Shown here piece by piece: positions 1-64,000 of a stretch of 64,000 nt of DNA (its first letter is position 1; each line of letters begins with the position of its first letter). Location of the stretch: positions 73,845 through 137,844 of the forward strand of contig FR903078.1 in assembly GCA_000438195.1 (NCBI GenBank), read 5' to 3'. Under the pieces are notes generated by a model, which did no database searches, was not told the DNA's origin, and worked only from the letters and a program-made list of their open reading frames with translations. Both the position numbers and the translations under genes were made by a program. The DNA is from Mycoplasma sp. CAG:776. GTDB taxonomy: Bacteria > Bacillota_I > Bacilli_A > RF39 > UBA660.

Positions 1-711
1 ATTCATTAATGGTTGCATTAAACCAGATAGAAACTGACTCTTTAAATTGGCATCATATACAGCATCGTTTAAATAATCAAACTCTTTACTAGCTTCTTTT
101 TTACCATTATAGGCTTTTACCACATTTAAAGAGGAATATACTTCTTCAATATGATCGTTTAATCTTCCTAATTCAGTTTGACGTTTATCAAAATATTTTT
201 GAGATTTTAACATAATTACAAACATAAAACTAAATCCTATTAAAGATGCTAAAATTGCCGTTAGAGCCATTATCCAGTTTGTCACAAACATCATAATGAT
301 CGTTCCTATAAATAAAGTAATTGCTCCGATTAAAGCTGCTAAACTTTGATTCATGGACTGACCTATGGTATCAATATCATTCGTTACTCGCGATAATACA
401 TCTCCATAACTATGTTCATCAAAATATTTTAGTGGTAAATGGTTAATTTTTTTAGAAATCTTTTCTCTTAATTCTCTAGCAAATTTATTGGCGATAGTGG
501 CCATAATAAAGCCAGAAATAAAATTAAATAGAGCACTAAATAAATATAGTATTAAAAGAAATAGGGCAATACTAGCAACCGCTTTTAAATCAATTCCAGT
601 TAGTAATCCTTCGGTAATAATATCCGTTAGATCCGATAATTTATTAGGTCCAATAATGGATAATATTGAACTTAAAGCGGAGATAATAAAGGCAATAACA
701 ATTGCTGGCAT
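1..711 (-). CDS. ABC exporter subunit (second of a pair), N-terminal transmembrane domain; partial, continues past coordinate 1
   Basis: Minus-strand hand translation gives ...GNNEKPKDLALGTKKLIQYLRVFMPAIVIAF...LKYFDEHSYGDVLSRVTNDIDTIGQS...LNVVKAYNGKKEA, typical of a type-I ABC exporter TMD. The first in-frame ATG is at 711, but the frame stays open upstream to about 840 with no ATG/GTG/TTG. Confidence 0.6.
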   Translation of the reverse strand, partial: MPAIVIAFIISALSSILSIIGPNKLSDLTDIITEGLLTGIDLKAVASIALFLLILYLFSALFNFISGFIMATIANKFARELREKISKKINHLPLKYFDEHSYGDVLSRVTNDIDTIGQSMNQSLAALIGAITLFIGTIIMMFVTNWIMALTAILASLIGFSFMFVIMLKSQKYFDKRQTELGRLNDHIEEVYSSLNVVKAYNGKKEASKEFDYLNDAVYDANLKSQFLSGLMQPLMN

Positions 712-752
712 AAATACTCGTAAGTATTGAATTAATTTTTTTGTACCTAATG

Positions 753-1706
753 CTAAATCTTTAGGCTTTTCATTGTTGCCGATACACTTGCTCTTGGATA
801 CATAATGAAAATCATAGATAACATTAAGAATGCCATAATTACTTGCATTGCATAACTTGAAAATACAACCATATTACTAAATATGTCTATTTTATCTAAC
901 ATACCAGCTTCATTAATTAAACTCGCTCCTATAAAATAAATTCCTAAAGTTAATAAATTCATGATTAAATACATAACCGGTGACATTATAGACATCATTC
1001 GTTGATTAAACATTTGAATTTTCGTTAATTCTTTATTTTCTTTATCAAATTTCTTCTCTTGATATCCTTCCGCATTAAAAGCTCGTACTACACGAATGCC
1101 TGTTAGTTGTTCTCTGGTTGTATTATTAATTTTATCAATTAATTTTTGAACTTTCTTAAATTTTGGAATTACTAAAATCATCATTAGTACAACCATAAAT
1201 AATAAAACAAATACTGCAATACCTGTTATTAAACTCCATTGCCATCCTTTATTTAAAATCTTAAAAATAGCCCATATTGCGGTAATTGGAGCTTTAATTA
1301 ATAACTGAAGTCCCATAGATAATAACATTTGAACATTCGTGATGTCATTTGTTGTTCTGGTAATTAAACTACTTGTTGAAAATTTCTTAATCTCTTCCAT
1401 CCCAAAATTTTCTACATTATCATATAACTTTTTACGAATATTGGATGAGAATTTTGCTGAAATCATAGAAGTAATGTATCCAACAATTACTGCCGATATT
1501 AAACTTCCTCCAGCACATAAAAGCATATATCCGCCATTTTTTAAGATACCTCCTAAGGCTCCTTCTTCACTTTGGATTAAACTCGTAATATTTGCCATAT
1601 AATCAGGTAATTTTAAATCTAGCCAAACTTGGAAGACAATTAAAATAGTACTGATTAATATTAAAGCATAGTCTTTTTTGGTTAAGTTTTTTAATAATTT
1701 AAACAT
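753..1706 (-). CDS. ABC exporter subunit (first of a pair), transmembrane domain only; ATPase domain missing (truncated)
   Basis: 317-aa ORF with six-TM exporter features (ITRTTNDITNVQ, RVVRAFNAEGYQ). It ends ...YPRASVSATMKSLKI* exactly where the linker into the nucleotide-binding domain should start. No Walker A, signature or Walker B motif follows. Confidence 0.6.
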   Translation of the reverse strand: MFKLLKNLTKKDYALILISTILIVFQVWLDLKLPDYMANITSLIQSEEGALGGILKNGGYMLLCAGGSLISAVIVGYITSMISAKFSSNIRKKLYDNVENFGMEEIKKFSTSSLITRTTNDITNVQMLLSMGLQLLIKAPITAIWAIFKILNKGWQWSLITGIAVFVLLFMVVLMMILVIPKFKKVQKLIDKINNTTREQLTGIRVVRAFNAEGYQEKKFDKENKELTKIQMFNQRMMSIMSPVMYLIMNLLTLGIYFIGASLINEAGMLDKIDIFSNMVVFSSYAMQVIMAFLMLSMIFIMYPRASVSATMKSLKI

Positions 1707-2151
1707 TTTTTTCTCCTCTCATTATCATATTTTCTTCCATTTTTCTTAAAATATTAAAAAAACAAGCTAACTCATGATCTGATATGTTATGAAGCAATTC
1801 TTCGTTGATTGTTTGGAAGTTTTTTTCTAGTTCTTGAAATCTAGTAAGACTCGTATTTGTTAAAACAATTCTTTTTATTCGAGCATCTTCTGGTACGCTT
1901 ACTCTTTTTATTAACTCACTTTTTTCCATCGCAACCAAAACCTCTGAAATTGTTGCTTTACTTACATTTAAATGTTCTTCTAAATCTCTTTGACAAATTT
2001 TTTCTTCTTTATGATCTAAGATATATTTTAACACTTTACCTTGTAAAGGACTTGGTGGTTTTTTTATATCTAATAGTTTTGCTTCTTTAAATAATCTCTT
2101 CCCAATCTGAACCTCTAAATTCTTGATTTCTTCAATCACATTTGGCTTCAT
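1699..2151 (-). CDS. MarR-family transcriptional regulator
   Basis: 150 aa with a winged-HTH pattern (QRDLEEHLNVSKATISEVLVAMEKSELIKRVSVPEDARIKRIVLT). It overlaps the downstream ABC exporter gene by 8 nt, which is an operon arrangement. Confidence 0.8.
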   Translation of the reverse strand: MKPNVIEEIKNLEVQIGKRLFKEAKLLDIKKPPSPLQGKVLKYILDHKEEKICQRDLEEHLNVSKATISEVLVAMEKSELIKRVSVPEDARIKRIVLTNTSLTRFQELEKNFQTINEELLHNISDHELACFFNILRKMEENMIMRGEKNV

Positions 2152-2166
2152 AATTTCTCCTTTTTA

Positions 2167-2180
2167 GTTAGCTACCTAAC
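2167..2180. promoter_or_regulatory. Candidate MarR operator (inverted repeat GTTAG-CTAC-CTAAC)
   Basis: The inverted repeat lies immediately upstream of the marR-like start. The TACCTAAC half is repeated at 2212-2219. Confidence 0.3.
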
Positions 2181-2321
2181 AAATATACTCTTTTTCTTTG
2201 CTATTGTCAAGTACCTAACTATTTTAAAAATAAAAACTAGACACATTAAACATGTCCAATTAATTTATTATATTTATTGCTTAGATTGAATGAATAGTAT
2301 TATCCTTAAAACTTAACTTTT

Positions 2322-2869
2322 TTATTCCTTTTTTCTATATAATCTTTTCTCAAGAGCATATTTCTCAAAAGGAGATAGTTTATCTTCCTTTAAATCTTCT
2401 ATTTGGTACCAGTTTGCTCCCTCTGAATCTAGCTCATCAGTCTCCTCTTTCAATTCGCTATTTTTAATTTCAGCTCTATACAAAATTCCAATATGATGTA
2501 AATCTTCCCATATTTCTTCTTTTAATTATATCCATTCTACTTTATTATGCTCATGGGATAATTTGATTTTTCTTTAGTGGCATCTATCCCAAAACAATGT
2601 TCATAAACTAATCCAATATCGTTCCTCCAAATAAAATCCTTAGTTATATTAGGAACATGAATTGTACTAATTGATTGTAATTCTAACATGGAAGAATCTT
2701 GGCTTATTCCTGCCTCTTCTGAGGCTTCTCTTTTACATGCTTCTAAGAAAGTTTCACCTTCTTCTATCCCTCCAGCTATTCCTTACCATCTTTCGGTTTT
2801 CCTTGTTCGGCAAAAGATAGCATATATTAATTTTCCTTGTTTATCTTTCTTATATAGGAAAGCTAACAT
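2322..2869 (-). pseudogene. NUDIX hydrolase pseudogene (in-frame TAA plus frameshifts)
   Basis: Hand translation gives MLAFLYKKDKQGKLIYAIFCRTRKTERW*GIAGGIEEGETFLEACKREASEEAGI. This is an intact Nudix box (GX5EX7REUXEEXGU) interrupted by TAA at 2783-2785. The C-terminal part (...EWI.LKEEIWEDLHHIGILYRAEI...DKLSPFEKYALEKRLYRKKE*) lies in other frames. Confidence 0.7.
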
Positions 2870-2883
2870 TTGATGTGGTTGTC

Positions 2884-3381
2884 TCACATTTTGTCTCCTA
2901 ATTCTTTTATAATATGATGAGAAAAATATAAATCTTCTTTTAATAATATATTTTTTAAAAATGCTGGTCTAATATCAACACTATTTATTTCTGTTAAGGC
3001 TACCCACTTAAAATTTAATTTTATGATTCTTCCCTTATCATTTTCTATTAAACTAAAATCTTGAGTAGGTAATGGTTCTAAAGGCTCTACTAAATAGTAA
3101 AAAGAGAGTTCATGTACTTTTTCATATTTTTTATTTACAAAATAATTTTCTATAACTCCTAAATATTGCTTTATTTGAAAATTTGTTTCCGTTTCCTCTT
3201 TTAATTCTCTTATTAATGCTTCTTCACTTGTTTCATTCAATTCCACATACCCGCCTGGTAAGCAGAAAAAAGAAGTATCATCTGTACTAACCACTAAAAT
3301 TTGTTTGCCTCTTAAAATAACTGCTGCACTTCTCATTTTAAATTTATTCTCTTGACTACTTATTTTAATACTTTCTCGCAT
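2884..3381 (-). CDS. NUDIX hydrolase
   Basis: 165 aa with Nudix box LPGGYVELNETSEEALIRELKEETE. Confidence 0.85.
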   Translation of the reverse strand: MRESIKISSQENKFKMRSAAVILRGKQILVVSTDDTSFFCLPGGYVELNETSEEALIRELKEETETNFQIKQYLGVIENYFVNKKYEKVHELSFYYLVEPLEPLPTQDFSLIENDKGRIIKLNFKWVALTEINSVDIRPAFLKNILLKEDLYFSHHIIKELGDKM

Positions 3382-3565
3382 ATATTCCTCCTTGTATAAT
3401 TATACCATATTACTCATAAAATTTATTTTTAAGTAAATTATTTTAAGTTGAATAACAAGTTTTGGTTATTATTTTTACTTTTTGTATAATTAGTTTAAAG
3501 AGTATCATAATAATATTATAGTGAAATTATCCTTTACTATTTTTTAAGATAATCTATAAAAACTC

Positions 3566-3594
3566 TTGCAAAAATTAAAAAAATAAGTTATAAT
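3566..3594 (+). promoter_or_regulatory. Sigma-A type promoter for tRNA-Arg
   Basis: TTGCAA (3566-3571), a 17-nt spacer, then TATAAT (3589-3594). The tRNA starts 20 nt downstream. Confidence 0.6.
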
Positions 3595-3614
3595 CATTTA
3601 CAGCTAGTAATTAT

Positions 3615-3691
3615 GACCCCGTAGCTCAGCCGGATAGAGCAATCGCCTTCTAAGCGATCGGTCGGGCGTTCGAATCGCCCCGGAGTCACCA
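3615..3691 (+). tRNA. tRNA-Arg (anticodon TCT)
   Basis: Cloverleaf folded by hand: acceptor GACCCCG/CGGAGTC (one C-A mismatch), anticodon arm ATCGC-CTTCTAA-GCGAT, T-arm GGGCG-TTCGAAT-CGCCC, encoded CCA. Confidence 0.9.
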
Positions 3692-3914
3692 CTTAGTTTA
3701 TAAAGCCTTTACGGGCTTTTTCTTTTGTTTTAAAAACGAACATTTGCTTAAAAACATTAAATTTAGTAACCACTTTAGTAACCACTTTTTTAAAAATAAT
3801 TTAAACTAATTTAATTTTTGAAATGTTTTTAATAAATCCTTATATTTTTAGAGATGTAATTTCTCTAATTATTTGGTTTGTATCAAAAAATGTACTGTTT
3901 AATTTCTAAACGAT

Positions 3915-3975
3915 AGATCGGGCGTTCGAATCGCCCCGAATAACCACTTAGTTTATAAAAGACTTTAGTGGTTTT
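3915..3975 (+). repeat. Partial duplicate of the tRNA-Arg 3' end plus its downstream flank (att-like direct repeat)
   Basis: ATCGGGCGTTCGAATCGCCCCGAATAACCACTTAGTTTATAAA repeats 3659-3706 (TCGGGCGTTCGAATCGCCCCGGAGTCACCACTTAGTTTATAAA) with a few mismatches. It lacks the 5' two-thirds of a tRNA. Confidence 0.8.
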
Positions 3976-4008
3976 TTTATTTAAAAAGAAACATGTATTT
4001 AATGTTTC

Positions 4009-4461
4009 TTATCTTGATTTATTTTTCTCATTTCTATTATTTAGTTCTTGTTCTTTCAATAATTTAAAGTCTATTATTTTTACTCGTAATTCATTTTCTA
4101 AGATTTTTAATTTCTTTAACAATTCTTCTTCTTTTTTCTTTTTTAAAAAAATTTTATATTTATTAATTATGATAGTACGTAAACGAGCTACTTCATCTAA
4201 AGCTAGCATTAAATTCGAACTTGTACTATCATCATCTAAATCGCTGTTTAAGAAAAAGCATTCTACTATTTTTTGATATTTTTTATTGAAGTTATGGCAA
4301 ATTAGATTTGATATAATTTCTGGATTTACAATTATTACTTCTTTTATTTTAAGAAAACTATCTCTATTTGATTTTATTCGATAATGAAATCCTTTAATAT
4401 TATAATCAAAACTTTCTAATTCATAATTAGAATTTAATTTTTTTAAACAATAACTTTTCAT
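4009..4461 (-). CDS. Hypothetical protein, Lys/Glu-rich and probably coiled-coil C-terminus
   Basis: 150-aa ORF. RBS AGGTGAG lies 4 nt after the trmD stop, consistent with co-transcription with rimM-trmD. Confidence 0.55.
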   Translation of the reverse strand: MKSYCLKKLNSNYELESFDYNIKGFHYRIKSNRDSFLKIKEVIIVNPEIISNLICHNFNKKYQKIVECFFLNSDLDDDSTSSNLMLALDEVARLRTIIINKYKIFLKKKKEEELLKKLKILENELRVKIIDFKLLKEQELNNRNEKNKSR

Positions 4462-4464
4462 AAC

Positions 4465-5133
4465 TCACCTACTTAATAAATCTGGCCTTTTTTCCTTTGT
4501 TATTCTTATTTGTTCGCTTTTGCGATATTCTGCTATCTTTTTATGATCGCCATTTAAAAGAACTTCTGGCACTTTTAATCCTCTGAATTCTCTTGGCTTT
4601 GTATAAACAGGATAATCTAATAGATTCTCTTTAAAGGATTCATTTTGAAACGATTCTGCATCAATTACTCCTGGTATAAATCTGGTTATACAATCAGCTA
4701 TTGCCATTGCTGGTATTTCTCCTCCTGTTAAAACATAATCGCCAATACTAATCTCGCCATCGACAAAGTTTTTAATTCTTTCATCAAATCCCTCGTAATG
4801 ACCACATACTAAAATTAAATGTTTTGTTTTTTGATAAATTGCTCCTGCTAATTGATCGTGAAATACTTCCCCGCTTGGAGACATTAAATATACTAATGAC
4901 TGTTCTGTTCTTACAGATTCAATTGCTCTTACTACTGGTTCACACATTAGAACCATGCCACTACCTCCGCCATAGGGAGTATCATCTACTTGACCATTTT
5001 TTAAAAGAGTAAAGTCACGTATATTTATTAGATTTATTTCTACTAAACCTTTTTCAATTGCTCTTTTAATTATGCTTTCATTTATAAATCCTTCAAACAT
5101 TTTAGGAAATAAAGTTAGAATATCAATTTTCAT
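4465..5133 (-). CDS. trmD: tRNA (guanine37-N1)-methyltransferase
   Basis: 222 aa with TrmD hallmarks (IDILTLFP, DDTPYGGGSGMVL, CGHYEGFDERI, ISIGDYVLTGGE). Confidence 0.95.
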   Translation of the reverse strand: MKIDILTLFPKMFEGFINESIIKRAIEKGLVEINLINIRDFTLLKNGQVDDTPYGGGSGMVLMCEPVVRAIESVRTEQSLVYLMSPSGEVFHDQLAGAIYQKTKHLILVCGHYEGFDERIKNFVDGEISIGDYVLTGGEIPAMAIADCITRFIPGVIDAESFQNESFKENLLDYPVYTKPREFRGLKVPEVLLNGDHKKIAEYRKSEQIRITKEKRPDLLSR

Positions 5134-5621
5134 AATATCAAATCCTTAGCATTTTCTGTATCAATTTCTTTTGTTTCTAAATTTACTCGTTTTATATAAT
5201 AATTATTATAAGGAATATAATAGTTTTTGGCAAATGTTATTTGCAATAATTTCCCAGCTTTGTTATCTATAATATCTTTTACAACGCCTAAGTATTCATT
5301 ATTACAAATAATTTTCATTCCAATTAAATCTTCTAATAAATATTCATCTTTTTTTAAATTTAAATCCTCTTTATTAATATATACTTTTTGGCCTTTATAC
5401 TTTAATACCATATTGATATCAAATATTCCTTCTAAAGTAATCATATCAAATCCTTTATGAGGGCGATAAGTATTAATTATGTGTTCTTCTAAATCTTCAC
5501 CTATATATATTTTAAATCCTTTTTTAAAAACAAGATTTTTTTCGGCAAAATCACTTAATAGTCTTACTTCTCCTTTTATACCATGTGTATTTACTATTTT
5601 TCCAATATAAATAAAATTCAT
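5130..5621 (-). CDS. rimM: 16S rRNA processing protein RimM
   Basis: 163 aa; N-terminal IGKIVNTHGIKGEVRL motif. It overlaps trmD by 4 nt, the conserved rimM-trmD order. Confidence 0.9.
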   Translation of the reverse strand: MNFIYIGKIVNTHGIKGEVRLLSDFAEKNLVFKKGFKIYIGEDLEEHIINTYRPHKGFDMITLEGIFDINMVLKYKGQKVYINKEDLNLKKDEYLLEDLIGMKIICNNEYLGVVKDIIDNKAGKLLQITFAKNYYIPYNNYYIKRVNLETKEIDTENAKDLIL

Positions 5622-5959
5622 TTCCTTGCTCGCTTTCTAGAAATCCCATTTTCATATAGTCTAAAATAAACTTCATATCGAATATCTTCTCTAATTATGG
5701 GATTAATATATCGAACGTCATACCCTTTTTCTTTTAAAGCTTGAATTAATATAGTTACATATTCTTTCCAACTTAAATTACTAATTCTTGTAATAGGTTT
5801 TCCATGATACGTTATTTTTTCTAAACACTGATATGATAAAATAATATGATTATCTAAATTTGCAACGATTTCTAGTTCTTCTCCACAGTCAATATGATGT
5901 TGAAGAAATGACTTAACAAGATTATTTGCTTCTCCTTCTGTTATCTTTATTGGTTTCAT
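5618..5959 (-). CDS. Hypothetical protein (occupies the ylqD-like position upstream of rimM)
   Basis: 113-aa ORF translationally coupled (4-nt overlaps) to both neighbours. I recognise no motif. Confidence 0.6.
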   Translation of the reverse strand: MKPIKITEGEANNLVKSFLQHHIDCGEELEIVANLDNHIILSYQCLEKITYHGKPITRISNLSWKEYVTILIQALKEKGYDVRYINPIIREDIRYEVYFRLYENGISRKRARK

Positions 5960-6675
5960 TTTGTTACCTCATAAAAAATAATACTTGCTGCTACACCTGC
6001 ATTTAGACTTTCACAATTAATAGGGATATGAATCATACTATCACATAACATTTTTAATTCTTCTTTCATTCCTTGTCCTTCATTTCCAATTATAATAGCT
6101 GTTTTATCATTGAATGTAATTTCTTTTAGCACTTTTCCTTTTATAACATCTGTTCCATATATCATATATTTTTTTTCTTTAAGTTCTTTTATGGCATCTT
6201 TTAAATCCATACGAATAATATTTATATGAAATAACATTCCTTCACTCGCTCTTATTACTTTATCATTATATAAATCGACCGAATCATTACTTAAAATAAT
6301 TGTTTTAATATCAAAAGCAACAGCGCTTCTTATAATTGTTCCTAAATTTCCTGGATCTTGAATGTTATCTAAAAGACAGACATTTCCACAAATTTCTTTT
6401 TCAGGCAATTTTTTACATACACCAATTACTTTAGTTCCATTTATTTGGTTTGATATTTTTTTTATAATCGCTGGAGTTACTAGATAAAAAGGAATGTCTG
6501 GTATCTTTAGTGTTTCATCAGTAGAAATAATTTCTTTTACTACCCCTTTTACCATTGCACTATTCATTAAATGGTCGCCTTCCACAAGAAAGTATCCTGT
6601 TTCATCACGATATTTTTTTTCTTTTAATTTAGACCATTCTTTTACTTTACTATTATTTAAAGACTCTATTTTCAT
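5956..6675 (-). CDS. TrmH/SpoU-family RNA 2'-O-methyltransferase
   Basis: 239 aa; SpoU motifs LDNIQDPGNLGTIIRSA, IIGNEGQGM, IPINCESLNAGVAASIIFYE. Confidence 0.85.
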   Translation of the reverse strand: MKIESLNNSKVKEWSKLKEKKYRDETGYFLVEGDHLMNSAMVKGVVKEIISTDETLKIPDIPFYLVTPAIIKKISNQINGTKVIGVCKKLPEKEICGNVCLLDNIQDPGNLGTIIRSAVAFDIKTIILSNDSVDLYNDKVIRASEGMLFHINIIRMDLKDAIKELKEKKYMIYGTDVIKGKVLKEITFNDKTAIIIGNEGQGMKEELKMLCDSMIHIPINCESLNAGVAASIIFYEVTK

Positions 6676-7316
6676 TCTTCTCTTAGCTCCTTTCTTGCTT
6701 TTTTATATTCTGGATAATAAATACTTACTAAATTCCAAAAAGAAGAACTATGATCATGATGAGTAAAATGACTAAATTCATGGACAATTACATAATCAAT
6801 AATATCTCTATCGTATTTTATTAATTCTGAATTTAATGTAACTATTTTTTTCATGTAATTACATACTCCCCATCTTGTTTTCATCTTCCTTATTCTTAAA
6901 GTAAATAAGGGAATATTAGGCATTATTTTCAATATTTTATCAATCTCTTCTTGAAATACTTTTCTCGTTAATTCTATTCTATATTTTTCTAAAGTTAATT
7001 TATTTTTGACATAAATAACCCCATTATCTATTACAATATCTTGGTAGGATTCATCTAAGCATATTTCATATTTTAAACCTAGCAATCTTATTTCACCCGC
7101 TTGATCTTGTTTTTTCTTATTTCGCTTCATCAATCTTATTAAAGACTTTTCATTTTCTTTTACTAATTTTATAATCTTTTTCTTACTAATTCTTGGGTGA
7201 ACTGTAATTATTAGATTTCCTTCTGAATCAAAGCGAAAATATATGTTTTTGTTATTTTTGTAAATGATTTTCACTTTTACTAGTTCATCATTTAAATATA
7301 CTTCTAGTTCTTCCAT
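6672..7316 (-). CDS. YgjP-like (DUF45/M48-type) metal-dependent hydrolase
   Basis: 214 aa; RWGVC...VIVHEFSHFTHHDHSSSFW matches the HExxH...H..FW signature of this family. Confidence 0.8.
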   Translation of the reverse strand: MEELEVYLNDELVKVKIIYKNNKNIYFRFDSEGNLIITVHPRISKKKIIKLVKENEKSLIRLMKRNKKKQDQAGEIRLLGLKYEICLDESYQDIVIDNGVIYVKNKLTLEKYRIELTRKVFQEEIDKILKIMPNIPLFTLRIRKMKTRWGVCNYMKKIVTLNSELIKYDRDIIDYVIVHEFSHFTHHDHSSSFWNLVSIYYPEYKKARKELREE

Positions 7317-8461
7317 TAGCCAAACAACACTTTCTCACTTTTATATTGTTTAATAATTACTTTTAAAATTATAGCAATAATAATAATTGTTGATATTAGC
7401 ATTAAAATAATATGTAAATAATTAACCGTACCATTTGTAATATCAGTAAATATTAAAGTGTAATTTAAAAATGGTATTATAGCATATAAATTACTAGAAC
7501 TAATTCCAACCATAAAAGCAATCATTCCTGGAAAAAAAGAAATAAAAGTAAGCGGAGTTAAAGCACTTTGAGCTTCTTTAAAAGTTTTTGATTTACTAGC
7601 AATGGCAATACATAAACCACTAATTAAGAAAGAATACGTTATAATGACTACTATAGCAAAAATTAAACTAGATAATGGTAACATCAAGTTTAGGCCTTCA
7701 TAAATACTAAATATATTGTTAGCTATCTTTAAAGAAATTACTGCGAGAATTAAACTTATGACTCCAGTAATTATAGAAGATAAAGTAACACTCAAAAATT
7801 TACCAATAATAATATCTTTACTTTTTATCGGGAACGTTAAAAGAGTTTCTAAAGTTCCTCTTTCTTTTTCGCCAGCCGTAGCATCTGTTGCGGGATAAGT
7901 TGCCGATACCGTTATAGCCATTATAATAAAGAGAAAACCATAATTCATAACATATTTGGCAAAAAAGTTATCTTGAGCAACAATATTTTTTTCTACAGTA
8001 ATAATATTCATTACTTCTTCAGAATTAACATTGTGAGTTGCTAAATATTCAGTTTGTAAGTATTCTTTATAAGTATTATAAAAATTTTCTACTAAATTTG
8101 CAGCATAAGTAGTTGTATCGGAATCATCACCATTAATTATATAGTTATTATCTTTTTTTGTTATATATAAATTAATTTCACCATTCTCAAATTTTTCTTT
8201 TAAATTTTCTTCCGTATCTTTTATAATATCAATTTCAAAATTTTCGGCAATTAATTCTTCTTCCTTACTTAATTCATAACTAAAGCCAATTTTATTATAA
8301 TCTGTAATTGACATATTCATCTCATTTTCAAATAATGCTGACATACCAATAATTAATAAAGGAATAAAAATGGGTATTACCAGCATCATACTTAATGATT
8401 TTTTATCTCGAAACATTTCTCTAATTTCTTTTTTTAAAATATTCCAAATATTATTTTTCAT
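7316..8461 (-). CDS. ABC-2 type transporter permease (NatB-like)
   Basis: 381 aa with an N-terminal TM, a large extracytoplasmic loop and a C-terminal 5-TM bundle. It is coupled to the upstream ATPase gene. Confidence 0.8.
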   Translation of the reverse strand: MKNNIWNILKKEIREMFRDKKSLSMMLVIPIFIPLLIIGMSALFENEMNMSITDYNKIGFSYELSKEEELIAENFEIDIIKDTEENLKEKFENGEINLYITKKDNNYIINGDDSDTTTYAANLVENFYNTYKEYLQTEYLATHNVNSEEVMNIITVEKNIVAQDNFFAKYVMNYGFLFIIMAITVSATYPATDATAGEKERGTLETLLTFPIKSKDIIIGKFLSVTLSSIITGVISLILAVISLKIANNIFSIYEGLNLMLPLSSLIFAIVVIITYSFLISGLCIAIASKSKTFKEAQSALTPLTFISFFPGMIAFMVGISSSNLYAIIPFLNYTLIFTDITNGTVNYLHIILMLISTIIIIAIILKVIIKQYKSEKVLFG

Positions 8462-9218
8462 TTTTATCCCCCTCTATTAATTTGAAAAAAGCTTCTCTTA
8501 AATTTGTTGTATTTGTATCTTTCTTTATTTTGGCTGGTGTTCCTTCATCAATGATGATCCCTTTATTCATCATAATTACTTTATCACATATATTTTCAGC
8601 TTCTTCCATATAATGAGTAGAATAAAGAATAGTTTTGCCTTTTCTTTTTTCTTCTTTAATAAATTTTAAAATAATCTCACTTGATATAATATCTAAACCA
8701 CTTGTTGCTTCATCTAAAATATAATATTTGGGGTTATGAATTAAACACCTAGCAATATTTACTCTTTGGGTTTGCCCCGTTGATAAAGATCCTATTCGAT
8801 TATATAAGAAAGAATCCATATCTAGTATTCTTGATATTTCTTCAATTCGACTTTCAATTTGACTTTTTTCAACATCATAAATGTTAGCACACATATTAAG
8901 TAATTCATAGCAACTTAACGTATTATAAATCTTTGTATTACCTGATAAATAAGCAATATTTTTCTTAATTTCAGTTTCGTTTTCTTTATAATTTAGATTA
9001 TCAAAAGTAACGATGCCACTAGTTGGCTCTAATATTCCCGCAATAATACGTAAAAGTGTTGTCTTACCTGCTCCATTTGGACCTAAAATACCTATGATTT
9101 CACCATCTTTGGCCTCTAAATTAATTTTCTTATTGGCATAAAATTCTATTTTTTCTTTAGACTTTGTAAACTTTGTAAATTTTTTAGTAATATTTTCTGC
9201 TTTTAACATATTGCCCAC
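8451..9218 (-). CDS. ABC transporter ATP-binding protein (NatA-like)
   Basis: Walker A GPNGAGKTT, signature LSTGQTQR, Walker B YILDEATSGLD. Confidence 0.9.
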   Translation of the reverse strand: MGNMLKAENITKKFTKFTKSKEKIEFYANKKINLEAKDGEIIGILGPNGAGKTTLLRIIAGILEPTSGIVTFDNLNYKENETEIKKNIAYLSGNTKIYNTLSCYELLNMCANIYDVEKSQIESRIEEISRILDMDSFLYNRIGSLSTGQTQRVNIARCLIHNPKYYILDEATSGLDIISSEIILKFIKEEKRKGKTILYSTHYMEEAENICDKVIMMNKGIIIDEGTPAKIKKDTNTTNLREAFFKLIEGDKNEK

Positions 9219-9257
9219 CTCAAATAATATTATACAAGATTATAAGCATGAATTCTA

Positions 9258-9623
9258 TTATTTTTCTTTCTTTTCCATTTCTTTTTTGATCCAGGACATA
9301 ATGATATTCACAATATAATCTAATTCCTCTTTTTTTAAGTCTCTTCCTTTGGGAATTTGATACCATTTATAAAGACAACTTCGGCAACAGGTTGCTGTTG
9401 CATGTTCTGCTATAAAAACGGGATGCCCTCTCATAGGTGTTTGTTTTCCATCATTCACAATATATGCTGGAACGAGTCTTTTTTTTAACAAGTCATAAGC
9501 ATGCGTTTTAATTACTTCTAAACCTTTTTCTTTTACATAATTTTTTTCTTTTTCTTTTAAATGAAAACTGCTTCGAAATTTAGATTTTGATAATTTATAT
9601 AATACTTCTTCTATCTGTTTCAT
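9258..9623 (-). CDS. DUF4186-like protein
   Basis: 121 aa; the HPVFIAEHATATCCRSCLYKWY motif is typical of DUF4186 proteins. Confidence 0.65.
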   Translation of the reverse strand: MKQIEEVLYKLSKSKFRSSFHLKEKEKNYVKEKGLEVIKTHAYDLLKKRLVPAYIVNDGKQTPMRGHPVFIAEHATATCCRSCLYKWYQIPKGRDLKKEELDYIVNIIMSWIKKEMEKKEK

Positions 9624-9652
9624 AATTTTAAAAAGATTATCTTTCGATAACC

Positions 9653-10393
9653 TTAACTTCTTGCTCCCCCATCTACTTGCATAATTTCTCCTGTTATATA
9701 ACTTGCCATATCACTTGCTAAAAATAAACAAGCATTCGCAATATCCTCTGGTAACCCTATTCTTCCTAAAGGAATTGTTTTTATTAATGGAGCTATCACT
9801 TCTTCTGGTAAATTAGCGACCATATCGGTTTTGGTTATTCCAGGAGCAACAGCATTAACTCTTATTCCTACTGGTGCTAATTCTCTTGATAAAGATTTTG
9901 TAAGACCATTTACAGCAAATTTAGTCATTGGATATGCACATCCTGCTGGTTGACCATATATGCTTACCATAGATGAAATACTAATAATGGTTCCTTTCGT
10001 TTTTTTTAAATGGGGAACAATCTCTTTAGAACAAATAAATACTCCTTTCATATTTACATTACTAATTTTATCATATTCTTCTACTGTATAATTCTCTATC
10101 TTAGTACTAGAAGACATACCAGCATTATTTAATAAAATATCAATTTTACCAAATTTATTTGCTATTTCTTTAAAAGTTTCCCTTACTTCTATTTCATTTG
10201 CTAGATTAGGATAAAATCCTATTACTTCAAATTTTTCATTTTCTTTTTGCAATTTTGCTATTGCTTCTTCTACACTTTCTTTTTTAGATCCAAATAAAGC
10301 AACCTTTGCTCCATTATGTAAGAATTTTCTTACTATTTCAAACCCTATTCCCCTTGTTCCACCTGTAACTACAGCTATTTTTCCTTCTATCAT
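9653..10393 (-). CDS. Short-chain dehydrogenase/reductase, FabG-like 3-oxoacyl-ACP reductase
   Basis: 246 aa; TGGTRGIG cofactor motif, NNAG, catalytic S...YxxxK (YPMTK). Confidence 0.85.
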   Translation of the reverse strand: MIEGKIAVVTGGTRGIGFEIVRKFLHNGAKVALFGSKKESVEEAIAKLQKENEKFEVIGFYPNLANEIEVRETFKEIANKFGKIDILLNNAGMSSSTKIENYTVEEYDKISNVNMKGVFICSKEIVPHLKKTKGTIISISSMVSIYGQPAGCAYPMTKFAVNGLTKSLSRELAPVGIRVNAVAPGITKTDMVANLPEEVIAPLIKTIPLGRIGLPEDIANACLFLASDMASYITGEIMQVDGGARS

Positions 10394-10487
10394 TTTATCT
10401 ACCCTTTCTATTTATACTTAATCATATTTTTACGCATTAGTCAATCTTTTCACTTGCTATTTGATATTTCTTTACTTTTTTTTATTT

Positions 10488-10796
10488 TCAAAATAGATGC
10501 GCCATAAAGCAAGAATTTATAACCTTAACAAATATTATAATAAATGCTACTATTAATATTAGTCTCATTATAGTTTCTGCTTTTTTAGTTTTTATGTTTT
10601 TTTTACTTATAATAGTTATCAGAGCAGAAATTAAAACAGAAATAATTATTTTAAATAACCAAGCTGATGTAAGATTAGCAATAAAATAATTTAATGGTGT
10701 GGTAATTATCCCAATTATTAATGAAGGTATGAAAAAACTTAAAATTAAATAGCTCTCAATTAAAACCATCATAAATATAAAAATTGTTTTTTTCAT
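10488..10796 (-). CDS. Small integral membrane protein
   Basis: 102 aa with three or four hydrophobic helices. Confidence 0.55.
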   Translation of the reverse strand: MKKTIFIFMMVLIESYLILSFFIPSLIIGIITTPLNYFIANLTSAWLFKIIISVLISALITIISKKNIKTKKAETIMRLILIVAFIIIFVKVINSCFMAHLF

Positions 10797-10878
10797 TTTT
10801 TTACTCCTATTCTATATTCATTTTATTATTCTAATTCTAACATGAATGAATTAACATTAAATTCAATTATTGCTTCTT

Positions 10879-11337
10879 CTATTGTTCAAATAAGTATAAC
10901 AATGGATTAAAATCTTTATTATTTACATTAATTCCTATAGAATAATCTTCATTTAATAAACAGTGTCCTTCATATTCGGCGATTAAGTTATCATTTCCAT
11001 CATAAAACTGGATTAACTTTCCAATATAATTAGTTTCTATTATAAGCTGTAATGTAGCTTTATTTATGACATTTATTATTTTGGCAATTGTTTCTTGATT
11101 CGTTATTACTTGCTTTTCTTTATAAGTCCAACCATCTAATCCTAAAATTTCACCATTATCGTCGTGAACAGCTAAAACGACTTTTTCTGTATTTTGTATC
11201 TCCTCTTTAAAATTGGTTAATATTTTATCTAGTTCTTCTTCTAAATCTTTTTTATGCGTACTTGTACACCCGCTTAGTCCTATTATAAAAAAAGTTAATA
11301 GCAAAAATATCCCTATTCTTTTCATACCTCTACTCAC
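10879..11337 (-). CDS. Lipoprotein, function unknown
   Basis: Signal peptide with lipobox LLTFFIIGLSGC. Confidence 0.7.
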   Translation of the reverse strand: MSRGMKRIGIFLLLTFFIIGLSGCTSTHKKDLEEELDKILTNFKEEIQNTEKVVLAVHDDNGEILGLDGWTYKEKQVITNQETIAKIINVINKATLQLIIETNYIGKLIQFYDGNDNLIAEYEGHCLLNEDYSIGINVNNKDFNPLLYLFEQ

Positions 11338-11406
11338 TTTCTAGTGTCATTATAGCACGAAAAAAGTAGATTGTATAGAACCTACTCTTAGAACTTGTTA
11401 TGTCTT

Positions 11407-12690
11407 TTACTTGCATGTAAGTTTATCTTTTCCACCCATATATGGTTGCAATGCTTTAGGAATTTTTATGCTTCCATCTTTTTGATAATTGTTTTCTAAA
11501 AAGGCAATTAGTCCTCTTGGTGTTGCTAAAACTGTATTATTTAAAGTAGCTACATATTTATTTCCATGTTCTGTTTTCATACGAATTCCAAGACGTCTTG
11601 CTTGAGCTTCACCTAGAGTTGAACAAGATCCTACTTCAAAATATTTTTGTTGTCTTGGACTCCATGCTTCTACATCACATGATTTTACTTTAAGATCAGC
11701 TAAATCACCACTACAACACTCTAAAGTTCTTACAGGTATATCTAAACTTCTAAAGAATTCTACAGTATATTTCCACATCTTATTATACCAATCCATTGCT
11801 TCTTCTGGTTTACAAATTACAATCATTTCTTCTTTTTCAAATTGATGAACACGATATAAGCCTCTTTCTTCTAAACCATGAGCTCCTACTTCTTTTCTAA
11901 AGCATGGTGAATAGGAAGTTAAAGTAATTGGAAGTTCACTTTCTTTTACAATTTCTCCTTTAAATCTACCAATCATAGAATGCTCACTTGTACCTATTAA
12001 AAATAGATCTTCTCCCTCAATTTTGTACATCATCGCATCCATTTCAGCAAAAGACATTACTCCATTTACCACTTCACTTCTGATCATAAATGGTGGAATA
12101 CAATAGATGAACCCTCTATCAATCATGAAATCTCTAGCATATGTTAACATAGCACTATGAAGCCTAGCTATATCACCAGTTAGAAAATAAAAGCCATTGC
12201 CACTAGTTCTTCCAGCTGCTTCTTTATCTAGTCCATTTAATGCCTCGCAAATGTCAGCATGATAAGGGATTTCATAATCTGGTACTAAAGGATTTCCAAA
12301 ACGTTCTAGTTCTACATTTTCAGAATCATCTTTACCAATAGGAACTGAGTCATCAATGATTTGAGGAATTTTCATCATTTTTTCTTTTATCTCATTTTCT
12401 AGTTTTACTTCTTCTGCTTCTAAGTTAGCAATCTTAAAAGATATTGCTCCAACTTGTTCTTTAATCGCTTGGGCTTCTTCTTTTTTACCATTACGCATCA
12501 GCATGCCAATTTGATCACTTAATTTATTTTTTTCGCTTCTTAAGTCATCAGCTTCTTTCTTTGCATTTCGATATTTTAAATCTAATTCATAAATTTCATC
12601 CACTAATGGTATTTTTTCATCTTGAAATTTCTTTTTAATGTTTTCTTTTACTAATTCTCTTTCTTCTCTAATTAATTTAATATCAATCAT
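11407..12690 (-). CDS. serS: Seryl-tRNA synthetase
   Basis: 427 aa; N-terminal coiled-coil arm and class II motifs (YSPCFRKEVGAHG, RVHQFEKEEM, GSCSTLGEAQARRLGIR). Confidence 0.95.
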   Translation of the reverse strand: MIDIKLIREERELVKENIKKKFQDEKIPLVDEIYELDLKYRNAKKEADDLRSEKNKLSDQIGMLMRNGKKEEAQAIKEQVGAISFKIANLEAEEVKLENEIKEKMMKIPQIIDDSVPIGKDDSENVELERFGNPLVPDYEIPYHADICEALNGLDKEAAGRTSGNGFYFLTGDIARLHSAMLTYARDFMIDRGFIYCIPPFMIRSEVVNGVMSFAEMDAMMYKIEGEDLFLIGTSEHSMIGRFKGEIVKESELPITLTSYSPCFRKEVGAHGLEERGLYRVHQFEKEEMIVICKPEEAMDWYNKMWKYTVEFFRSLDIPVRTLECCSGDLADLKVKSCDVEAWSPRQQKYFEVGSCSTLGEAQARRLGIRMKTEHGNKYVATLNNTVLATPRGLIAFLENNYQKDGSIKIPKALQPYMGGKDKLTCK

Positions 12691-12699
12691 TTTCTTTCC

Positions 12700-12940
12700 T
12701 TCTTTCTAAAATAAAAAAGAATGGTTATCTAAAGGAGTCTTTTAGACGGTACCATCCTTTTATTTGCTTAATTTTAATAACGGCTTATCACCGGGGAGGA
12801 TTAGTCCCGCTAGAAAGGAGATTTCATACCATTATTTACTTATTTCCATCAACCATAAGCTTTCTATTAAAATAAATGATATTACTTATCTTTCTTTTGC
12901 TTTACCTTTATAATATACCATAAAATTTTATTTATGACAA
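12700..12940 (-). promoter_or_regulatory. T-box leader (Ser) with promoter and terminator/antiterminator upstream of serS
   Basis: Promoter is TTGTCA (12935-12940), 17 nt, then TGgTATATT. The conserved T-box sequence AAAGGATGGTACCG lies at 12747-12760 on the minus strand. The terminator is GGATGGTACCGTCTAAAAG-ACTC-CTTTAGATAACCATTC followed by a U-run. AGUA and GAAAUCUCC elements in stem I provide a UCU/UCC Ser specifier candidate. Confidence 0.8.
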
Positions 12941-13006
12941 TTATTAATATTAAAAATATATTTGATTTATTAAGATATCTTTATAACATAGAAGTGATCT
13001 GCTGTT

Positions 13007-14566
13007 TTAAATTCTAATTTTAAATGTCTTGGGAGCTAATTTATAAATTAGAATTAGCGATATTAAACTATAAGTAATGGCAAATAAAATCATAGCTAAT
13101 CCAAAATAAAACGTTGGAAGTTGTACCTTAATCATATAATAACAAATTATATAAGTTAACAAATTTACAATTGTATAAGTTACGTTTTTAGTTTCGCTAT
13201 TTATATTGTAAGGTTGTAATAAATAATAAATTACTAAATGATGTACCGAAAAGAAAATGCTCATAGATATAATTGAAACAAATAAAATAATATAATTTAA
13301 AGGATTAGAAGTTCCACCTGTTATGAAAAGTAATAAAGGTAATCCTACTCCTATAATTGTAGCTGGTAATAAATTAACTAAAATAATACTTTTTAATCTT
13401 TCTTTAAATAATTTAAGAATTGCAGCAGGTGTTCGGTAAAAAGCATAAGTTAACAGAGAATGATCACAATTCATGAACATAGCTTTTGTAACGGACTCAC
13501 CTCTATTAATCAAGTACATAATAAAGACAAAATATGGTAAATAGTTCATAATAAGATCATTTATATCTTTTTTCATACTTTGATTCATTGTAATGATTAA
13601 AAATAAAATCCCAAATATTATCATACTAAACATAGCTACTTTCTTAGAACTTTTTAATAATAATTTACTATGTCTTTTGATAAATAATTCATTTAAGTAG
13701 GCAAAGCCTTTTTTCTTACTTGTTAATTTTTTATCAATGCTTATTTGCTTTAATACTGTTTCATTCGCATCTTTTATAGGATCTATACTAGTATCCGTCA
13801 AGACTTTTTTATACATTTCGCGATATTTATTAAATTTTAAAATATATTTAATTGAAAAAAGGCTTCCTAATATACTAATGATCATTATGATAAGCGATAT
13901 CTTCCAAGAAAGAACCATATTAAAGTATGGTAAACCGTATGCTAAAGCTAGTAACAGAAATGTTAATCCCCATAAATATTTAATCGGTTTATTTTCATTA
14001 ATTACAATTCCTTTTTTCTCATAAAGATATAAAGAATAAGATGTTACCATTATTTTTAAAGCAGCTACAAAGAAAGGAACTAAAATGCATATTCCAATAT
14101 TTAATCCTGATAATAAGCCAAAGATAATTGTAAATGGTAAAAAACCAATTATTATTTTTAATATAGCATAAAAATAATTACTTAATGAATAATTTTTCGC
14201 ATCCATCCTCATAATAAACATCGCATAATATTTATCTTTCGTAGGATTAAACATATAAGTATTTAAAAAGGATCCGATTATTGTTAAACAAATTAAAATA
14301 TGGAGAAATGTAGAACTAGTATTTGTATCATACAACATTGTCATATAAAAGATCATTAGAAAAAGATATAAGAATTTCCCTAAAAATATATCCAATAATT
14401 CAAATAAAATACTTATCAAATTTCCGAAAAATTTTAAAACTCTACTCTGATATAATTTATCTTTTAAAATCTTTTTTAAAAATGGTAGACTTTTTATAGC
14501 ATAAATAAAAGTGTTTACTTTATAAGTGTTGCGTAAACGGAATGATAAAAGAAATGTGTGTAGCAT
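13007..14566 (-). CDS. Polytopic membrane protein, probable permease partner of the upstream ABC ATPase
   Basis: 519 aa with at least 10 hydrophobic helices. Its start is 1 nt after the ATPase stop. Confidence 0.65.
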   Translation of the reverse strand: MLHTFLLSFRLRNTYKVNTFIYAIKSLPFLKKILKDKLYQSRVLKFFGNLISILFELLDIFLGKFLYLFLMIFYMTMLYDTNTSSTFLHILICLTIIGSFLNTYMFNPTKDKYYAMFIMRMDAKNYSLSNYFYAILKIIIGFLPFTIIFGLLSGLNIGICILVPFFVAALKIMVTSYSLYLYEKKGIVINENKPIKYLWGLTFLLLALAYGLPYFNMVLSWKISLIIMIISILGSLFSIKYILKFNKYREMYKKVLTDTSIDPIKDANETVLKQISIDKKLTSKKKGFAYLNELFIKRHSKLLLKSSKKVAMFSMIIFGILFLIITMNQSMKKDINDLIMNYLPYFVFIMYLINRGESVTKAMFMNCDHSLLTYAFYRTPAAILKLFKERLKSIILVNLLPATIIGVGLPLLLFITGGTSNPLNYIILFVSIISMSIFFSVHHLVIYYLLQPYNINSETKNVTYTIVNLLTYIICYYMIKVQLPTFYFGLAMILFAITYSLISLILIYKLAPKTFKIRI

Positions 14567-14567
14567 T

Positions 14568-15266
14568 TTAATTTTCCTCTCTTAACATTTCTATAATTTT
14601 TTCTTTTCTTTCTTCCCCTTTTATTTTGCTATCTACTAAGCTTAGAGTCCCATTTTTTAATATTACTATTTCATCGCACAAACTCAATGCAAGATCCATA
14701 ATATGAGTAGAAAAAATTAGAATATGATCTTTTTTGATACCTCTTAACATTTCTTTCATTTCTTCTGCTACTATAACATCTAAGCTTGTTAAGGGTTCAT
14801 CTAGTAATAGAATATTGGGATTAGCTATAATATTTACTAACATTTGCATTTTATTTTTCATACCATGTGAATAATCTTTTAATAATTTATCACGGTCTTT
14901 TTCCTCAATTTTCATAAATTTAAAATACTCATCTATCTCTTTTGGCTCCTTTATTTTGCCTTCATTGATTTCAAGAAAAAATTTTAAAAATTCTCTTCCT
15001 GTTAAGAATTCTGGTACTACGGGAGTCGATAAAACATACCCGATATCCTCAATTGTTAGTGGCCTTGTTTTTCCTTCTTCTTTGATCGTAAAAATGCCAG
15101 TATCTGGTTTAATATCATCATTTAGGCAATTAAAGAATGTTGTTTTTCCAGCTCCATTCCGACCTAACAAACCATATATTTTCCCTTGTTCAAATGTAAA
15201 ATTAATATTCTTTAAAATTTCTTTATTATCAAAACTTTTCTTTAAATTTATTACTTCTAATTGCAT
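14568..15266 (-). CDS. ABC transporter ATP-binding protein
   Basis: Walker A GRNGAGKTT, signature-like YSHGMKNK, Walker B LLLDEPLTSLD. Confidence 0.9.
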   Translation of the reverse strand: MQLEVINLKKSFDNKEILKNINFTFEQGKIYGLLGRNGAGKTTFFNCLNDDIKPDTGIFTIKEEGKTRPLTIEDIGYVLSTPVVPEFLTGREFLKFFLEINEGKIKEPKEIDEYFKFMKIEEKDRDKLLKDYSHGMKNKMQMLVNIIANPNILLLDEPLTSLDVIVAEEMKEMLRGIKKDHILIFSTHIMDLALSLCDEIVILKNGTLSLVDSKIKGEERKEKIIEMLREEN

Positions 15267-15292
15267 ATAAACTCCTTTTTTCTAACTTTTAA

Positions 15293-15832
15293 TTAACTGC
15301 GTTTTTGGGCTTCATGATTTAAAAAGTTATAGAAACTTAATTCTTCATCCCAATATTTAGCATTTAAAAATTCTATTAGTGTACTTTCTTCATCTAAAGA
15401 TAATGTAATCTCAGGATTAAAATAAATATGGGTTCCATCACTAACCAATAGATTCCCTTCTGATGATGATTTTAACTTAGCAAAACTACTTAAATATACT
15501 TTTTTAATTTCAGGTAAACTTAGATAGGCAAGAAATAACATTTTATTTATTTTATTAGTTCTAAGATTTTTTAGATATTCTATGTGACTTAGTCTACTTT
15601 TTATTTCTTTATTTAAACTATGACAAATTCCTTTTAAATTATTCGCTGTTATTTCACAATATTCTTGAAAACTCATATATTCTAAACAGGTATCTTGATT
15701 TTGATATGCTATATCACTTTCAAAAGTTTTTTGAATCATTTCTAAATAATATTGTTGGATATTTTCTATTTCTTCATTATACTTTGTCATTAATTTATTT
15801 ATTATTTCTATTTCATCAAAAATGTTCATCAT
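15293..15832 (-). CDS. Hypothetical protein
   Basis: 179-aa ORF; no recognisable motif. Confidence 0.55.
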   Translation of the reverse strand: MMNIFDEIEIINKLMTKYNEEIENIQQYYLEMIQKTFESDIAYQNQDTCLEYMSFQEYCEITANNLKGICHSLNKEIKSRLSHIEYLKNLRTNKINKMLFLAYLSLPEIKKVYLSSFAKLKSSSEGNLLVSDGTHIYFNPEITLSLDEESTLIEFLNAKYWDEELSFYNFLNHEAQKRS

Positions 15833-15889
15833 AACTCATCACCTGATAAACTCATTATAAAAGATATATTTTTAAATGGCAAGAAAAAA

Positions 15890-16312
15890 CTATTTTAGTT
15901 TTTCTAAAATAGCTCGTTCTATTCCTTTTAATGGCAAGTTGGCACAGACTTTTCTATTTCCCTGCTTACTAACTTCCTTGTAAGCTACCGCCTCTTTTAA
16001 TATTTCAGAATTAAAGTTATCTCCATTTGTCATTTGATAAAATTCATGGATATAAGCTAAAGCTTCTTCATTAGTTTTATCAATTAAATTTTTAATCATA
16101 ATAGAGGTGGAAGATATCGAAATAGCACAGGCTTCGCCATCAAAAGTGATATCTTCAATTTTATTGTTATTCCATTTAATATATAAATTAATATTATCAA
16201 TACAAGATTCGTTTCGGGTATTTACTTTAACATATCCTTCATGAGGAAAATCTCTATTTACAGGATGAAGATAATTTTCCATAATTATTTTTCTTGACTC
16301 TTCTATATTCAT
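15890..16312 (-). CDS. sufU: SUF-type Fe-S cluster sulfur-transfer/scaffold protein SufU
   Basis: 140 aa with IscU/SufU-like Cys pattern (ESCIDNI..., GEACAISISSTS, RKVCANLP). It lies immediately downstream of sufS. Confidence 0.85.
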   Translation of the reverse strand: MNIEESRKIIMENYLHPVNRDFPHEGYVKVNTRNESCIDNINLYIKWNNNKIEDITFDGEACAISISSTSIMIKNLIDKTNEEALAYIHEFYQMTNGDNFNSEILKEAVAYKEVSKQGNRKVCANLPLKGIERAILEKLK

Positions 16313-17508
16313 TAAATCATCTCTTTTACTATCTTATCATAATTACTTAATAATTCTACTAAATCATCGATTTCTTCATAAGTATTATAAAAATATAAAC
16401 TAATTCGTACTGTATTATTTACACCAACACTTGATTTTAATATTTTCGCACAGTGATTTCCTGCTCTAACACAAATATTATATTTATTTAAGTAATATGC
16501 TACATCTTGACTAAATATATTTGAAACATTAAAGGTTACAATTCCACTATCACTTTCAATATTAATGATATCAATATGCTTTAAAGGGAGTAATTTGTCT
16601 ACCAAATATTTTCTTAAACTCAATTCATATTTATGAATATTATCCATACCTATTTTGTTTAAATATCTAATCGCTTCGCCTAATCCTATTACACCCGCTA
16701 TATTTCTGGTTCCCGCTTCTAATCTAGTAGGTAGTTCCTTTAAATATATTTCCTCTGGATTATCAAAAGATTCATTCATTCCACCTCCTAGAACTGTTGG
16801 TTCTAAGTGTTCTAATAATTCTTTTTTTCCATATAAAATTCCTACTCCTGTTGGACCACACATTTTGTGAGCCGAAAAAGCTAAAAAATCAACATCTAAA
16901 TCTTTTACATCTATTTTCATGTGAGGAGCCATTTGAGCAGCATCTAATACTACAAAAATATTATTTTCATGAGCAAGTTTACAAATTTCTTTTATTGGCC
17001 TAATATCACCAATTACATTGGTAATTCCAGCGATACTTATTACTTTCGTCTTAGGAGTTATCACTTTTTTTAAATTATCTATTGTTAAATAATAATTACT
17101 ATCTAAAGGAATATAATTTATTTCTATATTATTTTTTTTTACCAACCGAAACCATGGTAAAATATTAGAGGCATGTTCACTAGTAGTAAGTAAAACTTCA
17201 TCATTTGCTTCAAATAGATTAGCAAAGAAACCATCTACTATCATATTTAGAGAATCTGTTGTTCCATTCGTAAATATAATCTCTTCTAAATACTCAGCAT
17301 TAATAAATTCTTTCACTAAATTTCTTGTTTCTTCATATTCTTGATCTACTTTATAAGATAAATCATAGTCTCCTCGATGAGCATTTGCCGGATAATTTGT
17401 ATAATAGTCTGTTATTTTATCAATTACGCACTTTGGCTTTAAGCTTGTGGCACTATTATCAAAATATATAATATCCTCTTTTAATAAAGGAAAATCTTCT
17501 CTATTCAT
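16312..17508 (-). CDS. sufS: Cysteine desulfurase, SufS family
   Basis: 398 aa; PLP-lysine motif FSAHKMCGPTGVGILYG, catalytic-loop RAGNHCA. Confidence 0.9.
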   Translation of the reverse strand: MNREDFPLLKEDIIYFDNSATSLKPKCVIDKITDYYTNYPANAHRGDYDLSYKVDQEYEETRNLVKEFINAEYLEEIIFTNGTTDSLNMIVDGFFANLFEANDEVLLTTSEHASNILPWFRLVKKNNIEINYIPLDSNYYLTIDNLKKVITPKTKVISIAGITNVIGDIRPIKEICKLAHENNIFVVLDAAQMAPHMKIDVKDLDVDFLAFSAHKMCGPTGVGILYGKKELLEHLEPTVLGGGMNESFDNPEEIYLKELPTRLEAGTRNIAGVIGLGEAIRYLNKIGMDNIHKYELSLRKYLVDKLLPLKHIDIINIESDSGIVTFNVSNIFSQDVAYYLNKYNICVRAGNHCAKILKSSVGVNNTVRISLYFYNTYEEIDDLVELLSNYDKIVKEMI

Positions 17509-17578
17509 CGTTCACCTCCAGTTTTCTATTGTATTTTATTCCATTTATAAAATAGTACTTATAATATTCGCCTTTTTA

Positions 17579-18385
17579 TTATTCGATATTAATTCTTCTG
17601 CTTCGTTCATATAGCTTATTTATCTCATCTGAAAAATCTATATTTGTTTCCGTTCGATAATTTAAAATATGGATTTCATTTGTTCCATTTGGCACTCCAC
17701 TTATTCTTATAATTAAATTGTTACTTATTGAACTTAGTGTATATCTTTCAACAAAGCCTTCTTTAATTATAAGTTCATCTACTAAAATGATTTTATTCTC
17801 CTCGGTTATTTCCTTTACTGATATATGTGTTAAACATTGTTTTTCGTAAACATTTTGATTTTCAAAAAAACGTCTCATATATAGCCTTTTTAAATCTATA
17901 ATTGTAGTATTTTTATTTATTGTGTTGAAACAATGAGGATCTAAATAGTAATCAATATCATAGGGAATTATAAAACTATAAATTCTATTTTCGATTTCGA
18001 TTTCTATTTTAATTTGATGTGCATCAAGAATTTGGGTTATTGTTCTATCTTTTTCTTTTATTTTATATTTTTCTAACCGAGCAAAGTACTGCCTATCTGT
18101 CCAATCTGTAAAAAAAGTATACTCTTGATTTTCATTTTTAATTATTAAACGTTCATTTAAAATTATTAAAATTAAATTTTTGCTATTCGCAGTTGCTCTA
18201 AATTCAATTTCACCTGTTTTTTCGCTTAATAGCTCTAAATAATAATTTTTACTACCTAAAAAGGAAAGAATAAATTGACTTGCTATTTTTAACATGTTTT
18301 GATAATTTCTTATTATTTCATTTATTTCGCTATTATAAATGAAAGGTAAAAAATCTTGACTTTTAAAAGTATAATCTTTTCTCAT
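17579..18385 (-). CDS. Hypothetical protein
   Basis: 268-aa ORF; no recognisable motif. Confidence 0.55.
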   Translation of the reverse strand: MRKDYTFKSQDFLPFIYNSEINEIIRNYQNMLKIASQFILSFLGSKNYYLELLSEKTGEIEFRATANSKNLILIILNERLIIKNENQEYTFFTDWTDRQYFARLEKYKIKEKDRTITQILDAHQIKIEIEIENRIYSFIIPYDIDYYLDPHCFNTINKNTTIIDLKRLYMRRFFENQNVYEKQCLTHISVKEITEENKIILVDELIIKEGFVERYTLSSISNNLIIRISGVPNGTNEIHILNYRTETNIDFSDEINKLYERSRRINIE

Positions 18386-18405
18386 AATTCACCTAAAAAA
18401 ATATG

Positions 18406-18825
18406 TTACTTTTCTTGTAACATATTTAATAAATCAATTTTAAACTTATCTTTAGAAGCATTCGCTTTTGATATCATTATTCCTTTATATGTTGCAAGTT
18501 CACTCATATGTCCTTCTAACAATATTTCAGTAGGTGTAATTGTATCAAGCATAATTGTTCCTTCTTTTAAATAGACAGTATAATAAAGTTTTACTTCTCC
18601 ATGGACAGCTGCAAACATTTTATCACTTGGTAATTTAAGCTCGTATTTTTCAGTTTGTTCTTTTTTATTTGTGCTAATTAATTCTCCAACAAACTTGCCA
18701 TTTCTAAGCGCTGGATAATAATCAAAATTTAGCTTTTTAAAGGCTAACATATTATACTTTTTTAGCGCTCTTTCTAATTTTTTGAATTCGTTTTCATTAA
18801 TGTAATCTAAAACATAACCTTTCAT
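18406..18825 (-). CDS. Hypothetical protein
   Basis: 139-aa ORF; no recognisable motif. Confidence 0.55.
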   Translation of the reverse strand: MKGYVLDYINENEFKKLERALKKYNMLAFKKLNFDYYPALRNGKFVGELISTNKKEQTEKYELKLPSDKMFAAVHGEVKLYYTVYLKEGTIMLDTITPTEILLEGHMSELATYKGIMISKANASKDKFKIDLLNMLQEK

Positions 18826-18908
18826 AAATTAACCCCCTATTTCAATTACGTTTTAATTATAGCATATTTTAAGTTCTTTGTCAAATTAACGTAAAAATTG
18901 CATCTTTA

Positions 18909-19175
18909 CTATTGATTTTTGTCGATTTTTAACTTTACAATTGTCATCCCAGGATTCCATATGTTTACTTTATAAGAATCTACTAACTTATTTTTCTTTA
19001 ACAATTCGTGAACACGGTTGCGTAATATATTAGAACTTTTTCCATGAATAATTCCTACATAAGCATTTTTTAGTTTTACATTATCTTTTATAAAATCATT
19101 TAAAAAATAGACTACAGTATCCGTTGTTTCTCCATGGACATTTAATACTGGCGAATTACTACTGAACATTTCCAT
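18909..19175 (-). CDS. Smr-domain protein
   Basis: 88 aa; LNVHGETTDTVVYFLNDFI...IIHGKSSNILRNRVHELL fits the Smr (MutS2 C-terminal) pattern LDLHG...HGxG. Confidence 0.75.
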   Translation of the reverse strand: MEMFSSNSPVLNVHGETTDTVVYFLNDFIKDNVKLKNAYVGIIHGKSSNILRNRVHELLKKNKLVDSYKVNIWNPGMTIVKLKIDKNQ

Positions 19176-20256
19176 TGTTATTTGGTTCTATTTTGGGAAT
19201 CGAAGTTACTCCACCAAAAAAACTATTACCTGATTCTATGCTTGCAGTATTGGTAGGAATGACGATTTTACTAGGATCTGGTATGTCTGGTAGTTTTTCT
19301 TCATTATTTACAACCGGTTTTTGCTCTTCTACTGGTGGTGCTTCAACAATTTTAAATTTTTGATTATAGTAATTTATTACTTCTTTTAAGTTAGGAATAG
19401 AAGTCCTACCTCCCATTTTACCAACTGAAAGCCCAGCAGTAATATTAGAATATGTAATTGCTTTTTCCAAATCAAATCCATTTGCTAAGCAATAAACAAA
19501 AGCACCATGGAAAATATCTCCAGCACAACTCGGATCTACTACTTTTGTTTTTATTCCAGGCATAATTTTTATTTCTCCATTATAGGAATACATCGCTCCC
19601 ATATTTTCTAATGTTATAACAATATTATTATTAGGATAACGATCTTTTAATTTTTTATATACTTGAACTAATGTTGCAGAATTGTTATAGTCTATTTTTA
19701 AGCCGCTTACTGTTTCAGCAAATCCTTTAGAACAGACAATATATTTTACATATTTACATAATTCTAATAAATCCCGATCCACTCTTCCTGCATCTAAAAC
19801 ACTAATTGCTTTAGGAAATCTATTTAAAGCATTGATAGTTGCACTATATTCTTTGCCATCAGTAAATATAACATCTGGAGATAAGGTGTATTCATATTTT
19901 TTTAATTGTGGTTGAGTGGCACTTACAATATCAAACCGTGTTCTTGTCCCATTTTTTTTATTTACTAAGATAACAGATACTGGTGTTCCTATTTCATAAG
20001 AATTTTCCATTAGTTCTGTTTTGACCATAGCTTGCTCTAGTTCTTTCCTAATTTGCGAACCATAATCATCCGAACCTACTACCCCAGCAAAATAAGAGGT
20101 TTCTCCCCATTTTCCAAGTAAATAAGCTACATTAGCTGCTGTTCCGCCACCAGATTCAATTTTTTCGTTTAATAAATATTTTGTTCCTTCTATTGGATAT
20201 TCTTCTACAGGGCAAGTAATGTCATAACTCGTTCTACCTATGCTTAGTATTGTCAT
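19159..20256 (-). CDS. PfkB-family carbohydrate kinase with a roughly 60-aa Pro/Asn-rich C-terminal tail
   Basis: 365 aa; GGGTAANVA and DPSCAGDIFHGAF (PfkB signature 2). The tail is ...VEAPPVEEQKPVVNNEEKLPDIPDPSKIV.... Confidence 0.85.
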   Translation of the reverse strand: MTILSIGRTSYDITCPVEEYPIEGTKYLLNEKIESGGGTAANVAYLLGKWGETSYFAGVVGSDDYGSQIRKELEQAMVKTELMENSYEIGTPVSVILVNKKNGTRTRFDIVSATQPQLKKYEYTLSPDVIFTDGKEYSATINALNRFPKAISVLDAGRVDRDLLELCKYVKYIVCSKGFAETVSGLKIDYNNSATLVQVYKKLKDRYPNNNIVITLENMGAMYSYNGEIKIMPGIKTKVVDPSCAGDIFHGAFVYCLANGFDLEKAITYSNITAGLSVGKMGGRTSIPNLKEVINYYNQKFKIVEAPPVEEQKPVVNNEEKLPDIPDPSKIVIPTNTASIESGNSFFGGVTSIPKIEPNNNGNVQ

Positions 20257-20312
20257 CTAATCCACCTCTTCTATAATATTTATCATACCATATTTTTAAT
20301 TAAAAATAAAGA

Positions 20313-22064
20313 CTATTCTAAGATAGCCTTTATTCTTCTAACCCCAGCACTGCTTGCTTCTTCTTTCGTAATTTTAAAGTGTCCTAATACATTCGTGTGT
20401 GAAACATGAGGACCTCCACATATTTCTTTAGAAACATTACCAATTTTATATACGTTTACAATATCAGCATATTTTTCAATAAACATTGCTTCTGCTCCAC
20501 TTTTTATCGCTTCTTCTTTGCTCATTGTTTCCATAGTGACTGGTAAATCTTCTTTAATCCAATTGTTTACTAATTGTTCTACTTTTTCTTTTTCTTCTTC
20601 TGTTAACTTATGATCGCAAGAAAAATCAAAACGCATTCTCTCTTCATTGATATTGCTTCCTTTTTGATGAACATCTTGGCCAATTACTGTTTTTAAGGCT
20701 GCATTTAATAAATGAGTCGCTGTATGATATTTTGTTTCGATCTCACTATGTCCCATTAATCCACCTTTAAATTTTCCTTTAGAGGCCGTACGTGAAAGCT
20801 CTTGATGAGCTTGAAATTTTTCTTGGAACCCTTTTATATCAACTTTTAAATTTTTTTCTTTTGCCATTTCTTCGGTTAATTCGATTGGAAAACCATATGT
20901 ATCATATAATTTAAAAGCGTTATCTTTATCGATTATATCTCCATTTAGATGGTTTAACAGTTTATCAAATTCTCTTAATCCTTTTTCTAATGTACGATTA
21001 AATTTTATATTTTCATTTTTTAATACTTCTAAAACCATATTTTTATTTTCTTTTATTTCAGGATAATAGCTTTCATATTTTTTTAATACTTCTAAAGCAA
21101 TAGGCTCCATCCAGTTTTCAAGTGTATTAATTCCTAAATTTTTAGCATGACGAATGGCTCTTCTAATTAATCTTCTTAAAATATAACCCTGATCTGTATT
21201 ACTTGGTTTAATCCCTGCACGGTCAGCACTAATAAAGACACTGGTACGAATATGATCAGCAATAATTCGCATACTTTTTTCATTTCCTTCATATGGCTTA
21301 CCACTAATTTTTTCTATTGAAGATATAATCTCTTTCCAAATAGAAGTTTTATAGTTATCATTTACCCCTTCTAAAACCGCTACTACTCTTTCTAAGCCCA
21401 TTCCTGTGTCAACATTTTTTTGCGATAATTCAGTAATTTTTCCGTTTTCATCTTTATGAAACTCCATAAAGACATTATTCCATATTTCTACCCAACGATC
21501 ATCTTTCGGATCAAATACTTTAGGAATCTCATCTTCGCTTCGAAAATAAAAAATTTCTGTATCTCCTCCGCACGGACCAGCCTCTCCAGCGATCCAAAAA
21601 TTATCTTCTTCTCCTAAATATGCTATTCTTTCTTCTTTAATTCCTAGACTCTTCCATATTTCAGCCGATACTTCGTCTCTTGGAATATCATTATTTCCTT
21701 TAAATACAGTAACAGCTAAACGTTCTTTAGGAATATTTAATACATTAGTTAAAAAATCAAAACTGTATTCAATACTTTCTTTTTTAAAGTAATCTCCTAG
21801 GCTCCAATTTCCAAGCATTTCGAAAAAAGTATGGTGAGTTTTATCACCTATTTCATCTAAATCAGTTAAACGTACACACTTTTGGGCATCACATAATCTA
21901 TTCCCTTGGGGATGTTTTTCTCCTAATAAATAAGGAATTAAAGGTTGCATGCCTGCAGTATTAAATAACACGGTTGGATCGTTTTCCGGAATTAATGGAG
22001 CACTAGGAATTTCCACATGGTTATGTTCAACAAAATATTCTATAAATTTATCTTTTAAGTTCAT
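20313..22064 (-). CDS. alaS: Alanyl-tRNA synthetase, short form lacking the C-Ala domain
   Basis: 583 aa; class II AlaRS N-terminus (DPTVLFNTAGMQP, FFEMLGNWSLGDYFK) and editing-domain motifs HTATHLL and CGGPHV. The protein ends soon after the editing domain. Confidence 0.9.
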   Translation of the reverse strand: MNLKDKFIEYFVEHNHVEIPSAPLIPENDPTVLFNTAGMQPLIPYLLGEKHPQGNRLCDAQKCVRLTDLDEIGDKTHHTFFEMLGNWSLGDYFKKESIEYSFDFLTNVLNIPKERLAVTVFKGNNDIPRDEVSAEIWKSLGIKEERIAYLGEEDNFWIAGEAGPCGGDTEIFYFRSEDEIPKVFDPKDDRWVEIWNNVFMEFHKDENGKITELSQKNVDTGMGLERVVAVLEGVNDNYKTSIWKEIISSIEKISGKPYEGNEKSMRIIADHIRTSVFISADRAGIKPSNTDQGYILRRLIRRAIRHAKNLGINTLENWMEPIALEVLKKYESYYPEIKENKNMVLEVLKNENIKFNRTLEKGLREFDKLLNHLNGDIIDKDNAFKLYDTYGFPIELTEEMAKEKNLKVDIKGFQEKFQAHQELSRTASKGKFKGGLMGHSEIETKYHTATHLLNAALKTVIGQDVHQKGSNINEERMRFDFSCDHKLTEEEKEKVEQLVNNWIKEDLPVTMETMSKEEAIKSGAEAMFIEKYADIVNVYKIGNVSKEICGGPHVSHTNVLGHFKITKEEASSAGVRRIKAILE

Positions 22065-22591
22065 TTTTCTACTCCTTCTATAAAGCTAATTACACGATTA
22101 TCTAATATTTCAATATTATCATTTACAATTGTTATGTCAAAATTACTATAGTTTTCTAGAGCTGTTTCTGTAATGTGCATTTGTTCTTCTAGTGATAATT
22201 TACTAGGTTCAAATTGATTGATAATATACATTGAATAAACATTATTAAAAGCCTTTTTTAGTTCATCAATTTCAATAGGCAATCTTACATCATCTATTAT
22301 TACAACATCACGATATAAAGAATAGATTTTAATATCTTCAATCATTCTATTTACAAAAAATAATGGCATATCCATATTTTCTTTGATCGTAACGCCTAAA
22401 TCTTGCAAAAATTTTCGAGGTTTTGGCTCGCTACCATCCCAGCCAATTAGTTCTTTCGCATATATTTTTATATATTTACTAAAGCTTGTTATAATTGGTT
22501 TTTGATTTAAGGACAAGTAATATTCTTTTATAATCTTTGCTACTTCTCCTTTACCAGAACCAGATTTTCCCGCTACTAAATATATTTTCAT
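22061..22591 (-). CDS. P-loop NTPase, dNMP-kinase-like
   Basis: 176 aa; Walker A GKSGSGKG. Overlaps the alaS start by 4 nt. Confidence 0.6.
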   Translation of the reverse strand: MKIYLVAGKSGSGKGEVAKIIKEYYLSLNQKPIITSFSKYIKIYAKELIGWDGSEPKPRKFLQDLGVTIKENMDMPLFFVNRMIEDIKIYSLYRDVVIIDDVRLPIEIDELKKAFNNVYSMYIINQFEPSKLSLEEQMHITETALENYSNFDITIVNDNIEILDNRVISFIEGVEK

Positions 22592-22667
22592 TTTATCACC
22601 ACACAGTGATTTAATTATACCATTATTTTATTTAAAAAAAAAGTGTGCTTTTATTATTTGAAAAATT

Positions 22668-22705
22668 CCTAATAAAAAACTCATTTCTTTAAATAAAATG
22701 AGTTT
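22668..22705 (-). terminator. Rho-independent terminator after rplT
   Basis: Stem AAACTCATTT/AAATGAGTTT followed by a U-run on the minus-strand transcript. Confidence 0.7.
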
Positions 22706-22709
22706 CTTT

Positions 22710-23258
22710 TTAATTTAAACTAGCAATTAGTTCATCTTTTTTCATTGCAGAGTAACCTTTAACTCCTTGTTCTTTAGCAATAGCTTTAAGTTCGGTTAAA
22801 GTCATTTTGCTGTAGTCTTTTTCTTCTTTTACTAATTTGCTTGCTTCAGCTTTAACTTCTTTTTTGGGTTCTTCTAATTTTTTAGTTTTAGCAGGTACTT
22901 TACCATTTAAGGCTTCCTTAGAAATTTTAACTAATTCAGCGAAAGCACTAGGATTATCAATAGCCATTTCACTTAACATCTTACGATTGATTTCAATTCC
23001 AGCCTTAGCTAATCCATCCATAAATTTAGAGTAACTAATTTCGTTTTCACGACAAGCTGCATTAATTCTTGTAATCCATAATTTTCTAAAATTACGTTTA
23101 TTTTGTTTTCTGTCTCTAAATGCATAAACTCCACTATGGAATACTTGTTCTTGTGCTGTTTTATATAATCTATGTTTGCTTCCAAAATATCCTTTAGCTT
23201 CTTTTAATACTTTTCTTCTTCTTGTTTTGGAAACACTTCCACCTTTAACTCTTGTCAT
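22710..23258 (-). CDS. rplT: 50S ribosomal protein L20 with a roughly 64-aa C-terminal extension
   Basis: The N-terminal ~118 aa are canonical L20 ([24 protein letters not shown]...). An extra Lys/Glu-rich linker follows, ending in [31 protein letters not shown]. Confidence 0.95.
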
Positions 23259-23270
23259 TTTCTAACCTCC

Positions 23271-23465
23271 TTAGATAACAGATTTTAATCTGCTAGCTTC
23301 TCCTTTTCCTAAAATACCTTTATTTCTTCTTTGACGTACTTGTTTTGCTGAATCTTTGTTTGTCTTATGATTTCCGTTTGATTTTTTGTAAGTTAAAGTA
23401 CCATTCTTTTTCTTTGTTAAAACTTTGCTACTTGCTTTATGTGTTTTTTGTTTGCACTTTGCCAT
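23271..23465 (-). CDS. rpmI: 50S ribosomal protein L35
   Basis: 64 aa, highly basic, located between infC and rplT. Confidence 0.9.
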   Translation of the reverse strand: MAKCKQKTHKASSKVLTKKKNGTLTYKKSNGNHKTNKDSAKQVRQRRNKGILGKGEASRLKSVI

Positions 23466-23482
23466 AATAAATCCTCCTACTA

Positions 23483-23998
23483 TTATTTTTTTGGTGCTAA
23501 TAGCATAAACATTTGTCTACCATCTAATTTAGGCTCAGCCTCAATGCTTGAAACCTCACTTAAACTATCCGCAAATCTTAGTAAAACATCGCGTCCTAAT
23601 TCTGGTCTAGCCATTTGACGGCCTTTAAAACGAATAAATGCTTTAATTCGATGCCCTTTTATCAAGTACTCCTTCGCATTTCTAACACGAGTTTCAAAAT
23701 CATGAATATCAATCGTTGTCGATAAGCGATATTCTTTTAATTCTTTATTTGTTTCTCTTTGTTTCTTTTGCGCTTCTTTTAATTTTTTTTGACGTTCATA
23801 ACGGTATTTGTTGTAGTCCATAATTTTTCCTACAGCTACTTTACCATTATCATTCATTAAAACTAAATCTAAGCCTGCATATCTAGATAAAGTTAAAGCA
23901 TCCTCTATTTTTTTTAGCCCCATTTGCTCTCCATTAGGGCCAATTACCATTAGTTCTTCTACTTTGATTTGCTCATTAATTGGTAACTCTTTATTCAC
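23483..23998 (-). CDS. infC: Translation initiation factor IF-3
   Basis: 171 aa; INEQIKVEELMVIGPNGEQMG and the C-terminal domain. The track start is GTG at 23998; an in-frame ATA at 24007 has better RBS spacing. Confidence 0.9.
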   Translation of the reverse strand: MNKELPINEQIKVEELMVIGPNGEQMGLKKIEDALTLSRYAGLDLVLMNDNGKVAVGKIMDYNKYRYERQKKLKEAQKKQRETNKELKEYRLSTTIDIHDFETRVRNAKEYLIKGHRIKAFIRFKGRQMARPELGRDVLLRFADSLSEVSSIEAEPKLDGRQMFMLLAPKK

Positions 23999-24029
23999 AC
24001 TTGCTATACTTACGCACCTCCATATAATT

Positions 24030-24187
24030 AAAAAGATAGAATAAATTATATTCTACCTTAAAAAACACATTAATAATCTTCACTATTATGGCTTTTTACC
24101 TATGAATATTCTTCATCAGGTGGAATATAATTCACTTTCCTCTTTCAATTTCTATATTATTATATCTTTATTATATTCATTTGTCAA
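24030..24187 (-). promoter_or_regulatory. infC operon promoter plus leader with attenuator hairpin (candidate L20 leader)
   Basis: TTGACA (24182-24187), a 17-nt spacer, then TATAAT (24159-24164). The leader contains the hairpin TAGAATA-TAATT-TATTCTA followed by a U-run (24035-24057) ahead of the infC RBS. Confidence 0.5.
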
Positions 24188-24226
24188 GAAAAAATGTTAT
24201 TTTTGCTTTTCCTTAAATGAAAAAGA

Positions 24227-24661
24227 CTAACTTAGCCTTTCTTTTACCATTTTACTAACCAAAGACATATCTGCATTGGTAATTCTAGTATTTAGTTCTT
24301 TCATAATTAATCCCATATCCTTCATACTAGTAGGATTTATTTCTTTAAATACTTGATCAATTATTTTACTAATTTCATCTGCTGTCATCTCTTCAGGTAA
24401 ATAAACACTTAAGATTTCTATCTCTTGTTCTAGTTTGGCAATTTCTTCATTTTTATTATACTTTGCAAACTCACTAATAGAATCCTTTCTTGTTTTTACT
24501 TGTTTTTTTATTACACTCATTACTTCATCATCATTAAGTTCATGCTTTTTACTTATAGAGTCTAATTGTAAAGCACTTTTTAGCATTCTTAAAACTGATA
24601 GTTTAAATTTATCACCATTTTTCATAGCCGTTTTTAAATCTTCAGCAATTTTACTATTCAT
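24227..24661 (-). CDS. GatB/YqeY-domain protein
   Basis: 144 aa; IAEDLKTAMKNGDKFKLSVLRMLKSAL is the typical YqeY N-terminus. Located downstream of rpsU, as in many Bacillota. Confidence 0.8.
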   Translation of the reverse strand: MNSKIAEDLKTAMKNGDKFKLSVLRMLKSALQLDSISKKHELNDDEVMSVIKKQVKTRKDSISEFAKYNKNEEIAKLEQEIEILSVYLPEEMTADEISKIIDQVFKEINPTSMKDMGLIMKELNTRITNADMSLVSKMVKERLS

Positions 24662-24670
24662 ATGATCACC

Positions 24671-24856
24671 TTAATAATTTCTATGCTTTCTTGCATTTTT
24701 AATTTGTTCTTTTTTTTCATTTCTTCTACGAACGCCTGGTTTTTCATAATGCTTTCTTTTCTTTAACTCTGAAGGGACACCGCTGCGGGCAACTTTTGTT
24801 TTAAATTTCTTTAATGCGCCATCAACATCTCCATTTTTAACTACTACTTTTGTCAT
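24671..24856 (-). CDS. rpsU: 30S ribosomal protein S21
   Basis: 61 aa; VVVKNGDVDGALKKFK...KHYEKPGVRRRNEKKE. Confidence 0.9.
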   Translation of the reverse strand: MTKVVVKNGDVDGALKKFKTKVARSGVPSELKKRKHYEKPGVRRRNEKKEQIKNARKHRNY

Positions 24857-24929
24857 TTACAAATCCCTCCCTTCATTTACTACAAATGATTATATCACCA
24901 AAGAACATGATAAGCAAGTTTTTTAGGCA

Positions 24930-25139
24930 CTAATTCACATTATTTTCTTCAATTTCTGGTATTATTTCTTCTCTTATTTCTAATTTTTGCTCTTTTAAAT
25001 CTTCTTTAATATCATTTTTTAAAATATTTAGAAAATTATTTTTATAATTATTAACTAATAACACTGTTAACATCATTAAAATAAAGATTAAAAATAAAGA
25101 ATAAACCATATAAGTAGCCATAAAACCTTTTTTATTCAT
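24930..25139 (-). CDS. Small single-pass membrane protein with an acidic C-terminal tail
   Basis: 69 aa; N-terminus MNKKGFMATYMVYSLFLIFILMML. It has its own extended -10 (TGaTATAAT) and RBS GGTGA just after the bacteriocin-operon terminator. Confidence 0.55.
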   Translation of the reverse strand: MNKKGFMATYMVYSLFLIFILMMLTVLLVNNYKNNFLNILKNDIKEDLKEQKLEIREEIIPEIEENNVN

Positions 25140-25166
25140 ATTATCACCATATGTTTTTATTATATC

Positions 25167-25196
25167 AAAAAAGGGTTCTAAGAAAAACCCTTTTTT
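25167..25196 (-). terminator. Rho-independent terminator ending the bacteriocin operon
   Basis: AAAAAAGGGTT-loop-AACCCTTTTTT perfect hairpin flanked by T/A runs. Confidence 0.8.
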
Positions 25197-25198
25197 AT

Positions 25199-25342
25199 TT
25201 ATTTTATTAAACGTTGGAGAGAGTATCCGATCATTTTACCTATTTCAATTGCTAAATCTAGTAATCTAGCAAAAGCATTAATTAGCGTTCCATTTATTGC
25301 TCCTCCATAAATTTTAATTAATTCATGATCATTTATTTTCAT
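25199..25342 (-). CDS. Double-glycine-leader bacteriocin precursor peptide 3 (47 aa)
   Basis: Hand translation gives MKINDHELIKIYGG|AINGTLINAFARLLDLAIEIGKMIGYSLQRLIK. RBS AAGGAG lies upstream. The leader matches the consensus at I-12, E-8, L-7, I-4, G-2, G-1. Confidence 0.8.
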   Translation of the reverse strand: MKINDHELIKIYGGAINGTLINAFARLLDLAIEIGKMIGYSLQRLIK

Positions 25343-25343
25343 A

Positions 25344-25481
25344 TTAGTTCTCCTTCGGATAAAAATATCCATAAATAACAGAGGCTATAAAGGTAATAGC
25401 AATAGCTATCCCTCCCAGTATTCCGGCAGCTGAAATTCCGCCATTTATATTATGTAGTTCATAATCATTCAAATGTTTCAT
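25344..25481 (-). CDS. Double-glycine-leader bacteriocin precursor peptide 2 (45 aa)
   Basis: Hand translation gives MKHLNDYELHNINGG|ISAAGILGGIAIAITFIASVIYGYFYPKEN. RBS AAGAGG lies upstream. The leader has L-12, E-8, L-7, I-4, GG. The mature part has GxxxG-type motifs. Confidence 0.85.
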   Translation of the reverse strand: MKHLNDYELHNINGGISAAGILGGIAIAITFIASVIYGYFYPKEN

Positions 25482-25482
25482 T

Positions 25483-25614
25483 TTAACCTCTTAAATTCTT
25501 TAACGAGCAAATGGCTTTTACTAACGAAATTACACTAGATATTAAGTTAGTAACAACACTAAAAAGGCCTCCTCCACTACAGTTTATCAATTCTTTATTT
25601 TCCATTCTTTTCAT
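25483..25614 (-). CDS. Double-glycine-leader bacteriocin/pheromone precursor peptide 1 (43 aa)
   Basis: Hand translation gives MKRMENKELINCSGG|GLFSVVTNLISSVISLVKAICSLKNLRG. A strong RBS (GAGGAGG) starts right after the accessory-gene stop. Confidence 0.8.
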   Translation of the reverse strand: MKRMENKELINCSGGGLFSVVTNLISSVISLVKAICSLKNLRG

Positions 25615-25628
25615 AAGTTCCTCCTCTT

Positions 25629-26039
25629 TTAAAACATTTTATTCTTTATTTTTGTTATAATTCTTTGTTTATTATAATAAAAATTTAAATCTACTATTTC
25701 ATTATTATTTAAATTATTAGAAGTAGATAATACCATTTCATAATATGTTGTATAATTTTGCTCATTTGCTTTTAATTCTTTTTTTATGATTTCATATTTT
25801 AAATTTTTATTATTGATTGTAATTAAAGAAAAATCTAAGTTGGTTGGTATAGCGGTAGTAATTGTACAAATATTGGTACAGCTAACAATTCCTTTAGCTT
25901 GATAGTGATCATAGACTTCTACTTTATTCATATAAGATACTAGAGTCAATAGAATTACAATAATAAAAATGACTATTAAAAATCCCAGTTTTGGTTTTAT
26001 TTTTAAGAATGCTATTTTATTATTAAAAATATCTAACAT
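25629..26039 (-). CDS. Membrane-anchored accessory protein of the bacteriocin exporter (very short, HlyD/LcnD position)
   Basis: 136 aa; one N-terminal TM (LGFLIVIFIIVILLTLVSY) then a predicted beta-rich domain. Overlaps the ABC gene by 7 nt. Confidence 0.6.
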   Translation of the reverse strand: MLDIFNNKIAFLKIKPKLGFLIVIFIIVILLTLVSYMNKVEVYDHYQAKGIVSCTNICTITTAIPTNLDFSLITINNKNLKYEIIKKELKANEQNYTTYYEMVLSTSNNLNNNEIVDLNFYYNKQRIITKIKNKMF

Positions 26040-28087
26040 AACTCTCCTAGACGAATAATCTTTGTAAATTTATCCTCAACATTTTTATGGGTAACATAAA
26101 TTAAAGTATTATTTTTAAAATACGTAAAAATATTGTCTAAAATTTCTTTTTCCATATTAACATTCACTTCACTTAATGCTTCATCTAAGATAATTATCTT
26201 AGCCTTTTTTAGCAAGGCTCTTGCTAGAATAATCCTTTGCTTTTCTCCTCCACTTAAGTTATTTAGAGAAGCATTTATAATAGTGTTATATCGATTTGGT
26301 CTTTTATTTATGATTTCTTCTAATTTACAAATTTTACATACTTGTTTAAATTTTTCATCTGAAATATTTCGGAAGCATATGATATTCTCGCGAATTGTTC
26401 CTGTAAAAAGTTTTTCATTTTGGCCTACATATAGGATATTTTCTCTGATAGCTTTTAAACTATAATCACATTCACTCGTATTATTAAATTCTATATTTCC
26501 AGAATAAGTGCCTAAACTTCGATAAATAAGTTTGCAGATGGTACTTTTACCACTTCCCGATGGACCACTTAACAAAACTTTTTCTTTACTTTTTATAGCG
26601 AAATTCACTTTATTTATTATTTTATTAAATAAATCATAAGAATAAGTTAAGTCTTTTACTTCAATATTTGGATCTATTAAATGCTTTAACCCTCCTTGTT
26701 CTTTTTCTATTTCAGTTGCTAAAAATTCACTTAATTTACTAAATGAGGCTTTTAAATAATTATATTTTGGCATTAAATCAACTAATTTCTTTACTGGATT
26801 AAATAAATAGAGAATAACACTATTAAAAGTAACTAAACTTAATAGTTCTAATTCCCCTTTATAAATTAAATAAATTCCTAAAGTTGTAATCATAAATAAT
26901 CCGACTTCATAAATAAAATTCTTCAATAGTTCAATTATATTTAAAATGCTCATAAAAGAAAAATTGCTTTTTAGCATTAATATTAATTTATTTTCAATTC
27001 GGTATATAAATTCTCGAACTAAATTTAAATTTTTAATACTAAAATTCATGTCTACATTTTCAATTAATGTTGTGTTGAAATTTGTTGTTGTTTCTATATT
27101 CTCTTTTACTTTATGATAGATCACTTTACTAAATAAAAGTCCTACTATTAAATAAATAATAATTATAAAACAAAGAAGAAAAAATAATTTACTATTTATT
27201 AAAAATAGTGTTACTATCGCACCAAATATCAAAATCGTATTTAAAATTAAGGTAGCAAAAATTTCAGAAAATAAATTTTTTGTATTACTTAATTCATCAA
27301 TTCTGGTTACTATTTCTCCAGTTGTACGATTTTGAATAAATTTCAAAGGGAGTTTAAATATATGCTCTAAGAACATAGAAAATAATTCGGTGTCTAGATT
27401 TTTGTTAAGATAATTGAGGTAATAGGTTTTTATATAATTTATGATAATTTTAAAAAGAAGTATAATAAAAAAGAGAATTACGATAAATTTAATGAATTTA
27501 GCTTCTTGCCCTTCTTGAATACAAGATATACTTATTTGAAAATAAAAATTTCCAATTATGGTTAAAAGCATTAAAACAATATTAGTAATTATGATTTTTA
27601 AAAACAAATATTTATGTTTTATTAATAATTTACCAAATAATCCTACTATGGAAAGTTCTTTGGTATATCTTAATATATTATTACTAGGTGTTGCTAATAT
27701 TAAAATGTTATCCCAAATATTCAGAAATTCCTGAATTAACATTTTTACTTTTCCTTTAGCCGGGTCCATAAGATAAACATATTTTTCGTTTGCTTTATAG
27801 ATTACTACAAAATGTTGTAGCCCATTTGTTAGTTGAACATGAGCTATAGCAGGGAAATAAATATTTTCGTCTAAAATGTTTTCTGCTTTTACTCCAATCG
27901 CATCAAATCCATAACCACATAAAGCTTTTATTATATGAAATGCTGTTGTTCCGTTCATATTTGTACAAGTATCATCCCTTACTTTCTCTAATGGAACATA
28001 GCCACCATAATACTTTAAAATGGATTCTATACAACAAGCGCCACAATCTTTTAAATCACGTTGTTTTACTACTTCTATCTTAGGCAT
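26033..28087 (-). CDS. Bacteriocin-processing ABC exporter with N-terminal C39 peptidase domain
   Basis: 684 aa; C39 catalytic Cys in QRDLKDCGACCIESILKYYGG, with His (LQHFVVIYK) and Asp (YLMDPAKG). Six TM helices. Walker A GPSGSGKST, signature LSGGEKQR, Walker B IIILDEALS. Confidence 0.92.
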   Translation of the reverse strand: MPKIEVVKQRDLKDCGACCIESILKYYGGYVPLEKVRDDTCTNMNGTTAFHIIKALCGYGFDAIGVKAENILDENIYFPAIAHVQLTNGLQHFVVIYKANEKYVYLMDPAKGKVKMLIQEFLNIWDNILILATPSNNILRYTKELSIVGLFGKLLIKHKYLFLKIIITNIVLMLLTIIGNFYFQISISCIQEGQEAKFIKFIVILFFIILLFKIIINYIKTYYLNYLNKNLDTELFSMFLEHIFKLPLKFIQNRTTGEIVTRIDELSNTKNLFSEIFATLILNTILIFGAIVTLFLINSKLFFLLCFIIIIYLIVGLLFSKVIYHKVKENIETTTNFNTTLIENVDMNFSIKNLNLVREFIYRIENKLILMLKSNFSFMSILNIIELLKNFIYEVGLFMITTLGIYLIYKGELELLSLVTFNSVILYLFNPVKKLVDLMPKYNYLKASFSKLSEFLATEIEKEQGGLKHLIDPNIEVKDLTYSYDLFNKIINKVNFAIKSKEKVLLSGPSGSGKSTICKLIYRSLGTYSGNIEFNNTSECDYSLKAIRENILYVGQNEKLFTGTIRENIICFRNISDEKFKQVCKICKLEEIINKRPNRYNTIINASLNNLSGGEKQRIILARALLKKAKIIILDEALSEVNVNMEKEILDNIFTYFKNNTLIYVTHKNVEDKFTKIIRLGELC

Positions 28088-28241
28088 CTATTTTCCTCCC
28101 TTCACTACTATTTATTACCCCTTTTTTATTCATTTCCTTTATTTTTTTAGAATATGGGTTCATATTTTAAAAGGAGTTCCACCGTTCGACAATTTTTGCA
28201 TTTTTTTTGGATATACTATACAACTCGAAAGGAGGAATACT

Positions 28242-28691
28242 ATGCAAGATGGCATGTTAATTTCAAAGCTTAGATCAGAGCACAATCTATCACAAAAAGA
28301 TATGGCACGATTTCTTAAAGTAACTTTATCATCTTATAAACTTTATGAAGCCAATATTCGACCAATGAGAATAGAAGAATTAAATCAACTTAGTAATTAT
28401 TTTAAAATTTCTTTAAATACTTTACTGGGATTAAGTAAGAATATAAATGAATTTGGTCCGTTTGATCTTGATTTTAAATATTTGAAGTTTAGTCTAAAAT
28501 ATGTACGTAAAATACATAGAGTTACTCAGCAAGAACTGGCAAAAGAATTTAAAATTTCTATCCCAACTATTCATCGATATGAGAGTAATCCACAGAATTT
28601 AAAAGTAGATTATTTACATTTCTTTGCTACTAAATTTCATGTATCAATTGATTATATTTGTGGTAAAACACTCAAAAAAGAAGTACTCTAA
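28242..28691 (+). CDS. Tandem (double) XRE-type HTH transcriptional regulator
   Basis: 149 aa from ATG 28242 (RBS AAAGGAGG). There are two HTH_3-like repeats (NLSQKDMARFLKVTLSSYKLYE..., VTQQELAKEFKISIPTIHRYE...), each ending in a S(L/I)(N/D)(T/Y).(L/C)G motif. The track ORF from 28020 adds an implausible N-terminus. Confidence 0.8.
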   Translation: MQDGMLISKLRSEHNLSQKDMARFLKVTLSSYKLYEANIRPMRIEELNQLSNYFKISLNTLLGLSKNINEFGPFDLDFKYLKFSLKYVRKIHRVTQQELAKEFKISIPTIHRYESNPQNLKVDYLHFFATKFHVSIDYICGKTLKKEVL

Positions 28692-28693
28692 GA

Positions 28694-29851
28694 TTATTTG
28701 AGTACTTCTTTTAATAAAACTTCATCATCTTTAAATAAATTATATTTTTTTACTATAAATCTAAATATCACTTTTAATAAAGCAATGCATGGTGTTGCAA
28801 TAATCATACCAACAATACCAAAGTAATGCGCAAATACTAGTAACCCAATCATAATTGTTACAGGATGTAGATGAGTTGTTTTGCTCATCACAATTGGTTG
28901 TAAAACATAATTTTCTAATAATTGAACTACTACACAAATGATTAAAACTGCAATTCCTGTAATGGTTCCTTGACTAAAGCCTACAATAACTGCAGCCGCT
29001 CCACCAATGTATGGTCCAATATATGGAATTAAATCGGTTAAGCCACAGAATAATCCGAATAATAACGGTGCATTTAATCCTGTTATTGCAAAACCAATTG
29101 TATCACCTACAAATACCATAAACGCGACTAAAAGAGTTCCACTTATGGTCTTTCTTACTTCTTTGCCAATATCAGTTATTAATACTTCAATTTCATATTT
29201 ATTCTTGTTTGGTACTAATTTTAGAAAATGCTTTGTAATTGCGTCAAAATCAAACAACATATATAGACCAATTACTAAACTTATTAAAATAGTTCCTAAT
29301 CCAGATGCCAGACTTCCTAATATTCCTATTAATGACGTTGGAAGAGAATTAGTAAAGTTAATTAAATAGCCACCTACGCCATCAAATAAATTATCTTTAA
29401 ATCCTGTTAAATCTATGCCACTAATAGATATTTGATTAATAAAATCATCTATAAAAGTACTAAATTTGTCCAAAATAGATGGAAGAGTTGCAATTAATTC
29501 GTTAATTTGCGTATATAAAGTTGGAACTAACATCCTTAAAAAGAAATAAATAAATAGTAAAAATACAGTATATACTAGTAAACTTCCTACGATCCGAGGA
29601 ATTCCTTTTTTATTTAACTTCTTGACAATGGGATTAAATAACCACGCAATGACAAATCCAATAAATAATGGAGCTAAAACTTTAAGAAAGGTCAAAAGAA
29701 TATTCCAAACATTTAAATTTTTTAGAATAATTGTACCACACAAAACAATTGCTACTATCATAACAATATATAATAATTTTAAAATCTTTTTAGTTAATGA
29801 TACAACTTCATTTACTTCTTTATTGTCAATTTCCTTAAAGTTTTTCTTCAT
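28694..29851 (-). CDS. AI-2E family transporter (PerM/YhhT-like permease)
   Basis: 385 aa; 8 TM and the typical C-terminal motif LIPYIGPYIGGAAAVIVGF...LENYVLQPIVMSK. Confidence 0.85.
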   Translation of the reverse strand: MKKNFKEIDNKEVNEVVSLTKKILKLLYIVMIVAIVLCGTIILKNLNVWNILLTFLKVLAPLFIGFVIAWLFNPIVKKLNKKGIPRIVGSLLVYTVFLLFIYFFLRMLVPTLYTQINELIATLPSILDKFSTFIDDFINQISISGIDLTGFKDNLFDGVGGYLINFTNSLPTSLIGILGSLASGLGTILISLVIGLYMLFDFDAITKHFLKLVPNKNKYEIEVLITDIGKEVRKTISGTLLVAFMVFVGDTIGFAITGLNAPLLFGLFCGLTDLIPYIGPYIGGAAAVIVGFSQGTITGIAVLIICVVVQLLENYVLQPIVMSKTTHLHPVTIMIGLLVFAHYFGIVGMIIATPCIALLKVIFRFIVKKYNLFKDDEVLLKEVLK

Positions 29852-29852
29852 A

Positions 29853-30383
29853 TTAAACCCTCATTAATTCTGTTTCTTTTTCTTTAAATATCTCATCTAT
29901 TTTCTTATTATATTCGTTTACTTGTTCTTGTATGTCATTTAAAAATGTTTTTTCTTCATCTTCTGGTAATTCTTGCTTTTTTATTTCAGTATTTGCATCT
30001 TGTCTAATATTTCTTAGAGCTACTTTGGCTTCCTCACATACTCCTTTGGCCATTTTAACATATTCTTTTCTTTTTTCTTCTGTAAGCTCTGGAACCGTTA
30101 AAATAATCATTTCACCATTGTTTACAGGGGTAATACCAATATTTGCTTCATTAATTGCCCTTTCAATTTCTTTTAACGCACCTTTGTCAAACGGTTTAAT
30201 CATTAAACTACGTGCTTCTGGCACAGTAATATTGGCTAGAGATTGAATTGGAGTAGGTACTCCATAATAACTAGCATTAATTCCATTTAACATAGCTGGG
30301 TTTGCTCTTCCAGCTCTAATGTTTAATAGTTTATTTTCTAAACTTTCAATTGTTTTTTTGAACTTTAATTCTGTTTCGTCCAT
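29853..30383 (-). CDS. frr: Ribosome recycling factor
   Basis: 176 aa; IRAGRANPAMLNGI...YYGVPTPI...ITVPE, PELTEEKRKEYVK. Confidence 0.93.
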   Translation of the reverse strand: MDETELKFKKTIESLENKLLNIRAGRANPAMLNGINASYYGVPTPIQSLANITVPEARSLMIKPFDKGALKEIERAINEANIGITPVNNGEMIILTVPELTEEKRKEYVKMAKGVCEEAKVALRNIRQDANTEIKKQELPEDEEKTFLNDIQEQVNEYNKKIDEIFKEKETELMRV

Positions 30384-30458
30384 ATTTTTAATATTCCTCC
30401 TAAAATTGATTTTATACTATCATTATACTTAAGTTCTTATACTTTTACAAGTATAACC

Positions 30459-30962
30459 TTATTCTAAAGTTTCTATATATTCTAAAAAACTGACCATGTT
30501 TTTTTGTTCTACACCTCCTGGTATTCCAGCTATGAATTGATTATTTTTAAAAGCAAGAATAACTGGTGTGAAATTTATATAGTTCGTTATATCAGGATAG
30601 CTAGTAAGTAGATCCTGATAAGCTAGTGTTTTTTCTATACCGCTTTCTTTTTCTAAATAATAAAGATTAAACTTATAAACATCTTTTAAATCGGATAATA
30701 TAGTGCTTATTTTTTTAGTTGCTTCTTCTTCTTCCTTTCCTATAAATATTAGAATAGTTTCTTCTTCCTCTATGATATTTTTTAGTTCTTCTATAGCAAC
30801 CTTTTTGGCATAAGATATATCAAATTCATAAATCTGCTCTATATTTTGCTGTTCCGTTTCTGATGTTTCTACATTTTCTTTAATAAAAAATAATTCATAA
30901 GTTATAAATATTACTATCCCTATTACAATGGTAATTAAGCTAGTTAACAATAATCTTTTCAT
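30459..30962 (-). CDS. Membrane-anchored thioredoxin-fold-like protein lacking CxxC
   Basis: 167 aa; N-terminal TM. Pattern ...ILIFIGKEEEEATKKIS...FTPVILAFKNNQFIAGIPG...MVSFLEY resembles a Trx fold with the redox site replaced. Confidence 0.5.
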   Translation of the reverse strand: MKRLLLTSLITIVIGIVIFITYELFFIKENVETSETEQQNIEQIYEFDISYAKKVAIEELKNIIEEEETILIFIGKEEEEATKKISTILSDLKDVYKFNLYYLEKESGIEKTLAYQDLLTSYPDITNYINFTPVILAFKNNQFIAGIPGGVEQKNMVSFLEYIETLE

Positions 30963-31546
30963 TCTAAATATTCCTCAAACATTGAATTAAATAAATTATA
31001 TTTGGCACCTGCTCTATACTCGTTCCAATAAATTTCTGGTGTTAGATTTCCCCTTATAAAAGCTGTTTCATTATCAAATGCTATTACTTTACCATCTTTT
31101 ACTATTACTAGAGTTGGAGCATATATCTCTTGAGTACCATCATCTAATGTTATTAAATAATTTGATAAATTTAAAACTATGCTTTGATAAGTTGCATTAT
31201 GATTTTCCCGATCTTCATAAAAATCATAATATAATATCTCTTTTATTCCTGCATCTTTGGCAGCCTCATTTAAAATATTGGCATAATAGCCACTCCAAAC
31301 ATTTTCTGGATATCCCATAAAAATAATTGCATCTTTTTTTAATTCGGTAGAAACTTCTACAGCGTTTACATACTTGAATACATTTTCTTTATTTACATTA
31401 ACATAGTCTTGATCAAATTTTTCATTATCCACTACTACTTTTTTGTCAAAATCTCTTGTTCCTATTACAATAAATCCAATTATAATTGCTATGAACGTTA
31501 ATCCTTGTAATACTCTTTTTATTTTCTTCTTCATGTTTTTCACCAC
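30959..31546 (-). CDS. Membrane-anchored thioredoxin-fold-like protein lacking CxxC
   Basis: 195 aa; N-terminal TM. ...AIIFMGYPENVWSGYYANILNE...APTLVIVKDGKVIAF... parallels the CxxC paralog at 52522-53115. Confidence 0.5.
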   Translation of the reverse strand: MVKNMKKKIKRVLQGLTFIAIIIGFIVIGTRDFDKKVVVDNEKFDQDYVNVNKENVFKYVNAVEVSTELKKDAIIFMGYPENVWSGYYANILNEAAKDAGIKEILYYDFYEDRENHNATYQSIVLNLSNYLITLDDGTQEIYAPTLVIVKDGKVIAFDNETAFIRGNLTPEIYWNEYRAGAKYNLFNSMFEEYLE

Positions 31547-31646
31547 ACTTTTATTATAGCATTTTCGTTCTATAAAATTAAGAAAAAACCTTTTCTTCTG
31601 TTAAATAAATGTATAGAAAAAAGAAAAACTCTTCTACCAAAGAGTT

Positions 31647-32519
31647 TTACTTAATTTGATTCATTACTTCTTCAGCAAAGTTTTCATTTCTTTTTTCCAT
31701 ACCTTCGCCTACTTCATAACGAATCATTGTTTTAATCTCACCATTATTTTTTGCAACATAATCTTTAACGCTTACATCGCCATCTTTTATAAATGGTTGC
31801 TCTGTTAAACAGATTTCTTTATAGAATTTTTTAATTCTTCCTTCTACCATTTTTTCAGCTATGTCTGCTGGTTTTCCTTCAGAAATAGCAAGTTCTTTTT
31901 GTACTTTTCTTTCATTTTCAAGTACTTCCTCAGGAACATCTGCTGGAAAAACATAACTTGGGCGCATTGCTGCTGATTGCATAGCAACATCTTTAGCTAC
32001 ACTCTCATTTGCTCCTTTTAATACTGTTAATACAGCTATTTTTCCACCCATATGTAAGTATGAGCCAAATACTTCATCATCATTTTTTTCTACTACTTCA
32101 AGACGACGTAATGATAATTTTTCACCAATTTTGGCTGTTTTAGCAATAACTAAATCTTCAATTGTTCCTTCATCAGTATTTACTTTTAAAACATCTTCTA
32201 AAGACTTGGCATCACTCTTTAAAACAGCATTACCAATTGTATCAATCATACTAGTAAATTCTTCATTTTTACTTACAAAGTCTGTTTCGCTATTTACTTC
32301 TAAAATTACAGCTTTATTTCCATTTATATAGATATTTGCAAGTCCCTCAGCAGCGATACGCGATTCTTTCTTAGCACTTTTAGCAATACCTTTTTCTCTT
32401 AGCCAATCAATACTTGCAGTAATATCTCCATTACATTCATTTAAAGCTTTTTTGCAATCCATCATTCCAGCTCCGGTTTTTTCACGAAGCTCTTTTACCA
32501 TTGCGGCAGTAACTTCCAT
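31647..32519 (-). CDS. tsf: Elongation factor Ts
   Basis: 290 aa; N-terminal UBA-like AAMVKELREKTGAGMMDCKKAL and dimerisation domain motifs. Confidence 0.95.
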   Translation of the reverse strand: MEVTAAMVKELREKTGAGMMDCKKALNECNGDITASIDWLREKGIAKSAKKESRIAAEGLANIYINGNKAVILEVNSETDFVSKNEEFTSMIDTIGNAVLKSDAKSLEDVLKVNTDEGTIEDLVIAKTAKIGEKLSLRRLEVVEKNDDEVFGSYLHMGGKIAVLTVLKGANESVAKDVAMQSAAMRPSYVFPADVPEEVLENERKVQKELAISEGKPADIAEKMVEGRIKKFYKEICLTEQPFIKDGDVSVKDYVAKNNGEIKTMIRYEVGEGMEKRNENFAEEVMNQIK

Positions 32520-32541
32520 AATTATCCTCCTTATTATTTTA

Positions 32542-33486
32542 TTACTTTAATGCACTAATTAATTCATCTTTTTTCATTGTACTATAACCTTTTATACTAC
32601 GTTCTTTAGCTATAGCTTTTAATTCTGTTAAAGTCATATCTTCTAATGCTTTTTCATTTGATTCAGTTACTTCAACTTCTTTTTCTTCTACAACTTCAAC
32701 AGCTTTTGTTTCTTCTTTTCCTTTTGTTTCTTCTTTAATTAACTCATCCATTTTAATCTCTTTTGCTGACTTTTTATCCTCTTCTGTTACATAATCTACC
32801 ATTTCTAAATTACGAGATTCACAAATAGCATTATTAAGTACACCAAGAATTACTTTAACACTTCTAACAGCATCATCATTTCCTGGAATGACAAAATCAA
32901 CATCATCTGGATCACAGTTTGTATCTACAATACCAAATACTGGTATTCTAAGTTTTCTTGCTTCTCTAATTGCATTAATTTCTTTTTTAGGATCTACTAT
33001 AATTAAAGCATTTGGAAGTTTATTCATATCACGAATACCACATAAAATTTTATTTAACTTATCGTATTCTTTCTTTAATCCAATTACTTCTTTCTTTGGT
33101 AAAACATCAAATTTACCATCACGTTCCATATTTTCAATTTCTTCAAGTCTTTTTACTCTTCTTCTGATTGTTCTGAAATTAGTTAGTGTTCCTCCTAGCC
33201 ATCTTTCAGTTACATAATAAGACTTACTTCTTTCTGCTTCTTCTTTGGCAGCTTCTTGAGCTTGTTTTTTAGTTCCAACGAACAAGAAAGTACCTCCGTT
33301 ATCCGCAATTTTTTTCACTTCAACATAAGCTTCTTCAAGAAGTTTTGTTGTCTTTTCAAGATCGATAATATAAATATCTTCTCTTGCTCCAAAAATGTAT
33401 TCTTTCATCTTTGGATTCCATCTTTTTGTTTGATGTCCAAAATGAACACCTGCTTCTAATAAATAACTCATAGAAACAACGGCCAT
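32542..33486 (-). CDS. rpsB: 30S ribosomal protein S2 with a roughly 80-aa C-terminal extension
   Basis: The first ~235 aa are canonical S2 ([19 protein letters not shown]...). An acidic linker follows, ending in [31 protein letters not shown]. Confidence 0.95.
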
Positions 33487-33691
33487 AAATTATCCCATCC
33501 TTTCGTTTTTACCCTCTTAATATTTTCAAACATGATACACCACCACTCTTCGCGGCACTAGGCATATCACTAAATATTAATGTGTATTTGCAATTTATTT
33601 GCCAATAGTATTTTACTATACATTATATAAAAAAACAAGTAAATATTTACCTGTTTTTGATTTATTACAAATTAAAGAATGCTGCTTAACC

Positions 33692-34282
33692 TTAATGAAA
33701 CATCATTTTATCAATTGTATTTATATCAAAACTATTTTCATAAATATCTAAAATTCTACTTATCATTCTCGCTTCCTTTTTTTCTTCATCTGTGCCTGTT
33801 GTTACTTGAACACCATAGATCTTATAACTCGTAAAATTATTTTTACTTAGTTTTCCTAATTTAAATTCTTTTTTTATTAAATTAATTCCTCTTTCATAAT
33901 TTTTTAGTAATCTTGCAAAAGCTTTATCAGGATTGATAAATACTGCATAGCCATATTTGTTAGCTCCAATAGCAAAATCCGGACTTATTGAAATAAACTC
34001 TTCAATATTTATATCACCCTTTATATTACTAGTATTTGGAATATAAAATTGAGTAAAAGCATGATCTTTACTATATTTTGGTTTATTTATTTGCCATACT
34101 AAAAGAAGAGTTCCTAAAATAATTATAAAAATTATGCTAATTATTATCCATGTTGTTTTTCTTTCCATCTTTTGTTTTTTTATATAGATATCAGTAGCAT
34201 TAGATATAGAATTTTTTTCTTCGTTAGGGCTTTTTTCTTTCCCTTTTTCATGAACTAATTTTTTATTACCCATTTTTCTCAC
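33692..34282 (-). CDS. Membrane-anchored hypothetical protein
   Basis: 196 aa; basic N-terminus, one TM (WIIISIIFIIILGTLLLVW), then an extracytoplasmic domain. Confidence 0.6.
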   Translation of the reverse strand: MRKMGNKKLVHEKGKEKSPNEEKNSISNATDIYIKKQKMERKTTWIIISIIFIIILGTLLLVWQINKPKYSKDHAFTQFYIPNTSNIKGDINIEEFISISPDFAIGANKYGYAVFINPDKAFARLLKNYERGINLIKKEFKLGKLSKNNFTSYKIYGVQVTTGTDEEKKEARMISRILDIYENSFDINTIDKMMFH

Positions 34283-34371
34283 TTGCCTCTATTATATGAT
34301 AAATTTTTTCTCATTACAATTGACTTTTAGTAGAGTTTACAATTCTTTTTATGTTACAATAGATTCGTGAT

Positions 34372-34596
34372 GTGACTATGAAAAAATTTTTAATTAAATT
34401 AATTAGGCTTTATCAATCCATTCCTGGTGATATTCATAATCACTGTCGGTATTATCCTACTTGTAGTAATTATGCAATAGAAGCTTTAGAAGTTCATGGA
34501 TTTTTTAAAGGAAGTTTTCTAATGATTAAAAGAATTTTAAAATGCAACCCTTTTTCTAAAGGAGGCATTGATTTAGTACCTCCCAAGAAAAAATAG
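34372..34596 (+). CDS. yidD: Membrane protein insertion efficiency factor YidD
   Basis: 74 aa; LIRLYQ...[19 protein letters not shown]...[14 protein letters not shown] signature. Confidence 0.9.
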
Positions 34597-35034
34597 CTAC
34601 TTTTTATAAATTAGATAATTAGCTAACTCAAAAATTAGTAACATCAAAATAATAATACCCAAAATAATAATACCTAATGTTTCATTTATTCCACTTATAT
34701 ATAATAAAGTTTCTAATATACATAAAATAATACATATGACTATTCCGAATATTAAATTTAAAATATTTTTTCTTCTTTTTATTTTTAATTGTTTGATAAT
34801 TATTTCTTCATTTGTTGTATCCTTTTTTTCTTCTCCAAGCAGTAAGTCTTTTAGTTCTACTTTTAATATATTTGATAAAGGAATTAGTAAATCAATACTA
34901 GGAAGTCCTCTACTAGTTTCCCATTTTGATATTGTTTTATTTGATACATATAACTTTTTAACTAACTCTTCTTGGGTTAGCTTTTGTTCTTCTCTTTTTT
35001 CTTTAATAAAATTTCCTATTTTCTTACTATTCAT
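34597..35034 (-). CDS. XRE-family HTH protein with C-terminal transmembrane helices
   Basis: Likely start is MNSKKIGNFIKEKREEQKLTQEELVKKLYVSNKTISKWETSRGLPSIDLL. Two C-terminal TM helices. The track ORF start at 35124 adds 30 aa of doubtful sequence. Confidence 0.7.
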   Translation of the reverse strand: MNSKKIGNFIKEKREEQKLTQEELVKKLYVSNKTISKWETSRGLPSIDLLIPLSNILKVELKDLLLGEEKKDTTNEEIIIKQLKIKRRKNILNLIFGIVICIILCILETLLYISGINETLGIIILGIIILMLLIFELANYLIYKK

Positions 35035-35157
35035 TTTTCTACCTTTTTTCGAACATAAGAATAGCAAATCTTTTTTCGTTTGTAAATCTACGGAAAGTAG
35101 AAGTCTTATTTTTTCTTTTTCCAAAATAAAAAAACCATATAGGTTTTCATAACTAAA

Positions 35158-35250
35158 TGGCGGAGTAGAGAGGATTTGAACCTCCGCGCCAGCATTCGCC
35201 GACCTAGATCCTTAGCAGGGACCCCTCTTCAGCCTCTTGAGTACTACTCC
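35158..35250 (-). tRNA. tRNA-Ser (anticodon GCT)
   Basis: 93 nt; acceptor GGAGTAG/CTACTCC, anticodon arm GGTCC-CTGCTAA-GGATC, long variable arm, T-arm GGAGG-TTCAAAT-CCTCT, encoded CCA. Confidence 0.9.
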
Positions 35251-35363
35251 ACTTCTTTTCAGTACTCTTTAATATTACACTAATTTTTTTTCTAAGTCAA
35301 TCATTTTTATTTATTTTGTATAGAATTTTAAATTTTTCTAATAATAATCTTAGGTGGAATATT

Positions 35364-36797
35364 ATGGAAAATAAAATTGTAAAAAGAATAAAAAATGAGT
35401 TTCAAAATACACCCGATTTGGTTACTAAAAATATTCGATTATCTTTACTTGATACGGTTACTGTTTTATATTTAGAAACCGTTAGTTCTAGTGATAAGGT
35501 TAATGATTATATTTTAAAAAATTTAAGTAGCTTTAGCAGTTTTAAAAATACCAAGGCAGTAGATATTGCTAGCATTCTTCCAAGTCCTAATACAAAAGAG
35601 ATTAAAAACATTGATGAAGTAGAATACTTTATTACAAATGGATTTACGATTATTGTTCATAAAAATACTATTTTAGCAGTTGAAACAAGAGCAGATATTA
35701 ACCGGGGAATTCCAACTCCTGCTACAGAAGCTGCTCCTAATGGGCCAAAAGACGCTTTTACTGAAAATTATCAAATTAACCTTGGACTAATCAAAAAAAG
35801 ATTAAAGTCCAGCAAACTTAAAACAGATGAATTTACGATTGGTAGAAAAACTTTAACTAAAGTGGGGCTTTTATATTTTCAGGACATTACGGATGAAGAC
35901 ACTATACGTTTAGTAACAGAAAAACTAAATAAAATTGATATTGATGGTGTTTTAGATTCGAGTAGTATTGGGCAATTAATTACCGAGGAAGATAAAACAC
36001 ATTTTCCAACTTATCAAGTAACCGAACGTCCTGATTTTGTGGCACGGGCTTTATTAGAAGGAAAGATTGTTTTGGTTGTAGATACTACTCCTTTTGCGAT
36101 TATTCTTCCAGCTTTCTTTATTGACTTTATCAATCCAGGTATGGATAATTATCATAAAAGTAAAAATATTAATTTTCTAAAAATTGTACGTTTTGCTTGC
36201 TTTTTTCTATCTATGACTGTTCCAGCTATTTATATTGCTTTAGTTAATTATAATCAAGAAACTATTCCTACTAACTTACTTGTTAGTTTTAGTATTCAAA
36301 GAGATGGGGTTCCCTTCCCCTCTATCGTTGAAGTTTTGATTATGCTTTTTGTTTGTGAAATGCTTAGAGAAAGTGATCTTCGATTCCCTAATACTTATGG
36401 TAGTGCTATTTCTATTTTAGGAGCTTTAGTCTTAGGAGATGCAGCTGTATCCGCAGGAATTGTATCCCCTATTACCATTATTATTATTGCTCTTACCTTT
36501 ATGGCTAGTTTGATTTTTACCGAAATTGAAGTATCAAATGCCTTACGAAATTTACGTTTTATCTTTTTATTTGCCGCAGCTTTTTATGGTATTTTAGGTC
36601 TTGTCTTTGCGACATTTTATTTCCTTATTCGTATCAATAAAATGCATTCTTTTGGTAAACCCTATTTTTATCCTCTTGTGCCTTTTGATAAAACTTACTT
36701 TTTTAAAACAGCTCTTAAAGCACCTCTTAGGAAAGATAAACATCGTAGTTCAATCCTTTCACAAAAAAATCAAACAAAACAAGGAGGAAATATATGA
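35364..36797 (+). CDS. Spore germination protein, GerA/GerK A-subunit family
   Basis: About 477 aa from ATG 35364; typical motifs (GFTIIV..., RGIPTPATEAAPNGPKDAFTEN, C-terminal TM cluster). Confidence 0.88.
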   Translation: MENKIVKRIKNEFQNTPDLVTKNIRLSLLDTVTVLYLETVSSSDKVNDYILKNLSSFSSFKNTKAVDIASILPSPNTKEIKNIDEVEYFITNGFTIIVHKNTILAVETRADINRGIPTPATEAAPNGPKDAFTENYQINLGLIKKRLKSSKLKTDEFTIGRKTLTKVGLLYFQDITDEDTIRLVTEKLNKIDIDGVLDSSSIGQLITEEDKTHFPTYQVTERPDFVARALLEGKIVLVVDTTPFAIILPAFFIDFINPGMDNYHKSKNINFLKIVRFACFFLSMTVPAIYIALVNYNQETIPTNLLVSFSIQRDGVPFPSIVEVLIMLFVCEMLRESDLRFPNTYGSAISILGALVLGDAAVSAGIVSPITIIIIALTFMASLIFTEIEVSNALRNLRFIFLFAAAFYGILGLVFATFYFLIRINKMHSFGKPYFYPLVPFDKTYFFKTALKAPLRKDKHRSSILSQKNQTKQGGNI

Positions 36798-37870
36798 AAA
36801 AATTAATTTTAATTTTTATTTTGCCTATCTTACTTAGTGGGTGCTATGATTATAATCAACTAGATGACTTAGCAATTATTTCGGGAATTGGAATTGACTA
36901 TGAAGATCAAGAATATCAAGTTACTTTTGAAATTATCAGTACTAAAAAGGAAGGAGAAACATCAGCTTCTAGTAGTACATATACTGTGACTTCTAAAGGT
37001 GATAATCTCGTTTATGCCTTTACTAAAGCAGCAAACCAAATGGATAAGGTTCCCTATTTTGAACATGTGGAAGTAATTGTATTTAGTAAAGATGTGGCAC
37101 TTCATCATTTAGAAGAATGTGTTGATTATTTGATTCGTAGTGAACGACTTCGAAATGAATTTTATGCCGTTATTGCAGAGGATTCAGCAAAAGACTTGAT
37201 TAGTGCCTCCTCTCGTGAACATCCTATTGTCAGCTCCTTTCTAGTACAATTATTAGAATATAATTTAGAAACTTATAACTCGGCTTATTATATTCAATTT
37301 ACAAAGACTTTAAATAGCATTTTAAGTGAGGGGCAGGATGCGATGCTTCCTATCTTTAAAGTAGATGATAAGAAAATTGCATTAGATGGTTTAGGGGTTT
37401 TTAAAGATTATGAACTCGTTATGACTTTTAATAATGAAGAAGCAAATATTATTAATATGTTAAATAATTTTAATGTAGAATCCATTCACTTTAAAACAAC
37501 TTGTGGTAATGACCAAGACGTTGTGATTGCTGATTATAAAAGTGATTTTAAAATCGAACCAGGAAAAGATCAACTTCTAGTTAAGGGAACGATCAATGCT
37601 AGAATTAGCGAAAATAATTGTGAGTATAATTTAAAAGATCCTGATACTTATATTGAACTTGAAAAAGAATTTACAAAAGTAATTGAAAAAGAAATTGATC
37701 AAGTTTTAAAAAAATTGCAAGCTTCCCAATCAAATGCTTTAAATATCGGAAGAAGTTATTATAGTAAATATCGGGTAAAAGATTTTCTTAAATGGACTAA
37801 GCAAGATATTTCGTATGATATTGATTTAAAAATTAATAAAAAGGGATTAACTTTTGAGGTGAAATCATGA
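36794..37870 (+). CDS. Spore germination lipoprotein, Ger(x)C family
   Basis: 358 aa; lipobox LLSGC followed by YDYNQLDDLAIISGIGIDY, typical of GerAC/GerKC. Confidence 0.88.
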   Translation: MKKLILIFILPILLSGCYDYNQLDDLAIISGIGIDYEDQEYQVTFEIISTKKEGETSASSSTYTVTSKGDNLVYAFTKAANQMDKVPYFEHVEVIVFSKDVALHHLEECVDYLIRSERLRNEFYAVIAEDSAKDLISASSREHPIVSSFLVQLLEYNLETYNSAYYIQFTKTLNSILSEGQDAMLPIFKVDDKKIALDGLGVFKDYELVMTFNNEEANIINMLNNFNVESIHFKTTCGNDQDVVIADYKSDFKIEPGKDQLLVKGTINARISENNCEYNLKDPDTYIELEKEFTKVIEKEIDQVLKKLQASQSNALNIGRSYYSKYRVKDFLKWTKQDISYDIDLKINKKGLTFEVKS

Positions 37871-38892
37871 AAAAAGAAAATGCTACAATCTTATTTTTTC
37901 TAACTAGAAGTCTATTTTTTGGACTAGGAATTTCTTTAATTTGTAAATATACAAATAAAGATACTTATATTGGAGCTATTATTGGGATGTTTTTAGGTTT
38001 ACTAATCATTTTGGGATATCGTCATATTATTCGAAGTAAAAAAGATAAATCGTTATCGCAAATTTTAAGTGAAAATAAAATTATAGGGATTGTTACCCGA
38101 ATCATTATTCTTCTTGGAAGCGTATGTTTACTGCTTTATACTTTGCTCATCTATGAAATTTTTGTTTCTAGTTTTCTTCTTCCTACTACCCCTGTATTTA
38201 TGATTTTAATTCCTTGGATTTTGCTTTCTATTTATTGTGCTTGGGGTGGACTTACACTAATTCATCGGGTTGCTTCTTCCCTATTTCCTATAGGATTAAT
38301 TTTATCTATTCTCTCTATCGTTAGTATTGTAGGAAATTTTGATACTTATAATTTTTTACCTATTTTAACTGCTAAACCAACAAGTTTATTTTTAACTATT
38401 ATTTCCTTTGCTGGTATTAGTTCTTTTCCAGGTATATTAACTCTTCATTTTCCTAGTACGGTTAAGAACTATGCTAAATATTATTTATTGTCAACATTTT
38501 TAGTTGTTTTAGCGATTTTTTGTATTAATGGTGTTTTTGGTGAAGTTTTAGTTAATGTCTTTCGTTTCCCTGAATACATGGTTTTAAAGCAAGTTATTCT
38601 ACTTGATTTTATTGAAAAAGTAGAAAATATTTTATCTATTGCTTGGGCTTTTGATCTATTTATTACCGCTACTTTTAGTATTTATTCCATTAAAACTTTA
38701 GTTCCTCAAAAGCATTCTTCTGGTATTACTATTGGTATTATTGCAATTATTGCTATTTTAATTGATCGTTTATTTGATTTTAACTATATTAATGAATTAT
38801 TTATATATTATGCCCTTCCGTTTGTTTCTTTGGGATTTTCTATCATTACAATTTTATTATTTCTTTTTATATTACGAAAAAAGAAAACTTAA
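37867..38892 (+). CDS. Spore germination permease, GerAB/GerKB family
   Basis: 341 aa; about 10 TM helices; third gene of an overlapping A-C-B operon. Confidence 0.8.
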   Translation: MKKENATILFFLTRSLFFGLGISLICKYTNKDTYIGAIIGMFLGLLIILGYRHIIRSKKDKSLSQILSENKIIGIVTRIIILLGSVCLLLYTLLIYEIFVSSFLLPTTPVFMILIPWILLSIYCAWGGLTLIHRVASSLFPIGLILSILSIVSIVGNFDTYNFLPILTAKPTSLFLTIISFAGISSFPGILTLHFPSTVKNYAKYYLLSTFLVVLAIFCINGVFGEVLVNVFRFPEYMVLKQVILLDFIEKVENILSIAWAFDLFITATFSIYSIKTLVPQKHSSGITIGIIAIIAILIDRLFDFNYINELFIYYALPFVSLGFSIITILLFLFILRKKKT

Positions 38893-38935
38893 TTTAGATC
38901 AAAGTATGTTATAATGTTATTAGTAGGTGTAGTTT

Positions 38936-40139
38936 ATGAAAAAGCAGTAGTATCACTTGTTATTCTATTAGGATTAGGAATAATGAGTGGTATTTTTTTC
39001 TTGCAATTCCACGCTTCAAAAAAGAAAAGTATAGAACACCCAAAAGATACTCCTGTATATCAAGAACAAGAAAATATTCAAAAGCAAAATTAACATTAGT
39101 TGGAGATTTGCTTTTTGAAACAGCTTATTATAAGGCGATTAATCATGAGGAAGATAAAAATTTTTATTTTCATGCTGTTAGAGATTACTTTTTAGAAGAT
39201 GATTTATCTATTGGAAATATGGAAGTAGTAATTGGTAATGATGCTTTAGAAGTAAATGGCGGAGATAACTATAGTTTTTGTGCTCCTTCTTGGGTTGGTG
39301 ATTTAGTAGCAAGTCTCGATTTTGAAGTATTATCGACTGCTAATAATCATGCTTTTGATGAGGGAATTGAGGGTATTTATTCTACGATTGATTATTTTAA
39401 AAATCATTCTGATATTTTAACCGTTGGTACTTTTAAAACACCCGAAGAAACAGAAAAATTACATATTTTAAACATTAATGGAATAAAATTTGGTTTTCTA
39501 GCTTATACGATGGGGACAAATAAAAAAATAGATTTACCTCATGAATATATGGTAAGCTTATATAAAAATAGTGCTTCTCCAGAAGTAACGGATAGTGATA
39601 AAGAAAGAATGCAAAACCAAATTGAAGTATTAAAAAAAGAAGTAGATGTTACTATTCTACTTATGCATTGGGGTCAAGAATACACTTTTATGCCTAATCA
39701 AACGCAAAAAGATTTGGCTCATTTTTTTAATTCTTTAGGGGTTGATATTATTGTCGGAAATCACTCTCATAACATCCAACCTATTGAATGGATTGGAGAT
39801 AAACACAAAACTTTAGTTTATTATTCTTTAGGAAACTTTGTTAGTGCTGATGGAGATATTCCTAGAACCAATAATACTTTTAATAATGCTTATCAAATGG
39901 GTTTATTATCTCAATTAAATATTACTAAAAAAAATAATGAAATCACTATCTCTGATATCACAACTGAGCTTATTATTAATTATTATGATAAAGATTTACG
40001 TAACTTTAAGTTAATTCCTTATCATTTATATACTCCAAATTATGAAACGAGTCATTATCGGTATCAACAGGGATTTGATAGAAAATTTATTCTTGATACT
40101 TATCATCAAGTAATTCCAAAAGAATTTCAAAGTTATTAA
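38936..40139 (+). pseudogene. CapA/PGA-synthesis-family metallophosphatase-like protein; N-terminal signal anchor separated by two frameshifts
   Basis: The main ORF is 39108-40139 (LFETAYY...NNHAFDEG...GNHSHNIQPIEW...). Upstream, MKK (38936) / VVSLVILLGLGIMSGIFFLQFHASKKK...QKQN* / KAKLTLVGDLLFE lie in three consecutive frames. The breaks are at A-runs near 38939-38943 and 39080-39083. Confidence 0.65.
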
Positions 40140-40720
40140 TCATCTACAATATAATAAACATCTTTAAATAAATATTTATCTTTTTTATTTAAAGCATATA
40201 AAAATACCTCTATATTTAAATCTTTTAAACTATTTATCATATGAGTTGTTGCAACATCATAAAGAATTCCTATAAAATCATAATGATACTCTGAAGTACT
40301 ATTTAAAATATAGTTTAATACTCCAACTTTAAAGGTTGGATTTTTAAATTTTTTTATTACACTATTAAAAAAGGACATAACATAAAGTTTTTTGTTTTGA
40401 TATTTATTTAACAACTTTGTAAATTTTTCTATATCTAAATGAATATCTTTAATTTCTATTAAAATAATTTTATCCGTATTTAATTTTAAAACATCATTTA
40501 ATTTTATAATTCCCTTTTTTCTTAATTCTTTATAATTATAATTCCAAATAAATTTACCATTTATTAAAGGGTCATGATGAACTACAAAAATTCCATCTTT
40601 ACTTGTATATACATCTAATTCAAAACCAGTATATTTTTTGCTTTTTATCGCTCCTAAAAAAGCTTGCAAAGTGTTTTCTTTTATTCCTTCTTTTACTAAT
40701 CCTCGATGAGCAATTAACAT
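40136..40720 (-). CDS. Glycerophosphodiester phosphodiesterase family protein (short)
   Basis: 194 aa; N-terminal IAHRG...ENTLQAF...GFELDVYTSKDGIFVVHHD matches the GDPD catalytic motifs. Confidence 0.8.
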   Translation of the reverse strand: MLIAHRGLVKEGIKENTLQAFLGAIKSKKYTGFELDVYTSKDGIFVVHHDPLINGKFIWNYNYKELRKKGIIKLNDVLKLNTDKIILIEIKDIHLDIEKFTKLLNKYQNKKLYVMSFFNSVIKKFKNPTFKVGVLNYILNSTSEYHYDFIGILYDVATTHMINSLKDLNIEVFLYALNKKDKYLFKDVYYIVDD

Positions 40721-40765
40721 TTAAAACCACCACTAAAATATATTAGCGATGGCTTTTTATTATGT

Positions 40766-42058
40766 TTAAGTTTCCTCCACTTGATAAGGATTAGATATTG
40801 TTCCAGTCCCTGTTAATGAAACATTTCCTTTTAAATTGATGACTGGTTTTATATAACACGTATCACTTGTTATCCAACCATACATATAATCAATATACCC
40901 CCCACTTCCAACATGATACATATAAGGCCTTATACCATTAAAAGAATCTACCCTATGTGGCGATATCGTCCAATAATTATATCCAGTAAATAAATAATAG
41001 AGAGAATTACTTCCTTTTGAACCTGCAAACATTACTTCATCTATGGTAATTAGTCCAATTAACACGTTATATATATCCTTTTTGTTATTACATTTAAATG
41101 TAGGAGTATTATTATTCATTCTTGTTGTTGCTGCATAGTAAAAGGCACTTGAATTAGACCACAATGTACCATCTGTTTCTCTATCATTACAAAATCCAGT
41201 ATCTGAAATATAATCGTTAAAATTACTTAAATTTTCTTTATACCAATCATCTAGAGTTGTTTTTATTGTGGCAGAAATTTCTGAATTAGAAGATGTCGGT
41301 CTTTGAATATTTGGCTCATAGGTAAATCCAACATAATAGCTCCCGTTTCCAACATAGTTATATTGGCTCTTCATTAGTACTCTATCAATAGAATTATCAC
41401 CATTAGTATGAGCAGTTGTTCCATCATAAATAAGTCGTAATGTTCCATCTCCATTCACTCGAATAATTCGCCAATAGTATCCAGCAAAATAAACATAATT
41501 ATTATTTACATCCCCTCTATAATAATATGTTTTTCCATAATCATCTTCATTTTTGTATAGTCCAACAGTATTTTCTCCACATCCACTACTACAACTTGTT
41601 TGTGAAAAATCTGGAATGTCTTTTTCCACCTCTGTAAGTCTTAATATGTATTCTTGAGCAAGAAAATTATTTATTTTATCAAAATATAAATAACATTTTG
41701 TTCCAGATGTAGTTAAATTATCTATTCTGATTTTTCCGTCTATATATTCTAAATTAATATCGCTAATTTTGGTTTCTTCTATTTCACAATAGCTCATTCT
41801 TTGATTTAAATCATAGCCTTCACTAGGTACAGTTTTTATATTTTCATATTCTCCATTTTCATTTGCTTGATACATGGCTACCATTTTTAGATCATAAGGT
41901 GTATATTCGATCGTTCCATTTACTAACGGTATCGACTCAGTAGTTCGATACTTTGCTCTCGTAAAATTTAGTACTACTGTACTAATTACACCTATCACTA
42001 GTATTCCTATTAAAACATTTCTTTTTAGATGACTTCTTTTTAATACTTCAAATTTCAT
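40766..42058 (-). CDS. Membrane-anchored/secreted protein of unknown function
   Basis: 430 aa; N-terminal TM (VLIGILVIGVISTVVL), Tyr/Asn/Gly-rich beta-type ectodomain. The C-terminal YWTISP...IKPVINLK motif is reminiscent of surface-protein repeat domains. Confidence 0.6.
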   Translation of the reverse strand: MKFEVLKRSHLKRNVLIGILVIGVISTVVLNFTRAKYRTTESIPLVNGTIEYTPYDLKMVAMYQANENGEYENIKTVPSEGYDLNQRMSYCEIEETKISDINLEYIDGKIRIDNLTTSGTKCYLYFDKINNFLAQEYILRLTEVEKDIPDFSQTSCSSGCGENTVGLYKNEDDYGKTYYYRGDVNNNYVYFAGYYWRIIRVNGDGTLRLIYDGTTAHTNGDNSIDRVLMKSQYNYVGNGSYYVGFTYEPNIQRPTSSNSEISATIKTTLDDWYKENLSNFNDYISDTGFCNDRETDGTLWSNSSAFYYAATTRMNNNTPTFKCNNKKDIYNVLIGLITIDEVMFAGSKGSNSLYYLFTGYNYWTISPHRVDSFNGIRPYMYHVGSGGYIDYMYGWITSDTCYIKPVINLKGNVSLTGTGTISNPYQVEET

Positions 42059-42237
42059 AGTTATTCTCCTTTATGAAGCTATACTTCATTTTTTAATTTA
42101 TGTAAGCTATGACAAGTTTCCTAGCTTATAGATAAATTATAATTTGAGCTAGTTTAAAAGTCAAGAAAAAGTTTTTTATTTTGCACACTTAGTTAAATTT
42201 AATTAGGATAAATGAGAAAATTTGTTTGGTGATAAGT

Positions 42238-42693
42238 ATGGAATATAAACTTAATTTAAAAAAAATTCGTGAGATTAATAGCATGAGCCAAAAAGATTTT
42301 GCGGACATTCTTGGAATTGACAGAACAGTTTATAATAAATATGAGAATGAATATGAATTAATTCCTATTAAACATTTGATCTCTCTTTCTAATTTTTTTA
42401 ACTTTTCTCTTGATTATGTTCTCGGGATTAAAGATTTAAATGATAATAACTTAAAATATAATAGAGAAACAGATTTAAAAATGATAGGTGCAAGAATACA
42501 AACGTGGCGTAAAAGTAATAAATTAACGCAAGAAAAATTAGCCAAAGAATTAAATACCAATAAATCAGTTATTTGTAATTATGAGAAAGGAAGGAATTTG
42601 ATTGCTACTCCTTTCCTTTATCAAATTTGTAAAAAATATCATGTTTCTGCTGATTATCTTTTAGGAAGAATAGATAAAGACCCTCACAAATGA
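42238..42693 (+). CDS. Tandem (double) XRE-type HTH transcriptional regulator
   Basis: Two HTH_3 repeats (MSQKDFADILGIDRTVYNKYE...SLDYVLG; LTQEKLAKELNTNKSVICNYE...SADYLLG). Paralog of 28242-28691 and 49750-50196. Confidence 0.8.
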   Translation: MEYKLNLKKIREINSMSQKDFADILGIDRTVYNKYENEYELIPIKHLISLSNFFNFSLDYVLGIKDLNDNNLKYNRETDLKMIGARIQTWRKSNKLTQEKLAKELNTNKSVICNYEKGRNLIATPFLYQICKKYHVSADYLLGRIDKDPHK

Positions 42694-42729
42694 GAGTCTT
42701 TTAATTTTTTTATTTCTTACTATTTGATA

Positions 42730-43860
42730 TTATATATCTAACTTTATAACAATATCACTATCAGGAAAAGCTACACATGGATGAATATAGTCATTTAGAG
42801 ATTCTGCTTTTTTTAGAGCAGCTCCAATCATTTTTACTTTTCCTTCTAATAGAATACTACGGCAATAGCCACATTCTCCTACTCGACATAGAGATGGAGC
42901 TTTAATTCCCGCTCTTTCCATAGCAACCAATAAGGTTTCATCATTTCGACAAGATATTTTTTCTACCTTATCTTTCATTATTACTTTTAAATCATATGAC
43001 TTTTTTTCTTCCGGTTCATATTCTACAGAAAAATTTTCATAATGAACTGATTTTCTAGGGATATTAAATTCGTTTAAAACTTCATTCATTCCTCGATATA
43101 ATTCTTTAGGTCCACACATTAGAACTGTATTGAATTCTTTTATATAAGGTTCTAATGTTTCTTTAGATAAACGTTCATGTAAGTATCCATCTTTCTTTTC
43201 TCTAGTCAATGTTAAAATAAATTTTACTTTTTTTGATTTTTTACTAATTTCTTCTATTTCTTTTTTAAAAATAATATCATCATATGTTTTTACACTATAA
43301 AATATAGTTAAATTACAATCATATATTCCTTCTATAATTGCATGGGCTAAAGACATAAATGGTGTTATTCCGCTTCCACCTGCAATAGCAATTACATTTT
43401 CTTCATCTCTTATAGGATTAAAACCAAAATCACCAGCAGGATTACTAACATCTAGATGATCTCCCACTTTTATCTCATCTAGCATATAATTGCTTACTAA
43501 CCCACCTTCTACTCTTTTTATAGTAATTTTATAAATATCCTTATTTGCCAAGCTTGGGCTAGAACTTATGGAATAAGCTCTGGTAACAGAAGATGAATTT
43601 ATGGTTACATGAATTGTAATATACTGTCCAGCTTTAAAAGGCGCTAAGTGTGGAGTGGAAGAATTTTTATTGGCTGTTAAAGTAAAGGTTTTTACATCTG
43701 GTGCTTCTTCCACAATATCTGTTACAATTACATGATAAATATCAGAAAATTTTGACACTTCCTTATCAATATAAGTATCTTCAATTGTTTTTTTACTAGA
43801 ACTTTTAATAATATCTTTTCTTTCCTTTTTTATTTTTTCTATCTTTTCTATGGGTTCCAT
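42730..43860 (-). CDS. FNR-type flavin reductase fused to a C-terminal 2Fe-2S ferredoxin domain
   Basis: 376 aa; FAD motif RAYSISS, NAD(P) motif GGSGITP, C-terminal CRVGECGYCRS...C cluster ligands. Confidence 0.8.
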   Translation of the reverse strand: MEPIEKIEKIKKERKDIIKSSSKKTIEDTYIDKEVSKFSDIYHVIVTDIVEEAPDVKTFTLTANKNSSTPHLAPFKAGQYITIHVTINSSSVTRAYSISSSPSLANKDIYKITIKRVEGGLVSNYMLDEIKVGDHLDVSNPAGDFGFNPIRDEENVIAIAGGSGITPFMSLAHAIIEGIYDCNLTIFYSVKTYDDIIFKKEIEEISKKSKKVKFILTLTREKKDGYLHERLSKETLEPYIKEFNTVLMCGPKELYRGMNEVLNEFNIPRKSVHYENFSVEYEPEEKKSYDLKVIMKDKVEKISCRNDETLLVAMERAGIKAPSLCRVGECGYCRSILLEGKVKMIGAALKKAESLNDYIHPCVAFPDSDIVIKLDI

Positions 43861-45348
43861 TTAAATCTCCTTTCTTTCTTCTTCTAATAATTTTTCTGTT
43901 ATATAATATCCACTATAAAAGGCATTGTCTACTCCACTACCAAAAAGAGAACTGCCACCAACAAAACTCAAATTTGGATCTTTTTCTTCTTCATAAGATA
44001 AAAGGCGATGAATACTATTATCATATCCTAAGCGCATTGCTCCAAATATACACCCGTTTATATTATTAGTAAAGCGCTCAAATGTAAAAGGAGTTGCAAT
44101 CTCAATTTCTTCAATATATTCTTTTATATCTATACCAAAAGTAGATTCAAATTCTTCTATTAACTCATTTGCTAATATTTCTTTTATTTGATAATAGTTG
44201 CTTTTATTTACACTATTCCATACATCACCATAATATAGAGTTTTTAAAACTAGTATCGTAGTATTCTTTGGACTAGCAGATTCATTTACAATATTAGGAA
44301 CTATTGCTTCTATTGTATGATGAGAAAACTTCTTCATATTTTTGATGTTTATTTCACTGTTTAAATTATCAAATTCATAATAGCGATAATTATATAGTTT
44401 TAAATCTTGATATGATTTATTTAAACCTAAATAAACCACTAAACCATTCATTGATAATGTTCGAGCATTTTCTTTTTTTATAGCAAAATCATTAGTTTCT
44501 TTTACTAAATTTTTATATACATAGCGTTCTGATAAGTTACAGATAACTTTTTTAGCATAATATTTTGTGCCATCTTCTAAAACAACTTCTTTTTTATTTT
44601 CTTTATCTATTATTTCTTTTACACAAGAACGATAATATATCTTTCCTCCTAATTCTTCATATCTTTTTACCATTTGTAGTACAAAATCAATATTTTTATT
44701 TTTTAGAGCTACTGGTCTTTTAAATATATATTTATACATATATTCTGCAAAATCGATGAAATTTAATTTATTTAAAGGGCTTCCTATCTCTATCCAATTA
44801 TATCCTAATATATGTATAGTATCATTAGGTAGGTTTAAATCTACTAATGCTTCATAAACATTTTTATCTAAATACTTTATAAAATTAGGAAAATCCTTTT
44901 CAACGTTATCTCTTCCTTTTTTTATAGCACCTAATGCCTCATGAATTTCTTTTAATACTGGTAATAAACTTCTAAAAGTGCTTATTGAGCCACTATGTAA
45001 TTCTTCTAATTGCAGTACCCAATCATCAATTTCTCCCTTAATATTTTCTTCAAAGTTATTTTCTCTACTTTTTATTTTGATATTATAAGGAATGGGTAAA
45101 GTTTCTATTTCTACACCATACTTTTTCAATATTCGTTGTAATGAGCCAATATGTTCTTCATTACCATAGTCCATTAAGTCATATAATGACACATCAAATT
45201 CAAATCTTCCTCTTTTAAAAGTTGTTACATATCCTCCCGGTAAACTATTTTTCTCTAATATTAAAACCTTTTTATTATTTGACACTAAATTTAGACCAGC
45301 ACTAAGCCCTCCTATTCCTGCACCTACAATAATGTAATCATAATTCAT
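43861..45348 (-). CDS. FAD-dependent oxidoreductase, phytoene-desaturase (CrtI)-like family
   Basis: Dinucleotide fold DYIIVGAGIGGLSAGLNL...LILEKNSLPGG. Start chosen at MNYDY (45348); the track start is 45378. Confidence 0.75.
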   Translation of the reverse strand: MNYDYIIVGAGIGGLSAGLNLVSNNKKVLILEKNSLPGGYVTTFKRGRFEFDVSLYDLMDYGNEEHIGSLQRILKKYGVEIETLPIPYNIKIKSRENNFEENIKGEIDDWVLQLEELHSGSISTFRSLLPVLKEIHEALGAIKKGRDNVEKDFPNFIKYLDKNVYEALVDLNLPNDTIHILGYNWIEIGSPLNKLNFIDFAEYMYKYIFKRPVALKNKNIDFVLQMVKRYEELGGKIYYRSCVKEIIDKENKKEVVLEDGTKYYAKKVICNLSERYVYKNLVKETNDFAIKKENARTLSMNGLVVYLGLNKSYQDLKLYNYRYYEFDNLNSEINIKNMKKFSHHTIEAIVPNIVNESASPKNTTILVLKTLYYGDVWNSVNKSNYYQIKEILANELIEEFESTFGIDIKEYIEEIEIATPFTFERFTNNINGCIFGAMRLGYDNSIHRLLSYEEEKDPNLSFVGGSSLFGSGVDNAFYSGYYITEKLLEEERKEI

Positions 45349-47707
45349 ATTGATCCCTTCCTTTAAAATCAAATTCAAATTCTGTAACTTCTTTCATGTC
45401 TATACCAAATTCTTTAATATATTTCTTATGCTTAGCTAGCATAATATCACAATAATCATTTAATTTAATTGCTTCTATAGAATTGATTTTTAAATGCTTA
45501 ATGGCTAATTTTACTAAATTGTATCGATCTATTTTATTTAAAACACGCATATCAAATGATGTTGTGATCGCTCCTTCTTCTACATATCCTCTTACATGTA
45601 AATTATTATTTGTCCTTTTATATGTTAGTTCATGAATTAAATTAGGATATCCATGAAAAGCAAAGATGATAGGCTTATCCTTTGTAAATAATTTATCATA
45701 TTCTAAATCACTTAAGCCGTGAGGATGATCTTCCTCTGAAACCAAACGCATCAAATCAATTATATTTACTACTCTTACCTTTATATTTGGAATATTTTTT
45801 CGTAATATTACAGAAGCAGCTAAAATTTCAAGATTTGGAGTATCCCCCGCACTTGCTAAAACAATATCGGGATTTCCCTCATCATTGCTAGCAAAATCTA
45901 GGATCCCTATTCCCTTTCGACAATGCTCAATTGCTCTATTTTGATCTAACCATTGATATGATAAATGTTTACTAGCTACAACAACATTTACATAATTCTT
46001 TGTTCGTGTAATATGATCAAAAGTAGAAAGTAAAGTATTTGCATCTATTGGTAGATAAATTCGTACTATTTCTGGTTTCTTAGTAACAATATGATTTAAA
46101 AATCCAGGATCTTGGTGTGTATAACCATTATGATCTTGTTGCCAGACATGACTTGATAAAATAATATTTAAACTAGATATCGGAGAACGCCAAGGTAATT
46201 CTTTACATATTTTTAACCATTTTGCATGTTGGGAGACCATCGAATCAATAATACGGCTAAAAGATTCATAGGTATGAAGAAAACCATGTCTTCCTGTTAA
46301 TAAATATCCTTCTAGCATTCCTTCACATGCATGTTCAGATAAAATAGTATCAATAATTGCTCCATTAGTATTTAAATATTCATCTGTTTCTATCGTCTCA
46401 CCATTCCATTTACGGTTTGTTACTTCAAAAACATGGCTTAGACGATTACTTAAAGCTTCATCTGGTCCAAAAATACGATAATTATTAGGATTTAATTTAA
46501 TAATATCACGAATGAAAGCGGATAATATCGTCATATCGCTTTCTTTTCTTGTTCCTGGTGTTTCAACATCTATTGTATAATTGCGATAATCAGGAATATT
46601 TAATTCTTTTAATAATAAACCACCATTTGCATGGACATTAGCACCCATTCGTAACTCTTTTTTAGGAATTAATTCTTGTAATCCTTTTTTTAAAGAACCA
46701 GTTTCATCAAATAATTCCCATGGACGATAGCTTTTTAGCCATTCTTCTAGAATTTCTAAATTCGTTTCATGTTCTTTATCAACTGCTACAGGTACTTGAT
46801 GAGCTCTAAAAGTTCCTTCTACGATTTTTTCTTCCACAATTTTAGGTCCTGTCCATCCTTTAGGGGTTTTTAAAACAATCATCGGCCAAAACGGTCTAGT
46901 TTGATCTTTTTGAGCTTTCTTTTTTATTTCTTGTACTTTCAAAACAATACTATCTAAAACCGTAGCCATTCTTTCATGAATTTGAGATTCATTTTCATAT
47001 TCTACAAAATACGGTTCCCATCCCATTCCTTCTAAATACATGGTTAATTCTTCTTTACTAATTCTTGCTAATATAGTTGGATTAGCAATTTTATATCCAT
47101 TTAAATGTAAAATAGGTAGAACTACACCATCAGTCAAAGGATTTAAAAATTTATTTAATTGCCAACTAGTAGCTAGCGGTCCTGTTTCTGCTTCACCATC
47201 CCCGATAATACATGTGGCCCAAAGGTCTGGATTATCTAAAACAGCTCCAAAAGCATGGGATAAACTATATCCTAGTTCTCCACCTTCATTTATACTTCCA
47301 GGTACTTCTGGTGCTACATGGCTTGATGTTCCTCCAGGAAAACTAAATCTTTTCATAAGTTTTTTTAATCCTTCTTCATCATATGTTATCTCGGGATAAA
47401 TTTCACTATATGTTCCTTCTAAATAAACATTCGAATAAGCTGCTCCACCACCATGACCAGGTCCAGAAATAAAAATCATATTCAAATCATTCTTTTTAAT
47501 AATTCGATTTAGGTGAACATAGCAAAAATTTTGACCAGGCGTTGTTCCCCAATGGCCAACTAATTTATTTTTTATATGTTCTAGTTTTAGTGGCTCTTTT
47601 AGTAAAGGATTATCCTTTAAATAAAGCTCACCCGCAGCTAAATAATTGGCTGCTCTAAAATAAGCATCTATTTTTTCTAATTCTAATGCACTTAATGTTC
47701 TTTTCAT
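45338..47707 (-). CDS. xfp: Xylulose-5-phosphate/fructose-6-phosphate phosphoketolase
   Basis: 789 aa; signatures EGGELGYSLSHAFGA, GDGEAETGPLATSW, HGFLHTYESF. Confidence 0.93.
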   Translation of the reverse strand: MKRTLSALELEKIDAYFRAANYLAAGELYLKDNPLLKEPLKLEHIKNKLVGHWGTTPGQNFCYVHLNRIIKKNDLNMIFISGPGHGGGAAYSNVYLEGTYSEIYPEITYDEEGLKKLMKRFSFPGGTSSHVAPEVPGSINEGGELGYSLSHAFGAVLDNPDLWATCIIGDGEAETGPLATSWQLNKFLNPLTDGVVLPILHLNGYKIANPTILARISKEELTMYLEGMGWEPYFVEYENESQIHERMATVLDSIVLKVQEIKKKAQKDQTRPFWPMIVLKTPKGWTGPKIVEEKIVEGTFRAHQVPVAVDKEHETNLEILEEWLKSYRPWELFDETGSLKKGLQELIPKKELRMGANVHANGGLLLKELNIPDYRNYTIDVETPGTRKESDMTILSAFIRDIIKLNPNNYRIFGPDEALSNRLSHVFEVTNRKWNGETIETDEYLNTNGAIIDTILSEHACEGMLEGYLLTGRHGFLHTYESFSRIIDSMVSQHAKWLKICKELPWRSPISSLNIILSSHVWQQDHNGYTHQDPGFLNHIVTKKPEIVRIYLPIDANTLLSTFDHITRTKNYVNVVVASKHLSYQWLDQNRAIEHCRKGIGILDFASNDEGNPDIVLASAGDTPNLEILAASVILRKNIPNIKVRVVNIIDLMRLVSEEDHPHGLSDLEYDKLFTKDKPIIFAFHGYPNLIHELTYKRTNNNLHVRGYVEEGAITTSFDMRVLNKIDRYNLVKLAIKHLKINSIEAIKLNDYCDIMLAKHKKYIKEFGIDMKEVTEFEFDFKGRDQYEL

Positions 47708-47865
47708 GTTATCACACTACCCTATTATTTATTATAACAAATTACATTTAAAAAAACCATATTAACTTATGGCTATCTGTCAATTATTTAAAAATGTTAC
47801 GTAATTGTTACGTAAATTAAAAACAAGTATTAAAAAATCCCGTAAATACGGGATAAATTACATAT

Positions 47866-47942
47866 TGGTGGAGAATGTGGGACTCGAACCCGCGACCCTC
47901 ACGGTGCAAGCGTGATGCTCTAGCCAACTGAGCTAATTCCCC
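47866..47942 (-). tRNA. tRNA-Ala (anticodon TGC)
   Basis: Acceptor GGGGAAT/ATTCTCC including the G3:U70 pair, anticodon arm TCACG-CTTGCAC-CGTGA, T-arm, encoded CCA. Confidence 0.9.
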
Positions 47943-48001
47943 AAAGAACATAACTATCTTATCATATGAGATAGTTAAAATCAAGAGTTTTTTTAAAAAA
48001 A

Positions 48002-48205
48002 TTAATTTTTTATTTTAACTAATCCTTTTTCAATCTCTTCTAAAGCTCTCCCTAGTTCTTTTTTATTTACATATTCATTTTCTTTCATTTGAAAATGTCT
48101 ATTTTCAAGCATTTGTTTACTTCTTCTTGAAGCAACATGTACTAGGATATACTTTGAATCTACAATATTTAGTAGTTTGTCTATTGATGGATATAACATA
48201 TTCAC
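48002..48205 (-). CDS. rpoZ: DNA-directed RNA polymerase omega subunit
   Basis: 67 aa; MLYPSIDKLLNIVDSKYILVHVASRRSKQM is the typical RpoZ N-terminus. Confidence 0.85.
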   Translation of the reverse strand: MNMLYPSIDKLLNIVDSKYILVHVASRRSKQMLENRHFQMKENEYVNKKELGRALEEIEKGLVKIKN

Positions 48206-48286
48206 CGCTCCCTTTTATATTATTATCATACTAAATATTTACACATTTATGAAGATAAATTGTCAATTATTGACATAATTTTACAT

Positions 48287-49006
48287 TTAAAACAAACGCA
48301 TTTGACCGTCTAGTTCTTCATTTTTTCTAGATTCTAACTCTTCTAAATGAAAGTATTCTGGATCGTCTTCATTTATCCTTTCTCGAAATGAGCTTTTCAA
48401 ATCTGCTTTTTTCTCCACCTTTATCTTCTCAGCCTTTTCATACTCTTCTAAATTTGAAATTAGCATTCCTAAGTCATATAATCCTTTATAGTTTATCTTT
48501 TTCTTGCCATTTACCTCTCGAAAGCAAACTTTATCTACAAACCGTCTCACTACATCGTAAAATTTATAATCAGCATAAGGATTAGACAAATATCCTCTAA
48601 ACGAATACATTTCACTAAATAAATTTTGGTAATTGCTGTAATGGCTGATAATTACTTGTAAAAAACCCGGTTTTTTAGCTATTCTGTAAATTATTTCCTC
48701 TAAATTTTTAAAATTTAAAAACTTAGAATTTTTCGCATATGGGATTTTTATGTATCGGTTGTATTCTCTATAATAAGTGATTATTAAACCATTTCCTACA
48801 TCTTTTAATTCCAATAGTCCTTTTGCTTGCAAAAATGTTTTTAATTGGGCTTCATTTTCAAATGCAGTTGTGAAAGTACATAATGCTTGCAAATTATTAT
48901 TTGAAGCCAATTTGTTATCAATTGTCTCTAAATTTATTCTACTAAATCGTAAACTGTTTTTAAAAATTTGCCCTTTATCTATTGCTAAAAAATATTTCAT
49001 AATCAT
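48287..49006 (-). CDS. Hypothetical protein
   Basis: 239-aa ORF; no recognisable motif; acidic C-terminus. Confidence 0.55.
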   Translation of the reverse strand: MIMKYFLAIDKGQIFKNSLRFSRINLETIDNKLASNNNLQALCTFTTAFENEAQLKTFLQAKGLLELKDVGNGLIITYYREYNRYIKIPYAKNSKFLNFKNLEEIIYRIAKKPGFLQVIISHYSNYQNLFSEMYSFRGYLSNPYADYKFYDVVRRFVDKVCFREVNGKKKINYKGLYDLGMLISNLEEYEKAEKIKVEKKADLKSSFRERINEDDPEYFHLEELESRKNEELDGQMRLF

Positions 49007-49036
49007 ACCTCATTGACTTTTATTATACACATTTTT

Positions 49037-49633
49037 TTAAATATAATCAATTAATAACGTTTTTAATAAAGCTTTATTCTTATTATCTTTAGTTAACTCT
49101 ATTATTTTTAATAGAAACGCAATATCTTTTTCAGGCTGTTCTAAATACATTTTAATCACATTTTTTAGAAAAAACTCTTCATCAAATATAAGCTTATTAA
49201 GATTTTTACTATAATTTAAAATCAATTTAATTTCCAGAAATATTTGATTATTATTTTTCATTTTATCATTTATTAGATTTTTCAAATATTGGTTAATTCC
49301 ACTATTTAAATCAAAAACATTAAAAAATTGGTCTTTAATTAATTGTTGATTATTAAGTGGTAAAGGTTGCAGAATCTCAAATATTTTTTTAATAGAATTA
49401 TTTTTTAATACTTCTACTATAAAATCTGTTACTAAGGGCGAAAAATCTATGTCTTTATTTAATTTATTCCATTTATATTTTGTCATTATGAAAATCCAAT
49501 TATTTATGCTTTTATTTTCATCTATTTTTATAAGCTCTTTTAAAATTGAAGATAAAGCTCTTATATCTTCATCAAATTCTATATCATCTTTTAAATCATG
49601 ATATAATTGTTCAATGAATGATGCTTTATCCAT
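49037..49633 (-). CDS. Hypothetical protein
   Basis: 198-aa ORF; predicted all-helical; no recognisable motif. Confidence 0.55.
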   Translation of the reverse strand: MDKASFIEQLYHDLKDDIEFDEDIRALSSILKELIKIDENKSINNWIFIMTKYKWNKLNKDIDFSPLVTDFIVEVLKNNSIKKIFEILQPLPLNNQQLIKDQFFNVFDLNSGINQYLKNLINDKMKNNNQIFLEIKLILNYSKNLNKLIFDEEFFLKNVIKMYLEQPEKDIAFLLKIIELTKDNKNKALLKTLLIDYI

Positions 49634-49749
49634 ACTATCACCTAATATAATTTTATCATATAAAGGTCTTATTGTAAAACATTATACATTTAAACTCCAA
49701 ATTGTTAATAATTACGTATTTTTTGAGAAAATTATTACTGGTGATATAT

Positions 49750-50196
49750 ATGAATTTTCCAAGAATGAAGGAAATCAGGGAAAATGCTGGTTTAAAGCAA
49801 AAAGATATTGCAGAAGCAATGAATGTTTCTAAAGGAAGCTATAGTATGTGGGAATGTGGAACAGATACTATTCCTCTAAAGAGATTAAATCAATTCTGTA
49901 ATTATTTTGATGTTTCTATTGATTATGTAGTCGGATTTAATGACAAAAAGAAATACGCAAATCAAAAACCAGATATTAAAATAAAGGTCACTGGTGAAAA
50001 TTTGAAAAAGATAAGACAAAAGAAAGGCTTAACTCAAGTGCAAATTTCTAATGAACTAAATATTAATCAACCAACTTGGAATCGTTATGAAAATGCTAAG
50101 AATTTAATTCTTACCACTACACTTTATGAGTTAGCTAAAAAATATCATTATTCTATAGATAAAATACTCGGAAAGGATAAAGATAGTGAGGAATAA
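49750..50196 (+). CDS. Tandem (double) XRE-type HTH transcriptional regulator
   Basis: From ATG 49750: LKQKDIAEAMNVSKGSYSMWE...SIDYVVG and LTQVQISNELNINQPTWNRYE...SIDKILG. Third paralog of this architecture. Confidence 0.8.
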   Translation: MNFPRMKEIRENAGLKQKDIAEAMNVSKGSYSMWECGTDTIPLKRLNQFCNYFDVSIDYVVGFNDKKKYANQKPDIKIKVTGENLKKIRQKKGLTQVQISNELNINQPTWNRYENAKNLILTTTLYELAKKYHYSIDKILGKDKDSEE

Positions 50197-50436
50197 GACT
50201 GGGATAAACCGGTCTTTTTTTATATTTTTTGGCATTTTGATAAACTCTTTTTAAATAGATTATTCTATTTTAGCTATCTTAATTATTTTATTGTTAAGGT
50301 AAAGTTCTAATTTTCATTTATAAAGCTATTTTATCGCCTTCATTTTTTATAGAAAAATGTAATAAAATACTTGATTTTTATATATAAATATAATATAATG
50401 AATATGCATTTTAAAAGTGCACTAACTAATGGAGAT

Positions 50437-50513
50437 GCGCCCTTAGCTCAATTGGATAGAGCGTTAGACTACGGATCTAAAGGTTAGGGGTTCGACTCCC
50501 TTAGGGCGCACCA
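50437..50513 (+). tRNA. tRNA-Arg (anticodon ACG)
   Basis: Acceptor GCGCCCT/AGGGCGC, anticodon arm TTAGA-CTACGGA-TCTAA, T-arm AGGGG-TTCGACT-CCCTT, encoded CCA. Confidence 0.9.
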
Positions 50514-50517
50514 TTAT

Positions 50518-50594
50518 CGAGAAGTAGCACAATTTGGTAGTGCACTTGGTTTGGGACCAAGGGGTTGCAGGTTCAAATCCTGTCTTCTCGACCA
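50518..50594 (+). tRNA. tRNA-Pro (anticodon TGG)
   Basis: Acceptor CGAGAAG/CTTCTCG, anticodon arm CTTGG-TTTGGGA-CCAAG, T-arm GCAGG-TTCAAAT-CCTGT, encoded CCA. Starts 4 nt after tRNA-Arg. Confidence 0.9.
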
Positions 50595-50715
50595 TGATTG
50601 AAAGAAATCTCATCTTATTGATGAGTTTTTTTATGCCTGCAATTCCCCTTGGTCTAAACAAGTGCTTCAAATATAAATTCGTTCAAATAATTTATAAAAA
50701 TTTTTAGCCTCTAAT

Positions 50716-51194
50716 TCAAAACTGATATAAATCTTTTTTAGTCCTACTTTTAAAAAAGCCTATTTTAAAACTTATTCGAATAGTTCCTTGTTCTATTAAT
50801 TCTATAAATTTATTAAAATTCTTTAATTTATAGTATTTTATTTGATAATATTTGTAATATTTCTTGTTATTCCTAGCTGTTGGCCAATCATATAAAATAT
50901 TTTTATTTGTTTCTTTATCTGGATATCCATATCTCATACATAACTCTTTCATTTCTATTCCGCTTGGTTTTAAATTAAATAATATAGTGTAAGAATTTGT
51001 ATATCCTAATTTTGTTTTGATTTCAATTCCGTTATAATCTGGCATATCTAAATTATCTTCTTTTTTTCCTAGAAGATCTTCTAAAGTCTTCCCTACTCCG
51101 GTATAACCTTTTCTTGTAGATTTTACATATCCAAGTCCAAGTGCTCTTATTTTTTAAATTCTTCATTTAATAATTCTAAATTTTTTGTTTGCAT
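50716..51194 (-). pseudogene. MvaI/BcnI-like restriction endonuclease remnant (frameshifted, probably C-terminally truncated)
   Basis: ATG 51194 (RBS GGAGGAAAA) gives MQTKNLELLNEEFKK*. After a shift in the A6 run (51150-51155) it continues IRALGLGYVKSTRKGYTGVGKTLEDLLGKKEDNLDMPDYNGIEIKTK.... This parallels the BcnI N-terminal G.vGq.lE..fG...D....E.K catalytic region. Confidence 0.55.
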
Positions 51195-51313
51195 TTTTCC
51201 TCCATCAGGAAATTATACTACAATATTTATTTTCTTTATGTCGAAGTTTGTCTATCTGTTTTTTAAACATTTAAAAAGCAAGAAATCATTTTTAATTCTT
51301 ACTCTATGTTTTC

Positions 51314-51652
51314 TTATTTAATTAATAAATATTTTTCTAAGTTTTCACAATAAATTTTTAAAATGTAATTATTCTCTGTTTTTAAATAATTTATGTTATC
51401 CTTAAATTCAAAGCCTCTTATTTGACTTTTATCTAATTCATAAACCATTTCATATTTAGGTTTGTAGGAACTCATTATGATAGGCCAGTATCTAAAATCA
51501 AATCTATTTATATCTTGAAATAAAAGAAGCCTTTTATTTGTTATACATATAGCTAAAGTGTACTTATTATCTTCAGCATAAACTAATATATCTTCTAATG
51601 TGATAATAATATGTTCATTTTCTTTTAATTCTATATTGGCTAAATTTATAAT
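51314..51652 (-). CDS. Hypothetical protein, ORF without canonical start (possible ATT/ATA start)
   Basis: 113 open codons by hand translation: (I)INLANIELKENEHIIITLEDILVYAEDNKYTLAICITNKRLLLFQD...YILKIYCENLEKYLLIK*. AGAGGTG lies 7 nt upstream of ATT 51652. No ATG/GTG/TTG near the 5' end. Confidence 0.35.
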   Translation of the reverse strand: MINLANIELKENEHIIITLEDILVYAEDNKYTLAICITNKRLLLFQDINRFDFRYWPIIMSSYKPKYEMVYELDKSQIRGFEFKDNINYLKTENNYILKIYCENLEKYLLIK

Positions 51653-51681
51653 AAAAGAGCACCTCTTCTTCTTACTTTTTA

Positions 51682-51985
51682 CTATAAAATTATAAAATAT
51701 AAAACGATACTCATAATTAAAAAAATAATATAAGATCTAGCAGAATTCTGGATATTAATATTTTCATCTTTACTAAATGCAAAAACTAATAATATAATCC
51801 ACCCTATTATAGGAATTGAGAATACAATTTGGTATCCTAAATATCCCCACATAGTAATTGGCTTATATTGCTCAGGAATATTTTCTTCGCTTATTAAATA
51901 ATTCCATATTTCTCTTTTGATTTCCACAATTATAGCAAATATTAGACCCTTTTCTTATCTTTTCTCCGCATTTCTCACAATACAT
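51682..51985 (-). pseudogene. Zinc-ribbon membrane protein, apparently frameshifted
   Basis: ATG 51985 gives MYCEKCGEKIRKGSNICYNCGN... (CxxC...CxxC zinc ribbon), stopping after 37 aa. The TM part (track ORF 51682-51927, ...MWGYLGYQIVFSIPIIGWIILLVFAF...) is in another frame that is open from 51954. Confidence 0.45.
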
Positions 51986-52011
51986 ATAATCCTACACTCA
52001 CTTTCATTTGT

Positions 52012-52437
52012 TTATTCTTCTTTAAATTCTATTATTTCTAATAAGTCTTCAGCATCAATTTTATGCATCTTTTTATCACTATCAAAAGAAATATATCCTT
52101 TATTTTCTTCATAGTAATAAAAAGCAATACTAGTTATTATTTTATTTTTCTTATCTAATAGCTTTAAACGATATTCTGGAAGTCCTTCATATGTAATGAT
52201 TTCTTCTGACTCTGACTCTTTATAATTTGAAATAATTTCGATTATATTATCAATGTCTTTTTTATTGGTAATTTCTTTTTCTTTTTTGGGATTTTTTATA
52301 GGATCACCTGTAGTTATTTCATTCACTATAATTTTTTTAGTTTTGGATAATTCATCTGTTTTAATAAATGTTAAAAAAAGAATGATTGCAATAATTAAAA
52401 CAATACAAATTATTGATATCAATATTTTCTTTTTCAT
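52012..52437 (-). CDS. Membrane-anchored hypothetical protein
   Basis: 141 aa; N-terminal TM (ILISIICIVLIIAIILFLTF) plus a small extracytoplasmic domain. Confidence 0.6.
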   Translation of the reverse strand: MKKKILISIICIVLIIAIILFLTFIKTDELSKTKKIIVNEITTGDPIKNPKKEKEITNKKDIDNIIEIISNYKESESEEIITYEGLPEYRLKLLDKKNKIITSIAFYYYEENKGYISFDSDKKMHKIDAEDLLEIIEFKEE

Positions 52438-52521
52438 AACTCCTCCTATTTCTTAGTTTCATTATACCATACAGAAAATTTATTTTCTATTAAAATAAAA
52501 AAATAGAGCATCACTACTCTA

Positions 52522-53115
52522 TTATAAATATTTTTCTAACAATTCTGTTAAAGTTTCGGCATTTCTATAACCAAAGAAGCCTTCTACTACTTTTCCGTCT
52601 TTAATAACAATTGTTGCTGGTGTAAAGCCATTTTCCACAAATAAATCTCCTAATTTACCTTTTTCGCCATTTGCTGTTGCTTCAATTGTTATTTTATCTG
52701 TTAATTCTTTTACTTGTTTTAATAAAGCTTTTCCTTCATCTGTATTTTTCTTTTGACTATTCCAAATATTAGCAATTGTATTAACATCTAAATAGTTAGT
52801 AGTAAATCCTAAATCTTCTTGTACTTCATTTAATACTGGTACAAATTGGCGACAATAAGTACAAGCACTACGTCCCATGTATAAAACATGTGTTCCTTTT
52901 TCATCAAATAATGCTACTGCTTCTTCTAAATCTACTTCATTCATTTCACTTACATCATATTCTGTATCACTTGTTGCACTTCCACCTGATGTACCTTTAT
53001 TAGTAGTTTCAGTTGTAGTTGTTCCATCTTTAAAATATAAACCAATGATTAAAATAAACATAATGATAAAACCTAGTATCACAATAAATGTTAAATTTTT
53101 AATTTTTTCTTCCAT
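52522..53115 (-). CDS. Membrane-anchored thioredoxin-family protein with CxxC (bacteriocin-transport-accessory-like)
   Basis: 197 aa; N-terminal TM, Thr/Ser linker, then THVLYMGRSACTYCRQFVPVL...TPATIVIKDGKVVEGFFG, a Trx fold with CTYC. Confidence 0.75.
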   Translation of the reverse strand: MEEKIKNLTFIVILGFIIMFILIIGLYFKDGTTTTETTNKGTSGGSATSDTEYDVSEMNEVDLEEAVALFDEKGTHVLYMGRSACTYCRQFVPVLNEVQEDLGFTTNYLDVNTIANIWNSQKKNTDEGKALLKQVKELTDKITIEATANGEKGKLGDLFVENGFTPATIVIKDGKVVEGFFGYRNAETLTELLEKYL

Positions 53116-53188
53116 ATTTGTTCCTCCTCATAAATACGTAAAGTATTATACCTTTATTTCTTAAAAAAAGCAAGTCTTTTCCACTTGC

Positions 53189-53557
53189 TTAGTCCACTAC
53201 TGTTGCTGTAACATTATTTTTTTTCTCATCGTATTCTAGTTTTACTTTTTTATCATTAAAATTTTTAGATGAATCAGTTGGGTCTGTTAAAACACCTGAT
53301 TCATTTCCTGCTAAATATCCAGCTTCTATCAAATCATCTACACTAATATATGTTGTATTTGTTTCTTCAAACAATGTTGTATTTGCTAAAGCATAGTCCT
53401 CTGCTTGTACTTCAATTAAATATTCTACCTCTTCTATTGCTTCATTTTTATCTATTGCAAAAGCATATGACGTATGATTAATTGTTATAAATGCTACTAT
53501 TCCTAATAATACAATTACTACTAATATCTCTATTTTTGAATATCCTAACTTATTCAT
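53189..53557 (-). CDS. Prepilin-type N-terminal cleavage/methylation domain protein (ComGC/pseudopilin-like)
   Basis: 122 aa; MNKLG|YSKIEILVVIVLLGIVAFITI has a class III signal with Glu at +5. Confidence 0.75.
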   Translation of the reverse strand: MNKLGYSKIEILVVIVLLGIVAFITINHTSYAFAIDKNEAIEEVEYLIEVQAEDYALANTTLFEETNTTYISVDDLIEAGYLAGNESGVLTDPTDSSKNFNDKKVKLEYDEKKNNVTATVVD

Positions 53558-53648
53558 TCCTTTACCACCTTGTTAAGTATAACATATGTCTATTTATTTT
53601 TAAAGAGTTTCTAAGGACACTTTCTTTTATTTTTTTATATATTTGACA

Positions 53649-54119
53649 TTATTTTGTAAACTTAGCGATAACTTGATACTCTTTAGTTAATTTTTCTAAA
53701 TTAAAAGTTGCATTTGCAGGGCTTGTACTTGGAAGAACTACAGATGGAATTTTAATGTCTTGCATATATTTTTTGTATAAGTTCGCTGCTGTTTTCCCGT
53801 TTAAAAATATTATTTTTATTTCTGATGACTTTAAAATTTCGCTAATATCATTAGGCACTACTTCTTTTATTGAAGCATCACTAGATCCTTTTATTTCGCA
53901 GGAAGCACACACATCAAATAAAGCAATATGATTTTTCTTTAAAAATTCTTGCTTATTTTCAATCGTTTCATTAAAAATATTACTTAAAACTTTCCAAAAG
54001 CGATTTTGTGGATGAGCATAATAAAATCCGGCTTCACGTGATTTGATACTAGGAAATGAACCTAATATTAATATTTTTGAATCCTTATTATAAAAAGGTT
54101 TTATTGTGTGATATTCCAT
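53649..54119 (-). CDS. Uracil-DNA glycosylase superfamily protein, family-6 (hypoxanthine/deoxyinosine glycosylase)-like
   Basis: 156 aa; ILILGSFPSIKS...FYYAHPQNRFW motif. Confidence 0.75.
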   Translation of the reverse strand: MEYHTIKPFYNKDSKILILGSFPSIKSREAGFYYAHPQNRFWKVLSNIFNETIENKQEFLKKNHIALFDVCASCEIKGSSDASIKEVVPNDISEILKSSEIKIIFLNGKTAANLYKKYMQDIKIPSVVLPSTSPANATFNLEKLTKEYQVIAKFTK

Positions 54120-54139
54120 AACATTTTAAAAAGATAAGA

Positions 54140-55027
54140 TTATTTCTTATCTTTCATAACCTCCATTAAAGTAGTACCAAAAGTTGCTATATCTTGTAAA
54201 TTAGCTGGAATAATTAATTTAGTTGATTGTCCATCAGCTACTTTTCCTAAAGCTTCATAGCTTTTTAGAGTTAATACTGCTCCATCAGCTTTCGCATTTT
54301 TTAAAAGTTCAATACCTTTTGCTTCTGCCTCTTTTATTTTTAACATTGCTTCGGCTTTTCCTTCGGCTATTCTAATAGCACTTTCTGCCTCCGCTTCCGC
54401 TCTTAAAATAGCGCTTTCTTTTTCTCCTTCAGCAATTAAAACACTAGATTTTTTCTCACCTTCTGCTTGTAAAATCTTTTCTCTTCTTTCTCTTTCGGCA
54501 CGCATTTGCTTTTCCATCGCATCTTGAATATCACGAGGTGGTAAAATGTTTTTTACTTCAACACGATTTACTTTAATGCCCCATGGATCAGTTGCTTCAT
54601 CTAATATAGCACGCATTTTACCATTAATGATATCTCTACTTGTCAAAGTTTGATCCAATTCTAATTCACCAATAATATTTCTAAGTGTCGTTGCGGTCAA
54701 ATTTTCAATCGCACTTACAGGAGCATCTACTCCATAGGTGTATAATTTAGGATCCGTTATTTGATAATAAACAACTGTATCTATTTGCATAGTTACATTG
54801 TCTTTTGTAATTACTGGTTGTGGTGCAAAATCCTTTACAGTTTCTTTTAAACTTACTACTTTTGAAACCCGATCAACAAATGGTATTTTTACATGCAATC
54901 CATTTTGCCATGTTGCATGATAACTCCCTAATCTTTCAATAACATAAGCTTTTGCTTGTGGTACAATTTTAATATTTGGTATGATTAAAATAACAATTAA
55001 AACTAAAATGGCAATTAAAAATTCCAT
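54140..55027 (-). CDS. SPFH/band-7 (stomatin-like) protein
   Basis: 295 aa; N-terminal TM, SPFH core (VIERLGSYHATW...TKDNVTMQIDTVVYYQI), Ala/Glu coiled-coil region. Confidence 0.9.
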   Translation of the reverse strand: MEFLIAILVLIVILIIPNIKIVPQAKAYVIERLGSYHATWQNGLHVKIPFVDRVSKVVSLKETVKDFAPQPVITKDNVTMQIDTVVYYQITDPKLYTYGVDAPVSAIENLTATTLRNIIGELELDQTLTSRDIINGKMRAILDEATDPWGIKVNRVEVKNILPPRDIQDAMEKQMRAERERREKILQAEGEKKSSVLIAEGEKESAILRAEAEAESAIRIAEGKAEAMLKIKEAEAKGIELLKNAKADGAVLTLKSYEALGKVADGQSTKLIIPANLQDIATFGTTLMEVMKDKK

Positions 55028-55455
55028 TATTCTTCACCCTTTCTTACAATTAGTTTTACGCCATCAATACGTTCAATGATGACTTCTTCACCTGCTTTTA
55101 TTAATTCATTACTGATGGCACTCCATCTTTTACCATCCACTTTTACTTCCCCTATTTTCGTTTTAGTGATTTCCTCAGTTACTATTCCTTCCATACCAAT
55201 CACACGATCTAGGTTTGTACTTTCTTTTTTGTTTGTTAATTTCTTTACTAGATATGGTCTTGTTAGCAACATTAAAACAATACCTAGACATACAAATATC
55301 GCAAATTGGATATAAAATGAATCAATTACAAAAGATGTAAATAAACTTACGATGGCACTCATAACAAACCAAACGCTTACTAAGTTTACAGTTGCTACTT
55401 CTAGAAATGTTAAAAGAATAATAATGATTAACCACGCTACCCACATATACTTCAC
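55027..55455 (-). CDS. NfeD-family membrane protein
   Basis: 142 aa; three TM helices plus a C-terminal OB-fold (GMEGIVTEEI...GEVKVDGKRWSAIS). Classic NfeD-SPFH operon pair. Confidence 0.85.
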   Translation of the reverse strand: MKYMWVAWLIIIILLTFLEVATVNLVSVWFVMSAIVSLFTSFVIDSFYIQFAIFVCLGIVLMLLTRPYLVKKLTNKKESTNLDRVIGMEGIVTEEITKTKIGEVKVDGKRWSAISNELIKAGEEVIIERIDGVKLIVRKGEE

Positions 55456-55539
55456 CTCTTTTATTTCATTATACGTTAAGATATCTAAAAATACAATCTA
55501 TTTTCTTAAAATATGTTATAATCTTTTTAGGTGAGATTT

Positions 55540-56571
55540 ATGTTTGGACGTATGTTATTCATTGGCTTAAGTACAAATGATAGGAAGGTAATTAAAAAAT
55601 TGATTCAAGAGTGTCATATTGGTGGATTTGTTCTTTATTCTAAAAACTATCATAATTATGAAGAAATGGTCGACTTAATTCATTTTATTAAGCACTGTGC
55701 TTCTTTAGAAAATTATGTTATTTTAATTGGAATTGATCAAGAAGGATACCGAGTAAATCGCCTTCCTAAAGATTTTATTAATTTAAGAAGTCCCTATTCT
55801 TTACACAAAGACTTAGACGGATTGAAAACACATGCTAAAATTATTGCAAATATTCTTTCCTCTTCTGGTATACAAATAAATTTTGCTCCTGTCTTAGATA
55901 TTAAAAGATTTTCTGATCAACACTCTATAGGAGATCGGACTTTTGGCGATGATTATCAAACTGTTACTCAAAACACGATTCCTTATTTTAAAGAATTTGA
56001 AAAAAATAATGTCTTAGCTGTTGTTAAACATTTTCCTGGTCATGGCGCAACTTCAATTAATTCGCATTATTTTTTTCCTATTATTTGGAATACTAATCAG
56101 TTATTTAAAGAAGACGTTATACCTTTTAAAGAAGCTATTGACAATGATATTGACGCTATTATGGTAGGACATTTTATTATTCCTAAATTTAGTGGATTAG
56201 TTCCTTCTTCTCTTTCTTGGCGTACAGTTCAATATTTAAGAGACGATTTACATTTTGAAAAGTTAATTGTGACAGATGATTTTCAGATGGGATTATTTAA
56301 ATTTTGTAATAAAGCTAAAGTTATAAAAAAGGCTATTAATAGTGGTTTTAATTTAATTTTAATCAAATATTATGATCGATTCTTTCTTGATTACAACAAA
56401 CTTTTAAACTATCAAAAGAAAAAGAAATTAAACGATGATTTTGTTCAATATTCTGTTCAGTTAATTCAAAATATTATAAATAAATATCATATTACCAATG
56501 AATTATACCCTTCTACTTTGGATATTTCTAAAATAAATGAACAGATTACTCAATTAAATAAAAGGATGTAG
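55540..56571 (+). CDS. Glycoside hydrolase family 3 N-terminal domain protein (beta-N-acetylhexosaminidase NagZ-like)
   Basis: About 343 aa from ATG 55540 (RBS AGGTGA); IDQEGYRVNRL, NFAPVLDI, KHFPGHGAT, VTDDFQM motifs. Confidence 0.85.
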   Translation: MFGRMLFIGLSTNDRKVIKKLIQECHIGGFVLYSKNYHNYEEMVDLIHFIKHCASLENYVILIGIDQEGYRVNRLPKDFINLRSPYSLHKDLDGLKTHAKIIANILSSSGIQINFAPVLDIKRFSDQHSIGDRTFGDDYQTVTQNTIPYFKEFEKNNVLAVVKHFPGHGATSINSHYFFPIIWNTNQLFKEDVIPFKEAIDNDIDAIMVGHFIIPKFSGLVPSSLSWRTVQYLRDDLHFEKLIVTDDFQMGLFKFCNKAKVIKKAINSGFNLILIKYYDRFFLDYNKLLNYQKKKKLNDDFVQYSVQLIQNIINKYHITNELYPSTLDISKINEQITQLNKRM

Positions 56572-56608
56572 CATATAAAATACTGGATTTTTTTCTCCAG
56601 TATTTTTT

Positions 56609-57358
56609 TTAATTTAATTTTAACAAATGTTGCCAAGTATACATTTTGGCAGATACTTTTCCATCTTGATATTTACTAGCTAGACCTACATCACTCTGAT
56701 ACTTTTTAATGCAGGCTTTCATGTCCTTACCAAACTCACCATCTACTCCACAGCTTCCTAAATCATAGCCTAGACTTTGTAAGTAAATTTGAAGTGGTTT
56801 TACTGCTTTATGATTCCAACCTGTTCCGGTGGAAATCGTTGGGGTTTTTGATAAGGTTTCGGCCCCTGCAATACCATCAACATTTGCACCAATTACACTT
56901 TGTAAATCTCTAACAAAAGTAGTGTAATTATCATTAACTTTATTAAAAGGATTTTCATTTGTTAAATATGGTAATGGATCTACATATCCGTTTTTATAAA
57001 TGGCAAAATGTAAGTTATTTCCTGTAGCATTTCCTGTTTTACCCATAGTAGCTATTACTTCTCCTTTTACTACATTATCACCTTTTTTTACTTTAATTGA
57101 TCCTTCTTTTAGATGAAAATAGCGATGCTCTATTCCGTTAGTTGTAATAGCAATCCAATAGCCACCGCCACTAGAGTCATATCCAACATAAGTTACTGTT
57201 CCGTTTTCAATCGCTACAATATCATCTACCCCATTTGCTCCTACTAAATCCATTCCATTATGGGTACTTCGATTTTCATTTCTGGTTTTATAATCACTAG
57301 TTACATAGTGCTTTCCACCTTTTAAAACATTATTCTTCACGTTCAGTAGTGCCATCAA
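56609..57358 (-). CDS. M23 peptidase fused to a PG_binding_1 domain (peptidoglycan hydrolase, endolysin-like)
   Basis: 249 aa; M23 motifs HNGMDLVG and GNNLHFAIY. C-terminal KPLQIYLQSLGYDLGSCGVDGEFGKDMKACIKKYQSDVGL is a peptidoglycan-binding repeat. No signal peptide is evident. Confidence 0.85.
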   Translation of the reverse strand: MMALLNVKNNVLKGGKHYVTSDYKTRNENRSTHNGMDLVGANGVDDIVAIENGTVTYVGYDSSGGGYWIAITTNGIEHRYFHLKEGSIKVKKGDNVVKGEVIATMGKTGNATGNNLHFAIYKNGYVDPLPYLTNENPFNKVNDNYTTFVRDLQSVIGANVDGIAGAETLSKTPTISTGTGWNHKAVKPLQIYLQSLGYDLGSCGVDGEFGKDMKACIKKYQSDVGLASKYQDGKVSAKMYTWQHLLKLN

Positions 57359-57722
57359 TATCCTCCTCTCCTATAATTCCTTCTAATGTTTCATAGATTT
57401 TCTTTGGTAGAGGAAGACCCATTTTACACCAACATTTTAAAATAATTAATCCTTCATGAGCAATAAAGAAATAAATTACTAATGTTCTTATTGCTTCACT
57501 ACTTCCCATGATATTATCTAATAATACGGATAATGATACGACCATTAAATAACCTAGACTACGTATTAATCCTTTTAAGCCTACTAATTTATTCATCTTA
57601 TGACAAAATATCACTTTACACCAACCTGTAATATAAACATATAACATTACAATTAATAAAACAATAATTGGCTTATCTATTCCTCCTAATAAGTAAGAGA
57701 AAACATTATATATATGTTCCAT
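57330..57722 (-). CDS. Holin (Phage_holin_4_1 / TcdE-UtxA-like family)
   Basis: 130 aa; three TM helices. YVYITGWCKV...LVGLKGLIRSLGYLMVV...FFIAHEGLIILKCWCKMGLPLPKKI parallels the family pattern DYITG...SK.G.KG...ANE.lSIlEN...GvPiP. Overlaps the hydrolase gene by 29 nt. Confidence 0.75.
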   Translation of the reverse strand: MEHIYNVFSYLLGGIDKPIIVLLIVMLYVYITGWCKVIFCHKMNKLVGLKGLIRSLGYLMVVSLSVLLDNIMGSSEAIRTLVIYFFIAHEGLIILKCWCKMGLPLPKKIYETLEGIIGEEDIDGTTEREE

Positions 57723-57978
57723 AATTCTTCCTCCTACTTATTATATGAACTTTATTATAGTAACGAGTTGGCGTTTGTACTATATTTGATATTGATATGT
57801 GTTCTTGAATTCATAATAAAAAGAACTAGCATAATTCAATTGCGTTAGTTTTTAAAATTAGATAAATCTTCTTGTTCTTAAAAATATAATTTATTCTCCA
57901 ATATTAAATCCTATTTTTATTTTACCATCAATTACTATATTTTGTTTAATTTTGCATATTTTTTGTCTGTTTTAATAT

Positions 57979-58554
57979 TTAATCATAGGGAATATTTGAA
58001 AAAACACTACTCCAATTTTCATTTATTATATTTTCTTCAATTATTCCATAATCATATTTTATATATTCATTTTTTGATGATATAAAATAGTAATTGTAAT
58101 AAACATCATAGTATGTTGTTATATATAAGTAAAATGCAATATAGTCATTTCTTCTACCAACAATTGAAAGATTTGTTTTTACAAAAGTTTCCACAATATC
58201 TTTGATTGGTAGATTTTCTATCTTTTTAGAAGTACACACTTCCATTCCATGATAATCATATTTATGATCATTAGCATTAGAACACCAAATATTTTTTCCT
58301 ATTCTATCTAATTCTGGATATTCTATAAAATAATTTACTAATTCATTTAAATATTCTTCATTTTCTTGAAAATACTCTAAACGTTTTTCTTTGCTTTCAT
58401 ATTCCATAGCTTTTTTATCAATAATATTCTCTTTAAGACCATCACCTAAAAATATCACTATTATTGTTATTGGAAATATAAGTAATGCAATTATTAGAAT
58501 TATTATACTAACAATTATTATTTTCTTTCTATTTATTTTTAAAAATTGCATCAT
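57979..58554 (-). CDS. Membrane-anchored hypothetical protein (candidate immunity/orphan module)
   Basis: 191 aa; one N-terminal TM then a Tyr/Asn-rich domain. 4-nt ATGA overlap with the upstream gene. Confidence 0.55.
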   Translation of the reverse strand: MMQFLKINRKKIIIVSIIILIIALLIFPITIIVIFLGDGLKENIIDKKAMEYESKEKRLEYFQENEEYLNELVNYFIEYPELDRIGKNIWCSNANDHKYDYHGMEVCTSKKIENLPIKDIVETFVKTNLSIVGRRNDYIAFYLYITTYYDVYYNYYFISSKNEYIKYDYGIIEENIINENWSSVFSNIPYD

Positions 58555-59345
58555 CTTTTATTGCCTTTATTTTCTAGTTCTAAAATTATTTTTATTTCTT
58601 TTTTTAATTGATTAAACTGCATTAAGCCAAATCCTTCTATTTCATTTGGTATATACATTTTGTTTCCTCCAAAAGATACCCCTATTGGTAATTTGTAATA
58701 TCTTTTATCTTGATCTAATGTATTAATAAAGCGATTAAACATGGAACTCATTCTATCTACACTGATTATAATTGTTATAAATAATTCATACCTCATACTT
58801 TTCTTCGCCTGATTAAAATCTTGTTCTATTATAGGAAATATCTCTTTCTCATACAATTCATTGAAGTTTTCTTCGGTTAATTCTTCTAATCGAGCATCAA
58901 TTATATAATAATTTTTCCTTTTTATCACTTTATGATATATTTTTAAGCTATCATTTGTATATTTTTCTTCATAGTTAAATATTTTTATTCTTTTATTTAG
59001 ATGATTACTAAAATCAAGATAATTATCTTGTTTTAATAAATACTTATCTGGCTTGGGTGGTTTAATGTTGCCATATACTATTAAAAAATAAAATAGCGAA
59101 GTGAAATAAAAAAAGCTAAAAATTATTGAATATAATACAATGGATAAATTATTTAATTTGCTATCAAAAAAGAAAATTATAATAATTAATGTAATAAACA
59201 AAATTGAAGATAGTAACACAAAAAATTTAATTAAATTTAGTTTTTGAATACTTTTTAATCTATTATCGATAATTTTAAAAGTTATAAAACTTGTAAATAA
59301 TATTAAGAATATGATTAATAATATATAAAACTTATTAATGGTCAT
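58551..59345 (-). CDS. Polytopic membrane protein (candidate cognate immunity protein of the Rhs toxin)
   Basis: 264 aa; 3-4 N-terminal TM helices plus a cytoplasmic domain. It is the first gene downstream of the Rhs C-terminal toxin domain. Confidence 0.55.
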   Translation of the reverse strand: MTINKFYILLIIFLILFTSFITFKIIDNRLKSIQKLNLIKFFVLLSSILFITLIIIIFFFDSKLNNLSIVLYSIIFSFFYFTSLFYFLIVYGNIKPPKPDKYLLKQDNYLDFSNHLNKRIKIFNYEEKYTNDSLKIYHKVIKRKNYYIIDARLEELTEENFNELYEKEIFPIIEQDFNQAKKSMRYELFITIIISVDRMSSMFNRFINTLDQDKRYYKLPIGVSFGGNKMYIPNEIEGFGLMQFNQLKKEIKIILELENKGNKR

Positions 59346-59399
59346 ATATTTTCACCATTTAAAATATAACATATATTATTTTAAATGTAAAATATTTTA

Positions 59400-59438
59400 T
59401 AATAATAAAAATGAAATCTTTTATGTTTTGATTTCATT
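59400..59438 (-). terminator. Rho-independent terminator after the Rhs gene
   Basis: Stem AAATGAAATC/GATTTCATTT followed by a U-rich tract on the minus-strand transcript. Confidence 0.6.
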
Positions 59439-59448
59439 TTATTTTGCA

Positions 59449-62400
59449 TTAAGAGAAAAGCTTTTTAAAGAATGATTTTACTTTTTTCTTTACAGAATTA
59501 TATGTTTTCTTTACAAAAGACGCAGCTTTTTTTACTGTTTTTCCTATATCTGTAGCTATACTTGTTGTTGTTGAGACTATTGTGTTCTTAGCAATTTTCT
59601 TTGTATAGTTACCTGTAAATGAAGTTTTAATTTTTGTAGGTCTTATCCATCCCTTATTTAATGGAACTATTTTATCTGCAAATTTTCCTGTTGCCATTCC
59701 AATTGTTCCATTTACTGCTGTATCCACTGCAATTTCTTTTAATGAATTTCCTGAAATTGTACTCTCAATAAATGAACTTCCATAATTACTTAGTATAGTC
59801 CCTCCAACAGTAAAACCTAATGGTGTGGTTGCAATTAATCCTGAAAATGCTCCACCTAAAGCAGAGGCGCCTACTTCTTTCCAATAATCTGTACCACTTG
59901 CAGAACTCGTAAGCATAGTAGACAAAGCAGATATTGCTCCACCTATAAGTGCTCCAGCTATCTGGAACCAAAATTCCCCTTCTACATCTATCCTACTTGT
60001 TGGGTTATTTCCTGTATAAGCATACATATTGCTAGAATTAACATCTTGTTCTGTATCTATGTAAATATCGGCACTAATAAATCTTCCCCACTCTGGATTA
60101 TAGTATCTACTATTTAAATAATATAACTTTGTTTCATTATCATAATAGTATGATCTATATCTAAATGGATTAATATATCCTATATGAGATGTATCAGTAA
60201 TAATAGTGTTGTTATTATCTTTAATAGATATTAATTTTCCCCATGAGTTATATTCATAACTACATAATAAATTATAATTACTATCTGTTATTCCTATGAT
60301 ATCTTCTTGCATATTCTTAATATAATAATATATTGTATCATTATATTTAAATCCTATTAATTTGTTGTTATTGTCTCTAATATAATATGTTTTATTATTT
60401 CCAGTTGTTTCAAAGATTATATTTCTTGCTTCATAATAATAATTTGTTATTATGTTATTAACTGTCTTTCCTAATCTTAAACTTTCATTATCATATCTAT
60501 ATGTAATATTTAAATTATTATCATAATCATTATAACTTCTCATCTCTTTGGCATTACCCCAAGTTAGTGTTTTGTTTCCTATGGTTAATGGATTACCTAA
60601 TTCATCATAAGTAATTGTTTCATTGTTATATTTTGTTAATTGATCTTCCCAATTAGTGTTATTATATTCATAAGTATCAGTATGTAAGAGATTATAAGTA
60701 TTTAATTCATATTCTTGTTTCTTTAAGATATTTCCCGCATTATCATAAGTATATCTTATTGTTTTATTTAAACTATAGTTATCTTCTTTAATCAGTTCAT
60801 TAAAGTTATCATATTCATAATGATTGATTAATTTTTTATTTATATAAATATTGGTGATATTATATAAATTATCATAATCATATTCATATAAATCATTATT
60901 TATCTTCATTGATTTTAATACTGTAGATGTTTTATTACCGTTTGTTATGTAGGTATATTCTACTTTGTTATTACCGTTTATATCTTTACTTATTAACCTT
61001 CCTAGATAATCATAACTATAATTTAGATTATTATTATCAAATGTTACTTTGGTTATTGCATCATCTTTGTTGTATTCGAAAGTTACTGTTTCTTTATCAT
61101 TTAATGTATAATCTTTTTTAATAATATTATTATTTGCATTATAATCATATTCAATCATAAAATCATTCGCTACGTATTTACTTATTCTGGAAGATAAGTC
61201 ATAATAAAAATCATAGTTTTCAGCATTACTTGTTATTTTAGCTAAATTTCCTAAATTATCATAATGATATGTATAAATTGTATCATCATTATTAATTGAT
61301 TTAAGTCTATCTAATTCGTCATAAGTATAGTTTGTTATATCCCCATTTCCAAAAGTTGTTTTGATTAAATTTCCGTTTTTTTCTTCATACTCATTACTAA
61401 CTAAATTGTTATTGTTAATATTAATTGTTAAAGTATTTAAGAAATTGTCATAAGTAAAATTATATTCTTTATTATTCGATGTAATTTTCGTTAGTGCATT
61501 ATTGTCATTATAAGTATAGTTTACTTCTTTTTCTTCTTTCTTTACTTTGGTTATTTGCTCTTTATCATTATAAGTATAGTAAGTTGTTATGTTATTAGCG
61601 TCTGTAACACTATTAGTAAGTCCATTTATTTCATTAACATCGTAACTTGTTTCTTTACCTAAAGAGTCAATTGTTTTAGTTGTAAATCTACCATCATTAG
61701 TATATTCAGCTTTTGATTCAATAAATAAGCGTGTATCATTATCTTCAAAGTAGAACTCTTCATCTGATTTAGATGTATCTGTAGTTTTTATTGTTATTTT
61801 ATCATTTATATTCGCTAAATTATAGTTTTCTAAATCAATTGATGTTCCTCCTTCTTCATCTGTTTTGATATATTTTAGTTTTGGTGTAATTAAATAACTA
61901 TTATTATCATTTAGATGTAAGTTAAATAATGTTTCCTCTCCTGTTTGTTTTGTTAAACTAATATTATTGTTTAAATATGTTAAATATTTATCTCCTGTTT
62001 TAATACGGTAATATTCTCCTTCTTTTAGTAAAGTAAAGGCATCATGACTACAAGTATTTTCTTTTAAATTAATTTCATTGGTTAAAAAATCACAATCCCA
62101 GTATTTTTTAGAACCTTTTAGGCGAATATAATAGTTTTTTTGATCTATAATATCTTGATCGGGATTTACATTATTAATGAGTGTTTTGATTGGGTTACCA
62201 AATTCATCATATTCAATTTCATTTGATATTCCTGATGGTGATATTCCTTTTAATATACGGTCTGTAACATTATTATCATATTCAAACTTAAAATTATTAC
62301 CTAAAGGATTAAACATACTAATTAATTGATTATTTTCGTCATAAGTAAAAGTTGTATTCGTTCCATCTGCATTCCTAATCTTATCTAAATTACCAGTTTC

Positions 62401-64000
62401 ACTATTATTATAATTATAATTTTGCTCTATATCTTTTGATAAAGATATATTAGCTATATATAAATTATTAGCATTATAATTTGAAAAGAAAGTTAAAGCA
62501 ATGGTATCATAGTTATATAAGCTATCAGCAGCAAAAGGCGCAGAAAAATATTGCCATTCATCATTGTGAGCTGGAAGTCCTGATGGAACTAACCCATATC
62601 CTTCTTCTTCGGGTATATTGTTATAATAGAAACTTAATAAGACTGAGTTATTATATTCGGTTCCTGTTCCTCCTTTGGATAATCCTTCATTTTTATACCA
62701 AAATGATAAATTATATAAATCTCCTATTCGATCTTCTGATAAATCTCCTATACCGTTTACTTTTAACTTTGTAGATACTGCAATATCGTAATCAGGATTA
62801 GAAGATATTTTTAAAGCTTTTACACCATTATTTAATGTTACTACATCAATAGCTGTTGAGGCATCATTTCCATTTCTATCTGTTGCTGATACTTCCCAGT
62901 CTGTTAAATCATTATGGAAATCTCCATTATCAAGCATATTATAGTAATTAGCTATTCTTCCTTCTTCTAATTGAACATCATCTAAGTATGCTGTAGTGTC
63001 TTTATCTCCATAAATACTAATAGACATGTGCCCTGTTTCTCCATCTGTTGGATACTCTCCTGTTACGCTATATCTAGTAAATTCTTCATTTGGTGGTATT
63101 ATTATGCTATCTAAAACGTAAGTCTTGTTTACTCCCCTCTTTTCTAAATCCATTGTTAGAGGTTTATCATTTTTAAAATAACCACTAAAAGTATAAGTTT
63201 TACCACTTGGTGGAAAATTTAGTTGTTCAAAATAGCAATAGTTACTAAATTTCAAACTATAGTTTCCTGTCCTTTTTTCTTCCGTTGTTCTTGTACCCCA
63301 AAATGGTGTATTTTCTTCTTCAAAGCTACTATTTTTCAATAAATTTTTAGTATATTTTACTGCTAGAATTTCATTTTTTATTTTATTGTTTGCTTTATTT
63401 ATATCTTCAAAATAATTTCCATTACTTTCTTTATATACGGTATTATCTTCATAAACTGTTCCTTTACCATAAGCTTTATTTAAATCAGCTTCACTACTTA
63501 AATTAGTTATTCCTATAGTATTTCCTTGTTCATTAAAAAGATAAGTATTATATCTTTCTTTATTATCTTTTACTCTTGTTACTAAAAAACCATATTCAAA
63601 TTCTAAGGAAGTTCCTTCTTCACTATTTAATCCATATTCTGTTATTTTCTTTATTTTATATGGACTTACATCATAATATGTAAACCCTTTACTTAGGCCA
63701 TTTACATCTGTTATTTTTTCTAATAAATTATTACTATTATAAGTAAAACTTGTTGTACCATTTTTCGTTATCATATTCATTATCTTATTATTAGAATAAT
63801 TTATAGTAGTAGTTTTACTATCACTCGTAATTACCATATTATTATCATTATAAGTAATATTAATATTAGAGTTATTGGCATCTGTTACCTTATTAATTCT
63901 ATTATTTGTATCATAAGTAATTGATACTGTATCTTCATTAGTATTAATTAATTTAGTTAAATAATAAATATTATTATTTAATGTAAATATATATTTATTA
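59449..64000 (-). CDS. Rhs/YD-repeat polymorphic toxin (WapA-like), partial: N-terminus lies beyond the window end
   Basis: More than 1500 open codons. The frame stays open from 63837 to 64000 (…ITYDTNNRINKVTDANNSNINITYNDNN-MVITSDS). There are dozens of YD repeats (Y.YD..GN), CBM-like inserts, and the Rhs core end RYYNPEWGRFISAD...YAYTGNNPTSRIDVEGEF, followed by a 173-aa C-terminal domain. Confidence 0.9.
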   Translation of the reverse strand, partial: NKYIFTLNNNIYYLTKLINTNEDTVSITYDTNNRINKVTDANNSNINITYNDNNMVITSDSKTTTINYSNNKIMNMITKNGTTSFTYNSNNLLEKITDVNGLSKGFTYYDVSPYKIKKITEYGLNSEEGTSLEFEYGFLVTRVKDNKERYNTYLFNEQGNTIGITNLSSEADLNKAYGKGTVYEDNTVYKESNGNYFEDINKANNKIKNEILAVKYTKNLLKNSSFEEENTPFWGTRTTEEKRTGNYSLKFSNYCYFEQLNFPPSGKTYTFSGYFKNDKPLTMDLEKRGVNKTYVLDSIIIPPNEEFTRYSVTGEYPTDGETGHMSISIYGDKDTTAYLDDVQLEEGRIANYYNMLDNGDFHNDLTDWEVSATDRNGNDASTAIDVVTLNNGVKALKISSNPDYDIAVSTKLKVNGIGDLSEDRIGDLYNLSFWYKNEGLSKGGTGTEYNNSVLLSFYYNNIPEEEGYGLVPSGLPAHNDEWQYFSAPFAADSLYNYDTIALTFFSNYNANNLYIANISLSKDIEQNYNYNNSETGNLDKIRNADGTNTTFTYDENNQLISMFNPLGNNFKFEYDNNVTDRILKGISPSGISNEIEYDEFGNPIKTLINNVNPDQDIIDQKNYYIRLKGSKKYWDCDFLTNEINLKENTCSHDAFTLLKEGEYYRIKTGDKYLTYLNNNISLTKQTGEETLFNLHLNDNNSYLITPKLKYIKTDEEGGTSIDLENYNLANINDKITIKTTDTSKSDEEFYFEDNDTRLFIESKAEYTNDGRFTTKTIDSLGKETSYDVNEINGLTNSVTDANNITTYYTYNDKEQITKVKKEEKEVNYTYNDNNALTKITSNNKEYNFTYDNFLNTLTININNNNLVSNEYEEKNGNLIKTTFGNGDITNYTYDELDRLKSINNDDTIYTYHYDNLGNLAKITSNAENYDFYYDLSSRISKYVANDFMIEYDYNANNNIIKKDYTLNDKETVTFEYNKDDAITKVTFDNNNLNYSYDYLGRLISKDINGNNKVEYTYITNGNKTSTVLKSMKINNDLYEYDYDNLYNITNIYINKKLINHYEYDNFNELIKEDNYSLNKTIRYTYDNAGNILKKQEYELNTYNLLHTDTYEYNNTNWEDQLTKYNNETITYDELGNPLTIGNKTLTWGNAKEMRSYNDYDNNLNITYRYDNESLRLGKTVNNIITNYYYEARNIIFETTGNNKTYYIRDNNNKLIGFKYNDTIYYYIKNMQEDIIGITDSNYNLLCSYEYNSWGKLISIKDNNNTIITDTSHIGYINPFRYRSYYYDNETKLYYLNSRYYNPEWGRFISADIYIDTEQDVNSSNMYAYTGNNPTSRIDVEGEFWFQIAGALIGGAISALSTMLTSSASGTDYWKEVGASALGGAFSGLIATTPLGFTVGGTILSNYGSSFIESTISGNSLKEIAVDTAVNGTIGMATGKFADKIVPLNKGWIRPTKIKTSFTGNYTKKIAKNTIVSTTTSIATDIGKTVKKAASFVKKTYNSVKKKVKSFFKKLFS

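Follow-up and report, generated by a model that had tools for sequence, protein, structure and literature searches.

The stretch of DNA analysed here (64,000 nucleotides, called the window below) comes from a low-GC, uncultured Bacillota bacterium of the gut, a relative of Candidatus Caccenecus, and its end lies within a large Rhs gene. The window holds a complete module: the toxin and the immunity gene that goes with it, a further immunity gene that is an orphan, and a candidate cassette for release. To our knowledge, hardly any work has been done on Rhs toxins from gut Bacillota. The question here is whether the 173 residues that follow the Rhs core are a toxin and, if so, whether they act on membranes, as a sequence-only reading had proposed, or by another route.

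The Rhs protein and its C-terminal domain

59449..64000, minus strand: Rhs/YD-repeat protein, at least 1516 codons within the window, 5' end beyond the window edge
59971..60252, minus strand: Rhs-associated core with aspartyl autoprotease plug, GRFISAD ... NPTSRIDVEGEF, Arg and two Asp present
59452..59970, minus strand: C-terminal domain, predicted toxin, 173 aa (174 if cut after DVEGE), an undescribed family restricted to Rhs proteins
59830..59967, minus strand: helices 1 and 2 (residues 2-25 and 29-47), small-xxx-small glycine-zipper hairpin, conserved, of borderline transmembrane hydrophobicity
59536..59748, minus strand: conserved C-terminal half (residues 75-145), the best-conserved part of the domain
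59596-59658, minus strand: loop motif N105-x-G-W108-x-x-P111-x-K ... F118-x-G120-x-Y122-x-x-K125
59452..59541, minus strand: Lys-rich amphipathic C-terminal helix (residues 144-173), lineage-specific

The TAA stop codon of the minus-strand Rhs reading frame occupies 59449-59451. The frame is still open at base 64000, so the gene is truncated by the end of the window and the ATG at 63837 is internal. Full-length relatives have about 2050 residues (2046 aa for P0005). The shell was matched by RHS_repeat (PF05593, E 1.2e-19) and YD_repeat_2x (TIGR01643, E 5.2e-23), and the earlier observation that it closes with a canonical Rhs core terminus was borne out. TIGR03696 matched residues 1196-1287 (E 2.9e-16, 59.7 bits against a cut-off of 32.5), stopping two residues short of DVEGEF, directly before the variable tail. 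GRFISAD and IDVEG can be aligned to solved Rhs cores, and RYYNPEWGRFISAD and NPTSRIDVEGEF align with solved Rhs proteins that include the SGS1 and Tse5 cores. The catalytic R/D/D rule of the core autoprotease has been described (PMC9935623, PMC10684867), and Tse5 is cleaved within the motif DPxGLx, between L and x (PMC10684867). By analogy with Tse5, autoproteolysis would cut after DVEGE and free a 174-aa fragment starting with F. The core terminus lies at DVEGEF, where the sequence-only reading had placed it, but the released toxin would begin one residue earlier than it had supposed. Autoproteolytic release of the tail is itself suggested by the conserved core.

Codons 59452-59970, which follow DVEGEF, translate exactly as quoted in that reading. 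The domain they encode belongs to a family of at least 93 representative clusters at 50% identity (E<=1e-3). A profile search found the tail in 103 proteins, all of them named 'hypothetical' and with Pfam domains for the Rhs shell only. The Rhs core was visible in 46 of the 50 clusters that had enough upstream sequence, and the domain is always terminal, its match ending 0-67 residues from the end of the protein. The sole exception, P0061 (616 aa, three matched stretches), was discarded as a false positive caused by a short GDFTDKIIPLNPG repeat.

Searches of Pfam, NCBIfam, PHROGs and the PDB with the tail, both as a sequence and as a profile, gave nothing above threshold, and no homologue was found in plasmid and phage collections. 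A Pfam scan of 49 family members recovered neither a toxin family nor any family shared among them. No enzymatic toxin model (nuclease, deaminase, ADP-ribosyltransferase, Ntox/Tox) matched the query in Pfam and NCBIfam or the 49 relatives in Pfam; as positive controls, the same scans did recover AHH and Ntox44 in neighbouring Rhs tails. No Asp, Glu, His, Cys or Ser is invariant among the relatives. The absence of nuclease, deaminase and ADP-ribosyltransferase motifs reported from the letters alone agrees with these empty searches, and homology to an enzymatic toxin, which had been named beforehand as evidence against a membrane effector, was not found by sequence, profile or Foldseek.

The AlphaFold2 model of the tail is all-helical (pLDDT 85.4, pTM 0.72), and Foldseek searches against the PDB and BFVD returned no enzymatic fold and nothing below E 0.6. 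Three strict glycine-zipper motifs, of the form (G/A/S)xxxGxxxG or GxxxGxxx(G/S/T), start at residues 6, 36 and 40; two zipper helices had been proposed from the sequence alone. Their number is not beyond chance for this Gly/Ala/Ser-rich composition (shuffles, mean 1.06, P = 0.11), but we regard the zipper as genuine because its positions are kept across 49 diverged relatives, within the confidently predicted helices 2-25 and 29-47 (G10 86%, A/S36 100%, G40 98%, G44 80%). Elsewhere in the hairpin, G26 is kept at 90%, and position N22, 96% conserved, is S in the window protein. The maximum KD over 17 aa has a family median of 1.69 for helix 1 and 1.61 for helix 2; the window protein reaches 1.79 and 1.28, respectively, with a 19-aa maximum of 1.53. 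Helices 3-5 are amphipathic.

The highest conservation in the family lies in the downstream loop and helix, not in the zipper. P111 and Y122 are invariant, and W108 (94%), N105 (86%), G120 (88%) and K/R125 (94%) are nearly so; the conserved stretch can be written N-x-G-W-F-K-P-x-K ... S-x-F-T-G-x-Y-A-x-K. A peak of conservation in the non-hydrophobic half points to a specific site for binding or catalysis. The very basic C-terminal end described earlier is present in the window protein, whose whole domain has 22 K+R against 7 D+E and a net charge of +13 after Y122; this end is a strongly amphipathic Lys-rich helix with a muH of 0.5-0.6 and negative mean hydrophobicity. It is confined to close relatives, and we rejected it as a family hallmark since the C-terminal ends vary among members. 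Of the 49 members, 42 are net basic, with a mean of +6.

The only remote similarities, marginal profile matches to the Tim17 family (OEP16-3, NDUFA11; E 1.4e-3 and 2.5e-3) that cover two helices rather than its four-helix core, were also rejected as homology, since they fall in a stretch of biased composition and were not recovered with Pfam. When the 49 members were scanned against Pfam (E<=0.1), Tim17 was not among the 20 families listed, and Foldseek comparison of the tail with 7zm7_J gave a TM-score of 0.36 (E 3.1).

Immunity genes and the neighbouring holin cassette

59408..59440, minus strand: A/U-rich hairpin with a U-run after it, located between the stop codon of the toxin gene and the immunity gene, MFE -8.5 kcal/mol
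59363..59391, minus strand: best sigma-70-like promoter match of the region, TTTACA-17-TATATT with extended TG, 5' of the immunity gene
58551..59345, minus strand: 264-aa cognate immunity protein with three TM helices at the N-terminus and an alpha/beta domain of about 170 aa, predicted cytoplasmic
57979..58554, minus strand: orphan immunity gene for a 191-aa product with a single TM helix, 4-bp overlap with the stop of the cognate immunity gene
57330..57722, minus strand: TcdE-type holin, Phage_holin_4_1, E 3.6e-24
56609..57358, minus strand: M23 peptidoglycan endopeptidase with PG_binding_1, overlapping the holin gene

Two immunity candidates had been proposed for this toxin, and our comparisons separate them. 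The gene at 58551-59345 appears to be the cognate one, a pairing that rests on co-conservation: the same family lies directly 3' of family toxins in L001, L002, L003, L027-L032, L034 and L045, it is kept beside toxins only about 30% identical to that of the window, and an HMM built from a distant clade matches the window product at E 3.4e-18 (Z = 1e6). The second gene, 57979-58554, was rejected as a further cognate immunity gene. It is 76% identical to a gene that in L004 and L006 comes directly 3' of another kind of Rhs C-terminal domain, Ntox44 (E 6.6e-14), so its partner in related genomes is an Ntox44-type Rhs toxin.

In the AlphaFold2 model of the cognate immunity protein, for which database homologues were used, helices span residues 5-29, 32-59 and 68-91, and 2-3 TM helices are found in the immunity proteins of every main-clade member. 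The model (pLDDT 73) had no Foldseek match, and 40 homologues carry neither a Pfam domain nor a name. Positive-inside counts predict that the soluble domain is cytoplasmic. A sub-clade (L035, L037, L041) has instead a soluble immunity protein of 128-144 aa without a TM helix.

Orphan copies of the tail, each with its own immunity gene, are arrayed behind the main Rhs gene in L045 and L047, which is a hallmark of polymorphic toxins. A recombination breakpoint joins the tail to the immunity gene, as seen in comparison with L050, to which DNA identity rises to 77-93% from about 59553 onward. These observations bear on whether the tail is a toxin at all. It could instead serve a surface Rhs protein as an anchor in the membrane or as a peptide that fills the shell, with an unrelated gene downstream, given that hydrophobic helices come directly after the core and that SGS1 stores helices inside its Rhs shell without proven toxicity (PMC9935623). 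We find this hardly credible: the domain lies beyond the autoproteolytic site and is polymorphic, orphan tips stand in arrays with a matching small gene after each, the downstream gene co-varies with the tail over wide divergence, and the breakpoint links the two. The 173-aa tail is thus very probably a toxin carried as cargo by a polymorphic Rhs protein, with 58551-59345 as its immunity gene.

Between these two genes, the hairpin at 59408-59440 (z = -3.08 against shuffles) is a candidate weak terminator or attenuator. The putative promoter at 59363-59391 was identified by consensus match alone (10 of 12 positions).

TcdE-type holin and cell-wall hydrolase genes stand beside Rhs genes that lack a signal peptide in several lineages. 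With 53.9 bits, the window holin exceeds the cut-off of 40.2 set for TIGR01593 ('toxin secretion/phage lysis holin'), and the overlapping gene encodes Peptidase_M23 (E 9.7e-22) and PG_binding_1 (E 1.2e-12) domains. The holin gene is syntenic in L002, L004 and L006, where 84% identical copies of the M23 peptidase adjoin it. The association of holins with Rhs genes takes four configurations and involves two unrelated holin families: a downstream holin_4_1 with the M23 peptidase (the window, L002, L004, L006), holin_4_1 with CHAP/LysM (L045), a holin_4_1 gene that overlaps the start codon of the Rhs gene (L003), and a holin_5_2 gene that precedes the Rhs gene (L007, L047, L048). It is possible that the product of 57330-57722 is the release factor of the Rhs protein, and the association could explain how Rhs proteins of at least 200 kDa leave Gram-positive cells without a signal peptide. 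Release of this kind would be a type-10-like secretion route for Gram-positive Rhs toxins that act between bacteria; so far we know of such a route only from the large toxins of clostridia and from Tc toxins of Gram-negative bacteria. The combined proposal, a new membrane-inserting toxin family together with signal-peptide-less Rhs proteins exported by a TcdE-type holin/hydrolase cassette, is one that we put forward tentatively and consider somewhat doubtful as a whole.

How the tail may act

We give roughly even odds (about 0.5) to the reading in which the tail kills by permeabilising or depolarising the membrane. The YD shell would enclose the tail, and the Rhs core, to judge by its conservation, would cut between DVEGE and F. 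The Rhs protein would leave the producer and bind a neighbouring cell; relatives of this protein bear carbohydrate-binding and SH3 modules. The freed tail would put its Gly/Ala-rich hairpin (helices 1-2) into the cytoplasmic membrane of the target, where the small-xxx-small faces would permit tight helix packing or oligomerisation and the loop with W108, P111, K113, Y122 and K125 would sit with the cationic amphipathic helices at the anionic interface. Ions would leak and the membrane potential would be lost, while the membrane-anchored product of 58551-59345 would shield the producer and its kin.

An Rhs cargo without an enzyme signature, built around an all-helical, conserved hairpin with small-xxx-small faces and paired with an integral-membrane immunity protein, fits a membrane-acting toxin, and to this extent the membrane effector proposed earlier finds support. 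On the other side stand the peak of conservation outside the zipper, the number of strict zipper motifs, which chance could explain, the predicted cytoplasmic position of the soluble immunity domain, the sub-clade with soluble immunity, and the borderline hydrophobicity of the helices (1.5 over 19 aa in the window protein, and 1.28 over 17 aa for helix 2).

The same conservation peak also speaks for a toxin in two parts, where the zipper hairpin is an entry device, the C-terminal half (about residues 75-145) acts by binding or modification on a target inside the cell or at the inner leaflet, and the killing event is something other than depolarisation. This half is the best conserved, with P111 and Y122 invariant and W108, N105, G120 and K125 near-invariant. 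The predicted cytoplasmic position of the conserved immunity domain and the soluble immunity proteins of the L035, L037 and L041 sub-clade make a cytoplasm-facing target possible and agree with a cytoplasmic-side step. Precedents for such an arrangement come from tails in related genomes, in which hydrophobic Gly-rich helices stand between the Rhs core and an enzyme (PT-HINT and AHH nuclease in L018/L019, Ntox44 in L004), and from the T6SS DNase Tde1, whose translocation is reported to require a glycine zipper (PMC10240207). However, the C-terminal half has only about 70 residues, is helical, and has no invariant catalytic-type residues, fold or family match. The N-terminal half occurs essentially only with this C-terminal half (together in 151 of 192 proteins, the exceptions being fragments), which speaks against the hairpin as a delivery module that is shuffled between toxins. 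Soluble immunity is also no argument against a membrane mechanism, since EsxX, a proven depolarising toxin, has soluble, zipper-sequestering immunity proteins as well (ExiAB; PMC12744356). We consider a two-part toxin unlikely. A related idea, that the domain is a pre-toxin linker with the real toxin following the zipper in relatives, was rejected outright: the match always ends within 67 residues of the terminus, the halves are inseparable, and the Gly-rich segments before AHH and Ntox44 are not homologous to it.

The composition of the conserved loop, rich in W, K, Y and P, would also suit a toxin anchored in the outer leaflet that sequesters or attacks lipid II, teichoic-acid precursors or a membrane protein through this aromatic and basic loop, comparable to lantibiotic docking or to TelC and colicin M. 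The membrane anchor of the immunity protein, the basic character of the family, and an additional C-terminal PG_binding_1 domain in P0029 (E 1e-8) are in keeping with this. Such a role is nonetheless quite improbable, as the tail resembles neither TelC nor ColM nor any hydrolase, no catalytic residue is invariant, and the predicted place of the soluble immunity domain is the cytoplasm, away from such a target.

If membrane permeabilisation is indeed how the tail kills, the locus would supply a membrane toxin with a new fold, about 170 residues in size, and a new immunity family, and about 100 'hypothetical' Rhs tails and their immunity genes from human and animal gut metagenomes could be annotated at family level. 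Given the predicted cytoplasmic side of the immunity domain, one would then have to ask how a cell can be protected from within against a toxin that acts on membranes.

Relation to known toxin systems

The sequence-only reading had called a membrane toxin uncommon in this setting. This is appropriate for characterised Gram-positive Rhs/WapA proteins, but glycine-zipper toxins that depolarise membranes are well known, both among Gram-positive T7SS effectors (TspA, EsxX, TelE; PMC12744356) and in the Gram-negative Rhs protein Tse5 (PMC10684867). Glycine-zipper membrane toxins are a functional class and not one homologous family, and the unnamed all-helical family described here is a new protein family that may kill rival bacteria by an already known strategy, damage to their membrane.

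WapA of Bacillus subtilis, like other characterised Gram-positive Rhs toxins, is a large wall-associated YD-repeat protein whose polymorphic toxin stands at the C-terminus with its immunity gene next to it, and in this it resembles the window protein. WapA has a signal peptide and carries tRNases as tails, whereas the window tail lacks a nuclease signature and full-length relatives mostly have no signal peptide.

The mosquito proteins SGS1 and SGS4 were among the best PDB matches to the window Rhs core (8fjp, which ties with 8h8a at E 8e-8; 9on3, E 6e-7), and the aligned region extends across DPDGEF and enters the first hydrophobic, Gly-rich helix. The SGS1 structure stores predicted transmembrane helices within the Rhs shell (PMC9935623), so that, together with Tse5 (PMC10684867), there are precedents for membrane-inserting helices in such a shell. 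SGS1 and SGS4 differ in being eukaryotic and without an immunity gene, and the similarity covers at most about 15 residues of the tail.

The CDI ionophores (CdiA-CT, EC93-like groups) are, like the window toxin, small and helical; they contain a helix that is a putative glycine zipper, and their immunity proteins are integral to the membrane (PMC11630599). Membrane immunity proteins are in fact also known for Tse5, TspA and EsxX (PMC12744356, PMC11630599). CDI ionophores and colicins differ from the window toxin in their Gram-negative hosts and receptor-dependent entry domains. Pore-forming colicins bury a hydrophobic hairpin among amphipathic helices; the Colicin family (PF01024) was unmatched in the query and 49 relatives, and Foldseek returned no match to the ten-helix colicin fold.

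EsxX and TelE (T7SSb LXG proteins) and TspA are Gram-positive antibacterial toxins with extended glycine zippers in their C-terminal helices, which in their case depolarise membranes. EsxX immunity involves the polytopic ExiCD plus soluble zipper-binding proteins, and TspA immunity involves TsaI (PMC12744356); the polytopic and soluble immunity of EsxX parallels the two immunity types of the window family. The differences lie in LXG/T7SS delivery and in the zipper, which is near the C-terminus in these proteins but at the N-terminus of the domain in the window toxin, where it precedes a conserved non-hydrophobic half. Chains of TspA, EsxX, TelE and Tse5-CT were absent among PDB matches at E<=10 (phmmer and profile), and Foldseek gave no match; for TspA and TelE, the comparison covered the PDB and Foldseek.

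A close parallel in architecture is Tse5 (PA2684) of Pseudomonas aeruginosa with its immunity protein Tsi5. As predicted for the window protein, an autoproteolytic Rhs cocoon sets free a hydrophobic or amphipathic helical fragment of about 150-170 aa, and Tsi5 is membrane-bound. No similarity in sequence or fold was found between Tse5-CT and the tail (phmmer, profile, Foldseek). Tse5 is delivered into Gram-negative prey by a T6SS with PAAR, and the window host is a Bacillota without a T6SS; the window Rhs protein is also much larger, has a holin gene adjacent, and is paired with an immunity protein that has a large conserved soluble domain. Tse5-CT inserts spontaneously and makes cation-selective pores (PMC10684867, PMC12744356), and if the tail described here also permeabilises membranes, it would be the Gram-positive, Rhs-borne counterpart of Tse5.

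The Rhs core and the family of its C-terminal tail

We consider it well supported that the tail and the gene at 58551-59345 form the toxin/immunity module of a polymorphic Rhs system, because of the position of the tail after the autoprotease, its polymorphism, orphan tip arrays in two related loci (L045, L047), a co-conserved immunity gene, and a breakpoint inside the tail. The features of the window are, all on the minus strand:

59449-59451: stop codon (TAA) of the Rhs/YD ORF, whose upstream frame has no stop as far as the window's last base
59452-59970: the 173-codon tail
59911-60540: Rhs core region matched by sequence search to PDB 8fjp and 9on3
58551-59345: cognate immunity gene (264 aa), starting 103 bp downstream of the toxin
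57979-58554: orphan immunity gene (191 aa, single TM helix), overlapping the cognate immunity stop by 4 bp
56609-57722: TcdE-type holin and overlapping M23/PG_binding_1 hydrolase, directly downstream of the immunity genes

The open frame means that the Rhs gene is truncated at its 5' end. Its product was identified by RHS_repeat (E 1.2e-19), YD_repeat_2x (E 5.2e-23), and the Rhs-associated core TIGR03696 (59.7 bits, cut-off 32.5; residues 1196-1287 of the translation). In a sequence search of PDB, the final 210 shell and core residues matched 8h8a, 8qja, Tse5 (8cp6_B), and Tse15, as well as two Rhs-like proteins of mosquitoes, SGS1 and SGS4; the core alignment to PDB Rhs proteins passes through RYYNPEWGRFISAD and YAYTGNNPTSRIDVEGEF. 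The Arg and two Asp of the Rhs autoprotease (PMC9935623, PMC10684867) are all present. The sequence-only reading had quoted the tail exactly as its codons translate but placed its boundary one residue later than the predicted cleavage: Tse5 is cut after the L of DPxGL (PMC10684867), and by analogy the cut here would come after DVEGE. Salivary SGS1 (8fjp, E 8e-8, tied with bacterial Rhs 8h8a) and SGS4 (9on3, E 6e-7) were among the best solved-structure matches to the core, and their alignment extends beyond DPDGEF into a Gly-rich hydrophobic helix. The window has a G+C content of 27%, and its closest genomic relatives, among them Candidatus Caccenecus avistercoris, are uncultured Bacilli from the gut.

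The tail had no match in Pfam, NCBIfam, PHROGs, or PDB (sequence search). When 1.84 billion representative proteins were searched exhaustively with HMMER, 93 clusters matched at E<=1e-3 (14 at E<=1e-10), and a profile search of a 5.8-billion-protein set returned 103 proteins, on which the only Pfam domains are those of the Rhs shell and for which the sole name in any source is 'hypothetical protein'. By these homologies the tail belongs to an unnamed protein family. The plasmid and phage collections contained no homologue. The family match always lies at the extreme protein end, with a variable extension of 0-67 residues behind it. Among the 50 representatives with enough upstream sequence, the Rhs core directly precedes the match in 46; of the four exceptions, three are fragments or chimeric gene calls and one is a false positive. 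In 151 of 192 proteins, HMMs built for residues 1-74 (N-half) and 75-145 (C-half) both match, and nearly all the others are truncated ORFs; the domain is thus a single evolutionary unit rather than a delivery module shuffled among toxins. An orphan Rhs tip in L028 (3450-4703), with an N-half that matches the family (E 4e-11) and a C-half below significance, could be a rare recombinant or a highly diverged member. One homologue, P0029 (326 aa), carries an extra C-terminal PG_binding_1 domain beyond the toxin domain (residues ~262-326, E 1e-8), hinting at action at the cell envelope.

Immunity genes and exchange of toxin tips

Ahead of the cognate immunity gene lie a hairpin rich in A/U, followed by a U-run (z = -3.1), and the best promoter-like site of the region. 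Homologues are found at the equivalent position in L001 and L002 (62-63% identical) and L045 (49%). They also adjoin toxins just ~30% identical to that of the window (L003, L027-L032, L034), and an HMM built from the distant clade only scores the window protein at E 3.4e-18 (database size one million sequences); the pairing is thus kept throughout the family. Each of these homologues has two to three TM helices at its N-terminus; a K(P/S)xKP linker joins them to a soluble ~170-aa domain, in which the motifs ELT.E, VDR(I/M)(S/T)..F, and G(I/V)SFGG.K.Y recur. AlphaFold2 modelled three TM helices and an alpha/beta domain (pLDDT 73) with no Foldseek match, and none of 40 homologues has a Pfam domain or a name. 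Positive-inside counts (K+R of 4.9 in loop 1-2, 1.5 in loop 2-3, and 4.3 in the segment after TM3) predict a cytoplasmic soluble domain. One toxin sub-clade, with the variant motif F.KPYGQKIL, is instead followed by a soluble protein of 128-144 aa with neither TM helix nor Pfam match (L035 4216-4650; L037 4543-4929; L041 695-1084), a second immunity type for the same toxin family.

The sequence-only reading had flagged two immunity candidates. ORF 58551-59345 is indeed co-conserved with the toxin, but ORF 57979-58554, which is translationally coupled to it, encodes a product 76% identical to that of the gene directly after a different Rhs tail, an Ntox44 toxin, in L004 and L006. On this homology it is an orphan immunity gene retained from a toxin-tip exchange. 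From ~59553 down to ~58966 (minus strand), the window shows mosaic identity to L050 (1-1400), with its truncated orphan toxin fragment P0004. DNA identity is ~50-60% in the toxin core but 77-93% over a stretch that runs from the Lys-rich tail across the intergenic region and reaches into the 5' (TM) half of the immunity gene, which places a recombination breakpoint inside the tail. L045 (1938-18350) has a main Rhs gene (2061 aa) and an array of orphan tips, five with TEN_YD-shell matches, each followed by a small gene; one tip belongs to the window toxin family and an immunity homologue comes next. The protein encoded upstream of this Rhs gene contains Gp10_C, a phage baseplate domain (E 1.4e-13). 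Orphan tip/immunity arrays also occur in L047.

Holin and hydrolase genes beside Rhs loci

The window holin (PF05105, E 3.6e-24; TIGR01593 above cut-off) has no evident prophage around it. Behind Rhs loci of L002, L004, and L006 lies the same holin/hydrolase pair; L004 and L006 have a different toxin tip. The related loci contain:

L002 3937-5053, L004 1618-2737, L006 11522-12641: holin/hydrolase pairs
L045 19184-20350: holin_4_1 and CHAP/LysM hydrolase, at the close of the array of orphan tips (five tips by Pfam)
L003 (Lachnospiraceae) 3930-4475: holin_4_1 (E 2.5e-27), overlapping, at the start codon, an Rhs gene with a toxin of the window family
L007 4083-4403, L047/L048 2693-2987: holin_5_2, unrelated to holin_4_1, upstream of the Rhs gene
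L007 4396-5295, L047 2989-3798, L048 2988-3908: a protein of 269-306 aa between holin_5_2 and Rhs genes, with a nucleotidyltransferase (Polbeta/NTP_transf_2) domain in L007 and L048

Phage_holin_4_1/TcdE-type and Phage_holin_5_2 genes thus flank Rhs genes or overlap with them in four or more independent arrangements, often accompanied by a cell-wall hydrolase (M23+PG_binding_1 or CHAP+LysM). The holin-linked Rhs proteins and the closest full-length relative, P0005, have no N-terminal hydrophobic signal. This combination suggests holin-dependent, type-10-like release of Gram-positive Rhs toxins. Release of this kind is established in two cases, C. difficile TcdA/TcdB and the Yersinia Tc toxins, the latter having an Rhs cocoon; we found no report of it in the literature for Gram-positive antibacterial Rhs proteins.

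Proposed membrane action and comparison with known toxins

An alignment of 49 family members (mean column identity 26%) has the consensus W..AGA..GG..G.....SN...G.....GV.GA..GGAV.G ... A.Y..A..ES..NE ... (variable insert) ... DT..NGT.....G..A.....N.GWFKP.K..S.FTG.YA.K...Q., with P111 and Y122 invariant and N22, G40, and W108 conserved at >=90%. No Asp, Glu, His, Cys, or Ser is invariant in it. With this alignment as input, AlphaFold2 gave a confident all-helical model (pLDDT 85.4, pTM 0.72; helices 2-25, 29-47, 55-72, 77-101, 114-119, and 121-172). Foldseek gave no match for it, the best E values being 2.1 in PDB and 0.64 in BFVD; most of the top PDB rows were unrelated integral membrane helical proteins. 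A profile search of PDB gave marginal Tim17-family matches over helices 1-3 (OEP16-3, E 1.4e-3; NDUFA11-like protein, E 2.5e-3), which we treat as compositional resemblance of Gly-rich membrane helices because Pfam reproduces them in no family member.

The three strict glycine-zipper motifs of the window tail are no excess over composition (P = 0.11), and the zipper case rests on conservation rather than motif count: small-xxx-small ridges on helices 1 and 2 are kept at G10 (86%), G/S14 (87%), A/S36 (100%), G40 (98%), and G44 (80%). Family-median hydrophobicity in 17-residue Kyte-Doolittle windows is 1.69 for helix 1 and 1.61 for helix 2, the classical TM threshold, and far lower for helices 3-5; the window protein itself reaches 1.79 and only 1.28, respectively. 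Net charge is positive in 42 of 49 members (mean +6). The Lys-rich C-terminal helix noticed in the sequence-only reading is strongly amphipathic (muH 0.5-0.6) in the window protein but common only to close relatives.

Our best reading is that the conserved Gly/Ala hairpin would insert into the membrane, with the amphipathic basic helices and the W/K/Y/P loop lying at the interface, and that ion leakage would result. An Rhs shell is able to store such helices, as in SGS1 (PMC9935623). The main rival holds that the hairpin serves only for entry and that the C-half acts at the cytoplasmic face, as the predicted cytoplasmic immunity domain, the sub-clade with a soluble immunity protein, and the strong conservation of the C-half would favor. 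However, the C-half is small, helical, and free of enzyme-like features, the two halves are inseparable, and a soluble immunity pair that binds the zipper is also known for the proven depolarising toxin EsxX (PMC12744356). The rival is favored as well by neighbouring Rhs tails, where PT-HINT/AHH or Ntox44 enzymes come after Gly-rich helices. In two Pseudobutyrivibrio loci (L018 and L019, 10001-11227), ~100 residues of Gly/Ala-rich helices separate the Rhs core from PT-HINT, followed in L019 by an AHH nuclease; these segments have no homology to the family N-half (E>=0.69). Thus, the Rhs cleavage site is commonly followed at once by hydrophobic Gly-rich helices in tails of Bacillota Rhs proteins.

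We found no description of the toxin family, the immunity family, or their Gram-positive Rhs context in Pfam, NCBIfam, PDB, or the searched literature. The system is of a known kind, in which a polymorphic Rhs toxin ends in a helical, putatively membrane-acting tail and is paired with a membrane immunity protein. Under the membrane-insertion reading, the toxin is alike in logic, not in sequence, to Tse5, which is likewise Rhs-borne and pore-forming with membrane immunity (PMC10684867), and to the T7SS glycine-zipper toxins EsxX, TelE, and TspA (PMC12744356).
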